A DNA stretch of 63,048 bases, the filler included, from Octopus bimaculoides (lineage: Eukaryota), in assembly GCF_001194135.2 (NCBI RefSeq). It is 3 parts of 3 records of this genome, joined end to end, with 100 filler letters (N's around TTAATTAATTAA, not from the genome) between each part and the next. Parts side by side here need not be neighbours in the genome. Positions count along the whole stretch, not along the records: positions 30,985 to 43,792 come from NC_068984.1; 2 more parts are not named here. The stretch is one strand, 5' to 3'. The position numbers and the translations under genes were made by a program. Positions within the stretch are counted from its first letter, which is position 1; each line of letters starts with the position of its first letter. Shown in pieces: positions 1-63,048 of this stretch. The notes under the pieces are model-generated. The model had not been told where the DNA came from and ran no database searches. It worked only from the letters and a program-made list of their open reading frames with translations.

Positions 1-639
1 ATATATATATATATATACACACACACAGATAGTTCTAAGGCTTCTAAGTTTGCAGAAAGCAAAGAAAAATAATGTAAAGAAAGAAGTCTGAGAAAGAAAA
101 GGCAATTTATTTACCTTTATTTATTCTTTTTAAAAAGTTTCCTTCTATCATCTGATGTAATAATCTCTTTTGTTCTATTTTAACCTACTCTAAGAACCAT
201 CCAAAGAAACACATCAGAAACTTTATGAAAACAGTATGACGTATAAACTATTCTAAAATTCTTTTTTGCTTTTTGTCATTTTCAAAACAAGCAACAAAAA
301 ATGATAATGATAATAATAATAATTGTAACCAATAATCGATAATATTGTACTTGTGATGAAGTTTCTTAATTGAACGAGAATTAGATTATAAACCGTTCTG
401 AAAAAAAAAAAAAAAGAAGAAGCTATCTTGGAATAGATAGGAGTGAAGAAGGTGAAGAAGAAAGAGAGGTAAGTTCCTTATGACATAAGTCATGCTCACA
501 TTCACACTGACACCCAGGTAGATATGCTCATTCTGATCCATAGACATTCTGGTGCAGATACACACTGACACTGATGTGTAAAGAATATTTTTGATATTAA
601 TTGGATAATTGGCAGTTATATGAGCTTATGTTTATGACA

Positions 640-1541
640 GTGGTGAGGGTGAGGGTGGAGTAGAGCAGATAGAAGAGAGATGGTGGGAGAGAGAGAGAGA
701 GAGAGAGAGAAGTATGAAAGAGAGGGAGAAAGGGAGAAGCATGAGAGAGAGAAAAGAAGGAGAAATAAGAGAGAGAAGGGAAATTATAAAAGAGAGAGAA
801 AGAGGGAAAAGCATGAGAGAGAGAGAGGAAGAAGTTTGAGGAGAGAAAGAGGGAGAAGTGTGAGAGAGAAAGAAAAAGTATGAGAGAGAGAGAGAAGTAT
901 GAAAGAGGAAGAGGGAGAAGTATAAGAGAAAGAGGGAGAAGTATGAGAGAGAAAAAGAGGGAGAAATATGAGAGAGAGAAAAAGAGAAAAGAGAAAAAGA
1001 AGTATGAGAGAAAGAAAAAGGGAGAAATATGAGAGAAAAAGAGGGAGGGGGAGAAATATAAGAGAGGGGAAAAGCAGAAAAAGTATTAGAGACAGAAAAA
1101 GAGAATAACACAAGAAAGAAAGAGGACAAAGAGAGGAAATATGAAAGAATAAAAAAAAAAGAGAAAAGGGATTTGTAAGGCAGAGAAGGGACAAGAATAA
1201 GGGGATGTGAGAAGGAGTGGATACAAGAGAGTGAAAGAGAGGTGTGGGAAAGGATTTGAGAGAGAAAGAGAGAGAGAGAGAAAAATGTATGAGATGATAG
1301 TGAGAGAGGGTGAGTAGAGAGAGGGAACAAGAGAAGAAAAGAGAATATGAGAAAGAAAGTGTAAGGGGGTGAGAGAGGTCCCTCATTAACATTTGTGGTG
1401 TTTATGTGTTTATATGTTTAAATCTGAGTAAACTCATTGAGAGAGAGTGAGAGAGAGAGAGGAAGAGAGAGAGGAAGAGAGAGAGAGAGAAAGAGAGAGA
1501 GGAAGAGAGAGAGGAAGAGAGAAAGAGAAAGAGAGAGAGGA

Positions 1542-1573
<32 letters not shown>

Positions 1574-1735
1574 AAAGAGAGAGAGAGGAAAAGAGAGAGA
1601 GGAAAAGAGAAAGAGGAAAAGAGAGAGAGGAAAAGAGAGAGAGGAAAAGAGAGAGAGGAAAAGAGAGAGAGAGGAAGAGAGAAAGAGAGAGAGGAAGAGA
1701 GGGAGAAAGAGAGAGAGTAGGTATGTGTGTCCGTG
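640..1735. repeat. (GA)-rich purine low-complexity/microsatellite tract
   Basis: Direct inspection; source of the spurious ORFs at 632-2003. Confidence 0.95.
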
Positions 1736-2199
1736 TGTGTGTGTGTTTGAATGAGTGTTTACATGTGAGTGTGTGTGTACATGTCTGAGTGTGTGCTGGT
1801 ACGTGAATGGAGTGTGTGTGTGTGATTGTATGGTGACTAATGATTAACTGTAGATATGTATACCTCTGCAAATGCTTAATGACTGTTTGTACATAAATCT
1901 GGAGTGTGTTTGAGCATTTATATGTGAACATACGTTTATCACAAGAGTCACACAGTTCTAGAAACAAACAGACAGTAAGCTTTATAAACCGGAAACCTAA
2001 CAAAAGGACATAATAAAATTACAGTTGCCTATTTACAGCATTAACCCTTTGCCTGTCTAAAGCACTTCCATGTATCAGTTCTAAATGTCCAAGTTGGTTT
2101 TCAGATGTTTAGTTAGCCCTTGATTCATACGTTGATGCAGACACGTCATCTCCAGCTAGATCATCCTACCAGGGCTTTACTCTCACTTAACAGCAGCTG

Positions 2200-2400
2200 C
2201 AGGCCCTGCACCAGATGGCTGGACATGATTGGGGAAGATCATCAGAGGCTTGACATCACCTTGGAGGATGCAGAGTGATTGCCAGTGATGGAGAGAGAGC
2301 ACTGGTGGACCTGGTTGGCTATACACATAGTGACGTCTCTGGGACCACTAACCTGGGATAACCCCAGCCCCATCAATCAAGAGTATGAAGCAGAAGCAAG
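2200..2400 (+). mobile_element. RTE-like LINE C-terminal fragment
   Basis: RPCTRWLDMIGEDHQRLDITLEDAE matches the GRP-RW-D tail of RTE/L2-type RTs. Confidence 0.5.
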
Positions 2401-5400
2401 CAGCAAGCTTTGTTTAAAACATCTTGAGAAATATAAAGCATTTTTTTAAAGTCCTAAGTTACTCTGGTGGTTGAAAAAACAGAAAATGTGTATCATATGA
2501 TGTATGGACGACAAGGAAATATGTCCTATGTATTACATGTGATACTCAGGACAAACAAAGAGTTAGGAATCTCTTGCATTTATAATAAACAAGTTGTGGA
2601 ATTTTACCAGAGACAACGCTCATTTGTATGTATTATTCGTCAAATGTTGGTTGTTTAAACTTTCAATAAACCAGTATTGAAAACAGGGTCCTTTTAGCTT
2701 TTCACTAGTTGGATCTGGATAAGGAGACAGTGCCTATGGCCCTTTGATACCTTTGAGATTGATGCTATTAATGCTCTGTTTAAACTAGTGTTTCCCAACC
2801 ATTTTTCACCTATGAACCCCTTGGATTCTTATTTTACCCCCATAGCCATCTGATGGACCCCTCCTCCCATAGCCATTTGATGTTTAACAATATCCTATTA
2901 TATTTTTATAATTAAACTAGCCTATCCATGATCCATTGGATCACTAGGAAAGTCTGAGTTTCCCAACAACGGAGTTTTGTTTCAAGGTTTTTTTTTTCTT
3001 TTCCAGGTTATTTCACATGCATTCAACGAATGTCACATCAAAATCACACGTAAATGGCTCCTTTCCCCAGAAAAGGAAAGATTTGGCTGGTATTTCTAAC
3101 ATGCCCTGCTACCACATAACGGATATTTCAGGTCCTTTATCACAAATAACTGTTATGTGGTAGCAGGGTGTGCTAGAAATAGCAGCCAAATCTTTGGAGG
3201 TAAGATATGTTGAACGCACTCAAAAAAAATCCTATAGAAAAAAATTTTTTCACACTGAGGTTATGAATGGGTCCTTTATGAAATATTTACCATATTTTTA
3301 AAGTCATTTTCACTTTAAAATATTTTTTAAATATGCCAAAAGAAGTTTTGTAATGGTATTCACTTGAAAATAATTTTAAAAACATTAAAGTATTAACTAT
3401 TTAAAGAAAGCTAACATAAGTATCTACTGTACAAATAACTTACATTTTTGAAATCCCACTCACTTGAAAATATTTCTAAATGATTAAAATATTGTGTTTA
3501 ACAAAAGTGAAAATAGAAACATTTACTGTAAAAGATAGATTGTATTGTTTTGTTGTCAAGTCACTGTCTAATCGAAAGGTAAGAGTTTCTTCCCTTTCAG
3601 GGTTAAGTTAATTTCAGAGAATTTTCCCATTACACACCGTTTTAGGTATTTATACCTCGAAAACCCCTTATATCAGGTTCAAGGGTTTACCTCAGCTGTT
3701 GCTGGTACTCATTTTCAGCTGAGTGGACTAAAGCATTGAGAAACGAGTGTTTTGCCCCAAAACACAATGTGTTGCCTAGTCTTGGAATTGAAACTATGAC
3801 CTCAAAAGTTTTCTACTTATGGTTGCTTATATGCTAGAGAACCAGGGTCAAGTCCTGGTCTAATGAGCCAGTAGATTTGTAATAGATTTAATACTAATTC
3901 CTAGACACATTGTACCTGAAAAAATAACAGAGTTGGTCACAGTTTCAATACCTTTCAATTATGTATGTTCATTAGGGGTAGCCTTGAGGTTAAATAATAA
4001 TGGACTGGATTGGATTGCCTGTGTTCAGTTTACTGCAGCACAAAGGCCCCAGCATGTTCCATCCACCAACCACAGTCTGATGTGGAGGACATGAATTTGA
4101 GTTTGAAATCACACTGGTTTGATGAGCCTGCTCTGCACACTGGCTCAACATGGTTTGGCAGAGGTATGAAGTTTTGATACTCATACCCAAGAGTGGTTAA
4201 GTCAATTACATCAACCCCCAGAACACAACTGGTACTTACAACAATAACTAATAAATCATCATCGTCATCATCATCATTTAACGTGTTTTCCATGCTGGCA
4301 TGGGTTGGACAGTTTGACTGGGGTCTGGGAAGCCAGGAGGCTGCACCAGTCTCCTGTCTGATCCGGCAGTGTTTCTACTGCTGGATACCCTTCCTAATGC
4401 CAACCACTCCGAGAGTGTAGTGGGTTCTTTTTTATGTGCCACCAGCACAGGGGCCATAGGGGGCTACCATTGACCACAATCAGATGGAGCTTTTTATGTG
4501 GTGCATCATATTTGAAGCACAATTGTCAAATTCAATACTTGCATGGACTTGACATTGATCTTTCATTCCCCCTGAATACTTAAATTCATGGCAGTTAATT
4601 TAGTTCATTATATTCTCATCTCCAAACGTTAGCTTTGTGCAAAGTCGAAAGGAATTTGATATTTACTAGAGTAATGTATATCTTATGAACTCTGCAGTTT
4701 GTGTGTACTCTACTGGAGCAAAGGATCAGCTCTTATTAGAAGTCATTCAATTTGGAACATTATGGAAAAAGAATAAATAAATGCTTTTTAGAAATTTTGC
4801 ATTTAAAACCACACTAAAGCACCTGATACATTATTATTATTATTATTATTATTACTATTACTATCATTATGATTATTATTATTATTACTGGAAACAAGCT
4901 CACAATATATTGCTTCCTGTTAGCGTTCCCTTTTTTTTCTTCTTTAAATGCCTCATTACCAATAAAAAATTAAAACGGGAAAAAAATGATAGAATAAATT
5001 GTTACAAAATGTCAGATATTCCAATGGGATTTACTCGGCTTATAGATAAGGCAATATTATCAGAATTATTCACAGAAATGAGAATGAAGTAACAATCTAG
5101 AGATAGTTCATATTGGCGTGCTAACAAAAATTCGAAAACAACAGTTCGTTTATACAGAGGAATCAATAGCAGCTTAACCCAAGATCTATCAGAGGCATCT
5201 TGCCGCTATTTGCAAGCCCCACACAACAGCCATCGAATCGATAACAAATAATAACTAGTGACTTCTTGGAGCAATCAGAAAAACTGTAATAAATCAATGA
5301 TGCCATAACAGTGCAAAAAAAGGTAAAAAGGTAGAATTATTCTTGCTTTCTGACAGAACACATTACGTATATGAGCTGAAAGAGAAACATTAGCATCGGG

Positions 5401-5976
5401 TAGAAACAAAGAAGTATGTTAAACATCTCCATTGGGCTTTACGTTCAGCTAAACTTGTGATATTATGAGAGTAACTTAAAATATAAGCAATGTATCATGT
5501 TTAACAGATTGGTATTAAAATCAGCAAACTGTGACAGACTTGTTCTTTGTAGAATATCAGGAATCTACTGAAACCAAGGAATCAATTAACTAAAACATAG
5601 TTGAAAATTGTTAGAGACAGAAATCCAGAATATATATACATATATCATCATCATTGTTTAACATCCGCTTTCTATGCGGATAAAACAGGAGACAACTGAT
5701 GAAGGGGTTGTTCTTTATGTTGCTTGTCTTGTTTCTCTATTTGTTTCCTTTATTGTTCAAAAAAAAAAGTTCATTTTCCATGTTTTTGTTTTTTTAGGTT
5801 CTCGTTTTTCATTTTGTTCATGTTTTTTTTGACGTCCTGTAACCATATACGCACGTATACATATATGTAGGTATGTACATATATGTATCTATATATGCAT
5901 ATATATCTTATTAATGGGAGACGGTGACGAAGGTGCATGGGGAGAGCAGGTGCATGGTCCACGGAACGTGATCTGG

Positions 5977-6008
<32 letters not shown>

Positions 6009-6842
6009 NNNNNNNNNNNNNNNNNNNNNNNNNNNNNNNNNNNNNNNNNNNNNNNNNNNNNNNNNNNNNNNNNNNNNNNNNNNNNNNNNNNNNNNNNNNN
6101 NNNNNNNNNNNNNNNNNNNNNNNNNNNNNNNNNNNNNNNNNNNNNNNNNNNNNNNNNNNNNNNNNNNNNNNNNNNNNNNNNNNNNNNNNNNNNNNNNNNN
6201 NNNNNNNNNNNNNNNNNNNNNNNNNNNNNNNNNNNNNNNNNNNNNNNNNNNNNNNNNNNNNNNNNNNNNNNNNNNNNNNNNNNNNNNNNNNNNNNNNNNN
6301 NNNNNNNNNNNNNNNNNNNNNNNNNNNNNNNNNNNNNNNNNNNNNNNNNNNNNNNNNNNNNNNNNNNNNNNNNNNNNNNNNNNNNNNNNNNNNNNNNNNN
6401 NNNNNNNNNNNNNNNNNNNNNNNNNNNNNNNNNNNNNNNNNNNNNNNNNNNNNNNNNNNNNNNNNNNNNNNNNNNNNNNNNNNNNNNNNNNNNNNNNNNN
6501 NNNNNNNNNNNNNNNNNNNNNNNNNNNNNNNNNNNNNNNNNNNNNNNNNNNNNNNNNNNNNNNNNNNNNNNNNNNNNNNNNNNNNNNNNNNNNNNNNNNN
6601 NNNNNNNNNNNNNNNNNNNNNNNNNNNNNNNNNNNNNNNNNNNNNNNNNNNNNNNNNNNNNNNNNNNNNNNNNNNNNNNNNNNNNNNNNNNNNNNNNNNN
6701 NNNNNNNNNNNNNNNNNNNNNNNNNNNNNTATCATAAATATATATATATATAATATATATATATATCATAAATATATATATATATAATATATATATATAT
6801 CATAAATATATATATATATAATATATATATATATCATATAGT

Positions 6843-7290
6843 ATAGGCAGCTTCTTTCTGTGCAAAAGCCAAGCTGGATGTCAGGGAGAAAGTCCTTATC
6901 TTCAAGGAATGTCATTAGCTTCCTCCGGACAATGCATTCCATGACTTTATTGACATATGATGTGAGAGAGACAGGTTTATAATTTTTAGCATCCTCTCTG
7001 CTACCTCCCTTATGGATAGGACATATTATGCTTTCCTTTAACTTTTTGGTAAGTTTCCCAGTTGCAAGGAAGCTTTGGAAGAGGAACTGTAGTGAACTTG
7101 CTAGAGCCTCATTACATTTCTTTAGGGGGAATTCTGGGAATCCATCAGGGTCTGTGGCTGAGTTAAAGCTTATTTAATCAATAGCTGATATTACATCAGT
7201 TTCCTCTATTCCAATATTATCCATAACTGCCATCTCTTTGTGTAGAACTTATCATGCATAACTATTTATTGTGGTGCCAAAGAATTCAGT
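6843..7290 (-). mobile_element. CR1-like LINE RT N-terminal fragment
   Basis: Minus strand reads DPDGFPEFPLKKC..ICPIHKGGSREDAKNYKPVSLTSYVNKVMECIV..QLGFCTERSCL. Confidence 0.8.
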
Positions 7291-7439
7291 AGCAATAAAC
7301 AACTACCTCCAACAAGTGGAGAACCTCCTCTTTTTTGATCCATTTAACAATTTCATTACCATATTTCTGATGAAATACATTGTTTATGTGTCTTAATTTG
7401 GAATATAATCAATCATTTAGAGGTGTTTAGTAAACCAAG

Positions 7440-7697
7440 TAATTTTGTTATTAAACTGGTGTTTGTGGCTTAACTTAACAAAAGGTCCAAACATAAAACT
7501 ATGATGGGATGCTTTAATTTAAACATGAATAATTTAATTCTTTTGTTACTATATTTCTAGATATTTATTAAACTAAATAATTTTGTTATTTAACTGGGTT
7601 TTGTTAGCATAACTTCACAAAAGGTCCGTACATAAAAGTAAGATGGGGTGTTTTAATTTAAACATGAATGAGTCAATTCTTTTGTTACTATATTTTT
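7440..7697. repeat. Diverged 138-bp tandem duplication
   Basis: TAATTTTGTTATT..CAAAAGGTCC..TTTAATTTAAACATGAAT..TTCTTTTGTTACTATATTT occurs at 7440 and again at 7578. Confidence 0.85.
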
Positions 7698-9384
7698 GTT
7701 GAAATATATTGTCTTTGCTTCATTTATTTTTGAAAATAACAAAAATTTTATAAAATAACATTGCCATTAAGTTTGTTTGGCATACAAATTAATAAAATTT
7801 TAACGGAAGATTTTAATTCAGATCACTACAAGACAGTTTGTATTATAGAACCAGAGCCAGTTACTGGGAGGTGGATGGGGAGCTGGTATTAAAAGGGTTA
7901 GAATAAGATCCTTATTTTTGGATGCTACTAATTTTGTGAAACAAAACCAAAGGCAGTCAAAGGTGAGTTTCATTAAAAGGGTTAGCATAAAGTAATCAAA
8001 CTACCTGTGTCCTGGAGAATTATGAATTACCATTTTACTCTTAATTAGAAGTAATCCAAGTAGATGACTGCACTTCATTTATGTGTATTAAATAATTATT
8101 CTAGCAGTAGAACTTCATTAAAGACAACACAGTAAAAAAGATAGGAGGAGATGATCAAGAAGTACATTAACATGTACACAAAATGAGATAATATATCACA
8201 GTGAATAAGTGGAAGTCATGAAGCAGTGTCAACAGTTTAGGCATGGCTATGTACACAGACAGATGTGTGTGTCTACGTTTGTATCTCACCACCACTTGAC
8301 AACCAGTGCTGGTGTCTTTACCTCCCTGTAACTTACCAGTTCAGCAAAAGAAACAACAGAAAAAGTACCAAGCTTATAAAAAATTACTGGTGGTCAATTA
8401 ACTCAACTAAAAATTCAACAAAGTGGTGCCCCAGCATGACCACAGTCTAATGACTGAAACAAGTAAAAGAAGATAAAAGAAAAGAGTCATTAAAAACAGA
8501 GTATGATTAATTCACCTCAGCATTCCCATTTTCTCTGCGTTTCCAAATTCAATATAATACTGTCACACAAATTACAAATAATCCTAGATTATGTACACAT
8601 TAAATATTTAAAGCCTGCAGAAACACAATATGAAAGGAAATGTATTCCCTGTTGTTTCAGGAGTTATACAAGTGTTAAGTTATTTAAAACTACAGGTGGT
8701 TTGTCAAAAAACAGTGGTAGTGATTTTATAGACTGATTTTATAGACTTACAGCTCCTAGAGATCATTCTCATTCTCTCCTAAAAGGTGAGAAACCATGTA
8801 GTACTTCTACAAGAACTTGCTTGTCCCTCTCTTTTACATTTTATCCACTCTTCTCCTTGCATAAATCTGCCCAGCTCCCAAAACCAACCACTCAGGATTT
8901 GAAGTTTTGTGAGCTGTATGGCAACATGAGAGCTTCATTCGTACTAGTGGCATGGAAAAAAAAAGCATCTAGGACATGCTAGAAAGTGGCAGGGATGAGG
9001 AAGAGCATCCAACTGTAAAAACCATAATAAATAGATACTGGAGCACAATGCAGTCCATGAGCCCATTAGATCCTGTTGAAATGTTCAACCCATGATAGAA
9101 TGGAACATGAATGTTAAACGATGACGATTGGCAAACCCACAGACTAAGCCAACCTCAGCATTATAATAATAATCATAAGTGTTATTATTATTGAGGCAGT
9201 GAGCTGGCAGAATCATTAGCATGCTGGGTGAAATGCTTAGCGGTATTCGTCTGTCTTTACTTTCCGATTTCAAATTTTGCCGAGGTTGACTTAAGTCTTT
9301 CGTCCTTTCGGGAATCAATGAAATAAGTACTAGTTGGGTCAATGTTATTGACTAACCCCCTCCCCCAAATTTCAGGCCTCGTGC

Positions 9385-9583
9385 CTTTACTACAGTGGTT
9401 TCCAACCTTTTCACTACCAAGAACCCCTTTTATTTAAATGAGTTTTCTCATGGACTCCTTATGCTTATCCTTATATATATATATATATGACATCTTGAAT
9501 TTAGTTCACGGACCCCCAATACTAACTTTGTGGACCACCAGAGGTCCATGGACCACAGAGGTCCACTGACCACATCTTTAGTA
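9385..9583. mobile_element. hAT MITE 9393-9575 inserted into a SINE
   Basis: Begins CAGTGGTTTCCAACC; flanks CTTTACTA / CTTTAGTA; the SINE tail resumes after it. Confidence 0.65.
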
Positions 9584-11059
9584 GAAAGACTTATTATCAT
9601 TATTGTTGTTGTTGTTGTTGTTATTTGTTGTTTTTTGTCAATTAAAGGCAGTTTATTTTCTTTTTATTGACAAACTGATTTTTCTTCAAAAAGAAACAAA
9701 TTACAAAAATGACTTAAATTACCATAATTAATATACATACTCATTCATGTGTGTGCATGTGTGTGTGTGTGTGTATTGATGTAGATATATGATCATCAAT
9801 AAGTAATTGTTTGAAACAAGTCATTTAATAAAAAAAAAGTATCTCCTCAAAGCAATCTATCTGCCTCTCTCTTTCTCTCTCTCTCTCTCTCTGTATGTGT
9901 GTGTATATATATATATATATATAGCAGTACAATTAATAATTGATCAATTTATTTATCGATGTATTTCTTCTATTGTTTTCTGTTATATAGTCTTTCAGAA
10001 ATATATCTTTGTTTAAATATGAAGATGACGCTTTATAAATAATTATACATAATTATGTTTATTGATATGGTTATGAAGGTAACCCATAATGAAAAGATTA
10101 ATAACGATAAAAACTGAGAGAGAAAAGAATAAATGAATAAACAGTATCAAATACACAAGCCTTGCAATCAATCTACTGAAAAAGTGTTAATCTTATAATA
10201 ATAATAATAATAGTAATGATAATAATTTCTTTCTTGCAGAGCTGCAGTTTTGTTTTTTTTATTTTATTATTTTCATGCTTTCAATAAACAGTTTTATTTT
10301 TAGTTCCATTAAAATCGGGATAGAATGAGATTTGAAGTAGGTGGTAGGTGCCTGATTGTTTGTCGACCAAGATGTACCTAGGAATCGATAAATTTGTTTC
10401 AATAATAGCAATAGATCAGAAAGGAAACGCTAAATTACAATGGTAATATGGCAGCAGATTTCTGTAATACTGAATAACAATAATGGTAATATTTCTTTTT
10501 CTTTGACCATAAAGTAAAGTAGAATGGTTAAAAATTCAATTGTATTATTGACCTCATCTTTTATGTTGCCATCTATGCTATAATTGTAGTTCTCTGAGCA
10601 TTCTTAGAAGCCATAAATATAAATATGCATATTCATAAGTGGATTTTTATTGCAATTATAGGATCATGGCTCAGAGGAGAATTACAGATAATACTGCAAC
10701 CTACATTAAAAGTGTGAGAGTTCAATTCCAATCCAAAGAAATATGTATGAAAATGTGCTATTCTTTAAGTTTCTCTTGTACAGTTAGCCTGTACATTAGG
10801 CAACAAGATGTCTTCATTAATCCTTCAACATTTAAACCGGCTATATCTGGCCCAAATATTCTTCCTGCTTTATATTCAAAGTAACCAGATCTGGCCTCTT
10901 ACATCTATCCTAACATGCCATTCCTAAAGTAAAGAGTTTCCTCATTGAAATCTCAAAACTACAAGACAATGCACGAGTAGTTCAAAATAAAGTAAATACA
11001 TAAGCATTATATTTGACAGAGTAATCTGAATGCTGAAGGGTAAATCTTCTTCCCAGGTG

Positions 11060-11440
11060 ATGCTAAGTTGGTTCATATCTTCTTTGAAGATGACACTCCA
11101 TGTCATCATAGTTCTCCCACTCTTTTTCCAACCCTCTGGTAGTACCAATAGTGGTAGCTGTCTTGGGTATTCATTCTGGCAATTAGAAAATAAACATGAC
11201 CTGCAAATCTCCCTCTTTTTCCACCAAAATCTCCTGCAGGCTCCACAGATAGGATCTTCTTAAGACTTCAGAGTTTGTGATTCTGTCTGCATAGGTTATC
11301 TTGAGTTATTCTATGTAGACACTATGAGAGAATGCATTCAACCTCTGAGTGATCTCGGCAGTTATTTTCCAAATTTCTCCTGTGTAGAGTGCTGGTGCAG
11401 CAGGATCTTCAAGCAGTTTCCAGTCTGGATAAAATGCCTC
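11060..11440 (-). mobile_element. RTE-like LINE C-terminal fragment
   Basis: LYTGEIWKITAEITQRLNAF..LKITYADRITNSEVLRR..GRTMMTW..KEDM. Confidence 0.65.
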
Positions 11441-12312
11441 AGACAACATATTTAACCACTGAAAAATTAAGTGCCACTGTTTTTATCATCTTTGTTTACT
11501 TAACTGATGTTAAAAACTCAATTTTTTCTCTATTAATGATCTCTAAGGAAACTATATATATAAAAAAAGACAAATGAATATTAGTTTTGTTTTGCATTTT
11601 TAATTTTTCTCAGACGGTTATCTGTAAAGTTGAATACGCTATATAGTTTTAATTAAATCTCATACACTAGTTGAGTTAAAGATTATAACAAGACAAAAAG
11701 TGAAAGCAGTACACAAAAATCAAAATGAATTAACAACTTCTCTTTTAACCCTAGGTAGATCTGCTTTGATACACAAGGTAATGTAGGTGATTAGCTCCAG
11801 CATTGAAATTTGGAACACCACACAAATTCTGAACAAGTTCAACAAACTAAAAGAATATTTAACTACAAACATGGGCAGTCCTTGCACTTGTCAGAAGAAA
11901 GGTAAAGCCTATGGGTCAGCAGTGCTAGACTAAAAAATCTAAATGAGATCCCAACACTATTTATAAGGAGATATTTCTAGTTTGACAGCCAAAAGCCTGA
12001 CCATGTGACATAGTACTGGCTTATATGATTACTAGCAATAAATTCTTTTTCATCTGACCTGACACCCATATACATACATAACACATATACACAGACCCCT
12101 AGTTGTTACCACAACATCCTTCAAGGAGTGGGACACTGATGTAAAACCTGTGATCTCATGTGATTACTGGTCATCTCATTTTAGCTTGTCACGGGTATTA
12201 ATCACTTAAAGAGTGGCATTCATGTTATACAAGCATTTACCACTATAATACAATGATGAACAGATGTTTCTTTGTGATGACATTATATATATATATATAT
12301 ATNNNNNNNNNN

Positions 12313-13475
12313 TGTTGCTTAATATGTTTTGCTAATATTGCTGTTTCTTTTCAGATATCATCAGAAAAAGGTAATTAAAATTCATTAAAATGACAGATCT
12401 ATTGGATTTTCAAAGACATCAAATTATTGGTGCTCATATGGCAGGCACTAGTGTAACGAAAACAGCTGAAATGTTTGGTGTATCAAGAAGTACTGTCTCA
12501 AAAGTAATGACAGCCTTTGAGAAAGAGGGAAAAACCTCCTTGTCTAAACAAAACTCTGGAAGAAAACTAAAACTTTCAGATAGGGACCGTCGGACTCTAA
12601 TGCGAATTGTTAGAAAGGATCACAAAAGTACAGCTCCCAAAATTACTGCAGAGCTTAACGACTACCTTGAGAAACCAGTTTCCACAAAAACTGTTTGCCG
12701 GGAGCTGCACAAAGCCAGATTTCATGGGAGAGTTGCAATCAGAAAACCACTACTTTCAAAAACAAACGTTACAAAGCGTTTAGAGTGGAATAAAAACCTA
12801 CAGAATTGGTTCCTACAGCAATGGAAGAATGTTATTTTCTTGGACAAGTCATCCTTTACCTTATTTCCAATCACCGGCCAAGTGTATGTGTGGAGACAGT
12901 CAAAAGAAGCATTTGACCCAGACTGCCTTCTTCCAACTGTTAAACATGGAGGAGGATCTGTGATGATCTGGGAGGCTATATCTTGGAAATCCACCAACAC
13001 AATGGTTTCCCTTCATGGCAGAATTAATAGTCAAGACTATTTAAGCAGTTTATCTGATCAAATTCATCCTAAGGTTGTAGAACTGTTTCCGGAGGGAAAC
13101 ACAATCATTCAGGATGATAATGCACCAATTCACACAGCTAAAGTTGTTACTGAATGGCACAAGGAACATTCTAGTGAAGCTGAACATCTTATCTGGCCAC
13201 CACAGTCCCCAGATCTCAATATTATTGAACATTTATGGTGCATTTTAGAAAAACAAATAAGGAGGTGAGATCCTCCACCATCATCACTACAAGAACTGGA
13301 GACTGTTTTAGCTGAAGAATGGACAAAAATTCCTTTGGAAACAATTCAAACTTTGAACGAGTCCATACCTCATAGAATTCAAGCTGTAATTACTGCCAAA
13401 GGTGGTTCTACCCCATATTAAAATAAATTTGTTTGAAATTTTAAGGTGTTTCCATTATTTTGTTGAACACTTGTA
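12313..13475 (+). mobile_element. Tc1/mariner DNA transposon, DD36E type, inserted in a (TA)n tract; left TIR hidden in the gap at 12303-12312
   Basis: Contains the transposase; AATAAA follows the stop; the right end ggtgtttccattattttgttgaacacttg|TA (13445-13475) is a Tc1-like TIR followed by TA. Confidence 0.9.
12390..13421 (+). pseudogene. Tc1-like transposase (343 codons) with a single premature TGA at 13266-13268
   Basis: Paired-like HTH N-terminus, GRK motif, VIFLDKSSF, TVKHGGGSVMIW, QDDNAPIH, WPPQSPDLNIIEHLW. The frame continues past the TGA as DPPPSSLQELE..RIQAVITAKGGSTPY* ending at 13421. Confidence 0.92.
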
Positions 13476-15051
13476 TATATATTCTTTTATTTGTTTCAGT
13501 CATTTGACTGCAGCCATGCTGGAGCACCGCCTTCAGTTGAGCAAATCAACTACAGGACTTATTCTTTTTAAGCCCAGTACTTATTCCATCAGCCTTTTTT
13601 GCCAAACTGCTAAGTTACAGGGACATAACCGCACCAGCATCGATTGTCAAGCAATGTTGGGCAGACAGACACACAAACATATACATGCACATTCATATAT
13701 ATATATATATAAGATGGGCTTCTTTCAGTTTTCATCTACCAAATCCACTCACAAGGCTTTGGTCAGCTCAAGGCTATAGAAGAAGACACTTGCCCAAGGT
13801 GCCACACAGTGGGACTGAACCAGGGAACCATATGGTTGGTAAGCAAGCTACTTACCACACAGCCACCCCTGCACCTATAGCCACTCCTGTGCCTATATAC
13901 ATAACAGGCTTTTTTCAGTTTCTGTCTATCAAATCCACTCACAAAGCTTTGGTGGGCTTGAGGTTATAGTAGAAAACTAAACCTAGGACCAAGTGATTGG
14001 GAAACAAACTTCTTATCACACAGCCATGCCTGTGCCTATATATATGTATTTATACATCTGTATATCTATATATCTGTATATATTGTGTTGATATATATTA
14101 ACAGAAGTAAATATCAGTACTTCTGAAATAAAAATAACCTGTGCAGTATTTGTTCTGTCCAGTTAGACAAATTTCATGTCCCTCATACTATCAGAAATAC
14201 AGTAAGTCAGTGATCAATTCATTGCAAACCTGTAACCAACAATGCTACTGTTCACCAATTACAAAATCCCTGATTCTGCTCATTAACCATAAAATCCCTT
14301 AACATAACTGAGTTTCTAAATGTCAGAAGTTACACATCATTGCAGAAGCTGACATTTCTTTTTTTAGCCATCAGACAACAAGGGTGAAAACCATTATAAT
14401 GGTAAGGCTGCAGTTGCTGTTGCTGCTTTTGCTACTGGTATGCTACAGAATTCAATCATGAATATGTATATTGGGTCAATATTTACATGGCAAATGAGGT
14501 GGAGATAATATCACAAGAAAAAAAAATCAATTACATTATCTTTAAAATTTCTTTCTTCTTTTCTTGTTGTTTTAAATCAATGAATAAGATTATAATTTAA
14601 TCGTGTAATTTAGAATAAACTAACTGATTGGAACTTGTAAAATGGAACAAAATAATTCTGTTCAAAATGCAGCTTGTTCTGGTAATCATTGCAAAACACA
14701 AGCAAATTAATGAATTCTTGCCTGATTCTTCATCTTGCATTTGGTGCTGGAAGACAACTAAATACAGCTATGCAATTTCGTTCATTCAACTTTTCAAATA
14801 AACCAAAGGTAAAATGATCACATAGAAACATAATATGGTTTTATTTTAAGAAATCAATATGAAGTTAGTATGCTGTTCAAAAGGATTATTTTGCATCATT
14901 TTCCTTGCCTTTAATTTAAATTTTCTCTATCTCTCTTTTAATAGAAGTTTTTGTTTTCCAAAAATATATTGAACTGAGTACTTTCAACTACTTGAAAGTC
15001 TCCCCACAGAATTAATTGATAACCTCTGTTGCTGGAGAGACTCATCCAACT

Positions 15052-15272
15052 TACGATGGGCTGTTGAAAAGTTCCTGGATTTGGATAAAAAAAAATACAG
15101 GAGGATCACTTACTTATGATTTTATTCGACATTCTCCCCTCTCAGATTCACACACTTATTACGGCAGTCTTTCAGTTTTTCTTAGCCCTGTAAGAGAACT
15201 CTGAAGGTTGGGCCTCCAGCCAAACCTTTCGCAATACCCTTAAAGCCAGAAACTTTTCAGCACCCCCTTGTA
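15052..15272. mobile_element. Mariner-type MITE with TA target duplications
   Basis: TA|CGATGGGCTGTTGAAAAGTTCCTGG ... CCAGAAACTTTTCAGCACCCCCTTG|TA inverted termini. Confidence 0.8.
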
Positions 15273-15705
15273 TAATAGCTGTGATCTAATACACAGTTCA
15301 GGTGCATGCTCCAAGAGCACAGCAGCCAGAATAGCAACAGGGTGGGAAACATTTAGGGAGCTATTCACCTCTGCTGGTAACAATTTTTTTTTGTTTTTGT
15401 TATTGTTTTCCTTTGTGAAGGGCAGATATATGATACTTGTGTGTGCAATGCTACGTTGCACAATAGTGAAACATAGGCAGGGGATGTGGAGGACACGTGG
15501 AGGCTTAAAAGAAATGAAGTGAGCATTATTTTACTAATATTAAATAAATCCATTGGATGCATAAAATTAGTGAACATGGATGAGGGGACATGTGATGAGA
15601 ATGTTGCAGGAAAGAATCACAAGATGGATTCTTCAAGCCAAGCTAATTGGCAGGAGATTTAGGGACAGACCAAGAACTAGATGGTTGGATAATACCTGTA
15701 GGGCA
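15273..15705 (+). mobile_element. RTE-like LINE fragments
   Basis: GACSKSTAARIATGWETFREL and GHVMRM..RRFRDRPRTRWLD. Confidence 0.6.
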
Positions 15706-16199
15706 TGGCACAGGTGTAGCTGTGTAGTAAGTTTGCTTCCCAGCCACATGGTTCCAGGTTCAATCCCACTGCATGGCACCATTGGTAAGTATTTTCTACT
15801 ATAGCCTCAGGCCAACCACACCCTTCTGAGTATATTTGATAGATGGAAACCGAAAGAAGCCCATCATATATGTGTATCTGTCCCCACCACCACTTGACAA
15901 ATGGTGTTGGTGTGTTTCCATCCCCCGTAACTTAGCAGTTTGGCAAAGGAGACTGATAGAATAAGCAGGACTTATTTTTTTAATAAAAAAAAAGTATTGG
16001 GGTCAATTCATTTAACTTCATTTTTCAAGATGGTGCTGTAGTATGGCTGCAGTCTAATGACTGAAACAAGTAAAAGATAAAGTGTAATGAATGTTGCTAT
16101 TGATAGGACCCTATGGTAGAGATTCCCCAAGACTCTACCCTCATGACCCTCCCAAGATAGGGGGATGGATGGATGGATGAACAAAGGAACAGAAATGAG

Positions 16200-16460
16200 C
16201 TCAGACAAAATCTGTGTATTCAGAGAATTGAAGGTAGTGTGCAAGACAGGAGATTGCACTGGTATGGACATATGATGTGTATGGAGGATGAGACTTGGGA
16301 TAAAGGAGGAGTGCCAGGCAATCCAAGTGGAAGGAACCCATGAGAGAAAAAGACCAAAGAAGACAAAGGAGGGAAGAGGTGAAAACTGATCTCAACAGGC
16401 AATTTCACAAAAGGGATGGTAACACATAGTAACAAACCTTGTGCTGGACAGGACCCATCC
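16200..16460 (+). mobile_element. RTE-like LINE C-terminal fragment
   Basis: QDRRLHWYGHMMCM..QVEGTHERKRPKKT. Confidence 0.6.
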
Positions 16461-16497
16461 AACTTATAATGGCTGTAGAGAGTTATCTCATTAATCA

Positions 16498-16544
<47 letters not shown>

Positions 16545-17559
16545 ACGTGCGTGTGTGTGCATGCATGTGTGTGTGTGTGATTATCATCATCATTTAACAT
16601 CCATTTTCTATTCTGGCATGAGTTAGAATGCAGCACCAGGCTCCAGTCTACTTTGGCTTGGTTTCTACAGCTGGATGCCCTTCCTAATGCCAGCCATTCC
16701 AGAGAGTGTACTGAGTGCTTATTATGTGTCACTGGCCACAACTATGAATTCACTCGGCTTGACGTGTTTTGTCAAGCACAGTAAATTGCCGACAGTCTTG
16801 GTCACTTGTCATCACCTCCACGAGACAACATCCAAAGATCATACTTCACCATCTCATCCCATCTCTTCCTGGGCTTACCACTTCCACAGGTTCCCTTCAC
16901 AAAGATCGACTCTTCTTTACACAGCTGTGTGTGCATGAATATTTACATTCTGTGCTTGCATGAACAAAAAAAGAAGAAGAGAAAAACATTACTGAGCAAC
17001 AAACAATGTTCTCTGTTGTTATTTCCCTGTTGACAAATCATCCAATGGTTCTGTGCTCTCAAAGACAGATGGAATGGAAACACCCTTACTTACAAAACAA
17101 GTAAAGCTTAGTGACAGGAAAAGCATCCTACTGTAAAAAAACATCACTTCAACAATGTAATCATCTAACTCATGTTGGCACGAAGGGGTGGGGGTGGGAG
17201 GAGTTGTTAGGGGTAAAATAAATAAGTAGACATAAAATGAATGAATGAACAACTAATGAAGCATCTACTAAATCTAAAAAGCTGAAAGGTTGGTTAAGAT
17301 TTAATGGTTATTAGTAGAGTGTAAAGTAATATCAGAATATGGGTTCCATAGTCATGTAATTGAAAAGAAGAATTATTATGCTTGCTGTATTCTATAGAAT
17401 ACTTGACAGTGTGATGTATTATGAAGATATAGACCAGTGACAACATTCAAAACCAAAAACAAAAATAGTAATAATAATAATGGTAATAGCAATAATAACA
17501 AGAGAATCATATAATTATAACTATGAGATTTCCACAATAGTAGAGATGACTATCCAGGG

Positions 17560-19240
17560 TTGGCTCAGGTCCCCCACCGATCTTGAACCACCTGACGCTT
17601 CAAGGATACTCGGGAAGGATACATCTCTCCTCCTCAAATTAACCAGCCTACAGGCACATTATTAGAATAAGTCCACTCACACGGGCCATTTTCGCTACCT
17701 TCACCCTCCTTTCAGCAAATGTACTGGGGGCCAGCACTTCTCTCTCCACCCTCATCTTCCTTTCCAAATGAAATTTGAAAAAGTTGATGAAGGATTGGCC
17801 GAAGAGAAAAGTGTCTGTCTTCAGTCCTTTCAACCTGGTCCACCATACAACTTCTTTCGCTACTGCTACCAGACAGGAAAATTGTCTGCCCTTCCTGGCC
17901 AAAGGAAGGCAATGGGTGAGTCTTCACTATGGACTCAGCTGATAGTTGGATCTGTCCTACATGTGACAACAACTGTTTGACATAACTTCACAAGTCAGTA
18001 ATGCATGGATACTGGACAAGTGTGTGTGCAGAATGGTTTCGTTGCTCTGCATGCATCTCGGGCAGGTCCGTCTGACAGCACTCTCATTCCTGTAGAGTTC
18101 ATCTCGAACTGGCAGTTCCCCACTCAGTAGCACTGTCCGGCGAGGGATTTCTGGAAGTTATCCATCATCCCAGGCTGAAAAGTCCTCCAGAACAGACTGG
18201 TTAGTTCAACTTTGCCGATGCTCAGCACCTCTCCGAGTACATCATTGTACTTTCCTGTCACTAACCCTCTATAGAACTCAAGAGTGGATGTTCCACTGAC
18301 GGGTTTCCCCACCTGGTAGAGGGCAGTGAGTGCCTGGCAACATTTCAGATGCTACCCACCCTGTCTAGGTTTCTTCTTGACCCAAGACTGCAGCTCAGTC
18401 AAGGAGATGTGCTGGGGAAAGGCATGTTTGACAAACAGTGACCACACCTGTTCACTGTTTAGGCAAAATATCTAGAGATGCTGCAGCCTCAGCGCATGCC
18501 TATGCATCATTAACCATGGTATGCTCAGCCCTCCATGTAAAAGGTGCTGGCAGCAGATGGATTGCCTCACCAACGGAACCTGTCCCTTCCACAAGAATTT
18601 GAAGAGAAGACACTCCCACTTGGTGAGGTACGAATAGGGGCAAGGCACAATGGTCAGGTGGTAGTAGATGATGGACGCGATGTATCCATTTGTCACCTCT
18701 GCCCAACCTTTCAGTGACAGCTTCCTCGCAGCCCATTTCTGGGTGAGACTAGCTATTCCATTCATCAACTTGTCCCAATTCTTTTCCACCTGGAGGTCTG
18801 GTCTGAACCAAATGCCAAGCAACTTGCCCAGTCTGTCTAGCCAGTGCCCAACAATGTTGTTGGATGGCATGGACTTACCTCTCCAGGTGCCAAGCTGCAA
18901 ACCCACTGATTTTTGTTTTGCTCCTGTCAACTTTTCATATTCCTCCAATGATGTACCGACCACCTCAGTTTCTGAGGTGTTCGACACCATCACAGTGATG
19001 TCGTCCACATAAGCTGACACAGCTCTTCTGTGTCCTGGTTCAAACGGGATGCCCTGCAGCAGCTCCAGCTTTCACAGTAAAGGCTCAAGAGTCAATACGT
19101 ACAAAAGGGAGGTGAGAGGGTACCCTTGACAGACTGATTGGGAAATCTAAAACAGTTCTGAGAGGTGGCCATTAATTTTGACTACTGAGCAGATGCTGCT
19201 GTGCATTGCAGTGATCCAAGCTCTGAAGACGGCACCAAAG
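17560..19240 (-). mobile_element. Degenerate Tx1/L1-clade LINE ORF2 3' half (RT and zinc-finger tail)
   Basis: Translates as SVCQGYPLTSLLYVLTLEPLL..VSAYVDDITVMV..LLGIWF..KLSLKGWAEV..FLWKG..GGL, and further downstream CPRCMQSNETILHTLVQ; contains stops and frameshifts. Confidence 0.88.
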
Positions 19241-19245
19241 GCAGC

Positions 19246-19301
<56 letters not shown>

Positions 19302-20170
19302 GAGAATAGTAATAAAAATAAAACTTTTTTCTCTGTATTGTCTATGCACATAGGCATTCATTTCAATAATTTACACATTTATATGTCTCTCTCTCTCACA
19401 CACACACATACATTACAGCATTGATGTGTTTATGGTATGAAAAGAAATATAGAATTCCAGAGCTATAATTAATAGAAGTCTATTTTTAATAATTTGAATA
19501 AATTTGCTTGCTGTTATTTTTGGCAGCCAAGCCAAGCTATCATTAAAATTACTTCAAAGAAGAACCTCATTTACAACTTCTATTGAAAAAAATGGAATTT
19601 AGCTGTAAATTTTTGGTTATTATAAGTGAATTGATAACTATATGAACAGAAATGGAACTATACATGCTTCTTCCATTGACAAAAGGAATGTCAAGAACAA
19701 GACAGTGCCTTTCTCATTCTAAAATGTCCTCCGATCATAAATTTATGCAAGACTATTTTTACCTTTTATCTACTGTTTCAGTCAGTAGACTGTGACCATG
19801 CTGGGGCACCATCTTGAAGAATTTTAATCAAACAAATCGCCCTCAGTATTTATTTTCTTTTTTAAGATTGGTACTTATTCTATCAGTCTCCTTTGCTAGA
19901 CCACAAGGTTATGAGGATGTAAACACGCCAACACCAGTTGTCAAGTGGTGATGGGCACAAACACAGACACAAATACACACACACACATTATTTATACACA
20001 CATAATGAGCTTCTTTCAGTTTCCATCAACGAAATCCACTCACAAGGCTTTGGTTGGTCCAAAGCTATAGTAGAAGAAAACTTGCCGAAGGTGCCACGCA
20101 GTGGGACTGAACCTGGAACCATGGCTGGGAAGCAAGCTTCTTACCACACAGCCACACCTGTACCTATACA

Positions 20171-20208
<38 letters not shown>

Positions 20209-21007
20209 CAATCTACTTCTTTCAGCTTCCTTCTGTCAAATTCACTCACAAGGTTTTGGTAGGTCAGGGGATACAGTAGAAGACACTTGCCCAAGGTGCC
20301 AAGTAGTGGGAATGAACCTGGAACCATGTGGTCGGAAAGCAAACTTCTTACCACACAGCCAGGTTTGTGAATAGGGAAAACAGATTTGATATGCACATCT
20401 TCAGTTCACACTTAATCTCCAATTTTATTACTTATGAAATCCTCTCATGGATTTAACAGTGGCAGGATATATCATGCAGGCTTTTAATTCACTGATGATG
20501 CAGCTGAATACAAGAAATATGCTGAATGGGGACAGTGTCTCAGGGACACAAAGATTGATTCTTAAGATTGCAAGTCTGACAGAGTTCAGACTTGATTGAA
20601 AAGAGACATGAACAAAAGAATAAATAAAAAAATAAAAGTAAAAATCATACAAGTTGTTACTTATGATAAGCAAACTAGGAGATAAGATGGAGATAATTTT
20701 ATATCCAAAAAATTCTGATAAATATTCACCTCATGAGGTATGACTAATCTGGCTTAACCAGCAAAGCTAGATAAATTGAAACGGATATGACTGCCACTAC
20801 TATTACTACTGCTACTACTAATATTACTATAGATGCTGACTTGAGAAACAGATTCAAGCTGGGATTAAACCTGCCGCTTTTACTAGATCTTATTGATTAG
20901 GTTATGCTGACATTCCAGACTGAATATATCCAAAAGTCATTTAGTATTAAAAAAAAAACTGTTCTTAAATATAGAAGCAAGGTTGGGGAGGCCCCCCCCA
21001 CCCACCA

Positions 21008-21042
<35 letters not shown>

Positions 21043-21422
21043 CAATACAGTAACAATAAGAGCATCACAGCAAACCACAGCACATACCCAAGGCACACAG
21101 AGCTGCGCTCGGTAGTGAAGTGAAAGCACGTTATAAAAATAAAACTACTGAATAATAATAATAATAATAATAATAAAGGCATAGGTATGGCTGTGTGGTA
21201 AGAGGTTTGCTTCCAAACCACACAGTTCTGGGTTCAGTCCCACTTCATGGCACATTGGACAAGTGTCTTTTGCTATAGACTCNNNNNNNNNNNNNNNNNN
21301 NNNNNNNNNNNNNNNNNNNNNNNNNNNNNNNNNNNNNNNNNNNNNNNNNNNNNNNNNNNNNNNNNNNNNNNNNNNNNNNNNNNNNNNNNNNNNNNNNNNN
21401 NNNNNNNNNNNNNNNNNNNNNN

Positions 21423-21468
<46 letters not shown>

Positions 21469-22316
21469 AAAACAGGAAATTGGAAAGTTTTTGGTATTAT
21501 CTATTCACCATTACATGTGTTCCATTTGCTGATACGGATTACAAAGTTTTACATGTAGATAGACATGGAAGGAATTTCCTATTAGGAAAACAATATATAT
21601 TTTGACTAACATACAGCAGCACCTCAGACTACATTCTGGATTGTAATAATGGAATAAGCAGATGTGCTTCAAAGGAAACAGAAGTCAATAAAATAAAGTT
21701 GCACTCAAGTATTGGAGTTGATTTAGTCAACTAACACCTTCAATTGCCTTGTGCCCGAATCAGAAACCATCACTGCCACCATCTCCAACATTGTCCTTTT
21801 TGTTGAAGCCTACCATGACCAGATTTGCTTCCACCTGCTTCTCTGAGAATTTGGGATTTTTTTTTTTTTACCCAAGTACAACTGAAAGAAGGTGCAGGTG
21901 GCACATAAAAACACCCGGTGAAGTGTTGGTGTTAGGAAGGGCATTCAGCCATAGAAACCAAGCCAAAACAGACTATGGAACCTGATGAGGCCCCTGGCCT
22001 TGCCAGTTCCTATCAAGCCATCCAACCCATGCCATGTTGATGATGATGGAACTTTGAGGAATGAGTTGGATGTCCTCCAAATGATCAATAGATTGGTACA
22101 GTCAGTACATGACTCCGAGTCATGTTTCATACAAAGACTGGGAAAGAGGTAGACGGTAGGGAATAGTGAGAAATAGGACAAGTATGTGTAATAATTAGTT
22201 TCTGTGTGAAAAGTGTGAACGGAAGCGCATTACTGAAGATATTCTTGTAGTTATAATCAAAGAGGCTGAATGAAAATATTGTACAATAGGAACAAGCATG
22301 ACCATGTAAGATGTTT

Positions 22317-22390
22317 GGTTTACAACCATGCAGATGCAAGTTACCTTTGGTAGGTTTACAACCATGCAGATGCAAGTTACCTTTGGTAGG
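22317..22390. repeat. Perfect 36-bp tandem duplication
   Basis: GGTTTACAACCATGCAGATGCAAGTTACCTTTGGTA repeated twice. Confidence 0.95.
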
Positions 22391-22589
22391 CATATTGTAC
22401 CTCAAATGAAACAATACCTGTGTAGGGGAAGGAGTGGCTAGACAAAAAAAAAACTGTGCAAAAGCCTCTCTCTTCCTCTATCTCTGACTTACACAAGCAT
22501 TGTTGAGGGATTAGCAAGTTTACTTCCCAACCATGTGGGTTTGAGGTTCAGTTCCCACTACATGGCATCTTAAGTGGATATCTTCCACC

Positions 22590-22880
22590 AAGGGCAGCAA
22601 TGAAAAAAAGGAGAAAAGGGAACTGGAGGAAAAAGGTAGAGAGAGAGGAAGAAATAGAGGAAGAGCAAGGAGAAAAGGGAGGAGGAGGAGGAAGAAGGTG
22701 GGGAGGAAGTAGAGGAAGGGAAGTAAAAAGGAATAAGAATGGAAGAAAAGGAGGAAGAAAATGAGAAGTGGAAGAGGGAGAAGAGGAAGGGAGGAAGATG
22801 GGAAGAAAAGGAGAAGAGGAGGAAGAACATGAAGAAGAGGAAGAAGGTAGAAGAGGTAGCAGAGAAGGAAGAGAAGTTAA
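22590..22880. repeat. GAG/GAA purine-rich low-complexity tract
   Basis: Direct inspection. Confidence 0.9.
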
Positions 22881-25304
22881 CAAATGTGAGACTATTTGCT
22901 TCACATATAAAAAGCATACTATGAAATAGATATCAAAGAGTCTCTTTCAGAAATAACTTCTGATAGACTTCAATGTACTTAGATGTTTGAAAGACAACAA
23001 CAAAAAACATGCTAAAGAGATAAAAAAAAATGAGACAAAATAAAACCATAAGCAAGAAATATAGGACAGACATGTTATTGGTGGTGTTAATATTTCTTTA
23101 GATCTTTTTAATCTTTATATCTTTGTCAAAACAAATGATGAATGAAATGAATTTATTTTATTTTCAGTCGAAAGTTGTCTTAATAAAATGTCATATTCTG
23201 TTAGGTTGTTATCCCAAAGAAGAGGAAACGCAACATTTTCATCAAGAAAGTAGAAGACAATGAACAAAGAAATTTTTTTCCTTTAGATTATCATGATTGC
23301 ATGAAAGAATATTGACTAATAATAACTAGATGGCATTAACATTTTGCAGTTTTAGTTCAATATATAGATATTATTTCTTTTTTTTTTTGTGCTTTCTTTA
23401 GTCTGAAAAGAAACCAAAATCTGAAATTTTATTGAAAAGGACAGTTTGAAATTTTAGAATTTCAGTTCAAAAGCTTGAAAGTTCAAATTCAGCCACTGGC
23501 ATTATATCATTACATTAAACTAAGGAACAGTATTCTTATTCATTACATTGAATTAACCAAAACAAGAAAAACGAAGCTTTAACCGTCTGTTACTCAGTTT
23601 AATATTGCCAACTTAGCCTTTAAAAGTCCCTTTAACAAATTCTACTTGGTTGTTGCATGTACTCAGGTCAAGTCACCTGTCTAAAGGTAACTAAATATCC
23701 TAAAGCACTGCTTCTTACCATGTGGAACTCACAAGTTATGTGTGTGTGTGTGTGTGCACAATACATGTCCCATACTCTCCTCCATTGGTCTTAGGCACCC
23801 TAAAATGGTCACGTGTACAGCCCGTCATCCTTTGATGATTATGCTGCAAAAAGTTCTTTTTTAAATTTTAAGGCCACTCTTTCCAGCTCTGTTCATTATT
23901 CCCACCCACTCTTATATAATGTGAGCAGCCATGTATCTTCTCTACAGCAAGAAACCTGTTTCAACCCCTTCAGACTTTAATTTTTCATCACCAAGCATGA
24001 AGTAACTGCCCTCTCCATTGTATTCTATTCAACTGAAGGGATTTTAGTCTTGTGAGTTAAATGGTAACCTCACTAGTGCTGGCGCCATGAAAAAAAAAGA
24101 AAAAAAACAGCATCCAGTACACTCTGTAAGTGGTTGACATTAAGAAAGGCTCCAACCATAGAAACTATGCCAAAGCAGATGTTGGAGTACAACACAATCA
24201 TCTGACCCACTGGAGACGTCAATTCACTGAACTGATCCAAGCATGGAAGATAGATGTTAGAATATAAAAAAGGACTTTTTTTCTGCATTAACTCTGTTGA
24301 CAGAAGCCCATCTGAACTTATCTCTGATTCTGTGATCCAAAAGTATACTTTCTAAATGATTATATCTTAATTAAAAACACCCAGCACAACCTGATGTAAG
24401 AATATTTTCTTAAAATACATTCCAAATGTCAGTTTAATAACGAATGAAAGAGTTAATTATTTTACTAAATTGCTCCATATTCTTGATTCTTTTCAAAATT
24501 AATTGAAACAAATAGGAAATGTATTTTACAGAAATCATCAGTGAAAGGAATTCATTATATTTTCAGAAAATGTGTTCATAAAAGAGAAGGAAATTTAACA
24601 TTTTCCTTGAGAATTAGAAGACAATGGACGAGGAAATTTGTTAGTGTTCTTTCAATTGCATGAAAGAATAGTAACAAATAATAACTGGTTGGCAGTAACA
24701 ATTCACAGTTTTAGTTCAATATCTATTGGTTCTTATTAACCCTTAAGTATGATATTAAATTTCAAAACACACTTTGTGCCAGTGCTACATAGATGCACCC
24801 ATGCTGGTGGCATGTAAAAAGGACCCAGCACACTCTGTAAAGTGATTGGTATTAGGAAGGGTATCCAGCCATAGAAACCATGCCAAAACAGATAATTGGA
24901 GTCTGGACAGATACCCAGCTGGCCAACTCCTGTCAAACCGTCCAACCCATGCCAGCATGGAAAGCAGCCGGTAAACAATGATGATGATGGTTATTCCAGT
25001 AATTATATTAAATATCAACCAAAAAAAATAGAATAGGTATTGTCTGCAAGTCATGTTGCCTCAATAAACTTGACATGTCCCAACAGAAAATAGTTTCAAA
25101 CATGAAATTCCTGAACAAAAGATAGATTAGTATATAAAACTGCTTTCTTCAGTTAAGAGTAATGAAATTTCAAGAGGATACATCTGATTTATGCAGTGAA
25201 AAGGTTTGAAAGAAATATATTTGTTCAAATGTAATAGCAAAATGGTTATTCTATAACATTATTATCTCTTAAATAAAAAATCCTTAAAAAGTGCTCAACA
25301 TCAT

Positions 25305-25600
25305 CATCATCATCATCATCATCACCATCATTTAATGTCCGTTGTCCATGATGACATGGATTGGATGGTTTGACCAGAGCTGACAAGCTGGGGAGCTGCA
25401 CCAGACTCCAGTTTGATTTGGCTTGATTTCTATGGTTGGATGCCCTTCCTAACACTAACCACTTTACAGAATGTGCTGGATGCTTTTACATGGCACCACA
25501 GGGAGGCTCTCACATGGTGCCACACAGGCGTTTTTACATGGCATTGCACAGGTGTTTTTACATGGTGTCACATGGGCACTTTTACATGACACTGCATGGC
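25305..25600 (-). mobile_element. SINE/short retroposon family 3 with (GAT)n tail (..TTGGCATTAGGAAGGGCATCCAGC..AACCCATGCCAGCATGGAAA)
   Basis: Repeated at about 4255-4450, 8930-9120, 16590-16740, 21890-22050, 24080-24260, 24770-24990 and 29170-29630. Confidence 0.75.
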
Positions 25601-27186
25601 ACTTTTACATGGATCTAAATATTCTGTGAATCATCATAATATCAAAGATTAGTGCAGTACCAAACAAGGTGTCCAAGATCCGATTGAAAAATCAAAATCA
25701 TTATTATTCATGGGGCTATGAGTCACCTGGGCCCCAGTGCTACTGCCTTGATCTGGCACTGTTTAGCTGAAACATTTGGAGTTAACCACAAACAAACAAA
25801 AATTTGATACAACTTGGCATCATCCTCAAAGACATGAATGGATGAATCACATTCCACAAGGGATTCCATTCTGATGGCCTACCATTTCCACTAATTTATT
25901 GTTCCAGATTAACCCTTTAGATACCAGTCTTTTTGAGACTGCCTCTGATTCTACAACACAAACTTTTAAACCCCAGCTTAATAATGACAAAGTCCTTTTA
26001 CTAAATTCTTCATTATTTTCAAAATTAATTGAAACAAGGGTTTTTTTTTTTGACCAAACTCCAAAAAGATGAAAGATGAATTTGACCACAGAAGGACTAG
26101 AGCACAAAGTTCAAAATGCCAAACCAAGTAATGTTATACAGTTTTCTAACTAATGCTCTAATTGCCTTTACCAACTCACCATCTTCATTATTTGTCCTCC
26201 CTATTTACAAGTTGATTGAATCACAAGTAATCAATGAATCAATTAAATAATTCTGACCCCCACACCTCTTTCCCTAATTACAAGTTCATTAAACCACAAG
26301 AAGCGCAAGCAGTGAATGACTCAAATAACTACATTTGATGTTTTGCCACAGACTATAGACCCTCTTGTAGTCAATTTAATTTATTGTCTACAATCAACAC
26401 AAAGCTGTTGATCATTCAAAATTGTATTGAAGCTGTTCTTCTGGTAACAGAAGACATTAAACAAATCATTTATTTCCTATTTAAAAAACAAATAAAAAGT
26501 CTGTCCATATAGGTGCAGGCATGGTTGTGTGGTAAGAAGTTTGCATTCCAACCACATAGTTCCAGGTTCAGTCCCACTGTAAAGCACCTAGCACAAGTGT
26601 TGTCTACTATAACCTCAGGCTGATAAAAGCCTTGTGAGTGGATTTGGCAGATGAAAAGTGAAAGAAGCCCATCGCATATACATATGTATATGTCTATGTG
26701 TGTATTTGTCCCCCCACTACTGCTTGACAACTGGTGTTGGTGTGCTTACATCCTCATAACTTATTTCATTGGTCTCTTTTGCCAAACTGCTAAATACTAG
26801 GTTTTAAAAAGCAAGTCCTGGGATTGATCTGTTCAACTTTCAACAAGGTGCCCCAGCATGGCTGCAGCCAAATGACTGAAACAAGTAAAAAGTAAAAGAT
26901 ATGGGATAAGTCTGACCATATTTGAAAACAGGTGAGGGCTGGTGACAGAAGAGACATCTGGTCATAGAAAAATCTGCCTCAACAAATTCTATTTGACCCA
27001 TACAAGACAAGTCAGCATTAAATGATGATTATGTTGTATGATGATGATGTTGTATTTTGGAATGGTCATTTTTTTTTCCCAAATAAACACATGCACTATA
27101 TACATGTCCATTGTCCGGAAATCTTTCATCACACAACTGTGACCTCTTCAGCAATACTTTTTGTTTTCATGTGTGCTCTTGCATAA

Positions 27187-27530
27187 AGGCACATGGCTCA
27201 GTGGTTAGAGCATCGGGCTCACAACCATGAGGTAGTGAGTTCAATTCCCAGACCAAGCTGTGTGTTGTGTTCTTGAGCAAGACACTTTATTTCATGTTGC
27301 TCCAGTTCACTTAGCTGTAGAAATGAGTTGCAACATCACTAGTGCCAAGTTGTATTGGCCTTTGCCTTTCCCTTGGATAACATTGGTCGTGTGGAGAGGG
27401 GAGGCTTGCATGCATGGGCGACTGCTGGTCTTCCATAAACAACCTTGCCCAGACTTGTGCCTCGGAGGATAACTTTCTAAGTGCAATTCCATGGTCATTC
27501 ATGACCAAAGGAAGTCCTTCTTTTCCTTCT
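27187..27530 (+). mobile_element. SINE family 4 (tRNA-like head GGCTCAGTGGTTAGAGC..GAGTTCAATTCC)
   Basis: A/B-box-like head; inverted homologous partial copy at about 29935-30235. Confidence 0.8.
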
Positions 27531-27595
27531 GTTAAATCAAACATTGATGTAATGCTTTATCTCCTAGAGGAAACTGCAGCAACCACAAATATACG

Positions 27596-27637
<42 letters not shown>

Positions 27638-27873
27638 CTCACTTAAAAATAGTTTCCAGACTGATTAGCATCTAACTGCCCACCAATGTACTCCATCCTC
27701 CGGCTCACAGATGTTCCGTTTCCTCTCACTGCTTCTACCAACACTACTAATGATGTCTCTGCTCCTAAGAACTAACTGATCTTGTGGCACCTCTATTTTG
27801 ACATATCAAACTCACTTATCTCTTCTTCTTCTCCTCCTCCTCTCATGATCAATATTGTGTATACACTGTCAAA

Positions 27874-28222
27874 GTCAATACCAGGAGTCCTCAACCATTT
27901 TTTTTATTTATGGACCCCTTTGATTGCTATTTTATTCTGGTGGACCCCAATAGCCATTCAATGTTTAAAAACTAGTTTAATAGAAACTACTTTCAAAATT
28001 CCTACTTTAACTTGTATAGGTTGAATTATGTAAAACACCAGAGAAAGAAACTTAAATGTTTCTTGTAATATATATATATACATCAAAAGCAAAACTTTTT
28101 CAGGGTCCCATAAATTACTATTGTGGATCCCCAGTTTGCTATTTTGTTGCATGGGCCCCCCAAAATCTTATATGGAATCTCAGGGGTCATATTGACCCCA
28201 GTTGAGAACCACTGGTCTATAC
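27874..28222. mobile_element. hAT (Charlie-like) MITE 27882-28214 with 8-bp TSD
   Basis: TIRs CAGGAGTCCTCAACC / GTTGAGAACCACTG; flanks GTCAATAC and GTCTATAC (7 of 8 identical). Confidence 0.8.
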
Positions 28223-30853
28223 TAACCAAAACACCCTGCCCTTCCTCTCTTCACAGGAAGTTGAACCTTTGGAATCTCAGGGATCATATGGACCCCAGTT
28301 GAGAACCACTAGTCTATACTAACCAACTCACCCTGCTCTTCCTCTCTTCACAGGAAGTTGAACCTTTGGAATTCTGTCTTTGACCATGCTTTCCCTACTG
28401 CCACTGACTTACCACTCTTCAACAGGAACATTAACTACATTGATCTCATTGGTCTTGAGAGGGCCTACAAAAGGCCATGGGAAACAGTCCCGTCCTCCAG
28501 ACCAAACCAATAATAAAGACAAAACATTTTTAATCAACAAAAAGACAGCAATGTATAATTAATATTGAATTAGCTTATAGCAGCATCATTGATACAGATA
28601 TAGTTTAATAATGTACAGCTAGGGAAACTGAATAAATATTTGTATATATAAGTGCATGTGCCACTTTGTGGTTAAGAAGCTTCTTACACAACACATGGCA
28701 CTTTGGGCAAGTGTCTTAATATAGCCTCAGACCTATCAATGCCTTGTTACTGAATTTAGTAAATGGAAATTCTGTAGAAGCTTGTCATGTTTGTGTGTGT
28801 GTGTCTTTGTGTCTGTCGCCACACTCACCACTTGACAACCAGTGTTAGTTTCTTTACCTTTCCATAATTTGGTGGTTCAACAAATGAGACTGAGAGAAGA
28901 GTACCAGACTTTAAAAAATGTGTAGTCCAATCACTAAAACAAGTTAAAAGATATACTAACAGTGGATTTTGACATCCTTGTGTGTTTTATCAAGTTTCTT
29001 TCTCCCTTCTTTTCCAACAAGGAGACCCTTATATCAATTCTACAGCAAGACCCCCGTCTCAATCCCTCTATTATTCTTTTAACCTCTCATCGACTGTCAC
29101 AAAGCCACCTTCCTCAATACTGCTTCCCTGAGTTTGGGGGACTTTGTCTTGTCTTACAAGTTACTTGGTGACCCTGGTGCTGGTGCCACTAAAACTGTAC
29201 CCAGTAGACTCTGTAAAGTGGTTGGCATTAGGAAGAGTATCCAGGTAAAGTAAAAGGTAAATTTATCTTCTCAAGTCATACTGACTCATAAGGGCTGTTT
29301 CCCTGGTTTCATGGTGCATAAATTCCCCACCTGGATGGGACACCAGTCCATCACAGAATTACACATTTTTGCCAGCTGAGTGGACTGGAGCAACATGAAA
29401 TGAAGTGTTTTGCTCATGAACAAGTCATCTGGTCCAGGAATCAAAACCACAATCTTACAATCCTAAGTCCAACACCCAAACCACTAAGTCACATGCCTCC
29501 ACAAGGGTATCCAGCAGTAGAAGCCATAAGAAAAGAGACAATAGAGCATGGCACAGCCCTCCAGTTTACCGGCTCTAGTGAAACTGTCCAACCCATGTCA
29601 TCATGGAGAACAGATGTTAAATGAAAATGATGATAATCGAATATCTGTGCTGTACCCTAGATCACACTCTCCATCAAATCAGCAGTGCTTCTTCTATAGG
29701 GGCACAGTGTGTCACATATTAGATGTCAAAGCGATTCCAAAGCAACATGAAATGAAGTGTTTTGTTCAAGGTGCCATGCAGTGGGAATTGAAACCATGAT
29801 CCTACAATTGTGAGTGCAACCACTAGCCATAAAGCCATGTGCTCTCACAGTCCTAGAAATACAGAAAATTAACAGGATGGTTATGGCTAGAATACTTTTA
29901 GATCCTACTCGGGCTTAAACATTTACTAGGGTAAGGGTAAAGACCCCCTTCGGTCATGAATGACCATGGGATTGCCCCTAGACAGTTACCTTCCAAGGCA
30001 CAAGTCCAGGCAAGGTCGTTTATGGAAGGCCAGCAGTCGCTCATGCATACCAGCCTCTCCTCTCCATACCACTGATGTTAGCCAAAGGAAAAGGCAAAGA
30101 CTGCTACAGCTTAGCACCAGAGATGTCACAACTCATTTCTACATGAGTGAACTGGAGCAATGTGATATAAAGTGTCTTGCTCGAGAACACAACACACAGT
30201 CCAGTCCACAAATCAAACTCACTACTTCATGATTGTGGTGAGGAGAATATTCATGATGTAAACAATTGTTTGTTGATAAGAACAGGCAAATGCACAACAA
30301 CCTGCATATCTGTGCTTATCTGAATAGGCATGTGAATATATATATTTAGACGTATATATATTTAGGCATACATGTTACACATTATTTTATTTTTGGGTAC
30401 TTTTTCCTGCAGATGCCTGTTTTTAGGTACATCAGTGCATCTTTGCTAACAAATTGAGATAAGTATGTCACCATACTGAGGTATCTAGGTGTGATTGTGA
30501 TCATATCTGGATTCAGGTGTATTCATGTAAATGTTATGAAATCAACGACACAACTATGTATTCTAAAACATGCATGTATCAACATATATTTGACAGGAAA
30601 TATATGTACTTGTCTACCTGCATACACCCATGCATGTCTGTTTGTATGCATGCACCTGTATGAAAATATTTAGAAGCAAATATTTAGAAATATTTTTTCT
30701 ATTTTAGCATTTCTGTGCAAGAAAGTGTACACATAAACAATTTTAACTGGTGAGATGTAGATGCACAAATGTTTGTTTATTTTTTTTTTAAAATTGAAAT
30801 ATCAATGTAGTCAGTGTTTTGTGAATGCCTAAACATACTTATTGCATGCATGC

Positions 30854-30884
<31 letters not shown>

Positions 30885-30984
30885 NNNNNNNNNNNNNNNN
30901 NNNNNNNNNNNNNNNNNNNNNNNNNNNNTTAATTAATTAANNNNNNNNNNNNNNNNNNNNNNNNNNNNNNNNNNNNNNNNNNNN
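30885..30984. other. Synthetic scaffold join (44 N + TTAATTAATTAA + 44 N)
   Basis: Exactly 100 bp, palindromic 12-mer with stops in all six frames, identical to the construct at 43793-43892. Confidence 0.92.
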
Positions 30985-31815
30985 GAGCATACAGGTTCTT
31001 CATATCCTTGTCAAACCAATAAGAATGTATAAAAATTCCAAATGGTGCTTTGTTCGTGTTATAATGTCGCTGAAAGTTTTTCCAGAGGTAAGCTGAAATA
31101 TTGAGAACGGATTCAGGCTGTGAGCACATACCACCCATTGCACAAGGTTTCCCCTCGTTACCGTAAAACCGTATCAATGGTACTTCCCAAAATACAGGGA
31201 AGGGCTTGTTTGGTCGGGTTCCCGAAGAACAATATTTCTTCTCTGGAGGGTAGTTTAGCGTAAAAGGCCACACTGGTGGATCACTGTTGTACTCAAGAGA
31301 ACCGGTAAGCATCGAAGAATCCCAAGCGTAGCCAAGATTTCGCAAAACCTCGTATTGCGTATCACCACCAACTTCTAAAAATGGTACACGAAAACCTTTT
31401 ATTTTGTTATTAGGGATATAAGATAAATTTTACAATTTATCGGTTACGCCTTTCACTTCTTTTTCGTATTCGGTGTAGCTTAAATTTTTCCAATACTCTA
31501 TGGGATATTTATGCGTCATGGTGTGCGAAGCTATTTCGTGGCCTTGTTGGTATATTTCATTAGTTAAAGTATAACTGTTATCGACGTCTGTTATAAAGAA
31601 AGTGGATTTGATTGGACATCCGTTTGGGTTGTGCAGGTTCGATTGCTTCTCACGACCAAACAAGTAATGATAGTAATTAATATTTTTTTCGTTGATTGCA
31701 TCGTCAAAAGTCAACATAACTATTTGAGGTGTTTCACTAGATGCATGTCCACCAGGAATATTGATGCCAGGACAGCGACAGTCGGGAAGGCGGCACATAT
31801 TTGGATCACATCCAT
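30985..31815 (-). CDS. Chitin/polysaccharide deacetylase-like (CE4/NodB) catalytic exon with one in-frame TAA at 31430-31432; possibly an early pseudogene; 3' end lost in assembly join
   Basis: Acceptor (ttcttctaatttccag|) at 31817-31816. A single frame then reads GCDPNMCRLPDCRC..PQIVMLTFDD..NPNGCPIKSTFF..GHEIASHTMTH..GVTDKL*NLSYIP..KGFRVPFLEVGG..WDSSM..WPFTL..WEVP..APFGIFIHSYWF. ORFs 31430-31798 and 30929-31345 share one frame. Motifs TFDD, HxxxH, RxPF, DSS and the FxH motif are typical of animal chitin deacetylase-like proteins. Confidence 0.9.
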
Positions 31816-32330
31816 CTGGAAATTAGAAGAAAACGAAACAAGAGTCATACAGTTAAATTTGAAAATTTTTGTATGCACAGAAGTTATCTTTCTACATAAA
31901 ACACACAAATAAACAGACAGGCAAGCAGACCAAGAAACACACATGCATATAGGAATGGTGAACAATGAAAATGAGTGACTCAACACCGCTTTTAGTTGAT
32001 AAATATATTCTTCATTTGAGGATTAACAAATTTGTGGATTAAGTGAACTCTTGAAAATTGCGATATATTCCGCATGAAACCGTTGGTAGCATTGTTAATT
32101 CACAAATGAAGAATATATACATACGTACACACACATATATAAATACATACATACATGCATGCATGCATACATACATGCATGCATGCATACATACATGCAT
32201 ACATACATACGTACATATGTGTGGCTGTGTGGTAAGAAGTTGCTTCGCAACCACATGGTACTGAGTTCAGTCCCACCACGTGTCACCTTGCTTTTTTTGT
32301 TGAAAGTAGATCTTCTCCTTTTTATAATTA

Positions 32331-32543
32331 AGGCGGCGAGCTGGCAGAATCGTTAGCATGCTGGACCAAATGCTTAGCGTTATTTTTCCCGTCGCAACGT
32401 TCTGAGTTCAAATTCCGCCGGGGTCGACTTTGCCTTTCATCTTTTCGGGGTCGATAAATTAAGTACCAGAGAAACACTGGGGTCGATGTAATCGACTAGT
32501 CCCCTCTCCTCAAATTTCAGGCCTTATGCCTTTAGTAGAAAGG

Positions 32544-32590
<47 letters not shown>

Positions 32591-32610
32591 CATTATTATT
32601 ATTATTATTT
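32331..32610 (+). mobile_element. SINE family 2 (AGGCGGCGAGCTGGCAGAATCGTTAGC.. head, GGGGTCGAT motifs, (ATT)n tail)
   Basis: Homologous copies at about 9193-9392, 34465-34675, 45040-45160, 49318-49547, 50113-50340, 50345-50550, 50945-51095, 51810-51990, 53010-53180 and 57745-57945(-). Confidence 0.85.
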
Positions 32611-33959
32611 GAAGGCGGTGAGCCTTTGTTTTCTCGTGTTCCTTTCTGTTGAAGAGCACAGGCTCGAAACATAAAAGACTTTCTCACCTTCCCGAGCGTT
32701 AAACTAATACACCTGNNNNNNNNNNNNNNNNNNNNNNNNNNNNNNNNNNNNNNNNNNNNNNNNNNNNNNNNNNNNNNNNNNNNNNNNNNNNNNNNNNNNN
32801 NNNNNNNNNNNNNNNNNNNNNNNNNNNNNNNNNNNNNNNNNNNNNNNNNNNNNNNNNNNNNNNNNNNNNNNNNNNNNNNNNNNNNNNNNNNNNNNNNNNN
32901 NNNNNNNNNNNNNNNNNNNNNNNNNNNNNNNNNNNNNNNNNNNNNNNNNNNNNNNNNNNNNNNNNNNNNNNNNNNNNNNNNNNNNNNNNNNNNNNNNNNN
33001 NNNNNNNNNNNNNNNNNNNNNNNNNNNNNNNNNNNNNNNNNNNNNNNNNNNNNNNNNNNNNNNNNNNNNNNNNNNNNNNNNNNNNNNNNNNNNNNNNNNN
33101 NNNNNNNNNNNNNNNNNNNNNNNNNNNNNNNNNNNNNNNNNNNNNNNNNNNNNNNNNNNNNNNNNNNNNNNNNNNNNNNNNNNNNNNNNNNNNNNNNNNN
33201 NNNNNNNNNNNNNNNNNNNNNNNNNNNNNNNNNNNNNNNNNNNNNNNNNNNNNNNNNNNNNNNNNNNNNNNNNNNNNNNNNNNNNNNNNNNNNNNNNNNN
33301 NNNNNNNNNNNNNNNNNNNNNNNNNNNNNNNNNNNNNNNNNNNNNNNNNNNNNNNNNNNNNNNNNNNNNNNNNNNNNNNNNNNNNNNNNNNNNNNNNNNN
33401 NNNNNNNNNNNNNNNNNNNNNNNNNNNNNNNNNNNNNNNNNNNNNNNNNNNNNNNNNNNNNNNNNNNNNNNNNNNNNNNNNNNNNNNNNNNNNNNNNNNN
33501 NNNNNNNNNNNNNNNNNNNNNNNNNNNNNNNNNNNNNNNNNNNNNNNNNNNNNNNNNNNNNNNNNNNNNNNNNNNNNNNNNNNNNNNNNNNNNNNNNNNN
33601 NNNNNNNNNNNNNNNNNNNNNNNNNNNNNNNNNNNNNNNNNNNNNNNNNNNNNNNNNNNNNNNNNNNNNNNNNNNNNNNNNNNNNNNNNNNATATATATA
33701 TATATATATATATATATAATTCAAAACAGTTTGGTTTGGATTCCGTGCGACTTCAAGTTTCGTAAGTACCTAGCGGAGCATGTCTCCTCAAGGCTGGTGG
33801 AATATCCGAGCGAACCGAGAGGTGCAGGAAGTCCAAAATGGCTACCGGTAGATTGGCTGCAATTGGGCAGGGTGGATTACATGATGTCACAGGAGACAGT
33901 GTTATTGGTGACGACAGCGTGTCTGGATGGGGAATCAATGGAAGCTGTCAGCATATGTG

Positions 33960-34445
33960 CTTATGAACAGTGAAGCTGACCTGTATGACGGTACATACTT
34001 TACTTTTCTGTCCCAAACTACAGTATCCAGCCCGTTATGTGTGCCCTTGGTAGAAGTTTTGAAGTGAATGTTCCACTAATATCCCTTGTATTGATTATGT
34101 CTATATTTATATTCAGTAACAGGTGGTGTGTCTGTGGGGGTTATATTTACTCCAAGAAAACCTTTTTTTGGATGGCATTCTATAGTGTTTTAGTCACAAC
34201 GTCTTGTCGATTATGGAAGTTGTACCTTGATAATTTTAGGGGCAGCTGCGGATGACATGTTTAATGTGTTCTACAGAATTGTGACATAAACTTTTTGTTG
34301 CATCTCGCGCTTCGTGGGCTACAGAGTCGCTTTTGTTTATTGGGAATCTTGTAGCTATTTTCTGCCTTTGGATTGCATATCCATATCCTTCAAAGTGTGG
34401 TGCCATGTTTCGGTCAGTAATCCAAGAAAAGTTGCACTTCATGTC
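33960..34445 (-). mobile_element. Old RLE-type (R4/Dong-like) LINE fragment
   Basis: HFEGYGYAIQRQKIAT..LCHNSVEHIKHVIRSCP..RQDVVTKTL..WNIHFKTSTK..HNGLDTVVWD resembles the CCHC-RHD-endonuclease region of R4-clade ORFs; frameshifted. Confidence 0.6.
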
Positions 34446-34902
34446 AATATTACTGTCAACTTTAAGGCGACGAGCTAGCAGAATCGTTTGCACGCCAGAC
34501 AAAATACTTAGCGGCATTTCGTCTGTTTTTATGTCTCGAGTTCAAAGCCCGCAAAGGGCGATTTTGCCTTTCGGAGTCGATACAATAAATACCAGTTAAA
34601 CACTAGGGTCGATGTATCTGACAAACCACTCCCTCCACAATTTCAGGCCTTGTGCCTATGGTAGAAAGGATATTACTGTTATCTCCAAATGTATGTACGT
34701 ATGTATGTATGTATGTATGTATGTATGTATGTATGTATGTATGTACGTACGTACGTATGTATGTATGCATTCATGTGTGTATGTATGTATGTATGTATGT
34801 ATGTATGCGTGTGTGTATGTAGGTGTGTGTCAGTCTACTTGTCTGTCCTATACATCTTTACATAAACATTATGCACTCACACAAACACGCAAATACTCAC
34901 AG

Positions 34903-34976
<74 letters not shown>

Positions 34977-34991
34977 GTGTGTGTGTGTTTG

Positions 34992-35031
<40 letters not shown>

Positions 35032-37204
35032 AAGAGAGAGAAAAGAATGTACTGTTTTCACTCCGCTGAGCATGACATCAATCAAAGTGAATTTTTATTT
35101 ATACCAAATACACACCTAACCATTAAAATGTATTTCAACCATATTTCTGTGCTTCATGAATTCACTTAAAATTCCACGAAGTATTGAACACTATTTAAGC
35201 TCTTATTGTCGTGTGGTAACATTGTCCAATCGCTGAATGTTAAAAACACCTAAACAAATGAACCAGATCACGTTTACATACACACACTCTTTCAAGTAGC
35301 AACGTCACTATAACAATGAGCATCTATAGCAATATGAAGCCTTATACGGAATTTATAATTGGGTTTTATGTTAACTATATAACGTAAATTTAACCACTTC
35401 GGTTTAGCTTTTCGAATTTGGCTAAAGGGGAGTAACTCTATTCTGATCAATTCAATCTATTAAGAAATGGTGGAGGCGCAATGGCCCAGTGGTTAGGGCA
35501 GCGGATTCGCGGTCATAGGATCGCGGTTTCGATTCCCAGACCGGGCGTTGTGAGTGTTTATTGAGTGAAAACACCTAAAAAGCTCCACGAGGTTCCGGCA
35601 GGGGATGGTGGTGAACCCTGCTGTACTCTTTCACCACAACTTTCTCTCACACTTACTTCCTGTTTCTGTTGTGCCTGTAANNNNNNNNNNNNNNNNNNNN
35701 NNNNNNNNNNNNNNNNNNNNNNNNNNNNNNNNNNNNNNNNNNNNNNNNNNNNNNNNNNNNNNNNNNNNNNNNNNNNNNNNNNNGAAGTAGGAAAACCTTT
35801 TAAGAGCTTTTGGCTTCCAGGGGTCTTAATCTGGCCCTGCTCGAGACAGTAATGTCTAGAAGGACTTACTTTTACATTAGATGTTACCGAGTTCATGCTT
35901 TTCTTTTTTTTTGTTTTTATTTAATAAAGACATTTACGAGGCCCATACATTGAACTGGCGTCAACCAAAGATTGAAACAAGATATTCTGTTAACAAAAGA
36001 ATTTGCTTGTTTTTGTCCTCACACTGATCAATATTATTTATCTCCGACAGAAAATATTTGCAGTAGACCATCATTATATATATTTTTTATTGTCAGAGCA
36101 TTTAATCAACGTGATCACGAACCACACAAGCCTCTATTGATCTGTAACCTCTATTTTGTTTTCATTTGTCTGGTTTTAAGCGGTTTTTCTCTCGAGCAAA
36201 TATTTTGATTAAATTTTCTGCTCAGCCACTTAAAACGTTTACACATGTAACACTCGATCTCTCACCTTTCACCATATATTGTCTTTCTCACTTTTCCCCT
36301 CTCGTTTCTTTCTTTTCTTTCATTTGTCTCATATATTATTTCACAAGTCTTAACAAATACTAAACGATGTAATTATACTGTTAATGGTCATTTTATCCAC
36401 TTAACAATAAACAAAAGCTATTACATTCATCTGTTGTTTTCATTTATTTTTTAAAAAATTATACTGTATTTTATGAATTAGTAAACAGTTTCACCGCACT
36501 TCCGTGAACCTGGCTTACCAACATAATCCCATTACACCTGCCATTATTTGTCTTTTATCTCTTACTAGTCTCAGTCATTAGACTGCGGCCATGCTGGGGC
36601 TGGGTACTTATACTATCAGCCTCTTTTACCAAACCGCTAAGTTACGGGCAAACAGACAAAAAAATGCACACGTACACACACACATATATATATATATATA
36701 CGACGGGCATGTTTCAGCTTCCTTCCATCAAATCCACTCACAAGGTTTGGTCGGCCTGAGGATATACTAAAGACATTAATCCAAGGTGTTACGCTGTGGG
36801 ATTGAACCCGGGCCCATGAAATCGGGAAGCAAACTTTTTACTGCATAGCCACGATCGCGCCTGGGAGGAGAAATATTAAGAAAAGTACAACCAATCGGGT
36901 GATATAGTTCGGTAACTATGACCATTAAAATTGTTTTAATAAGTATTTAAGTAGTTGTGAGCGGATAAACTTTTGATCCAGGTTTTGGATCGCAGGACCA
37001 GGAGAGGACCCACTAATTTTTGATCCCGTGGGACATCATATGGAGGGAGAAGGGACTGATTCAGTACTTAGCCGGTACACATTAGAGCTGAGTTGGCTGC
37101 AACAACGTGAAATGAATTCTTTGCTCAAATATGTAATACACTGCCTGGTCAAGATATCGAACCTCGACCTTATGGTATGACCATTAGCCGAATACTCTCA
37201 CCAC

Positions 37205-37950
37205 TTGATTATGCACCTTCACTACTAATGCGTTTGTAGATGCTGCAGTCTCTGTTGTTGCTGCTGATGGTGTTACTGCTGTTTTCCCTACTCTTGCTGT
37301 TATTGGTGCTGCTGTTGCTGTTTTGACCGCTAGCACTGTTGGTGCTGCTGCTGTTTTTTGCTGACGTTGTTGTTGCTGTTGTGGTGATGATATAGGTAAA
37401 AGTGGTGTTCTTTGTCTCTTCTTCTTTGCTGTGGGTAGAAAGCCTTGAGGTGATTTGTACCATCTATAAGTGGCATCTCGGCTTTCTGCCCTTAACGGTC
37501 AAGTATAATTTTGTATCACGTGGCGGATTGATCAGGTCAGGGACTGTTTGATACTTTGGTCATCTGTTTGGATCAATAGCTCCATCTCTTCATCCAACCA
37601 ATTTTGTTTTTGCAACTTCTTGACCTGCAAAACTTGCTTTTGTCCTTTATGCAAAAAGAACAGCTGCCACCAACAAGAAGACGTCTATTTCTGGTGGCAC
37701 GTTGATAAGTTAGCATTAGGACCAATTTATCCCTGTTGATAAGGAATGCTTCCTAGCCTCATCATCTGTAGGGTATTTCACACCAACAATACTGTACTTT
37801 TCACGTTCCAGATTAGTTTGTGGCCCCTTTCAATCTTCTGCTGCTATTGTTGTTGTCGTTGGTATCACTGTTGTTGTTTCGGGTGACATTGGTTGAGTTA
37901 AAAGAGGGGGAGATGGTGAAGCTTTGTTGTAATGATGGGACGGCGGCATC
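37205..37950 (-). mobile_element. Decayed gag/ORF1-like relic with CCHC zinc knuckle and Ala/Thr-rich tail
   Basis: ..VPPEID..LYLTVKGRKPRC-H-L-(frameshift)-DGTNHLKAF(Y)P restores CX2CX4HX4C with one indel and one substitution; many stops. Confidence 0.5.
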
Positions 37951-38035
37951 AAAACACCTTTTCTAAACTCCAGTTTTACTCCTCTGATTATTTGCCGATG
38001 AATCCAACGCCATGTTTCGGTTCAACCTCACCACC

Positions 38036-38120
<85 letters not shown>

Positions 38121-38128
38121 TAGTAATG

Positions 38129-38177
<49 letters not shown>

Positions 38178-38193
38178 TAATAATAATAATAAT
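38036..38193. repeat. (AAT)n microsatellite; others at 4830-4887, 19247-19310, 21009-21035, 21151-21176, 32545-32610, 39026-39083, 49501-49547 and 50063-50111
   Basis: Direct inspection. Confidence 0.95.
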
Positions 38194-39026
38194 ATGCCAA
38201 CAACAAAATGAGACCATCGATCATGTTGTCTCCATGTGCAGTCTGCTTGCGCCTACAGAGTATCTCAACAGGCATGATAGAGCTACACAATATATTCACT
38301 GGGTAATATGCAAAAACCTGGACTTGCCCCATGNNNNNNNNNNNNNNNNNNNNNNNNNNNNNNNNNNNNNNNNNNNNNNNNNNNNNNNNNNNNNNNNNNN
38401 NNNNNNNNNNNNNNNNNNNNNNNNNNNNNNNNNNNNNNNNNNNNNNNNNNNNNNNNNNNNNNNNNNNNNNNNNNNNNNNNNNNNNNNNNNNNNNNNNNNN
38501 NNNNNNNNNNNNNNNNNNNNNNNNNNNNNNNNNNNNNNNNNNNNNNNNNNNNNNNNNNNNNNNNNNNNNNNNNNNNNNNNNNNNNNNNNNNNNNNNNNNN
38601 NNNNNNNNNNNNNNNNNNNNNNNNNNNNNNNNNNNNNNNNNNNNNNNNNNNNNNNNNNNNNNNNNNNNNNNNNNNNNNNNNNNNNNNNNNNNNNNNNNNN
38701 NNNNNNNNNNNNNNNNNNNNNNNNNNNNNNNNNNNNNNNNNNNNNNNNNNNNNNNNNNNNNNNNNNNNNNNNNNNNNNNNNNNNNNNNNNNNNNNNNNNN
38801 NNNNNNNNNNNNNNNNNNNNNNNNNNNNNNNNNNNNNNNNNNNNNNNNNNNNNNNNNNNNNNNNNNNNNNNNNNNNNNNNACATTCACTTGAACAAAACT
38901 GTACAAATCCAAATATATGGTACCCTAGGCATAACACCTACATGAACTTCTAAGTTGTTGTCTCTGAGGTCTCTGGGTGAGACTTGGATCCAACTTGTAC
39001 AAATGCAAAACAAAAGTCAAACATAA
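38194..39026 (+). mobile_element. RLE-type non-LTR retrotransposon (R4/Dong-like) 3' fragment between (AAT)n tracts; middle lies in a gap
   Basis: CQQQNETIDHVVSMC..RHDRATQYIHWVICK (CCHC remnant plus RHD motif) directly after (AAT)n; the putative 3' UTR ends in (AAT)n at about 39026. Confidence 0.75.
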
Positions 39027-39045
39027 AATAATAATAATAATAATA

Positions 39046-39083
<38 letters not shown>

Positions 39084-39084
39084 C

Positions 39085-39735
39085 ATCATGTACCATCCTG
39101 TGGCTGTAATTGTGGGAGAAAAGGTAACGATTCTTTGGGACTTTCCAGTGTATATTAAAGCTAATAAGCCAGATATTGTTGTGAAAGAGAAACAAAAAAA
39201 AAAAAAACAATAAAATCTGTTTATTGATTGACATAAGCATACCTTGTGATCATAATATTTCGGTAAAAGAATTTGATAAACTCAGAAAAATATAAAGATT
39301 TGCTGATTGAAATCGAAAAAATGTGGCATATCAAGACGCTTACAATACCAGTGGTTGTAGGAGTTCTTGGAATAATCAAAAAGGGAGCTGAAAATTATTT
39401 GAGGATGATCCCTCGCTTACCATCCATGCAGGAAGTGCAAAAGATTGCCTTAACTGGTTCGTCACACGTACTGAGAAGAGCATTATCGCTGTGAATTTTC
39501 TTTCCTTTCCCTACTCTTGTCTTCTTTTTCTCCATTGTTTTCTTTTTTCCTTCATTCTATTATCTTCTTCCTCTTTTTTCTATCACATGACTTTGTAAAT
39601 GAACAATCTGGTGTGTTTATTTTTATGGCTTACCAATATATATACAGTGAGTTTCTTTGCCCGAGGTGTTGGGAAGACACACAACAAGAAATGGAAGCAG
39701 AATTGAAAGAAGATAATGACAGTAATAATAACAGT
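39085..39735 (+). mobile_element. Second RLE-type (R4/Dong-like) 3' fragment with restriction-like endonuclease domain
   Basis: ILWDFPV..KPDIVV..LLID(I)SIP..EFDKL..KYKDL..EIEKMW..IPVVVGVLG..LQKIAL-like..VLRRALSL*, a PD-(D/E)xK RLE tail; begins right after (AAT)n. Confidence 0.82.
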
Positions 39736-40452
39736 TGTGTTGGTATATAAAACAGTTTGTATCATAGGTTACCTTCACAGATGATTCCGTTTGTATTCTT
39801 TCGAAGTCGCATAACATTTTGCAACCCCATCCTCCATAAAAGAAAAAGTAAAAACACTATGAAATATCTGTAGAATGTTTTAACTCAGGATCTACGAGCG
39901 AGTAGCTCATTATTTGAAGCAGTTAGCTATTTCAACCCTTTCCTAGTTACTTGCAGTATGTTACATAGTTGTTCTGTATAGTTACACAAGTACGTCTACA
40001 AACACGATTTCTAAGAAGCCATACCTACGATGACGTTTATAAGTGAGAACGGTTGCAATGGCAACACTATTTGCATTGATTGTATTGGGAAAGGCAACAG
40101 TCAAATAGAGACGTCATTCTTTCGACCTTCATTGCAGTCAAATTATTGACAAATATATAAAAGTTTGAGGTCAGTACAGGTAAAATGAAATTCGTAGCAA
40201 GGACGAAGATATTCGTGTTTCTATTAAACTAAGGTATTATAAAATCCTGAATTGTGCTTGCTTAGTAAATAGCTATTTATCAAGGCCTGAGATTGTGTGA
40301 TGAAGTAAAACAACTTCTGGATAGAGTCGTATTAGTAATTATTTACGCCAGTCCCACTACGTGTCACCTTGGAGGAATGTTTTCTACTATAGCCTCGGGC
40401 CGACTAAAGCCTTATGAGTGGATTTGGCTGACAGAAACTGAAAGACGGCCGA

Positions 40453-40496
<44 letters not shown>

Positions 40497-41209
40497 NNNN
40501 NNNNNNNNNNNNNNNNNNNNNNNNNNNNNNNNNNNNNNNNNNNNNNNNNNNNNNNNNNNTTGTCTTTTATTATTAGTCACAATGAGGATATTTAAACCCT
40601 TTATAGGGATACTTTTTATCCAAGATACACTGGTTTAATATATTATACTTTAAAGAGATATTTCTTCAATGAATATATTATATAAAATATCGTAAAATAT
40701 CAAATAATATTTTCGAGTTAGAAAACAGAGAGATCTAATGGAAATAAATTAATTTATTAAATTAATCAACACATTCACTTACAATTGTCTCAATTCACAA
40801 ACAAAATTAAAATTACAAAACATATATAAATATATAATTTTGCATTTTAAATACCTTGTATAGAAAACCATCAGGGTATCCAAAGGACAATACACGGAAT
40901 ACTTTATGATCCGTTTGGAATACTCAGAAAATATAGACATGTTTATTATGTGTGTGTGTGCACATGCGTTAAAATTATTGCTTTTATTTTTAATTCAATA
41001 ATGATAATAATAATCTTGAATAATGGATTATAGTATATAAGAGTAAAGTAATACAATGAATAAAGGAAAGTAAAAGCGAAATAAAATTTATGTTCATGGA
41101 ATAAAATAAAATAAAAGTGAAACACTAAACCGGATATAACGTTTGGCATCCCTGACGTCTTAGAGGCAGTAAACGAAATTAAACACAATTCAGCAATAAG
41201 CCCTTATTG

Positions 41210-42784
41210 GTTCCCTGTTTGTATCCTGAAGGTTTGTCGAAACCAACTTGCATCTCCTCTTGCTAATCTGCGGAGGAACTCACTGGATGCTGGCTATATT
41301 CCTGAAAACTTTGCCCTAGTCTGTTGTCCAAGCTTTCAAAAAGCGAAGCAAGTTCCTTGCAGTGATCTACCGCCCGATCTCACTCACCTCTCATATCATC
41401 AAGGTATTTGAGAGGGTGGTGAGATCACGAATAACCCACTTTCTTGAAAGCAACAAACTGTTGAATCCCAACCAACATAGGTTCCGTAATGAAAAGAACC
41501 GCCTAACGCAGCTACGGCATCACTTTGATGACATTTCGAGGGATTTAGGAGAGGGCTCCTACACCGATGTCACCTATCTTGATTTCAGCAAGGCCTTTCA
41601 CAGAGTTGATCATAAGATTCTCTTGAAAAAAAAAATATCCAGCATTGGTGTCTCTGGAAAGTTACAACAATGGATCAAGTGTTTCCTGAGAGACAGAACC
41701 CAACACTTTGTAGTCGAAGGAGTAAAATCAAACCCAGCCATAGTCAGTGGTAGTGTTTCACAAGGCACTGTGTTGGACCCACTTCTTTTCATCATCTACA
41801 TTAATGGCATTACTGACATCATCAAGCACAGTAACATAAGATTCTTTGCAGATGGTTCCAAGATCCAGAAGGTCACCAATGAAGTGGGTGACCGGACATG
41901 CCTTCAGTCAGATTTATTGGCTGTCATTCAATGGGCTGAAAAGAGCAATATGCTGCTGAACGGGGACAAATTTGAGTTAATCCACTTCGGAAAAGGGGAT
42001 ACTCTGAAACTCCTATACTCTCTTCCCCCAGGTGAAACTCTCATGGCATCCAGTATCATCAGAGACTTGGGAGTGATTGTGGACAACAACATAAGCTGGG
42101 CCGCTCATATAAGCAACAAAGTTGGCATGGTCCGCAGAACGTGTTCCTGGACCTTCTGAACTTTGCAGGCGAGAGATATCCACACCATTATCCTTCACTT
42201 CTTCAATTTTGCCCGACCCCATCTTGAATACAGTTGTCCACTGTGGTCTCCCCACACAAAACAAAGTATCATGAAAGTTGAAGCGTCTCAAACTTCAATT
42301 AAGAAAAAGACAGATAGCATGATAGGCCTTGACTACTGGGGTCGACTAGAAAAGCTCAAGCTTAATTCTCTCCAATGTCGCCATGAGCGTAACATCATCG
42401 GCATGGTGTGGAAAACATTTCATAAGCATTGCTCAAATGATGTTGGCATCGCCTTTAAGATACACCCAAGGCTTGGGCCCCGTGCTATCCATCTACAACA
42501 TAAACCACTCTCGCATCGCATAACAACAGTACGACTCAATTATTTCACTTCAATCGGCCTCGCTCTTCTTAGCATTATGCCAAAACACATTAAAGCTGAA
42601 AGAGACTCCATAAAGTTCAAGAAATCCCGGATAACCTCCTACACCCGGATATGTCTCCGTAAACAATAACTCTCTGCTTGAGTGAGCCATGTCCGAATCC
42701 TGATCTGAATGACTTCTCCAGGTGGTGGTATTAAGTTAGACATGGCTTGGGCCAATACTGGCCGAAACCTATCAAAGTATCAAA

Positions 42785-42786
<2 letters not shown>
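41210..42786 (+). mobile_element. 5'-truncated CR1-like LINE (RT domain, 3' UTR, (TATCAAAG)2 tail), inactive
   Basis: YRPISLTS..LDFSKAFHRVDH..QGTVLDPLLF..FADG..RPHLEYSCPLWSP. ORFs 41362-42159 and 42163-42669 are in the same frame, separated by one TGA. The catalytic FADD has become FADG. Confidence 0.9.
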
Positions 42787-42842
<56 letters not shown>

Positions 42843-43792
42843 NNNNNNNNNNNNNNNNNNNNNNNNNNNNNNNNNNNNNNNNNNNNNNNNNNNNNNNNNN
42901 NNNNNNNNNNNNNNNNNNNNNNNNNNNNNNNNNNNNNNNNNNNNNNNNNNNNNNNNNNNNNNNNNNNNNNNNNNNNNNNNNNNNNNNNNNNNNNNNNNNN
43001 NNNNNNNNNNNNNNNNNNNNNNNNNNNNNNNNNNNNNNNNNNNNNNNNNNNNNNNNNNNNNNNNNNNNNNNNNNNNNNNNNNNNNNNNNNNNNNNNNNNN
43101 NNNNNNNNNNNNNNNNNNNNNNNNNNNNNNNNNNNNNNNNNNNNNNNNNNNNNNNNNNNNNNNNNNNNNNNNNNNNNNNNATATATATAATTGAGAGAAA
43201 AAAAACACAATTATTGAATTCATCCATGAAAATCCACAATCACATATAGAAAAAATTTATAAGTAAACACACTAAAAAGACCTATAATAAAAATCAAAAA
43301 CGTACAAAGAAATAAATATTAAACTAATTATTATCATAATTTATTATAATATATTATATATGATGCCTTTTACGTGCCACCGGAACGTGTGGCAGTCAGC
43401 GGTATTGGCATCGGCCACGCTCAAATGGTGTTTTATAGATGCCACCGGCACGGGTGCCAGTCAAGTGGCACTAGCATCGGCCATGGCAATGATTTCACTC
43501 GGTTCAACAGGTTTTCACAAGACCGGCATATCGCCCAGCAATTGAATGGTGCTTTTAAATGGGCCAGTTATGTGACACTGGCATCAGCCATGACTATGAT
43601 CTAACTTGGCTTGCCGACTCTTCTCAAGCACAACATTTCTCCAAAGGTCTCGGTCGCTTGTCATTGCCTCTGTGAGGCCCAACATTTGAAGGTCATGCTT
43701 CACCACCTCATCCCATGTTTTCCTGGGTATATTAGAGGAAAAAGGCCCAGTGAACTAAACCCCTCATATTCTTTATATATATATATATATAT

Positions 43793-43892
43793 NNNNNNNN
43801 NNNNNNNNNNNNNNNNNNNNNNNNNNNNNNNNNNNNTTAATTAATTAANNNNNNNNNNNNNNNNNNNNNNNNNNNNNNNNNNNNNNNNNNNN
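43793..43892. other. Synthetic scaffold join (44 N + TTAATTAATTAA + 44 N)
   Basis: Same construct as 30885-30984. Confidence 0.92.
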
Positions 43893-44084
43893 ATATATTT
43901 CCTTTCCTGAGCGTCCAATAATACTATCCATATCACGTCCTCACTTTGTTGTTTTTTTGTTTTTTTGTTATTGTGTTTTTGAACTATATATATATATATA
44001 TATACAGAGAGAGAGAGAAAGAGAGAGAATTCACGAAAAAACAACAGGCGAAGACAGGTGGTGTAAACAACAAATGGATGTAAG

Positions 44085-44470
44085 GAGTGGCTGTGTAGTA
44101 AGTAGCTTGCTTACCAACCACATGGTTCCGGGTTCAGTCCCACTGCGTGGCACCTTGGACAAGTGTCTTCTACTATAGCCTCGAGACGACCAAAGCCATG
44201 TGAGTGGATTTGGTAAACGGAAACTGAAAGGAGCCCGTCGTATATATGTATATGTATATATATGTGTGTGTTTGTGTGTCTGTGTTTGTCCCCCCAACAT
44301 CGCTTGACAACCGATGATGGTGTGTTTATGTTCCCGTAACATAGCGGTTCGGCAAAAGAGAACCTATAGAATAAGTACTAGGCTTACAAAGAATAAGTCC
44401 TGGGGTCGATTTGCTCGACTAAATGCGGTGATCCAGCATGGCCGCAGTCAAATGACTGAAACAAGTGAAG
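44085..44470 (+). mobile_element. SINE family 1 (tRNA-like head, CORE-like GGCACCTTGGNCAAGTGTC segment, central microsatellite); best-preserved copy
   Basis: Clear homologous copies at about 8240-8470(+), 13487-14040(-), 15706-16080(+), 19765-20365(-), 21178-21282(+), 26510-26900(+), 28655-28930(+), 36555-36860(-), 40350-40460(+) and 56115-56260(-). Confidence 0.85.
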
Positions 44471-44548
44471 AGATATATGTTGAATGACATTGTGTGTATA
44501 TGCATATATATGTGTGTGTATATATATATGTGTGTGTGTATATATATA

Positions 44549-44605
<57 letters not shown>

Positions 44606-44649
44606 GCGTGTATATATATATACGCATATATGTATCGCTGACCACTACA

Positions 44650-44812
44650 CACATTTTTTTCTCTCCTTGTTTCTTTTTGCGTTCCTTTCTGTAGAAGAGC
44701 GTAGGCTCGAAACGTTAAAGACATTCTCTATTCCCGAGTGTTATACTAATATATCCATTTGTTGTTTACACACCCGTCTTCGTCTGTTGTTTTTTCGTGA
44801 ATTCTCCCCTCC
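44650..44812 (+). repeat. Penelope-like terminal repeat fragment (GAAGAGCGTAGGCTCGAAACG motif)
   Basis: Homologous pieces at 32620-32715(+), 44020-44082(-) and 56827-56890(+). The Penelope assignment rests on motif resemblance only. Confidence 0.45.
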
Positions 44813-44915
44813 TCGCTTTACAAAGACAGGGATACTCCCGTTTTGCTGCCTGTTGCAAGATAGGGAGGGAGGGAGGTAGATAGGTAGATAGATAGATAGA
44901 GACAGCCAGACAGAC

Positions 44916-44971
<56 letters not shown>

Positions 44972-46473
44972 GTGCTTCTTAATACTTCGTTTTCGAAAGA
45001 GAATATACAGCTACTGTTATTAGAAGGTAAGTACAAGCAGAGCAACACAGTAGTTGATGTTGCTTTCCGTTCTTTTGTGGTCGATAAAATAAGTAGCAGT
45101 TGATGTATTCGACCGACCTCTTCTAAAATTTCAAGCCCTGTGTCTATAGTGGAAAGGATTATACTTGATAGACATCGTGGTGTTGGGACAGTAAACCTCT
45201 GAACGTCAGAAGAATACAGATGCATTTGGAGTTGACATGTAGCTCTTTACACACGAAGGCAGCTTATGAACATACGTTTATAATACGCCATTGGAGCAAT
45301 ATTTTAAACATTGAGAAACACTGAAAAATATAAAAAGAAATCCTTGTAAACTCTATGTAAAAGCCACAAAATACAAGAAATAATGCTTTTTATTGGAATG
45401 ATTTAAATTTCGGAAGATATTTTAGAAAAATGGAATGAGTAAGAATATGTATGTTGTACGTAATGACTAGTTTAGAAATCATAGATTTTCCCGACGATAT
45501 TTATATATACTGACCAGCCGAGCTCTCGCAGTCAACACCTGTTGCGACTATGCACAGCTGCTGATCAAAATAAACTTCGATTTGTTGATAAAAGCATTTT
45601 TTCTTTTCCTAGTGATGTGGCTTAGTACTTGTTCGATCCACGTAACAATTTAACGTGCTTAGTAAAATAACATTTACAGTAAAGAACTCAAAGCGGTCTG
45701 GTAAAATGTCCAGCACTTCATATACTCAGTCATTAGTCACGGTGAATCGTCTTGGACTTCAACTCTTATTATAAAGGAGCGTTTTATTTTAATCTTTTAC
45801 ACCAAAGACATTTATAAAATATTTCCATTTTGTAAAAGTGTGAGTAGTTCCTTTCTTTTACAAAACAGAGTAATTGGAATTTCTTAAAGGTAAATTACAT
45901 AATGTTTCTTGCTGTTTTCTTTTTTTCTCAGTAAAATATAATCTGTACAGTCAATTAAATTATCTTGGGTATTGTACGGGTACTTGTCCCGTCGATTCTG
46001 AGAAAGTGAAAATATGAAGAAAAAAAAAAAAAAAACCTTATTGGACGCGATGGAATTCGAACTCGGAAATAAGAGGTGTCAAAATAGATATCACAAGGTC
46101 TATCACCTGACTGTTTTAGCCTTTGCGTCACTTGTATCACCCTAGAAAATTGTATTAATGTGTAACATCCGCATTTTGTTTAGCCCCCAACATCAACAGC
46201 ATATCAAATTATGTGATTTTTATATAAACGTCGTTATGAAGTGTCAAGTCTTCGCGAAAGCGAACTCAAAATAATTCAAATTATCTAATTTTATATGTTG
46301 TTAACATTGTGAAAAAGTACCATCTAATTTGAAGCAGGAAGCTGCACTTCCTTCAAGTACCCCTGCTATCTAAAATCAGACCTTGACTTAGAATTTTTTT
46401 TTTTTCTATTTTTCTTTCCGCCACATAAATACGAAGCCACCATCCTATTTCCACTCTCTCTCTCCCTCTCCCT

Positions 46474-46506
<33 letters not shown>

Positions 46507-47038
46507 GTTTTCTCTGCCTCTCACCGTCTCTCTTTCTGTCTCTCTATCTATTTTTTTTGTTTCCTCCTCTTTCCTTTTCTCTCTTCTTTCTTTCTCACTG
46601 TTTTGAAAACAATACACAACGGCAGTTTATAAGTCTTGCTCGCAATTCTATTATAATTTTTCATAATATCTCGCAGAGATTATCTATTAATCTAACTCAA
46701 ATTACAACCTAAAAAACGTAAATAAACACTTTCTATTCTGAAAATCTGCGGCAAATAAAAATGTGTTTAATCGTCATCAAATGAAACGCCACCCTTGAAG
46801 TTTGTAGAAAAACCTTTGTTCTCGTCATTGAGCCATTCGAGTAGAGAGCAATGCCTTTACGTGACCGCTCGGCCTGCTAGAAATAGCAGTCTGATCTCCT
46901 TCAAATGACATCCTTGCCGTCTAAGAAAAGAACACTGTATAATGTGGTCCCGAAACCCAAAGACGGGATAGTCACGGCTGGATTATCTTTGGTCATAGGT
47001 CTACTCGATTAAAGCTGACCTGAACTTACACAACTAGA

Positions 47039-47039
<1 letters not shown>

Positions 47040-47075
<36 letters not shown>

Positions 47076-47700
47076 GGTGTCATCTGCTCTCTGCAGGTTC
47101 AATATCAAGAATCTCCATCCATTCGGTTAGTCAAAGATATATGATCTATCGCGGGTGCAATTATACACATGGTGGAGTCCCAATCCTTTTTACGAGGTTG
47201 ACCACGAGTCTGTATTCCATGAAGAGGGTGTCCTAGATGCGCCACACAGCTTGCTGCCACTGCCTTCTGAGCCATTGACCAAACTGAATTCTTCTGTCCC
47301 ATCTAACATTTCTATCTTCGTGCATTTAAGGGCCAACGTCCCCTGCACAGCAATCCTTCCTAGATTGCTGATGACCTCAAATTTCTTTTGCTCACCAGCC
47401 GAAGTGGGGTACGTTGCTGTCTGCCATTTCAGTCTTCGTACACTTAATGGTTGACGTACCCCGTACAGCGATCCTCCGACAAATTACGCTTACCCTCGAC
47501 TTAGTTTTGCTCCCTAGCAGAAGGGAGATGCCATGGTATGGCCACAGATATGCACTACCGACTTCTTGGAGCCCTAAGTGGGAGCTGTGTCGTAGTCGTA
47601 GACCAGTGCTCCAATCCGCGCCTGAGTATGCGCGGCTGACCAGTCTACAAAAGCACCATTCCTTATTACACCAAACTTCAATATTCTGTTTAAGCCAAAA
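47040..47700 (-). mobile_element. Degenerate LINE 3' end with (GAT)n tail
   Basis: AQKAV..RGQPRKKDWD on the minus strand, terminating in (CAT)n on the plus strand at 47040-47075. Confidence 0.45.
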
Positions 47701-48440
47701 TTATTTTTTATCGATTACTTTCAGTGTTGTTCAAATAAATAATAACAGATATATGATTGTGATGGGTTTTCCGTTGGCAGCGACGATGAATGAGCGTTGG
47801 TTTGTTCGACCAGTCGAATTTTTAGTAATTCTATGTAATTAAAGTATAAGTGGCTGAGTACTTCATTGATGTGTGTACCTATATCAGAGCGACACAATAC
47901 AGTGTGATCCAGAGAGGAGGAGGAGGAGGAGGAGGAGGAGGAGAAGAAGAAGAAGAAGAAGAAGAAGAAGAAGACTTCATTTCAGGATTGGACTCATACT
48001 ATATTTCCTGAACCGATCCCGAAAGGACAAAGGACAAAGTTCGCCTCTTTGTAGAATTTGAAGGAAGAGTAACGCAATCAGAATCGAACACAGCAAGACA
48101 CTCTACTCACCCTGCCCATACGTCGTCTAAGACATCTAACATTACTCGAGACAACCTGAGTCCTAATTCTCTTCTATTTTGTCTTTGTATTTATTCATAT
48201 CCGAAGGTCTAAGAGTACATATAGACTGAAATTAGCCAGATGGAAATGAAATTTCCTTTCTGAAACTTCCGGTGGCGGTGGACAGCAAGTTTAGCTAGAG
48301 CTACAGAGCTACAAAAATTAGTTTTCTACGACAGATTTGGTGGGCGTACAGAGCAATGTTATTTGTTTTTATTTTATATTTTCCAGTGTATCCTTTAATC
48401 ATACACAATACTAATGAAGTATATACATACATGCATGCAT

Positions 48441-48547
<107 letters not shown>

Positions 48548-48628
48548 GTAAATATATATATTATTTGTACATATTATATATATGCTATATATAAATATAT
48601 ATATTATTTGTACATATTATATATATGC

Positions 48629-48668
<40 letters not shown>

Positions 48669-50073
48669 TGGATATATGCATACATACACGAACACATACA
48701 AATAACAGTATAATATATACACACACATATGTATAGGTGTGTGTGTGTGTATGTATGTGTGTGGGGGGAGTATATGTTAGTTTCACCAATTTAGAGCCAA
48801 GCACAATACGATCTACGAGGGTGCTCTTTGATGCTCGTTGCAGGAAGCAAATTCTGGCATTTAGTTTTGCAGCCTCAGAATAGAATTTCAAGTAGCTGCG
48901 ATTATTATCAGTTTAAAATAGTATAGACATATATACACGCTATGATCCGTATAACTGGTCTATTGTGTTAAAAATAATATATGCATATTTAGGATCCATA
49001 TAAATGACTTCTTTTTGTTAATTGATGCACCAAATTAATTCCATCTGCGTTTTTATGTGTTGTGCACCAATTAAAAATGCAGCTAATTTATTTCATTATT
49101 TTATTTCCTGATGTTCCAACTAATTTAGGGCAATTATTTCCATCTGTGATAGTTTATATATTTGCTGTCTGTTTTGAAGTCAAAGAAGGTCAGCGTTGTC
49201 ATTCGGGTTTGTCTCCCCTTTTCTTTCTGTCTTTCAGTTATCAAGGTTCTGCGTCTAACGATGCAGAACCAACAAAAAGATAGTTTTAGAATCGTTATTA
49301 GTTTTACTTTTGACGTTTAGCTGGCAGAATCGTTAGAACACCGAGCAAAATGCAGTTGCTATGTTCTGAGTTCAAATTCCGCCGACTTTGCCTTTCATCC
49401 TTTCGGTGTCGATAAATGAAGTACCAATGAAACAATGGGACCAATGTAATCGACTATCCCCTCCCCTAAATTTCAGGCCTTGTGCCTACTGTAGATAGGA
49501 TGATTATTATTATTATTATTATTATTATCATTATTATTATTATTATTGAGTGAGAGAGCAGTGCATGCCATCAAAGTGACCCTGGGGTACAAACATATGA
49601 AGCCCAATATACCTATCATGATTACGCGTACGCGACATGGTGATCTTATATCAAGATAAACAGCACATGACCTTGCAGGTGGGGCTTAGTTAGAATTTTC
49701 TTCAGGTCGAGTAACCCATCCCACTCAAAAGGTCCCTGAATAAGGGTTGTTTAAGGATGATGCACGAAACACCCACGTTTCCAGAGGTGAATTATTCAAA
49801 CCCCCCAAAAATTCCTCTCAATACATGGCTATGATGCTCCCCCACTATTTCTGCTCGTGATCAGAGATGCACATATTGTCAGCCACTAAGCTCAGGGACA
49901 TGCTCAACTGGTTACGGTCAAACAACTGACAAGCAAATCTATGGTATTGAGCAGAATATTTGCTGTATTTGCCCATCTTTTATACCAAGACAAAACAATG
50001 TACATGATAATCAATTAAGATCAGAACCATGAGAGCGAGTGCCTGGTATTGCATCAGGGCATTTATTATTATG

Positions 50074-50111
<38 letters not shown>

Positions 50112-51181
50112 CAAGACAACAGGGCAGTGAGTTGGTAGAATCGTTACCATGCCGAACAAAATGCTTAGCGGTATTTCGTTCGTCTTTACCTTCTGAATTC
50201 AAATTCTACCAACATCAACTTTGCCTTTCGTTCTTTTCAGGTCGATAAAATAAGTACCTGTTATGCACTGGGGTCGATATAATTGACCAGCCTATGCTCC
50301 GCAAATCTCAGGCCTTGTATCTTTTGTAGACAGGATTATTATCAGGATGGCCAGAGTCGTTAACACATCGGACGAATTGCTTAGGGGAATTTCTTTCGGC
50401 TGTTTACGTGCTGCGTTCAAATTCCATCGAAGTCGACTTCTCCTTTCATCTTCTTGGGTTCGATAGAATAAGTACCGCCCAAGTACTGGGGTTGATGTAA
50501 TCGATTTACCCCCACCCCTCAAAATTGCTAGCCACGTACCAAAATCAGAAAGAATTATTGTTGCTCTGGTTGTTTACGTTATTGTTTTGTTGTTTTATTG
50601 TGCGCTGTTCTAAATCTTACTCAGACACTTCAAGTAACAGCAAGTTGGACATTTTACTCTGGATGTTGCTTGATATATAGTATGAGAAGGAGATCAGAAT
50701 TTGAGAACTAAGATTCTGTTGAATTTGGAATATTTCAGTTTTAAAATAATCAGATATTTTCAGGTCAACAATGTTTTTCTTAGGAAGTGGGTTGTATCCA
50801 TGAAAACTTTTTTTTGTTTTTTGTTTGTTCTGGTACCTTTGGCTTTCCTGGTTCTTGGCCACATCATACTATAATTACAATACGAAACTAGTACCTAATT
50901 GATCGACCCCGAAAGGATGAAAGGTAAAGTCGACCTTGGCGGAATTTTCTGAGTTCAAATTCCGCCAAGGTCGACTTTGCCTTTCATCCTTTCAGAGTCG
51001 ATAAATTAAGCACCAGTTGCGTACTGGGGTTGATCTGATCGACTGGCCCTCTTCCCAAAAGATTTCGGGCATTGTGCCTAGAGTAGAAAACAAAATTATT
51101 ATTATTGTTCTTGTTCTCGTTAGCATTCCTTTGTTTATGTATTTATTTATGTAATTATTTCTTTTTCAGCTATCGTAAGTG

Positions 51182-51568
51182 ATGGTCAATGCCGAAGAAG
51201 AAGAAAAACTCTGCCAAGATGAAAATAATTTAACCAGCGCTTATGATCTGCTCTCTTACGTTGGCATCGTCTTAGTTTTGATTGGTCTAATCTTCATTTC
51301 CTTAAGTTATGTGGTACCACGTGAATATATATTCGACATCAACAGAAAAGCCAGAGAGATGGAGGAGATCGAGAACGAGTACAGCGACCGACGGTTCATG
51401 CTGGATATTTTCGCAACAATCGGAGCCGCCTGTATTGGTCTGAGTGGGGTAATAGTATCTGTGATATTTACAAGACATATTTGCGCTGTAATGCATGAAG
51501 ACGATAGTCCTGATATTGAAAATGCCGACACTGGGCCACGCTTTTTGTACGGAGCTATCAAACATTAA
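51182..51568 (+). CDS. TMEM74: TMEM74/neurensin-family two-pass membrane protein (128 aa, single coding exon)
   Basis: Two hydrophobic helices (LLSYVGIVLVLIGLIFISLSYVV; IFATIGAACIGLSGVIVSVIF) flank a loop SYVVPRE..AREMEEIE that matches the TMEM74 signature (YxVPRE..AREMERLE). Strong acceptor tttttcag| at 51168-51169, in-frame upstream TAA at 51176, ATG at 51182, AATAAA near 51735. Family assignment is from memory and was not searched. Confidence 0.75.
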   Translation: MVNAEEEEKLCQDENNLTSAYDLLSYVGIVLVLIGLIFISLSYVVPREYIFDINRKAREMEEIENEYSDRRFMLDIFATIGAACIGLSGVIVSVIFTRHICAVMHEDDSPDIENADTGPRFLYGAIKH

Positions 51569-52074
51569 TTGGAACAAACGAAACTCTACAATTGTCTTAT
51601 GAGCCAAGCATCAACAAATGATGAAGAATGGCAGAAATGATGCAAGGCCGGATTTATGTCGATCAATTCCGTTCCTCTGTGTTTTCAGTTCGAATTCTTT
51701 TTAAGTTAAATTAGCCTTTCAGCCTTCCAAGATCAATAAAAAAATTATTTACCAGTCATATTCTAGGGTCGATTCAATCGACTACATCCATTCCTCGATA
51801 GTCGTGGCACCTGACAATCTGTTAATTGGAATTTCTTCCGTTCTCTTTGCGTTCTGAGTTCAAATACTGCCGAGATCAAATTTGTCTTTCCTCCTCCCGG
51901 GATCGATTAACTAAAGAACCAGATAAGTACTAGGCTTGTTATAATCCACTGACCCTTTTACCCCTAAAATAGCTGGCTTTGTGCCACAATTTGAACAATT
52001 ACAAACCAACTCAAAATGCAGTCGATGATAACTTGCTAATTACGTCGCATGTGTTGTTTGTTGCTTCTCGAACC

Positions 52075-52352
52075 ATGCCTAACTCATAAAGGCCGGTTTC
52101 CCGGTTTCTTTGTCGTATAGGTTCCCCACTTGGACGGGACGCCGGTCCGTTGCAGGGGAGCTGCTAGATGCAGGAGGAAAGCGCGAGAGAAAGTTGTGGC
52201 GAAAGAGTCAGCAGAGGTTCGCCACTGCCCTCTGCTGGAGCCGCGTGGAGCTTAGGTGTGTCGCTCGTAAACAGACACATCGCCCGGTCTGAATTCGAAC
52301 CTGCGATCTCTCGACCGCAAGTCCGCTGCTCTAACCACTAGGCCATGTACCT
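52075..52352 (-). mobile_element. SINE family 5 (tRNA-like head; CCCTGC..GGACCGGCGTCCCGTCC..GAAACCGGGAAACCGGCC central/3' domain)
   Basis: Homologous head and body at 35474-35680(+); related domain fragment at about 53185-53290. Confidence 0.75.
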
Positions 52353-52429
52353 CCACACGTCGCATGCTTTTACTAATTATTTTAGTATTACATGTAGACG
52401 CCTTTTCCGTCTCCCTATCTCTGATCCAG

Positions 52430-52486
52430 CTAAAAATCCAGGATGTGACAACTACAGAGAAGAACACTGCAACCAGCACTGGGATG
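52430..52486 (+). other. Candidate 57-nt internal exon of an unidentified gene
   Basis: ccttttccgtctccctatctctgatccag| ... ATG|gtaatt; two frames are open; length divisible by 3. Confidence 0.4.
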
Positions 52487-54972
52487 GTAATTTACGGTGA
52501 TTTTTCGTTTTATGAACATATAATGGTAGACACCAAACTGAAATGAAGTGAAACGGAGGGAACGGAAATCATAATCGTTAAGAATCGGTTATAAAATAGA
52601 AGTGAAAAGTAGAAGATTTATGTGTTAAAGAGAATGAAGCCCATCGGATAGTCACAGCAAATTGCTGGATTGTGATTCAACCGCAGCGATGCAGCAAAAC
52701 TCACTGGTCGATTGAGTATCACAAGATAGAAGGCCTATTCCTAGATATGTCATAGGTCTAAATGTGTGGCAGTTCTATTACTAGATTTGTGAAACTATCA
52801 TTAGATGGCAGATACAGTACTGTTGGTAGATCTTTCTCACTAGATACGCAGCAGATCATTCCTTTCGTTGCGATTACGTCCAACACCAGTTTTACAGACG
52901 CTTTCAATGTCACGTCAGCCATTATTTCATGAATAGATAAACAGTAATTTTCGCTTCATTTTATTATTTCAAATTAGTGCCGATTTAGTAACGATTATAT
53001 AACATTCAGAAGGTGGCGAGCAGGCAGAATCTTTAGTACGCTGAACAAAATGCTTTTCTTCCGGCTCTCTACGTTCAAATCCTGCCGAGTTTAACTTTGC
53101 CTTTCATCTCTTTGGGGTCGACAAAGCACCAGTCAAGTACTGGAGTCAATGGAATCAACTAGTCTCCTCCCCTCGAAAATTACTTGTTATGAACCCTGCA
53201 ATGGACCGAAGGTCCGTTCAAAAATACTTCATCTCGGTCAGTTAAACGCCCTGGCAACCGAGTAACCAGCCCGGGAGTCCTAAGGTTCGGCAGACAATAA
53301 TATTACATTCTGTCGCTTTCACTTATTCTATTTCTTCTCATTTTGTTGTTCGCCTTTGAATTGTAAGATCGCCTGCTTTACTCATTGGCCCCGAAATGAT
53401 GAAACGCAAAGAGGACTTCGACACAGAGCGTAGAGAACCAAAAACAAAAACAGTTTGGCATTTTTGCCTGATTTTGTAACGATTCTGCCAATTACAATTG
53501 CATTTCTTCATACGCTTTATTTTTTTCTTTCTTTTTACCGTGAAAATATATAAGATAATAAAACAAATTTGTATTAAAATAGAAATGTATCAGCTTTATT
53601 ATTAAAGAGATATTACTAAAATTATTTCATTACTATTAAAAAGAACTTTATTTTCCAAATATATTTTCTTGCTTTCGGGTATGATTTGATGAAGATTTAG
53701 TTACTATTTCTAGAAGCTCGATGAGTAAAAAGTAGCCTCTTCGTTGGTTTGCTGAATGCAATGACTGTCAGCTAAAGTGAATACGGAAATATTCGCATGA
53801 AGAATTCTGCTTGAAGGTCGTTGCTTGAAGAACGCCATCCGAAGCAGACTGTCCGAGAAACACTGCTTTATAAGAAACGCTGCCAGAGCAACGTAGCTGC
53901 ACAGTGAATGAAAAATGTTGTTTGTTTTGCCTCTGTGAACAGTTTTGCTGATTTCAAGATAACATATTCAAGTTAATGCCCACTGTTATGCTTCTCTTTC
54001 GACCTTTCTTTACATCTACGCTGTTCATCTATCAACTCTGACATGCAATTTCCTGCATTAACTAAACAGGAACACGAATTATTGAATCCCGAATGGGGAC
54101 TAGATTTTACTCACCAAACTAAAATGAAAATGAAAAACATTTATGCTATTTTTAAGCGACTAACGGACTTCAGTCGTGTTTTCAGTTAACAGTCAGATTA
54201 TTTTGGTATTTAGAAACTGATGTTATATAACAAAATTTTGTTGTTTTAAACTGACACGATTATACGCTTCTTTATATTTTACTTTTAAAACTTGGACTGA
54301 GTGAAACTTCCACAATAATTTTGACTGAGTAAACAACAATTATTTAATATTAAGGCCACTTCAAGAGCACTTCCTTCATGTGTTATGAGCAGCGCTGCAG
54401 GTTTAACTGATGGAAACAGCTGCTATTCATCAAATGACAAGCCATAGAACTTGTGTATGGGATGTGATGGAATTTACAATTATTTCAAAGATGTTTCAGT
54501 TTTAGTTCTTTGTTTTGTCTTTCGTTCTGAGTTTTTTTTTTCTCCCTCAAATTACTGTTAAATGTATGGTTATTTCCGTTGTTAACATGTTTTCGTTTAT
54601 GATTATGCGAATGAGGAGCAATGAAAAAGCCGGAACACAAGAATGGTAAACAACAGAACAAACAAAAATAACGGTTTTGATATTGGGCGTTCTTAAAGTC
54701 GCAACAGTTATTGCAGAAACAAATTTACTTTCTGATTGTTTTTTTCACTCTTGTACTTCAAAAAGCTAAAATTGTGATGATAGTACATCTATCCTAGTTT
54801 GGTGCCAAAAACTAGTGATAAATGAATCAGCGATAAAGGAATCATTTCCACGCACTTTGTAATTGGAACGAAAAGTAGATTCATCGACACCAAATTCCCG
54901 GCTTTCTGCAGCGAACCTTCCAGTCTATTTTCTTGATCCTCTCTACCTTTTCACCTAAAAAAATCCGCTCAC

Positions 54973-55001
54973 CTATGTCGTTTGTTAGAATTTGCTGCCA
55001 T
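54973..55001 (-). other. Candidate first coding exon (MAANSNKRH..) of an unidentified minus-strand gene
   Basis: AACATGG start context followed by the donor AG|GTGAGC at 54972. Confidence 0.3.
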
Positions 55002-55438
55002 GTTATCACAGATCAAACCGTGATGAACGTAACATGGCCCGCAATGAGCGTACCGTGTTATTTCGAATCAGCGATGAACAAATGATTGATAAATGAGACT
55101 ATATGTACGTGATTCTGTTCTTTTCCTTTATTTTTCTTACACTTATTCCGGTCTTCTCACTGTTTTTCTTAATTTTTTTTTACCTTACCTGAAAAACCAT
55201 ACCTGAATATTCCCGAATAAAATCAGTTTTGTAATGTCGCCATCCAGTTGGCTCTTCTACCTTTTGTTTCTCTTCTCCACTCTTATAGCAATTCAACAAA
55301 ATCGGCTCGAAAAGAATTACATTCATATTTTCTCTCGTTTCTTTTTGCATTATTTTATTTTCGTTTACATTTCATATTTTGTTGCTTTCTTATTTTGTTT
55401 CTTTTTTCTTTCCTCTGCGTAGTTCGGTTATTTCATTG

Positions 55439-55473
<35 letters not shown>

Positions 55474-55543
55474 TGTGTGTGTGTGTGTGTGCGTCAGTGC
55501 ATAGCGCACACACATATATACATGATACATACATGTATATATT

Positions 55544-55589
<46 letters not shown>

Positions 55590-55810
55590 TAATTCCGGCT
55601 TTGCTTTTAACTGTTGTTTTCGCTTTGTTTTCTCTTTTGCACATTAGTTTCGCCTCCTTCGCTTCGTCACTGAAATACAATCCACTCACATGAATGATTC
55701 AGAACAGATGATATGGTATAAATAGACGACGACTGTAGCATCACAAGTTGATGATAAACATTAAAACATTCGTATAAAACAGCCATCATCAAACAATCAA
55801 CAAATTCAAG

Positions 55811-55872
55811 CGCTGAGAGGCGCTGAGGGACGCTGAGGGGCGCTGAGGGGCGCAGAGGGGCGCTGAGAGGCG
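55811..55872. repeat. GC-rich 10-bp minisatellite (CGCTGAGRGG)x6
   Basis: Six consecutive 10-bp units with 0-2 mismatches each. Confidence 0.95.
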
Positions 55873-56891
55873 GTTAATAGACAGACGAAGCTCAAGGGAA
55901 TGCCAAAGGGGCGGAGCAAAACTATGCGACAAAAAAAATGTTTATGTTTACATATCACCAATAATTAGAGGAATGAGGCATAAAGACAAACATTGCCCAG
56001 AGTGAAAAAAAGAATCTGCAGAATATGAAAGGTGAGAAGCTTTTAAATAAAGATCGGTAAAAATGATGGCTATTAACCAGAGAAAATATTATATATCTGT
56101 GTATATATATTCTTTTATTCTTTTATTTGTTTCAGTCATTTGACTGCGGCCATGCTGGAGCACGGCCTTGAGGGGTTTTAGTCGAACAAATCGACCCCAG
56201 GACTTATTCTTTATAAGCCTAGTACTTATTCTATCGGTTTCTTTCACTGAACCGCTAGGAACATTCTTGTGTAGTCTCGGCCGGTTAAGCCACCGGTGGA
56301 CGAAATTTAACTTTCTGTAGAACAGAGTGAAACTTGTTATTAAAAATATATATAACTACCAAATGTTTTGAATGTTACTCTCCTTCCTTTGTTCACTCAC
56401 TCATGCATTCATATTGTTTATATATGCATGTATGTATATATATATANNNNNNNNNNNNNNNNNNNNNNNNNNNNNNNNNNNNNNNNNNNNNNNNNNNNNN
56501 NNNNNNNNNNNNNNNNNNNNNNNNNNNNNNNNNNNNNNNNNNNNNNNNNNNNNNNNNNNNNNNNNNNNNNNNNNNNNNNNNNNNNNNNNNNNNNNNNNNN
56601 NNNNNNNNNNNNNNNNNNNNNNNNNNNNNNNNNNNNNNNNNNNNNNNNNNNNNNNNNNNNNNNNNNNNNNNNNNNNNNNNNNNNNNNNNNNNNNNNNNNN
56701 NNNNNNNNNNNNNNNNNNNNNNNNNNNNNNNNNNNNNNNNNNNNNNNNNNNNNNNNNNNNNNNNNNNNNNNNNNNNNNNNNNNNNNNNNNNNNNNNNNNN
56801 NNNNNNNNNNNNNNNNNNNNNNNNNNNTATCCTTTTGTTATTTACACCACCTGTCCTCGTCTGTTGTTATTATTTGTATATTCTCCCACCT

Positions 56892-56963
<72 letters not shown>

Positions 56964-56970
56964 TGGTTGT

Positions 56971-57520
56971 CTACTCCTTATGCAGTTTGACCACCTCCTG
57001 TACCGACACTTTATGGCATCTGATGTGGCTTTTTAATCCAGACAATGTATTGAAAAGACACCCACATAGATTGGACATCCGATTTGGACCATCAAGAGCT
57101 GCAGATAAGTTCTGATTTTTGTGGGTCTTAAAATGTCTTTTGAGGCCTCCGTTAGATTTGCAAACCTTCTGGCATACACTGCATTCAAAGGCAGAATACT
57201 TGGTGGAGGTTCGTTTTCCATGGGTTCGCAAACATACGTACATACATATATACATACATGCATGCATGCATACATACATGCATACATACATACATACGGA
57301 CGTACATAGGTACATACGTGCATACACACATACATATACACACCAATGACAACATCCTGATCTGATAGATTACTGGACCTTCAAAATACCCGCCATTTAA
57401 ACAATTTAATAACTCCCAGTTAACCAAGAACCATAAGTCTTCGAATCTTTCAATGGTTCCAGCTTCGGTAAAGCTGCGGCCAAGCTTTAGTTTCTCGACA
57501 CAAAGTTGTATCACTGAGGA
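56971..57520 (-). mobile_element. Probable LINE 3' end with two C2H2 zinc-finger motifs, interrupted by a (TATG)n insertion
   Basis: CSVCQKVCKSNGGLKRHFKTH is a perfect C-x2-C-x12-H-x3-H; SNLCGCLFNTLSGLKSHIRCH has lost its first Cys; no TGEKP linker; the ORF N-terminus is microsatellite. Confidence 0.5.
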
Positions 57521-59995
57521 AAAGAACTAGTTCTACAAATTTCCTCTTTGTTTCCACTGAAATGGATAGAGAATGCAGTCAACCTTTTACTTATCTTTAC
57601 GTTTCTGGTCTTTATGAACGGCACCATTGAGGCATTCATCCTTTGGCCTATTAACTGTGATGTAGCAAACAAGATAATTCAAAAATAATCTCAATATCTT
57701 CACAAACTCTAGTTTATTCTGTCCATATAATATTCGTTTCTACTCTAGGCACAAGGCCCGAAATTTTGAGAGAGAGGGCCAGTCGATTAGATCGATCCCA
57801 TTACGCAATTGGTATTTAATTTATCGACTCTGAAAGGATGAAAGGCAAAGTCAACCTCGGAATTTGAACTCAGAACATAAAGACAGACGAAATACCGCCA
57901 AGTATTTCGCCCGGCGTGCTAGCGTTCCTGCCAGCTCGCTGCCTTCTGTCCATATAATATTATATGAGTGCATGTGGACTAAATGCTCGATGTTTAGTTA
58001 TTTTTTGTAAACTAACAGCCTCAATGCACAGTTAATATAAACATGAGTTTTACTTGAAAAAAGCAGCCCAGTTGCGTTGAATGGATGTGTATAATAAAGA
58101 GTGATAAAATGGCATGTTGGCTCTGACTGTAGCGACAGATAAAAAACCATGATGTTTCCGATGTTTCTAAACGTTGAAATTATTCTCATGAGGGACATAA
58201 CAGCATTACGGTATGCATATATAAATAAATAAATATATATNNNNNNNNNNNNNNNNNNNNNNNNNNNNNNNNNNNNNNNNNNNNNNNNNNNNNNNNNNNN
58301 NNNNNNNNNNNNNNNNNNNNNNNNNNNNNNNNNNNNNNNNNNNNNNNNNNNNNNNNNNNNNNNNNNNNNNNNNNNNNNNNNNNNNNNNNNNNNNNNNNNN
58401 NNNNNNNNNNNNNNNNNNNNNNNNNNNNNNNNNNNNNNNNNNNNNNNNNNNNNNNNNNNNNNNNNNNNNNNNNNNNNNNNNNNNNNNNNNNNNNNNNNNN
58501 NNNNNNNNNNNNNNNNNNNNNNNNNNNNNNNNNNNNNNNNNNNNNNNNNNNNNNNNNNNNNNNNNNNNNNNNNNNNNNNNNNNNNNNNNNNNNNNNNNNN
58601 NNNNNNNNNNNNNNNNNNNNNNNNNNNNNNNNNNNNNNNNNNNNNNNNATATATATACATCAAGAATCTTGCACACGAAATACACATACGAAATATATAT
58701 ATATAATTTTAACACACACACCGGTAAAATTTCCACATTTTAGAAAAATAAAAAAGAAATAAGTGGAAATTTTACTGGTGAGTGTGTTAAATTATAAGGC
58801 ACTATTTACATGTATTTTTTTGCAAATATACAAATAAGAAATGAGTATTATTCAATTTTATATTAAGCAATGTTAGCTGGGTGAGATTTAAATCCAGAGT
58901 CGAAAGAAACTAAGACTCTGACTGTCGACTATTTAATCCAAATCCTACTGTGTCCGCCATCTTGTCGTACATATAATCCTATAATTCTTATGTTTATCGT
59001 TAGTATATTCATAGTATTATCTTAATGAGAGTATTACCACCATAGGACGAGTAACTTTGGAGGTATACTTTTGTGATCATGGGTAATATCAGGAAGTATG
59101 GCAGACATGCAATAATTATAATTTAATTTTTATCAAATTTATTGCTGCTTGTACAAATTTATTGCTGCTTTTCAAAAGAAAAATATTTATTACTTTAAAA
59201 TGAAATTTAATAAAACTAATTTCTTATTTGTATATATGCAATAAAAATATGTAATTAATTTTCTAAATTTTATCAACCTAATCGCAATGTATATCATGAA
59301 AAACCGTTCTTTAAAAATATGTATTTTTCAGAAATTTTAAAGTCATTCTGCATCTTTCATGTTAACTCTTTATATATCTTCTCTTTTTTTACTTCCTCTC
59401 CCTCTCTTTCTCTATTCCAGGCAAAGTACGACTAGAGAACCAACCGACCGACCAACCAACATTCATATCGGTTATTATTAAGTAGAGATTGTCTCACCTT
59501 CTAAAAGTTCATATAATTTATGTCATACTACAATTTTCCTTCTTTTTTTTTTTTCATTTATTGAATCGTGTGTAGAATGTATCATAGATTAAAACAGGTC
59601 AGTAAATTAATTATATCATTAATCTTAGATTTATAATAGTTATTAAGACTTTCAAAATGGCTGCTTTGTCGTATAATTTTTTCCCGTTGTACAGATATGA
59701 CCAGGCCACATGATGAAGTGATCAAAGTTTAATAGACACACATCTGTTTAAAACAGATTTACTTGGATGCGGAATAAAAGCTTTGTAGACGACATCATTG
59801 ATTTTAATGAATTGAAATAAAAGGTGACATTTGAAGTTAAAATTAATAGTGTTAAATCAACAATCACATAATTGCTAATGATGTTTCGTCATGAGCAGCT
59901 CATATGGATTAATTGATTGATATAGAGAAGCCAACGTTGAAGCACTTTTTGTTATAAATCAGTTTGTACAGTAGTCGTAACTGACAAGGCGATTA

Positions 59996-60042
<47 letters not shown>

Positions 60043-60156
60043 TTCTCTCTATATCTTTCTCTCTCTCTTTGTCTCTCTCTCTTTCTCTCTCTCTCTNNNN
60101 NNNNNNNNNNNNNNNNNNNNNNNNNNNNNNNNNNNNNNNNNNNNNNNNNNNNNNNN

Positions 60157-60212
<56 letters not shown>

Positions 60213-60598
60213 AAAGTACCTAATGAAACAACAGCTTGCAATGATAGGAAAAATACAAGCCGAACCTCTATGACCTTCCATTTCAATTGCAAGTCGATCG
60301 GTTGTGAATGTATGCGGTCAGTCAAACTGATATTCATCTTATGAAAAATCTACGGTTATATTAATAGATTATAACTGCAGATTTTTCTTTCATGGGGAAG
60401 GTAACATAGTCTGGGCTAAATAACAGTAGCATTCTTCCCTTTCATGGGGCTGTCACATTAAGTTGACAACATACTATCACTTTATCGTGCTGCTACTGCA
60501 TAAATCTCTATGAGAGATTTAGAAATATATCATTTCTATAGTCTAGATTGTTTTTAATTGTATGTAGGTAAATTTCAATTCAAATTTAAATTAATTTC

Positions 60599-60656
<58 letters not shown>

Positions 60657-63048
60657 TTTGCTCTCCTTCTGCACAGCTAAGGAACTGTGACAAAAAAATT
60701 ACTAAGGAAATGTTCTCATATATCTTAGCTTACCTTTCTTTCTGTGTCTTATAATAAAATAATATAAGTATAATTAAGAAATTCTCAGAGTCCTCGCACT
60801 GATGATATTCAACTAGATCGAAATAGCTTCATATACGAGTACTGAAGTTTTCATAATTGAACACGAATTTAAGGAGTCCATAACTGAAACAAGAGATGAA
60901 ATATCAGATTATATGCTGCACTCTATCTTATCTTAAACACTAACGAAATAAATTTAATACTACTTCTATCAAACGGATTATCTCCCTTGCAGTGGAACGA
61001 CCAATGAAACGACATTTAGTCACCCAAACATTCATAAAAGCTAAAGATTGTATAACCTTAAAATATGAGGCTCGTCGCATCTGTTACACTTGCGACTTTG
61101 TTAATCCAGCAATGAATGCTATTGAAAAAGAAAGAGAAGAAAAGTGCAAAGAGAAAGAGAGATACAGAGTGTCGGAGTTCCTGCTGTTGTTGCCTGTGTT
61201 GCTGCTGTTTTCGTTTTTGTTTTGTCCTAAATCGGTTCTGGTCCAGTGGTCCCACAACCCAAAGATATTCCAGCCATGGCCATCCGTCTTTTTGTACATC
61301 AAGGACCACTGCATAACTCTATGTGTCCTCCTGTTTCAAGGATGCGATTTCGGCAAAATCTGGCTGTGGTTTCTAGCAGACCGAGGAATTGCATACAGGT
61401 TTGCACGTTGTTGTTGTTGTTGTTTCCACATCGAACAAACGCTGGATCAATAGTATTCTAACCGTTGCAATACTGTCTTTTCCTTGTACACAAGGAACTC
61501 ACGGCTACATTAACCAACGCGTCCATTTTGAAAACGATAGAGTGTTGTTTGAAGTAGATTTGGCTTCTATTTCTAGCATGTCGAATGGCCGCATAGAAGC
61601 TCTCACATTGGCTTGAAACACTCTCGAGACGAGAATGTCTTGGGGGTGAGGAACGATAAGAAGCAATTTTGAAGAGTTTTTCTTCTTCTCAAGGTCACAA
61701 AATCGTTCTCAGTTGTAAGGATAAGAGCACGACAACAAAGACTAAACCAGACAATAACAAAGAGAAAACAACAATAAAGACAAAACAAATAAAACACCGT
61801 AAACAATATTGTTGAGACGAGAATGGCAGAGTTTCGTTGACAAATAGTTTGAAAGATGGAGAGGGGGACGGGGGGACGGGGAGGGCATGTTGGTAAGATT
61901 CGTTTCCTTACAAAAGTATGGCTTCAGCGAGAAACTAGAGAAATCAAATAAATAAACTTCGAGTATGTATAAATGTGTGTGTGTGCGTGTGTGTATGTGT
62001 GTGTGTGTGTGTGTGTTATGTTTCTGTACACAGTTTCTACCCCGGGTGGGTTGTTTATGACTGCCGTGAACAGAACGTGGCTAAATTCTGAGTACACTAT
62101 CAAATTTTGATATAATAAATGTGTGTGTACTGAGGTATTTATATATGTGTGTGTGCATGTTATTTTTCAGTTTATTTCAAGATTTCCTGCCAATAAAAAA
62201 AGAGCCGGTTTCTAACTTGGGCCTAACGACAATTAAGGGGTGATTCCGCGTTCCCTACAACTCCAGAACTCCCAAACTGGAGCCTCGCCACTGGATGCAG
62301 CTTAATGTCCTACCCATGGGTAGAGGGGTATCTCGGTATGTTTGACAATGCGTTTGGTAAGGCATTGTCTTCTAAGAGAAAGATTCTCTGGCATAGGACT
62401 TGCGGTCAAAACAGTTACCGGTCATCTTGCAGCGCTTGTCACTTGAAAATTCCATTGCGACGGAGAGAGCGGCAAAAGTGTTGCACAAGTTTTTTGTACT
62501 TAAATCCAACGCCTTACAGATGTTTCCCTGTCATTTCGTTTCTTGATGTTTTATATTCTATAAAGTCCAACGGTGATGGATATCCGCGCACACGCAAAGA
62601 TGAAAGGAAATCAGAAAAACCAAGGTGAACGAGAGACAGTGATCCTCTGACAAGATGAGGCAACCATCATGTGTGTACGTGTGCGTATGGACATCTGTAT
62701 GTATGTGTCTATGTGTGTGTGTGTGCATATACACATCTGTGTATGTTTGTATGCATGCATGTGTCTGTATTGAGTACATGTAGATATGTAATATACATGT
62801 ATGCGTTTATTTTTATATGTATGTGTGTACGTATGTATGCATGTATGCACGTATGTGTGTGTGTCTGTGTTATGTATGTAATACGTGTATGTATGTATGT
62901 ATGTATGTATGTGTGTATATATATATATGTGTGTGTGTGTGTATTTATATATATATCTGTATGTATATATATATATATATATTTATATGTGTATATATAT
63001 TTATTTATATGTGTACGTATATGTATATTTATATATATGTATATATAT

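Follow-up and report, generated by a model that had tools for sequence, protein, structure and literature searches.

Does the single in-frame TAA in an otherwise well-preserved chitin deacetylase (CDA) exon of Octopus bimaculoides mark the loss of a gene, an mRNA that is recoded, or an error in the assembly? The stretch of DNA analysed here (the window; 63,048 nucleotides, filler included) joins three parts of the assembly GCF_001194135.2, and the exon lies at one edge of its 12.8-kb piece from NC_068984.1 (positions 30,985 to 43,792). All window coordinates given below count along the whole stretch.

The coding frame of this exon is on the minus strand, and the plus strand of 30985-31815 contains many stops. 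Translation of the minus strand from 31813 to 30985 revealed 276 codons with exactly one stop, a count that covers the exon part present in the piece, which contains neither exon 1 nor the C-terminal 68 codons. The translated sequence reads GCDPNMCRLPDCRCPG...TFDD...HTMTH...VTDKL*NLSYIPNNKIKGFRVPF...WDSSM...CSSGTRPNKPFPVFWEVP...CAMGGMC...FGIFIHSYWFDKDMKNLYA. The segment represents the 5' 831 nt of the terminal coding exon (30985..31815, minus strand), the 3' end of which is cut at the edge of the piece. The frame at 30985 is accordingly ended by this edge and not by biology; in the orthologues it continues for 68 more codons to ...KPWQC*. The exon has its 5' end at 31815, in phase 1, with a G of the upstream exon and AT forming the split codon. 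It is preceded by a splice acceptor (tttccag, 31816..31822, minus strand) that is identical in the window, in O. sinensis and in an outgroup octopod. Upstream, the frame is closed by a TAA three codons before the exon start, within the polypyrimidine tract/acceptor. An earlier reading of the sequence alone (the initial annotation) had described a frame with a single stop carrying the motifs TFDD, HTMTH, FRVPF, DSSM, FIH, CSSGTRP, PVFWEVP and CAMGGMC; all of them were found, on the minus strand.

By homology far above chance, the exon encodes beyond doubt a CE4/NodB chitin deacetylase catalytic domain. Its translation matched the Polysacc_deac_1 profile (PF01522) with 46.4 bits against a cut-off of 23.1 (E=4.7e-12), and a protein homology search with the same query detected 38 database proteins at E<=1e-10, the best of them at E=2e-148. 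The only solved structures matched were those of Bombyx mori BmCDA8 (5Z34, E=2.5e-52) and BmCDA1 (5ZNS/5ZNT, E=3.3e-48). All five CE4 motifs are intact in the sequence, at columns that are invariant among 37 homologues. Motif 1, TFDD (31699..31710, minus strand; exon codons 35-38), comprises the catalytic base and a metal-binding Asp, and its F, D and D are invariant in 35/35 homologues. The H[ST]xxH motif provides the metal-binding His pair; in the window this motif 2 reads HTMTH (31511..31525, minus strand; codons 97-101), with both His present in 36/36 homologues, and it is the last motif before the stop. Downstream of the stop follow motif 3, FRVPF (RxP[FY]; 31379..31393, minus strand), with R and P in 37/37 homologues, the DS[ST] motif, which is found as WDSSM at the conserved column, and motif 5, FIH (31025..31033, minus strand), with the His in 35/35 homologues. 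The His of this hxH motif is the catalytic acid. The frame is not continuous over the whole CE4 domain: the TAA, at codon 128, falls between motifs 2 and 3. A chitin-binding (CBM14) module is absent from the gene, whose architecture and best structural relative suggest that it resembles the insect group V CDAs, which consist of the catalytic domain only. A literature search on octopus chitin deacetylases found nothing specific.

The O. sinensis protein annotated as "chitin deacetylase 7-like" (XP_029635687.1; UniRef A0A6P7SBI7; 344 aa; P0039) is the orthologue of the window gene. It was found in the 90%-identity cluster of the best database match, P0001, which shows 86% identity. P0001 represents three or more Logan assemblies (SRR11869384, SRR11869390, SRR11869391) of an octopod more distant than O. 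sinensis, which served as the outgroup; its contigs contain the same intron and acceptor and are therefore genomic DNA. The O. sinensis locus (L004) lies on CM016862.1 at ~119.25-119.30 Mb. Its coding sequence consists of two blocks, with residues 1-24 in exon 1 and residues 25-344 in a single terminal exon. Exon 1 ends CCAATTG|GTGAGT, in phase 1, as the initial annotation had predicted for the missing signal-peptide exon, and is followed by an intron 1 of 46.6 kb. The peptide encoded by exon 1 (MRMMEHNIHFFLVLLSAFSQSLPI) would, by eye, be a typical signal peptide. The terminal exon (L004:56649-57479) aligned with the window exon at 93% amino-acid and 95.2% nucleotide identity, without indels. 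The two genes have in common the two-coding-exon structure, the acceptor, the phase, a collinear intron and the paralogue-specific Cys-to-Arg and Asp-to-Gly exchanges. Unlike the window copy, XP_029635687.1 has TCA (Ser153) at the site of the stop, a frame open over its 344 residues, and PGLWEVP with Gly.

The 12.8-kb window piece is collinear throughout with the 3' part of the O. sinensis locus. The exon and proximal intron showed 92.2% identity over 1321 nt, and more intron blocks at window positions 35788-36565, 39062-39642 and 39635-40485 are 89-90% identical. The intron identity of 89.7-91.4% between window and O. sinensis equals the dS of 0.10, and orthologous DNA of O. bimaculoides and O. 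sinensis from the same CDA cluster is 88-90.5% identical. A processed (retrocopied) pseudogene is ruled out, as the acceptor and the intron are retained and collinear with the O. sinensis locus. A search of the window piece with the DNA and the peptide of O. sinensis exon 1 revealed no match; synteny with O. sinensis would place the signal-peptide exon ~23 kb past the end of the piece. No overlap was found between the piece and the O. bimaculoides P0013 locus. In a collection of 5.8 billion proteins, no protein of the window species matched the gene, as might be expected if the gene were not annotated as coding. The 122-aa truncated ORF had no record in an exact look-up, and neither the homology search nor the cluster contained a same-species protein of >90% identity.

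The remainder of the piece (31823..43792, minus strand) is the 3' part of intron 1 and contains repeats, assembly gaps and a LINE reverse-transcriptase fragment; its collinear blocks with L004:34280-56648 show 80-92% identity. The reverse-transcriptase fragment belongs to a non-LTR retrotransposon at window positions 41362-42669 (plus strand), where a 265-aa ORF matched the reverse transcriptase profile PF00078 (E=6.8e-22); the next ORF, of 168 aa, has no Pfam match. This fragment is ~81% identical to its counterpart in the O. sinensis intron (L004:34280-35176), so that, at this identity and at the orthologous place, either the insertion predates the species split or a repeat family is shared. 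An interspersed repeat of ~170-250 nt (window 32319-32610 and 34462-34682) is present in dozens of copies throughout the 67-kb O. sinensis locus, at 75-92% identity. It resembles a SINE of octopus; an ARAGORN scan of these SINE-like repeats found no tRNA. Microsatellites of the types (ATAC)n, (ATT)n, (ATGT)n, (AT)n, (GA)n and (TAA)n are dense (32113-32217, 32544-32609, 34689-34821, 34903-35041, 38037-38194, 39023-39083, 40456-40496 and 42800-42842). Several of them adjoin N runs, and simple repeats are the probable location of the assembly gaps. The proximal intron measures ~3.5 kb in the window (32290-35788, with N gaps unsized) versus ~16 kb in O. sinensis (L004:40127-56160), a difference that reflects repeat turnover or a large indel, unless the assembly gaps are under-sized.

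The premature stop itself is located at 31430..31432 (minus strand; TTA on the plus strand). It interrupts VTDKL*NLSYIP at exon codon 128, or residue 153 in O. sinensis numbering. At the same site, O. sinensis and the outgroup, the latter in three independent genomic contigs (L001-L003), have TCA (Ser), and the frames of O. sinensis and of all three contigs are open to the natural stop KPWQC*. The comparison with orthologues, which the initial annotation had proposed as a check, thus returned an intact frame with TCA both in O. sinensis and in the more distant octopod. Parsimony places a single C-to-A transversion, TCA to TAA, on the branch leading to the window. Relative to an intact orthologue whose synteny holds, TCA to TAA is a disabling lesion. 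Across 37 homologues the column is occupied by polar or small residues, most often Ser (9), Ala (8) and Asn (6); that the position is usually polar had been stated from the sequence alone, and Ser is the residue of both orthologues.

Alignment of the three exons over 829 nt revealed 0 indels; in the adjoining intron, 490 columns contain 3 gap openings. The exons differ at 40 positions between window and O. sinensis, at 81 between window and outgroup and at 68 between O. sinensis and outgroup, and the pairwise dN/dS of window and outgroup is 0.23. Polarised with the outgroup, the changes comprise 7 synonymous, 17 nonsynonymous and 1 nonsense on the window branch, 7 synonymous, 5 nonsynonymous and 0 nonsense on the O. 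sinensis branch, and 31 synonymous, 22 nonsynonymous and 0 nonsense on the outgroup branch plus stem. The window branch therefore stands against its sister with 18 versus 5 nonsynonymous changes (nonsense included; p=0.011) at 7 versus 7 synonymous ones. Total exon changes on the two branches are 25 versus 12 (p=0.047), whereas the adjoining intron has 14.5 versus 13.5; equal in the intron and unequal in the exon, the branches carry an excess that neither a generally raised rate nor faulty base calling would explain. Three-point estimates of branch omega are 0.60 for the window, 0.14 for O. sinensis and 0.15 for the outgroup. A GY94-type maximum likelihood (ML) model on the three-taxon tree, with 275 codons, three taxa and one long outgroup branch as the basis of the selection statistics, gave a whole-exon omega of 0.67 for the window branch against a background of 0.18 (LRT p=0.010), with ~0.18 for the branch of the O. 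sinensis orthologue; omega=1 was not rejected for the window branch (p=0.41).

The two halves of the exon differ in their ratio of nonsynonymous to synonymous changes (Fisher p=0.006), in the direction opposite to that predicted for a truncating stop. Downstream of the stop (148 codons), the window branch shows a ratio of 6:7 and an omega of 0.245, close to the background of 0.22, and neutrality is rejected (p=0.0135). Upstream (127 codons), the ratio is 11:0 and omega lies at the upper bound, above the background (p<1e-4) and nominally >1 (p=0.029). For the zero synonymous changes upstream, where 3.6 were expected (P=0.027), there is no explanation but chance. The initial annotation had named dN/dS values near 1 as the mark of an ordinary pseudogene and had pointed to both sides of the stop; downstream the value is not near 1 but that of a constrained sequence, and upstream it is above the background. 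Judged from this distribution, the burst of N-terminal replacements predates the stop or is independent of it. A long-standing stop would have freed the downstream half, yet this half is still constrained, so that the stop is judged to be young relative to a branch of ~4.8% neutral divergence.

Apart from the stop, three exchanges at usually conserved positions had been remarked upon in the initial annotation, and only one of them proved to be particular to the window. In CSSGTRP, an Arg (31229-31231) takes the place of a Cys that is found in 33/37 homologues, and in CAMGGMC the second Gly (31130-31132) replaces an Asp present in 34/35 homologues; both Arg and Gly occur in all three octopods. 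In PVFWEVP, the Gly of the P-G-x-W-E-V-P motif is changed to Val (GGT to GTA; 31193..31195, minus strand). This Gly is found in 30/34 homologues and in both orthologues, and the Val is private to the window. The Arg and Gly substitutions are common to three species under purifying selection and are hence traits of the paralogue, not decay. Their maintenance at an omega of ~0.18 suggests a functional CDA paralogue with altered disulfide or active-site surroundings, and this paralogue-wide loss of the Cys and the Asp may hold more biochemical interest than the stop codon.

Taken from the sequence comparisons, the best explanation is probably a young pseudogene or a still-segregating null allele that arose from a single recent stop mutation. 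The ancestral gene would have been a secreted, catalytic-domain-only chitin deacetylase, one member of a tandem CDA cluster, in which one C-to-A change in the window lineage would have turned Ser153 (TCA) into TAA. The product would be a polypeptide of ~152 residues without the RxPF, DSS and catalytic-His motifs. According to the established CE4 mechanism, a product without motifs 3-5 is inactive; the ~152-residue product would thus be unable to deacetylate chitin, and the stop would amount to a loss of function. For a stop in the terminal exon, EJC-dependent nonsense-mediated decay is not expected, and the mRNA would probably be spared it. The mutation would be recent, in view of the signature of purifying selection downstream of the stop on the window branch and of an exon without indels. 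Before or around the time of the stop, the protein, mainly in its N-terminal half, would have been taking replacements 3-4 times faster than its orthologues, which would fit a gene turning dispensable. We regard this as an ordinary loss rather than a case of recoding, and the finding as unremarkable. The initial annotation had offered a young pseudogene, a null allele or a consensus error, and its inference agrees with the TCA of two intact orthologues, with the lack of indels and with the downstream omega.

An older pseudogene, in which constraint was lost more than half-way back to the O. sinensis split and neutral drift followed, is unlikely. Its predictions agree with a whole-exon omega on the window branch that is indistinguishable from 1 (p=0.41 as above; binomial p=0.33), with the Gly to Val exchange at a conserved Gly, and with the number of stops: neutral drift over 60-100% of the branch would produce 1.1-1.8 nonsense changes in the exon, and the one observed is what such drift predicts. 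The 1.5-2.5 indels expected alongside are absent, with P(0 indels) = 0.08 for neutrality over the whole branch and 0.22 over 60% of it. None of the five catalytic motifs is damaged, the exon has changed by 3.0% versus 4.65% for the adjoining intron on the same branch, and the rejection of neutrality downstream of the stop speaks directly against such drift; the omega test of the separate halves makes a fully neutral older pseudogene less likely than the whole-exon test does. The downstream constraint would also be seen in an intact functional gene with an assembly or consensus error, or with a collapse of near-identical tandem copies, and the lesion is a single base in an otherwise perfect frame, in a gene that belongs to a tandem family and in a piece of a gap-rich draft assembly with N runs. 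This reading is nevertheless quite improbable. Window-specific differences are not in excess in the adjoining intron, errors cannot account for all 17 private amino-acid replacements, and, with 4.6% of substitutions creating a stop, a random error at this place is by our own estimate far rarer than loss-of-function variants in tandem families. A consensus error is thus less likely than the initial annotation had allowed, given the excess of amino-acid replacements in the window lineage.

Coleoids edit their mRNAs extensively, and constraint is still apparent downstream of the stop, as would be expected if the gene were functional through recoding of the UAA, whether by translational readthrough or by A-to-I editing that converts both adenosines and yields UGG (Trp). 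We consider such a rescue extremely improbable, in agreement with the initial annotation, which had called it a long shot. Ser is ancestral at this position, and the four commonest residues of the column in the 37 homologues (Ser, Ala, Asn and Val) do not include Trp; moreover, two adjacent edits would be required. The 200 nt around the stop showed no dsRNA signal, as they fold no better than shuffled sequences (z=-1.34; 21/200 shuffles equalled or surpassed them), and a small AU hairpin, which has the UAA in its loop, is also formed by the O. sinensis sequence, there with UCA. In the window sequence the UAA is followed by A, and UAA followed by A is an efficient termination context. Nor is the stop hidden in a mini-intron: it is spanned by a single GT..AG pair, whose excision, at 52 nt and thus not a multiple of 3, would shift the frame. 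A mini-intron is also contradicted by the orthologues, in which the stretch is coding, and by the alignments with the Bombyx CDAs, which are gapless across the stop. As a further alternative, the split between upstream replacements and downstream constraint could be real biology and not noise, reflecting positive selection on a full-length protein that is made by editing or readthrough of the UAA, or that is encoded by other alleles if the UAA is only one allele. This is very improbable; if true, the locus would hold an adaptively evolving gut or cuticle chitin deacetylase and not a dying gene.

The reading as a recent loss or null allele can be set beside related CDAs. BmCDA8 (PDB 5Z34), a group V insect chitin deacetylase with the catalytic domain only, resembles the window gene in its CE4 motifs and in consisting of a signal peptide, predicted for the octopus gene from the exon 1 peptide of O. 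sinensis, and a catalytic domain without CBM14 or LDLa; the match spans query residues 2-267. The identity between BmCDA8 and the octopus gene is only roughly 40%. Both the Asp (CSMVDGC) and the second Cys (CiippC) are retained in BmCDA8, an active enzyme; the window copy, in contrast, is cut short by the stop. Octopus CDA paralogues are found in the same chromosome cluster, namely the XP isoforms P0003 and P0004 in O. sinensis and P0005 and P0013 in O. bimaculoides. Like the window gene they have the catalytic domain in one large terminal exon, but they are only 45-47% identical to it and retain the conserved Cys and Asp. P0003 and P0005, both at 47% identity, carry in addition an N-terminal CBM14 (PF01607), which the window gene lacks.

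In O. sinensis, P0003, another PF01522 gene and the orthologue P0039 lie within ~150 kb, with P0003 ~70 kb from the orthologue. The same chromosome record (CM016862.1) contains a decayed CDA catalytic-domain exon (L006:14353-15251) with at least 5 in-frame stops, a frameshift and loss of the RxP motif. This copy is situated inside a large intron of the gene annotated as 'chitin deacetylase 7-like' isoform X1/X2 (the P0003 locus). It belongs to the same cluster as the window gene and is likewise disabled, but it is much older, whereas the window copy has a single stop and intact motifs. The presence of a decayed copy in the O. sinensis cluster indicates that gene birth and death are normal in the CDA family.

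The window would thus record a lineage-specific recent loss, or a null allele, of one catalytic-domain-only CDA, with little import beyond annotation. For the annotation, the locus merits the label of a pseudogene or low-quality locus and not that of a coding gene. For the chitin biology of cephalopods, which involves the beak, radula, stylets and gut lining, it points to redundancy among the CDA paralogues.
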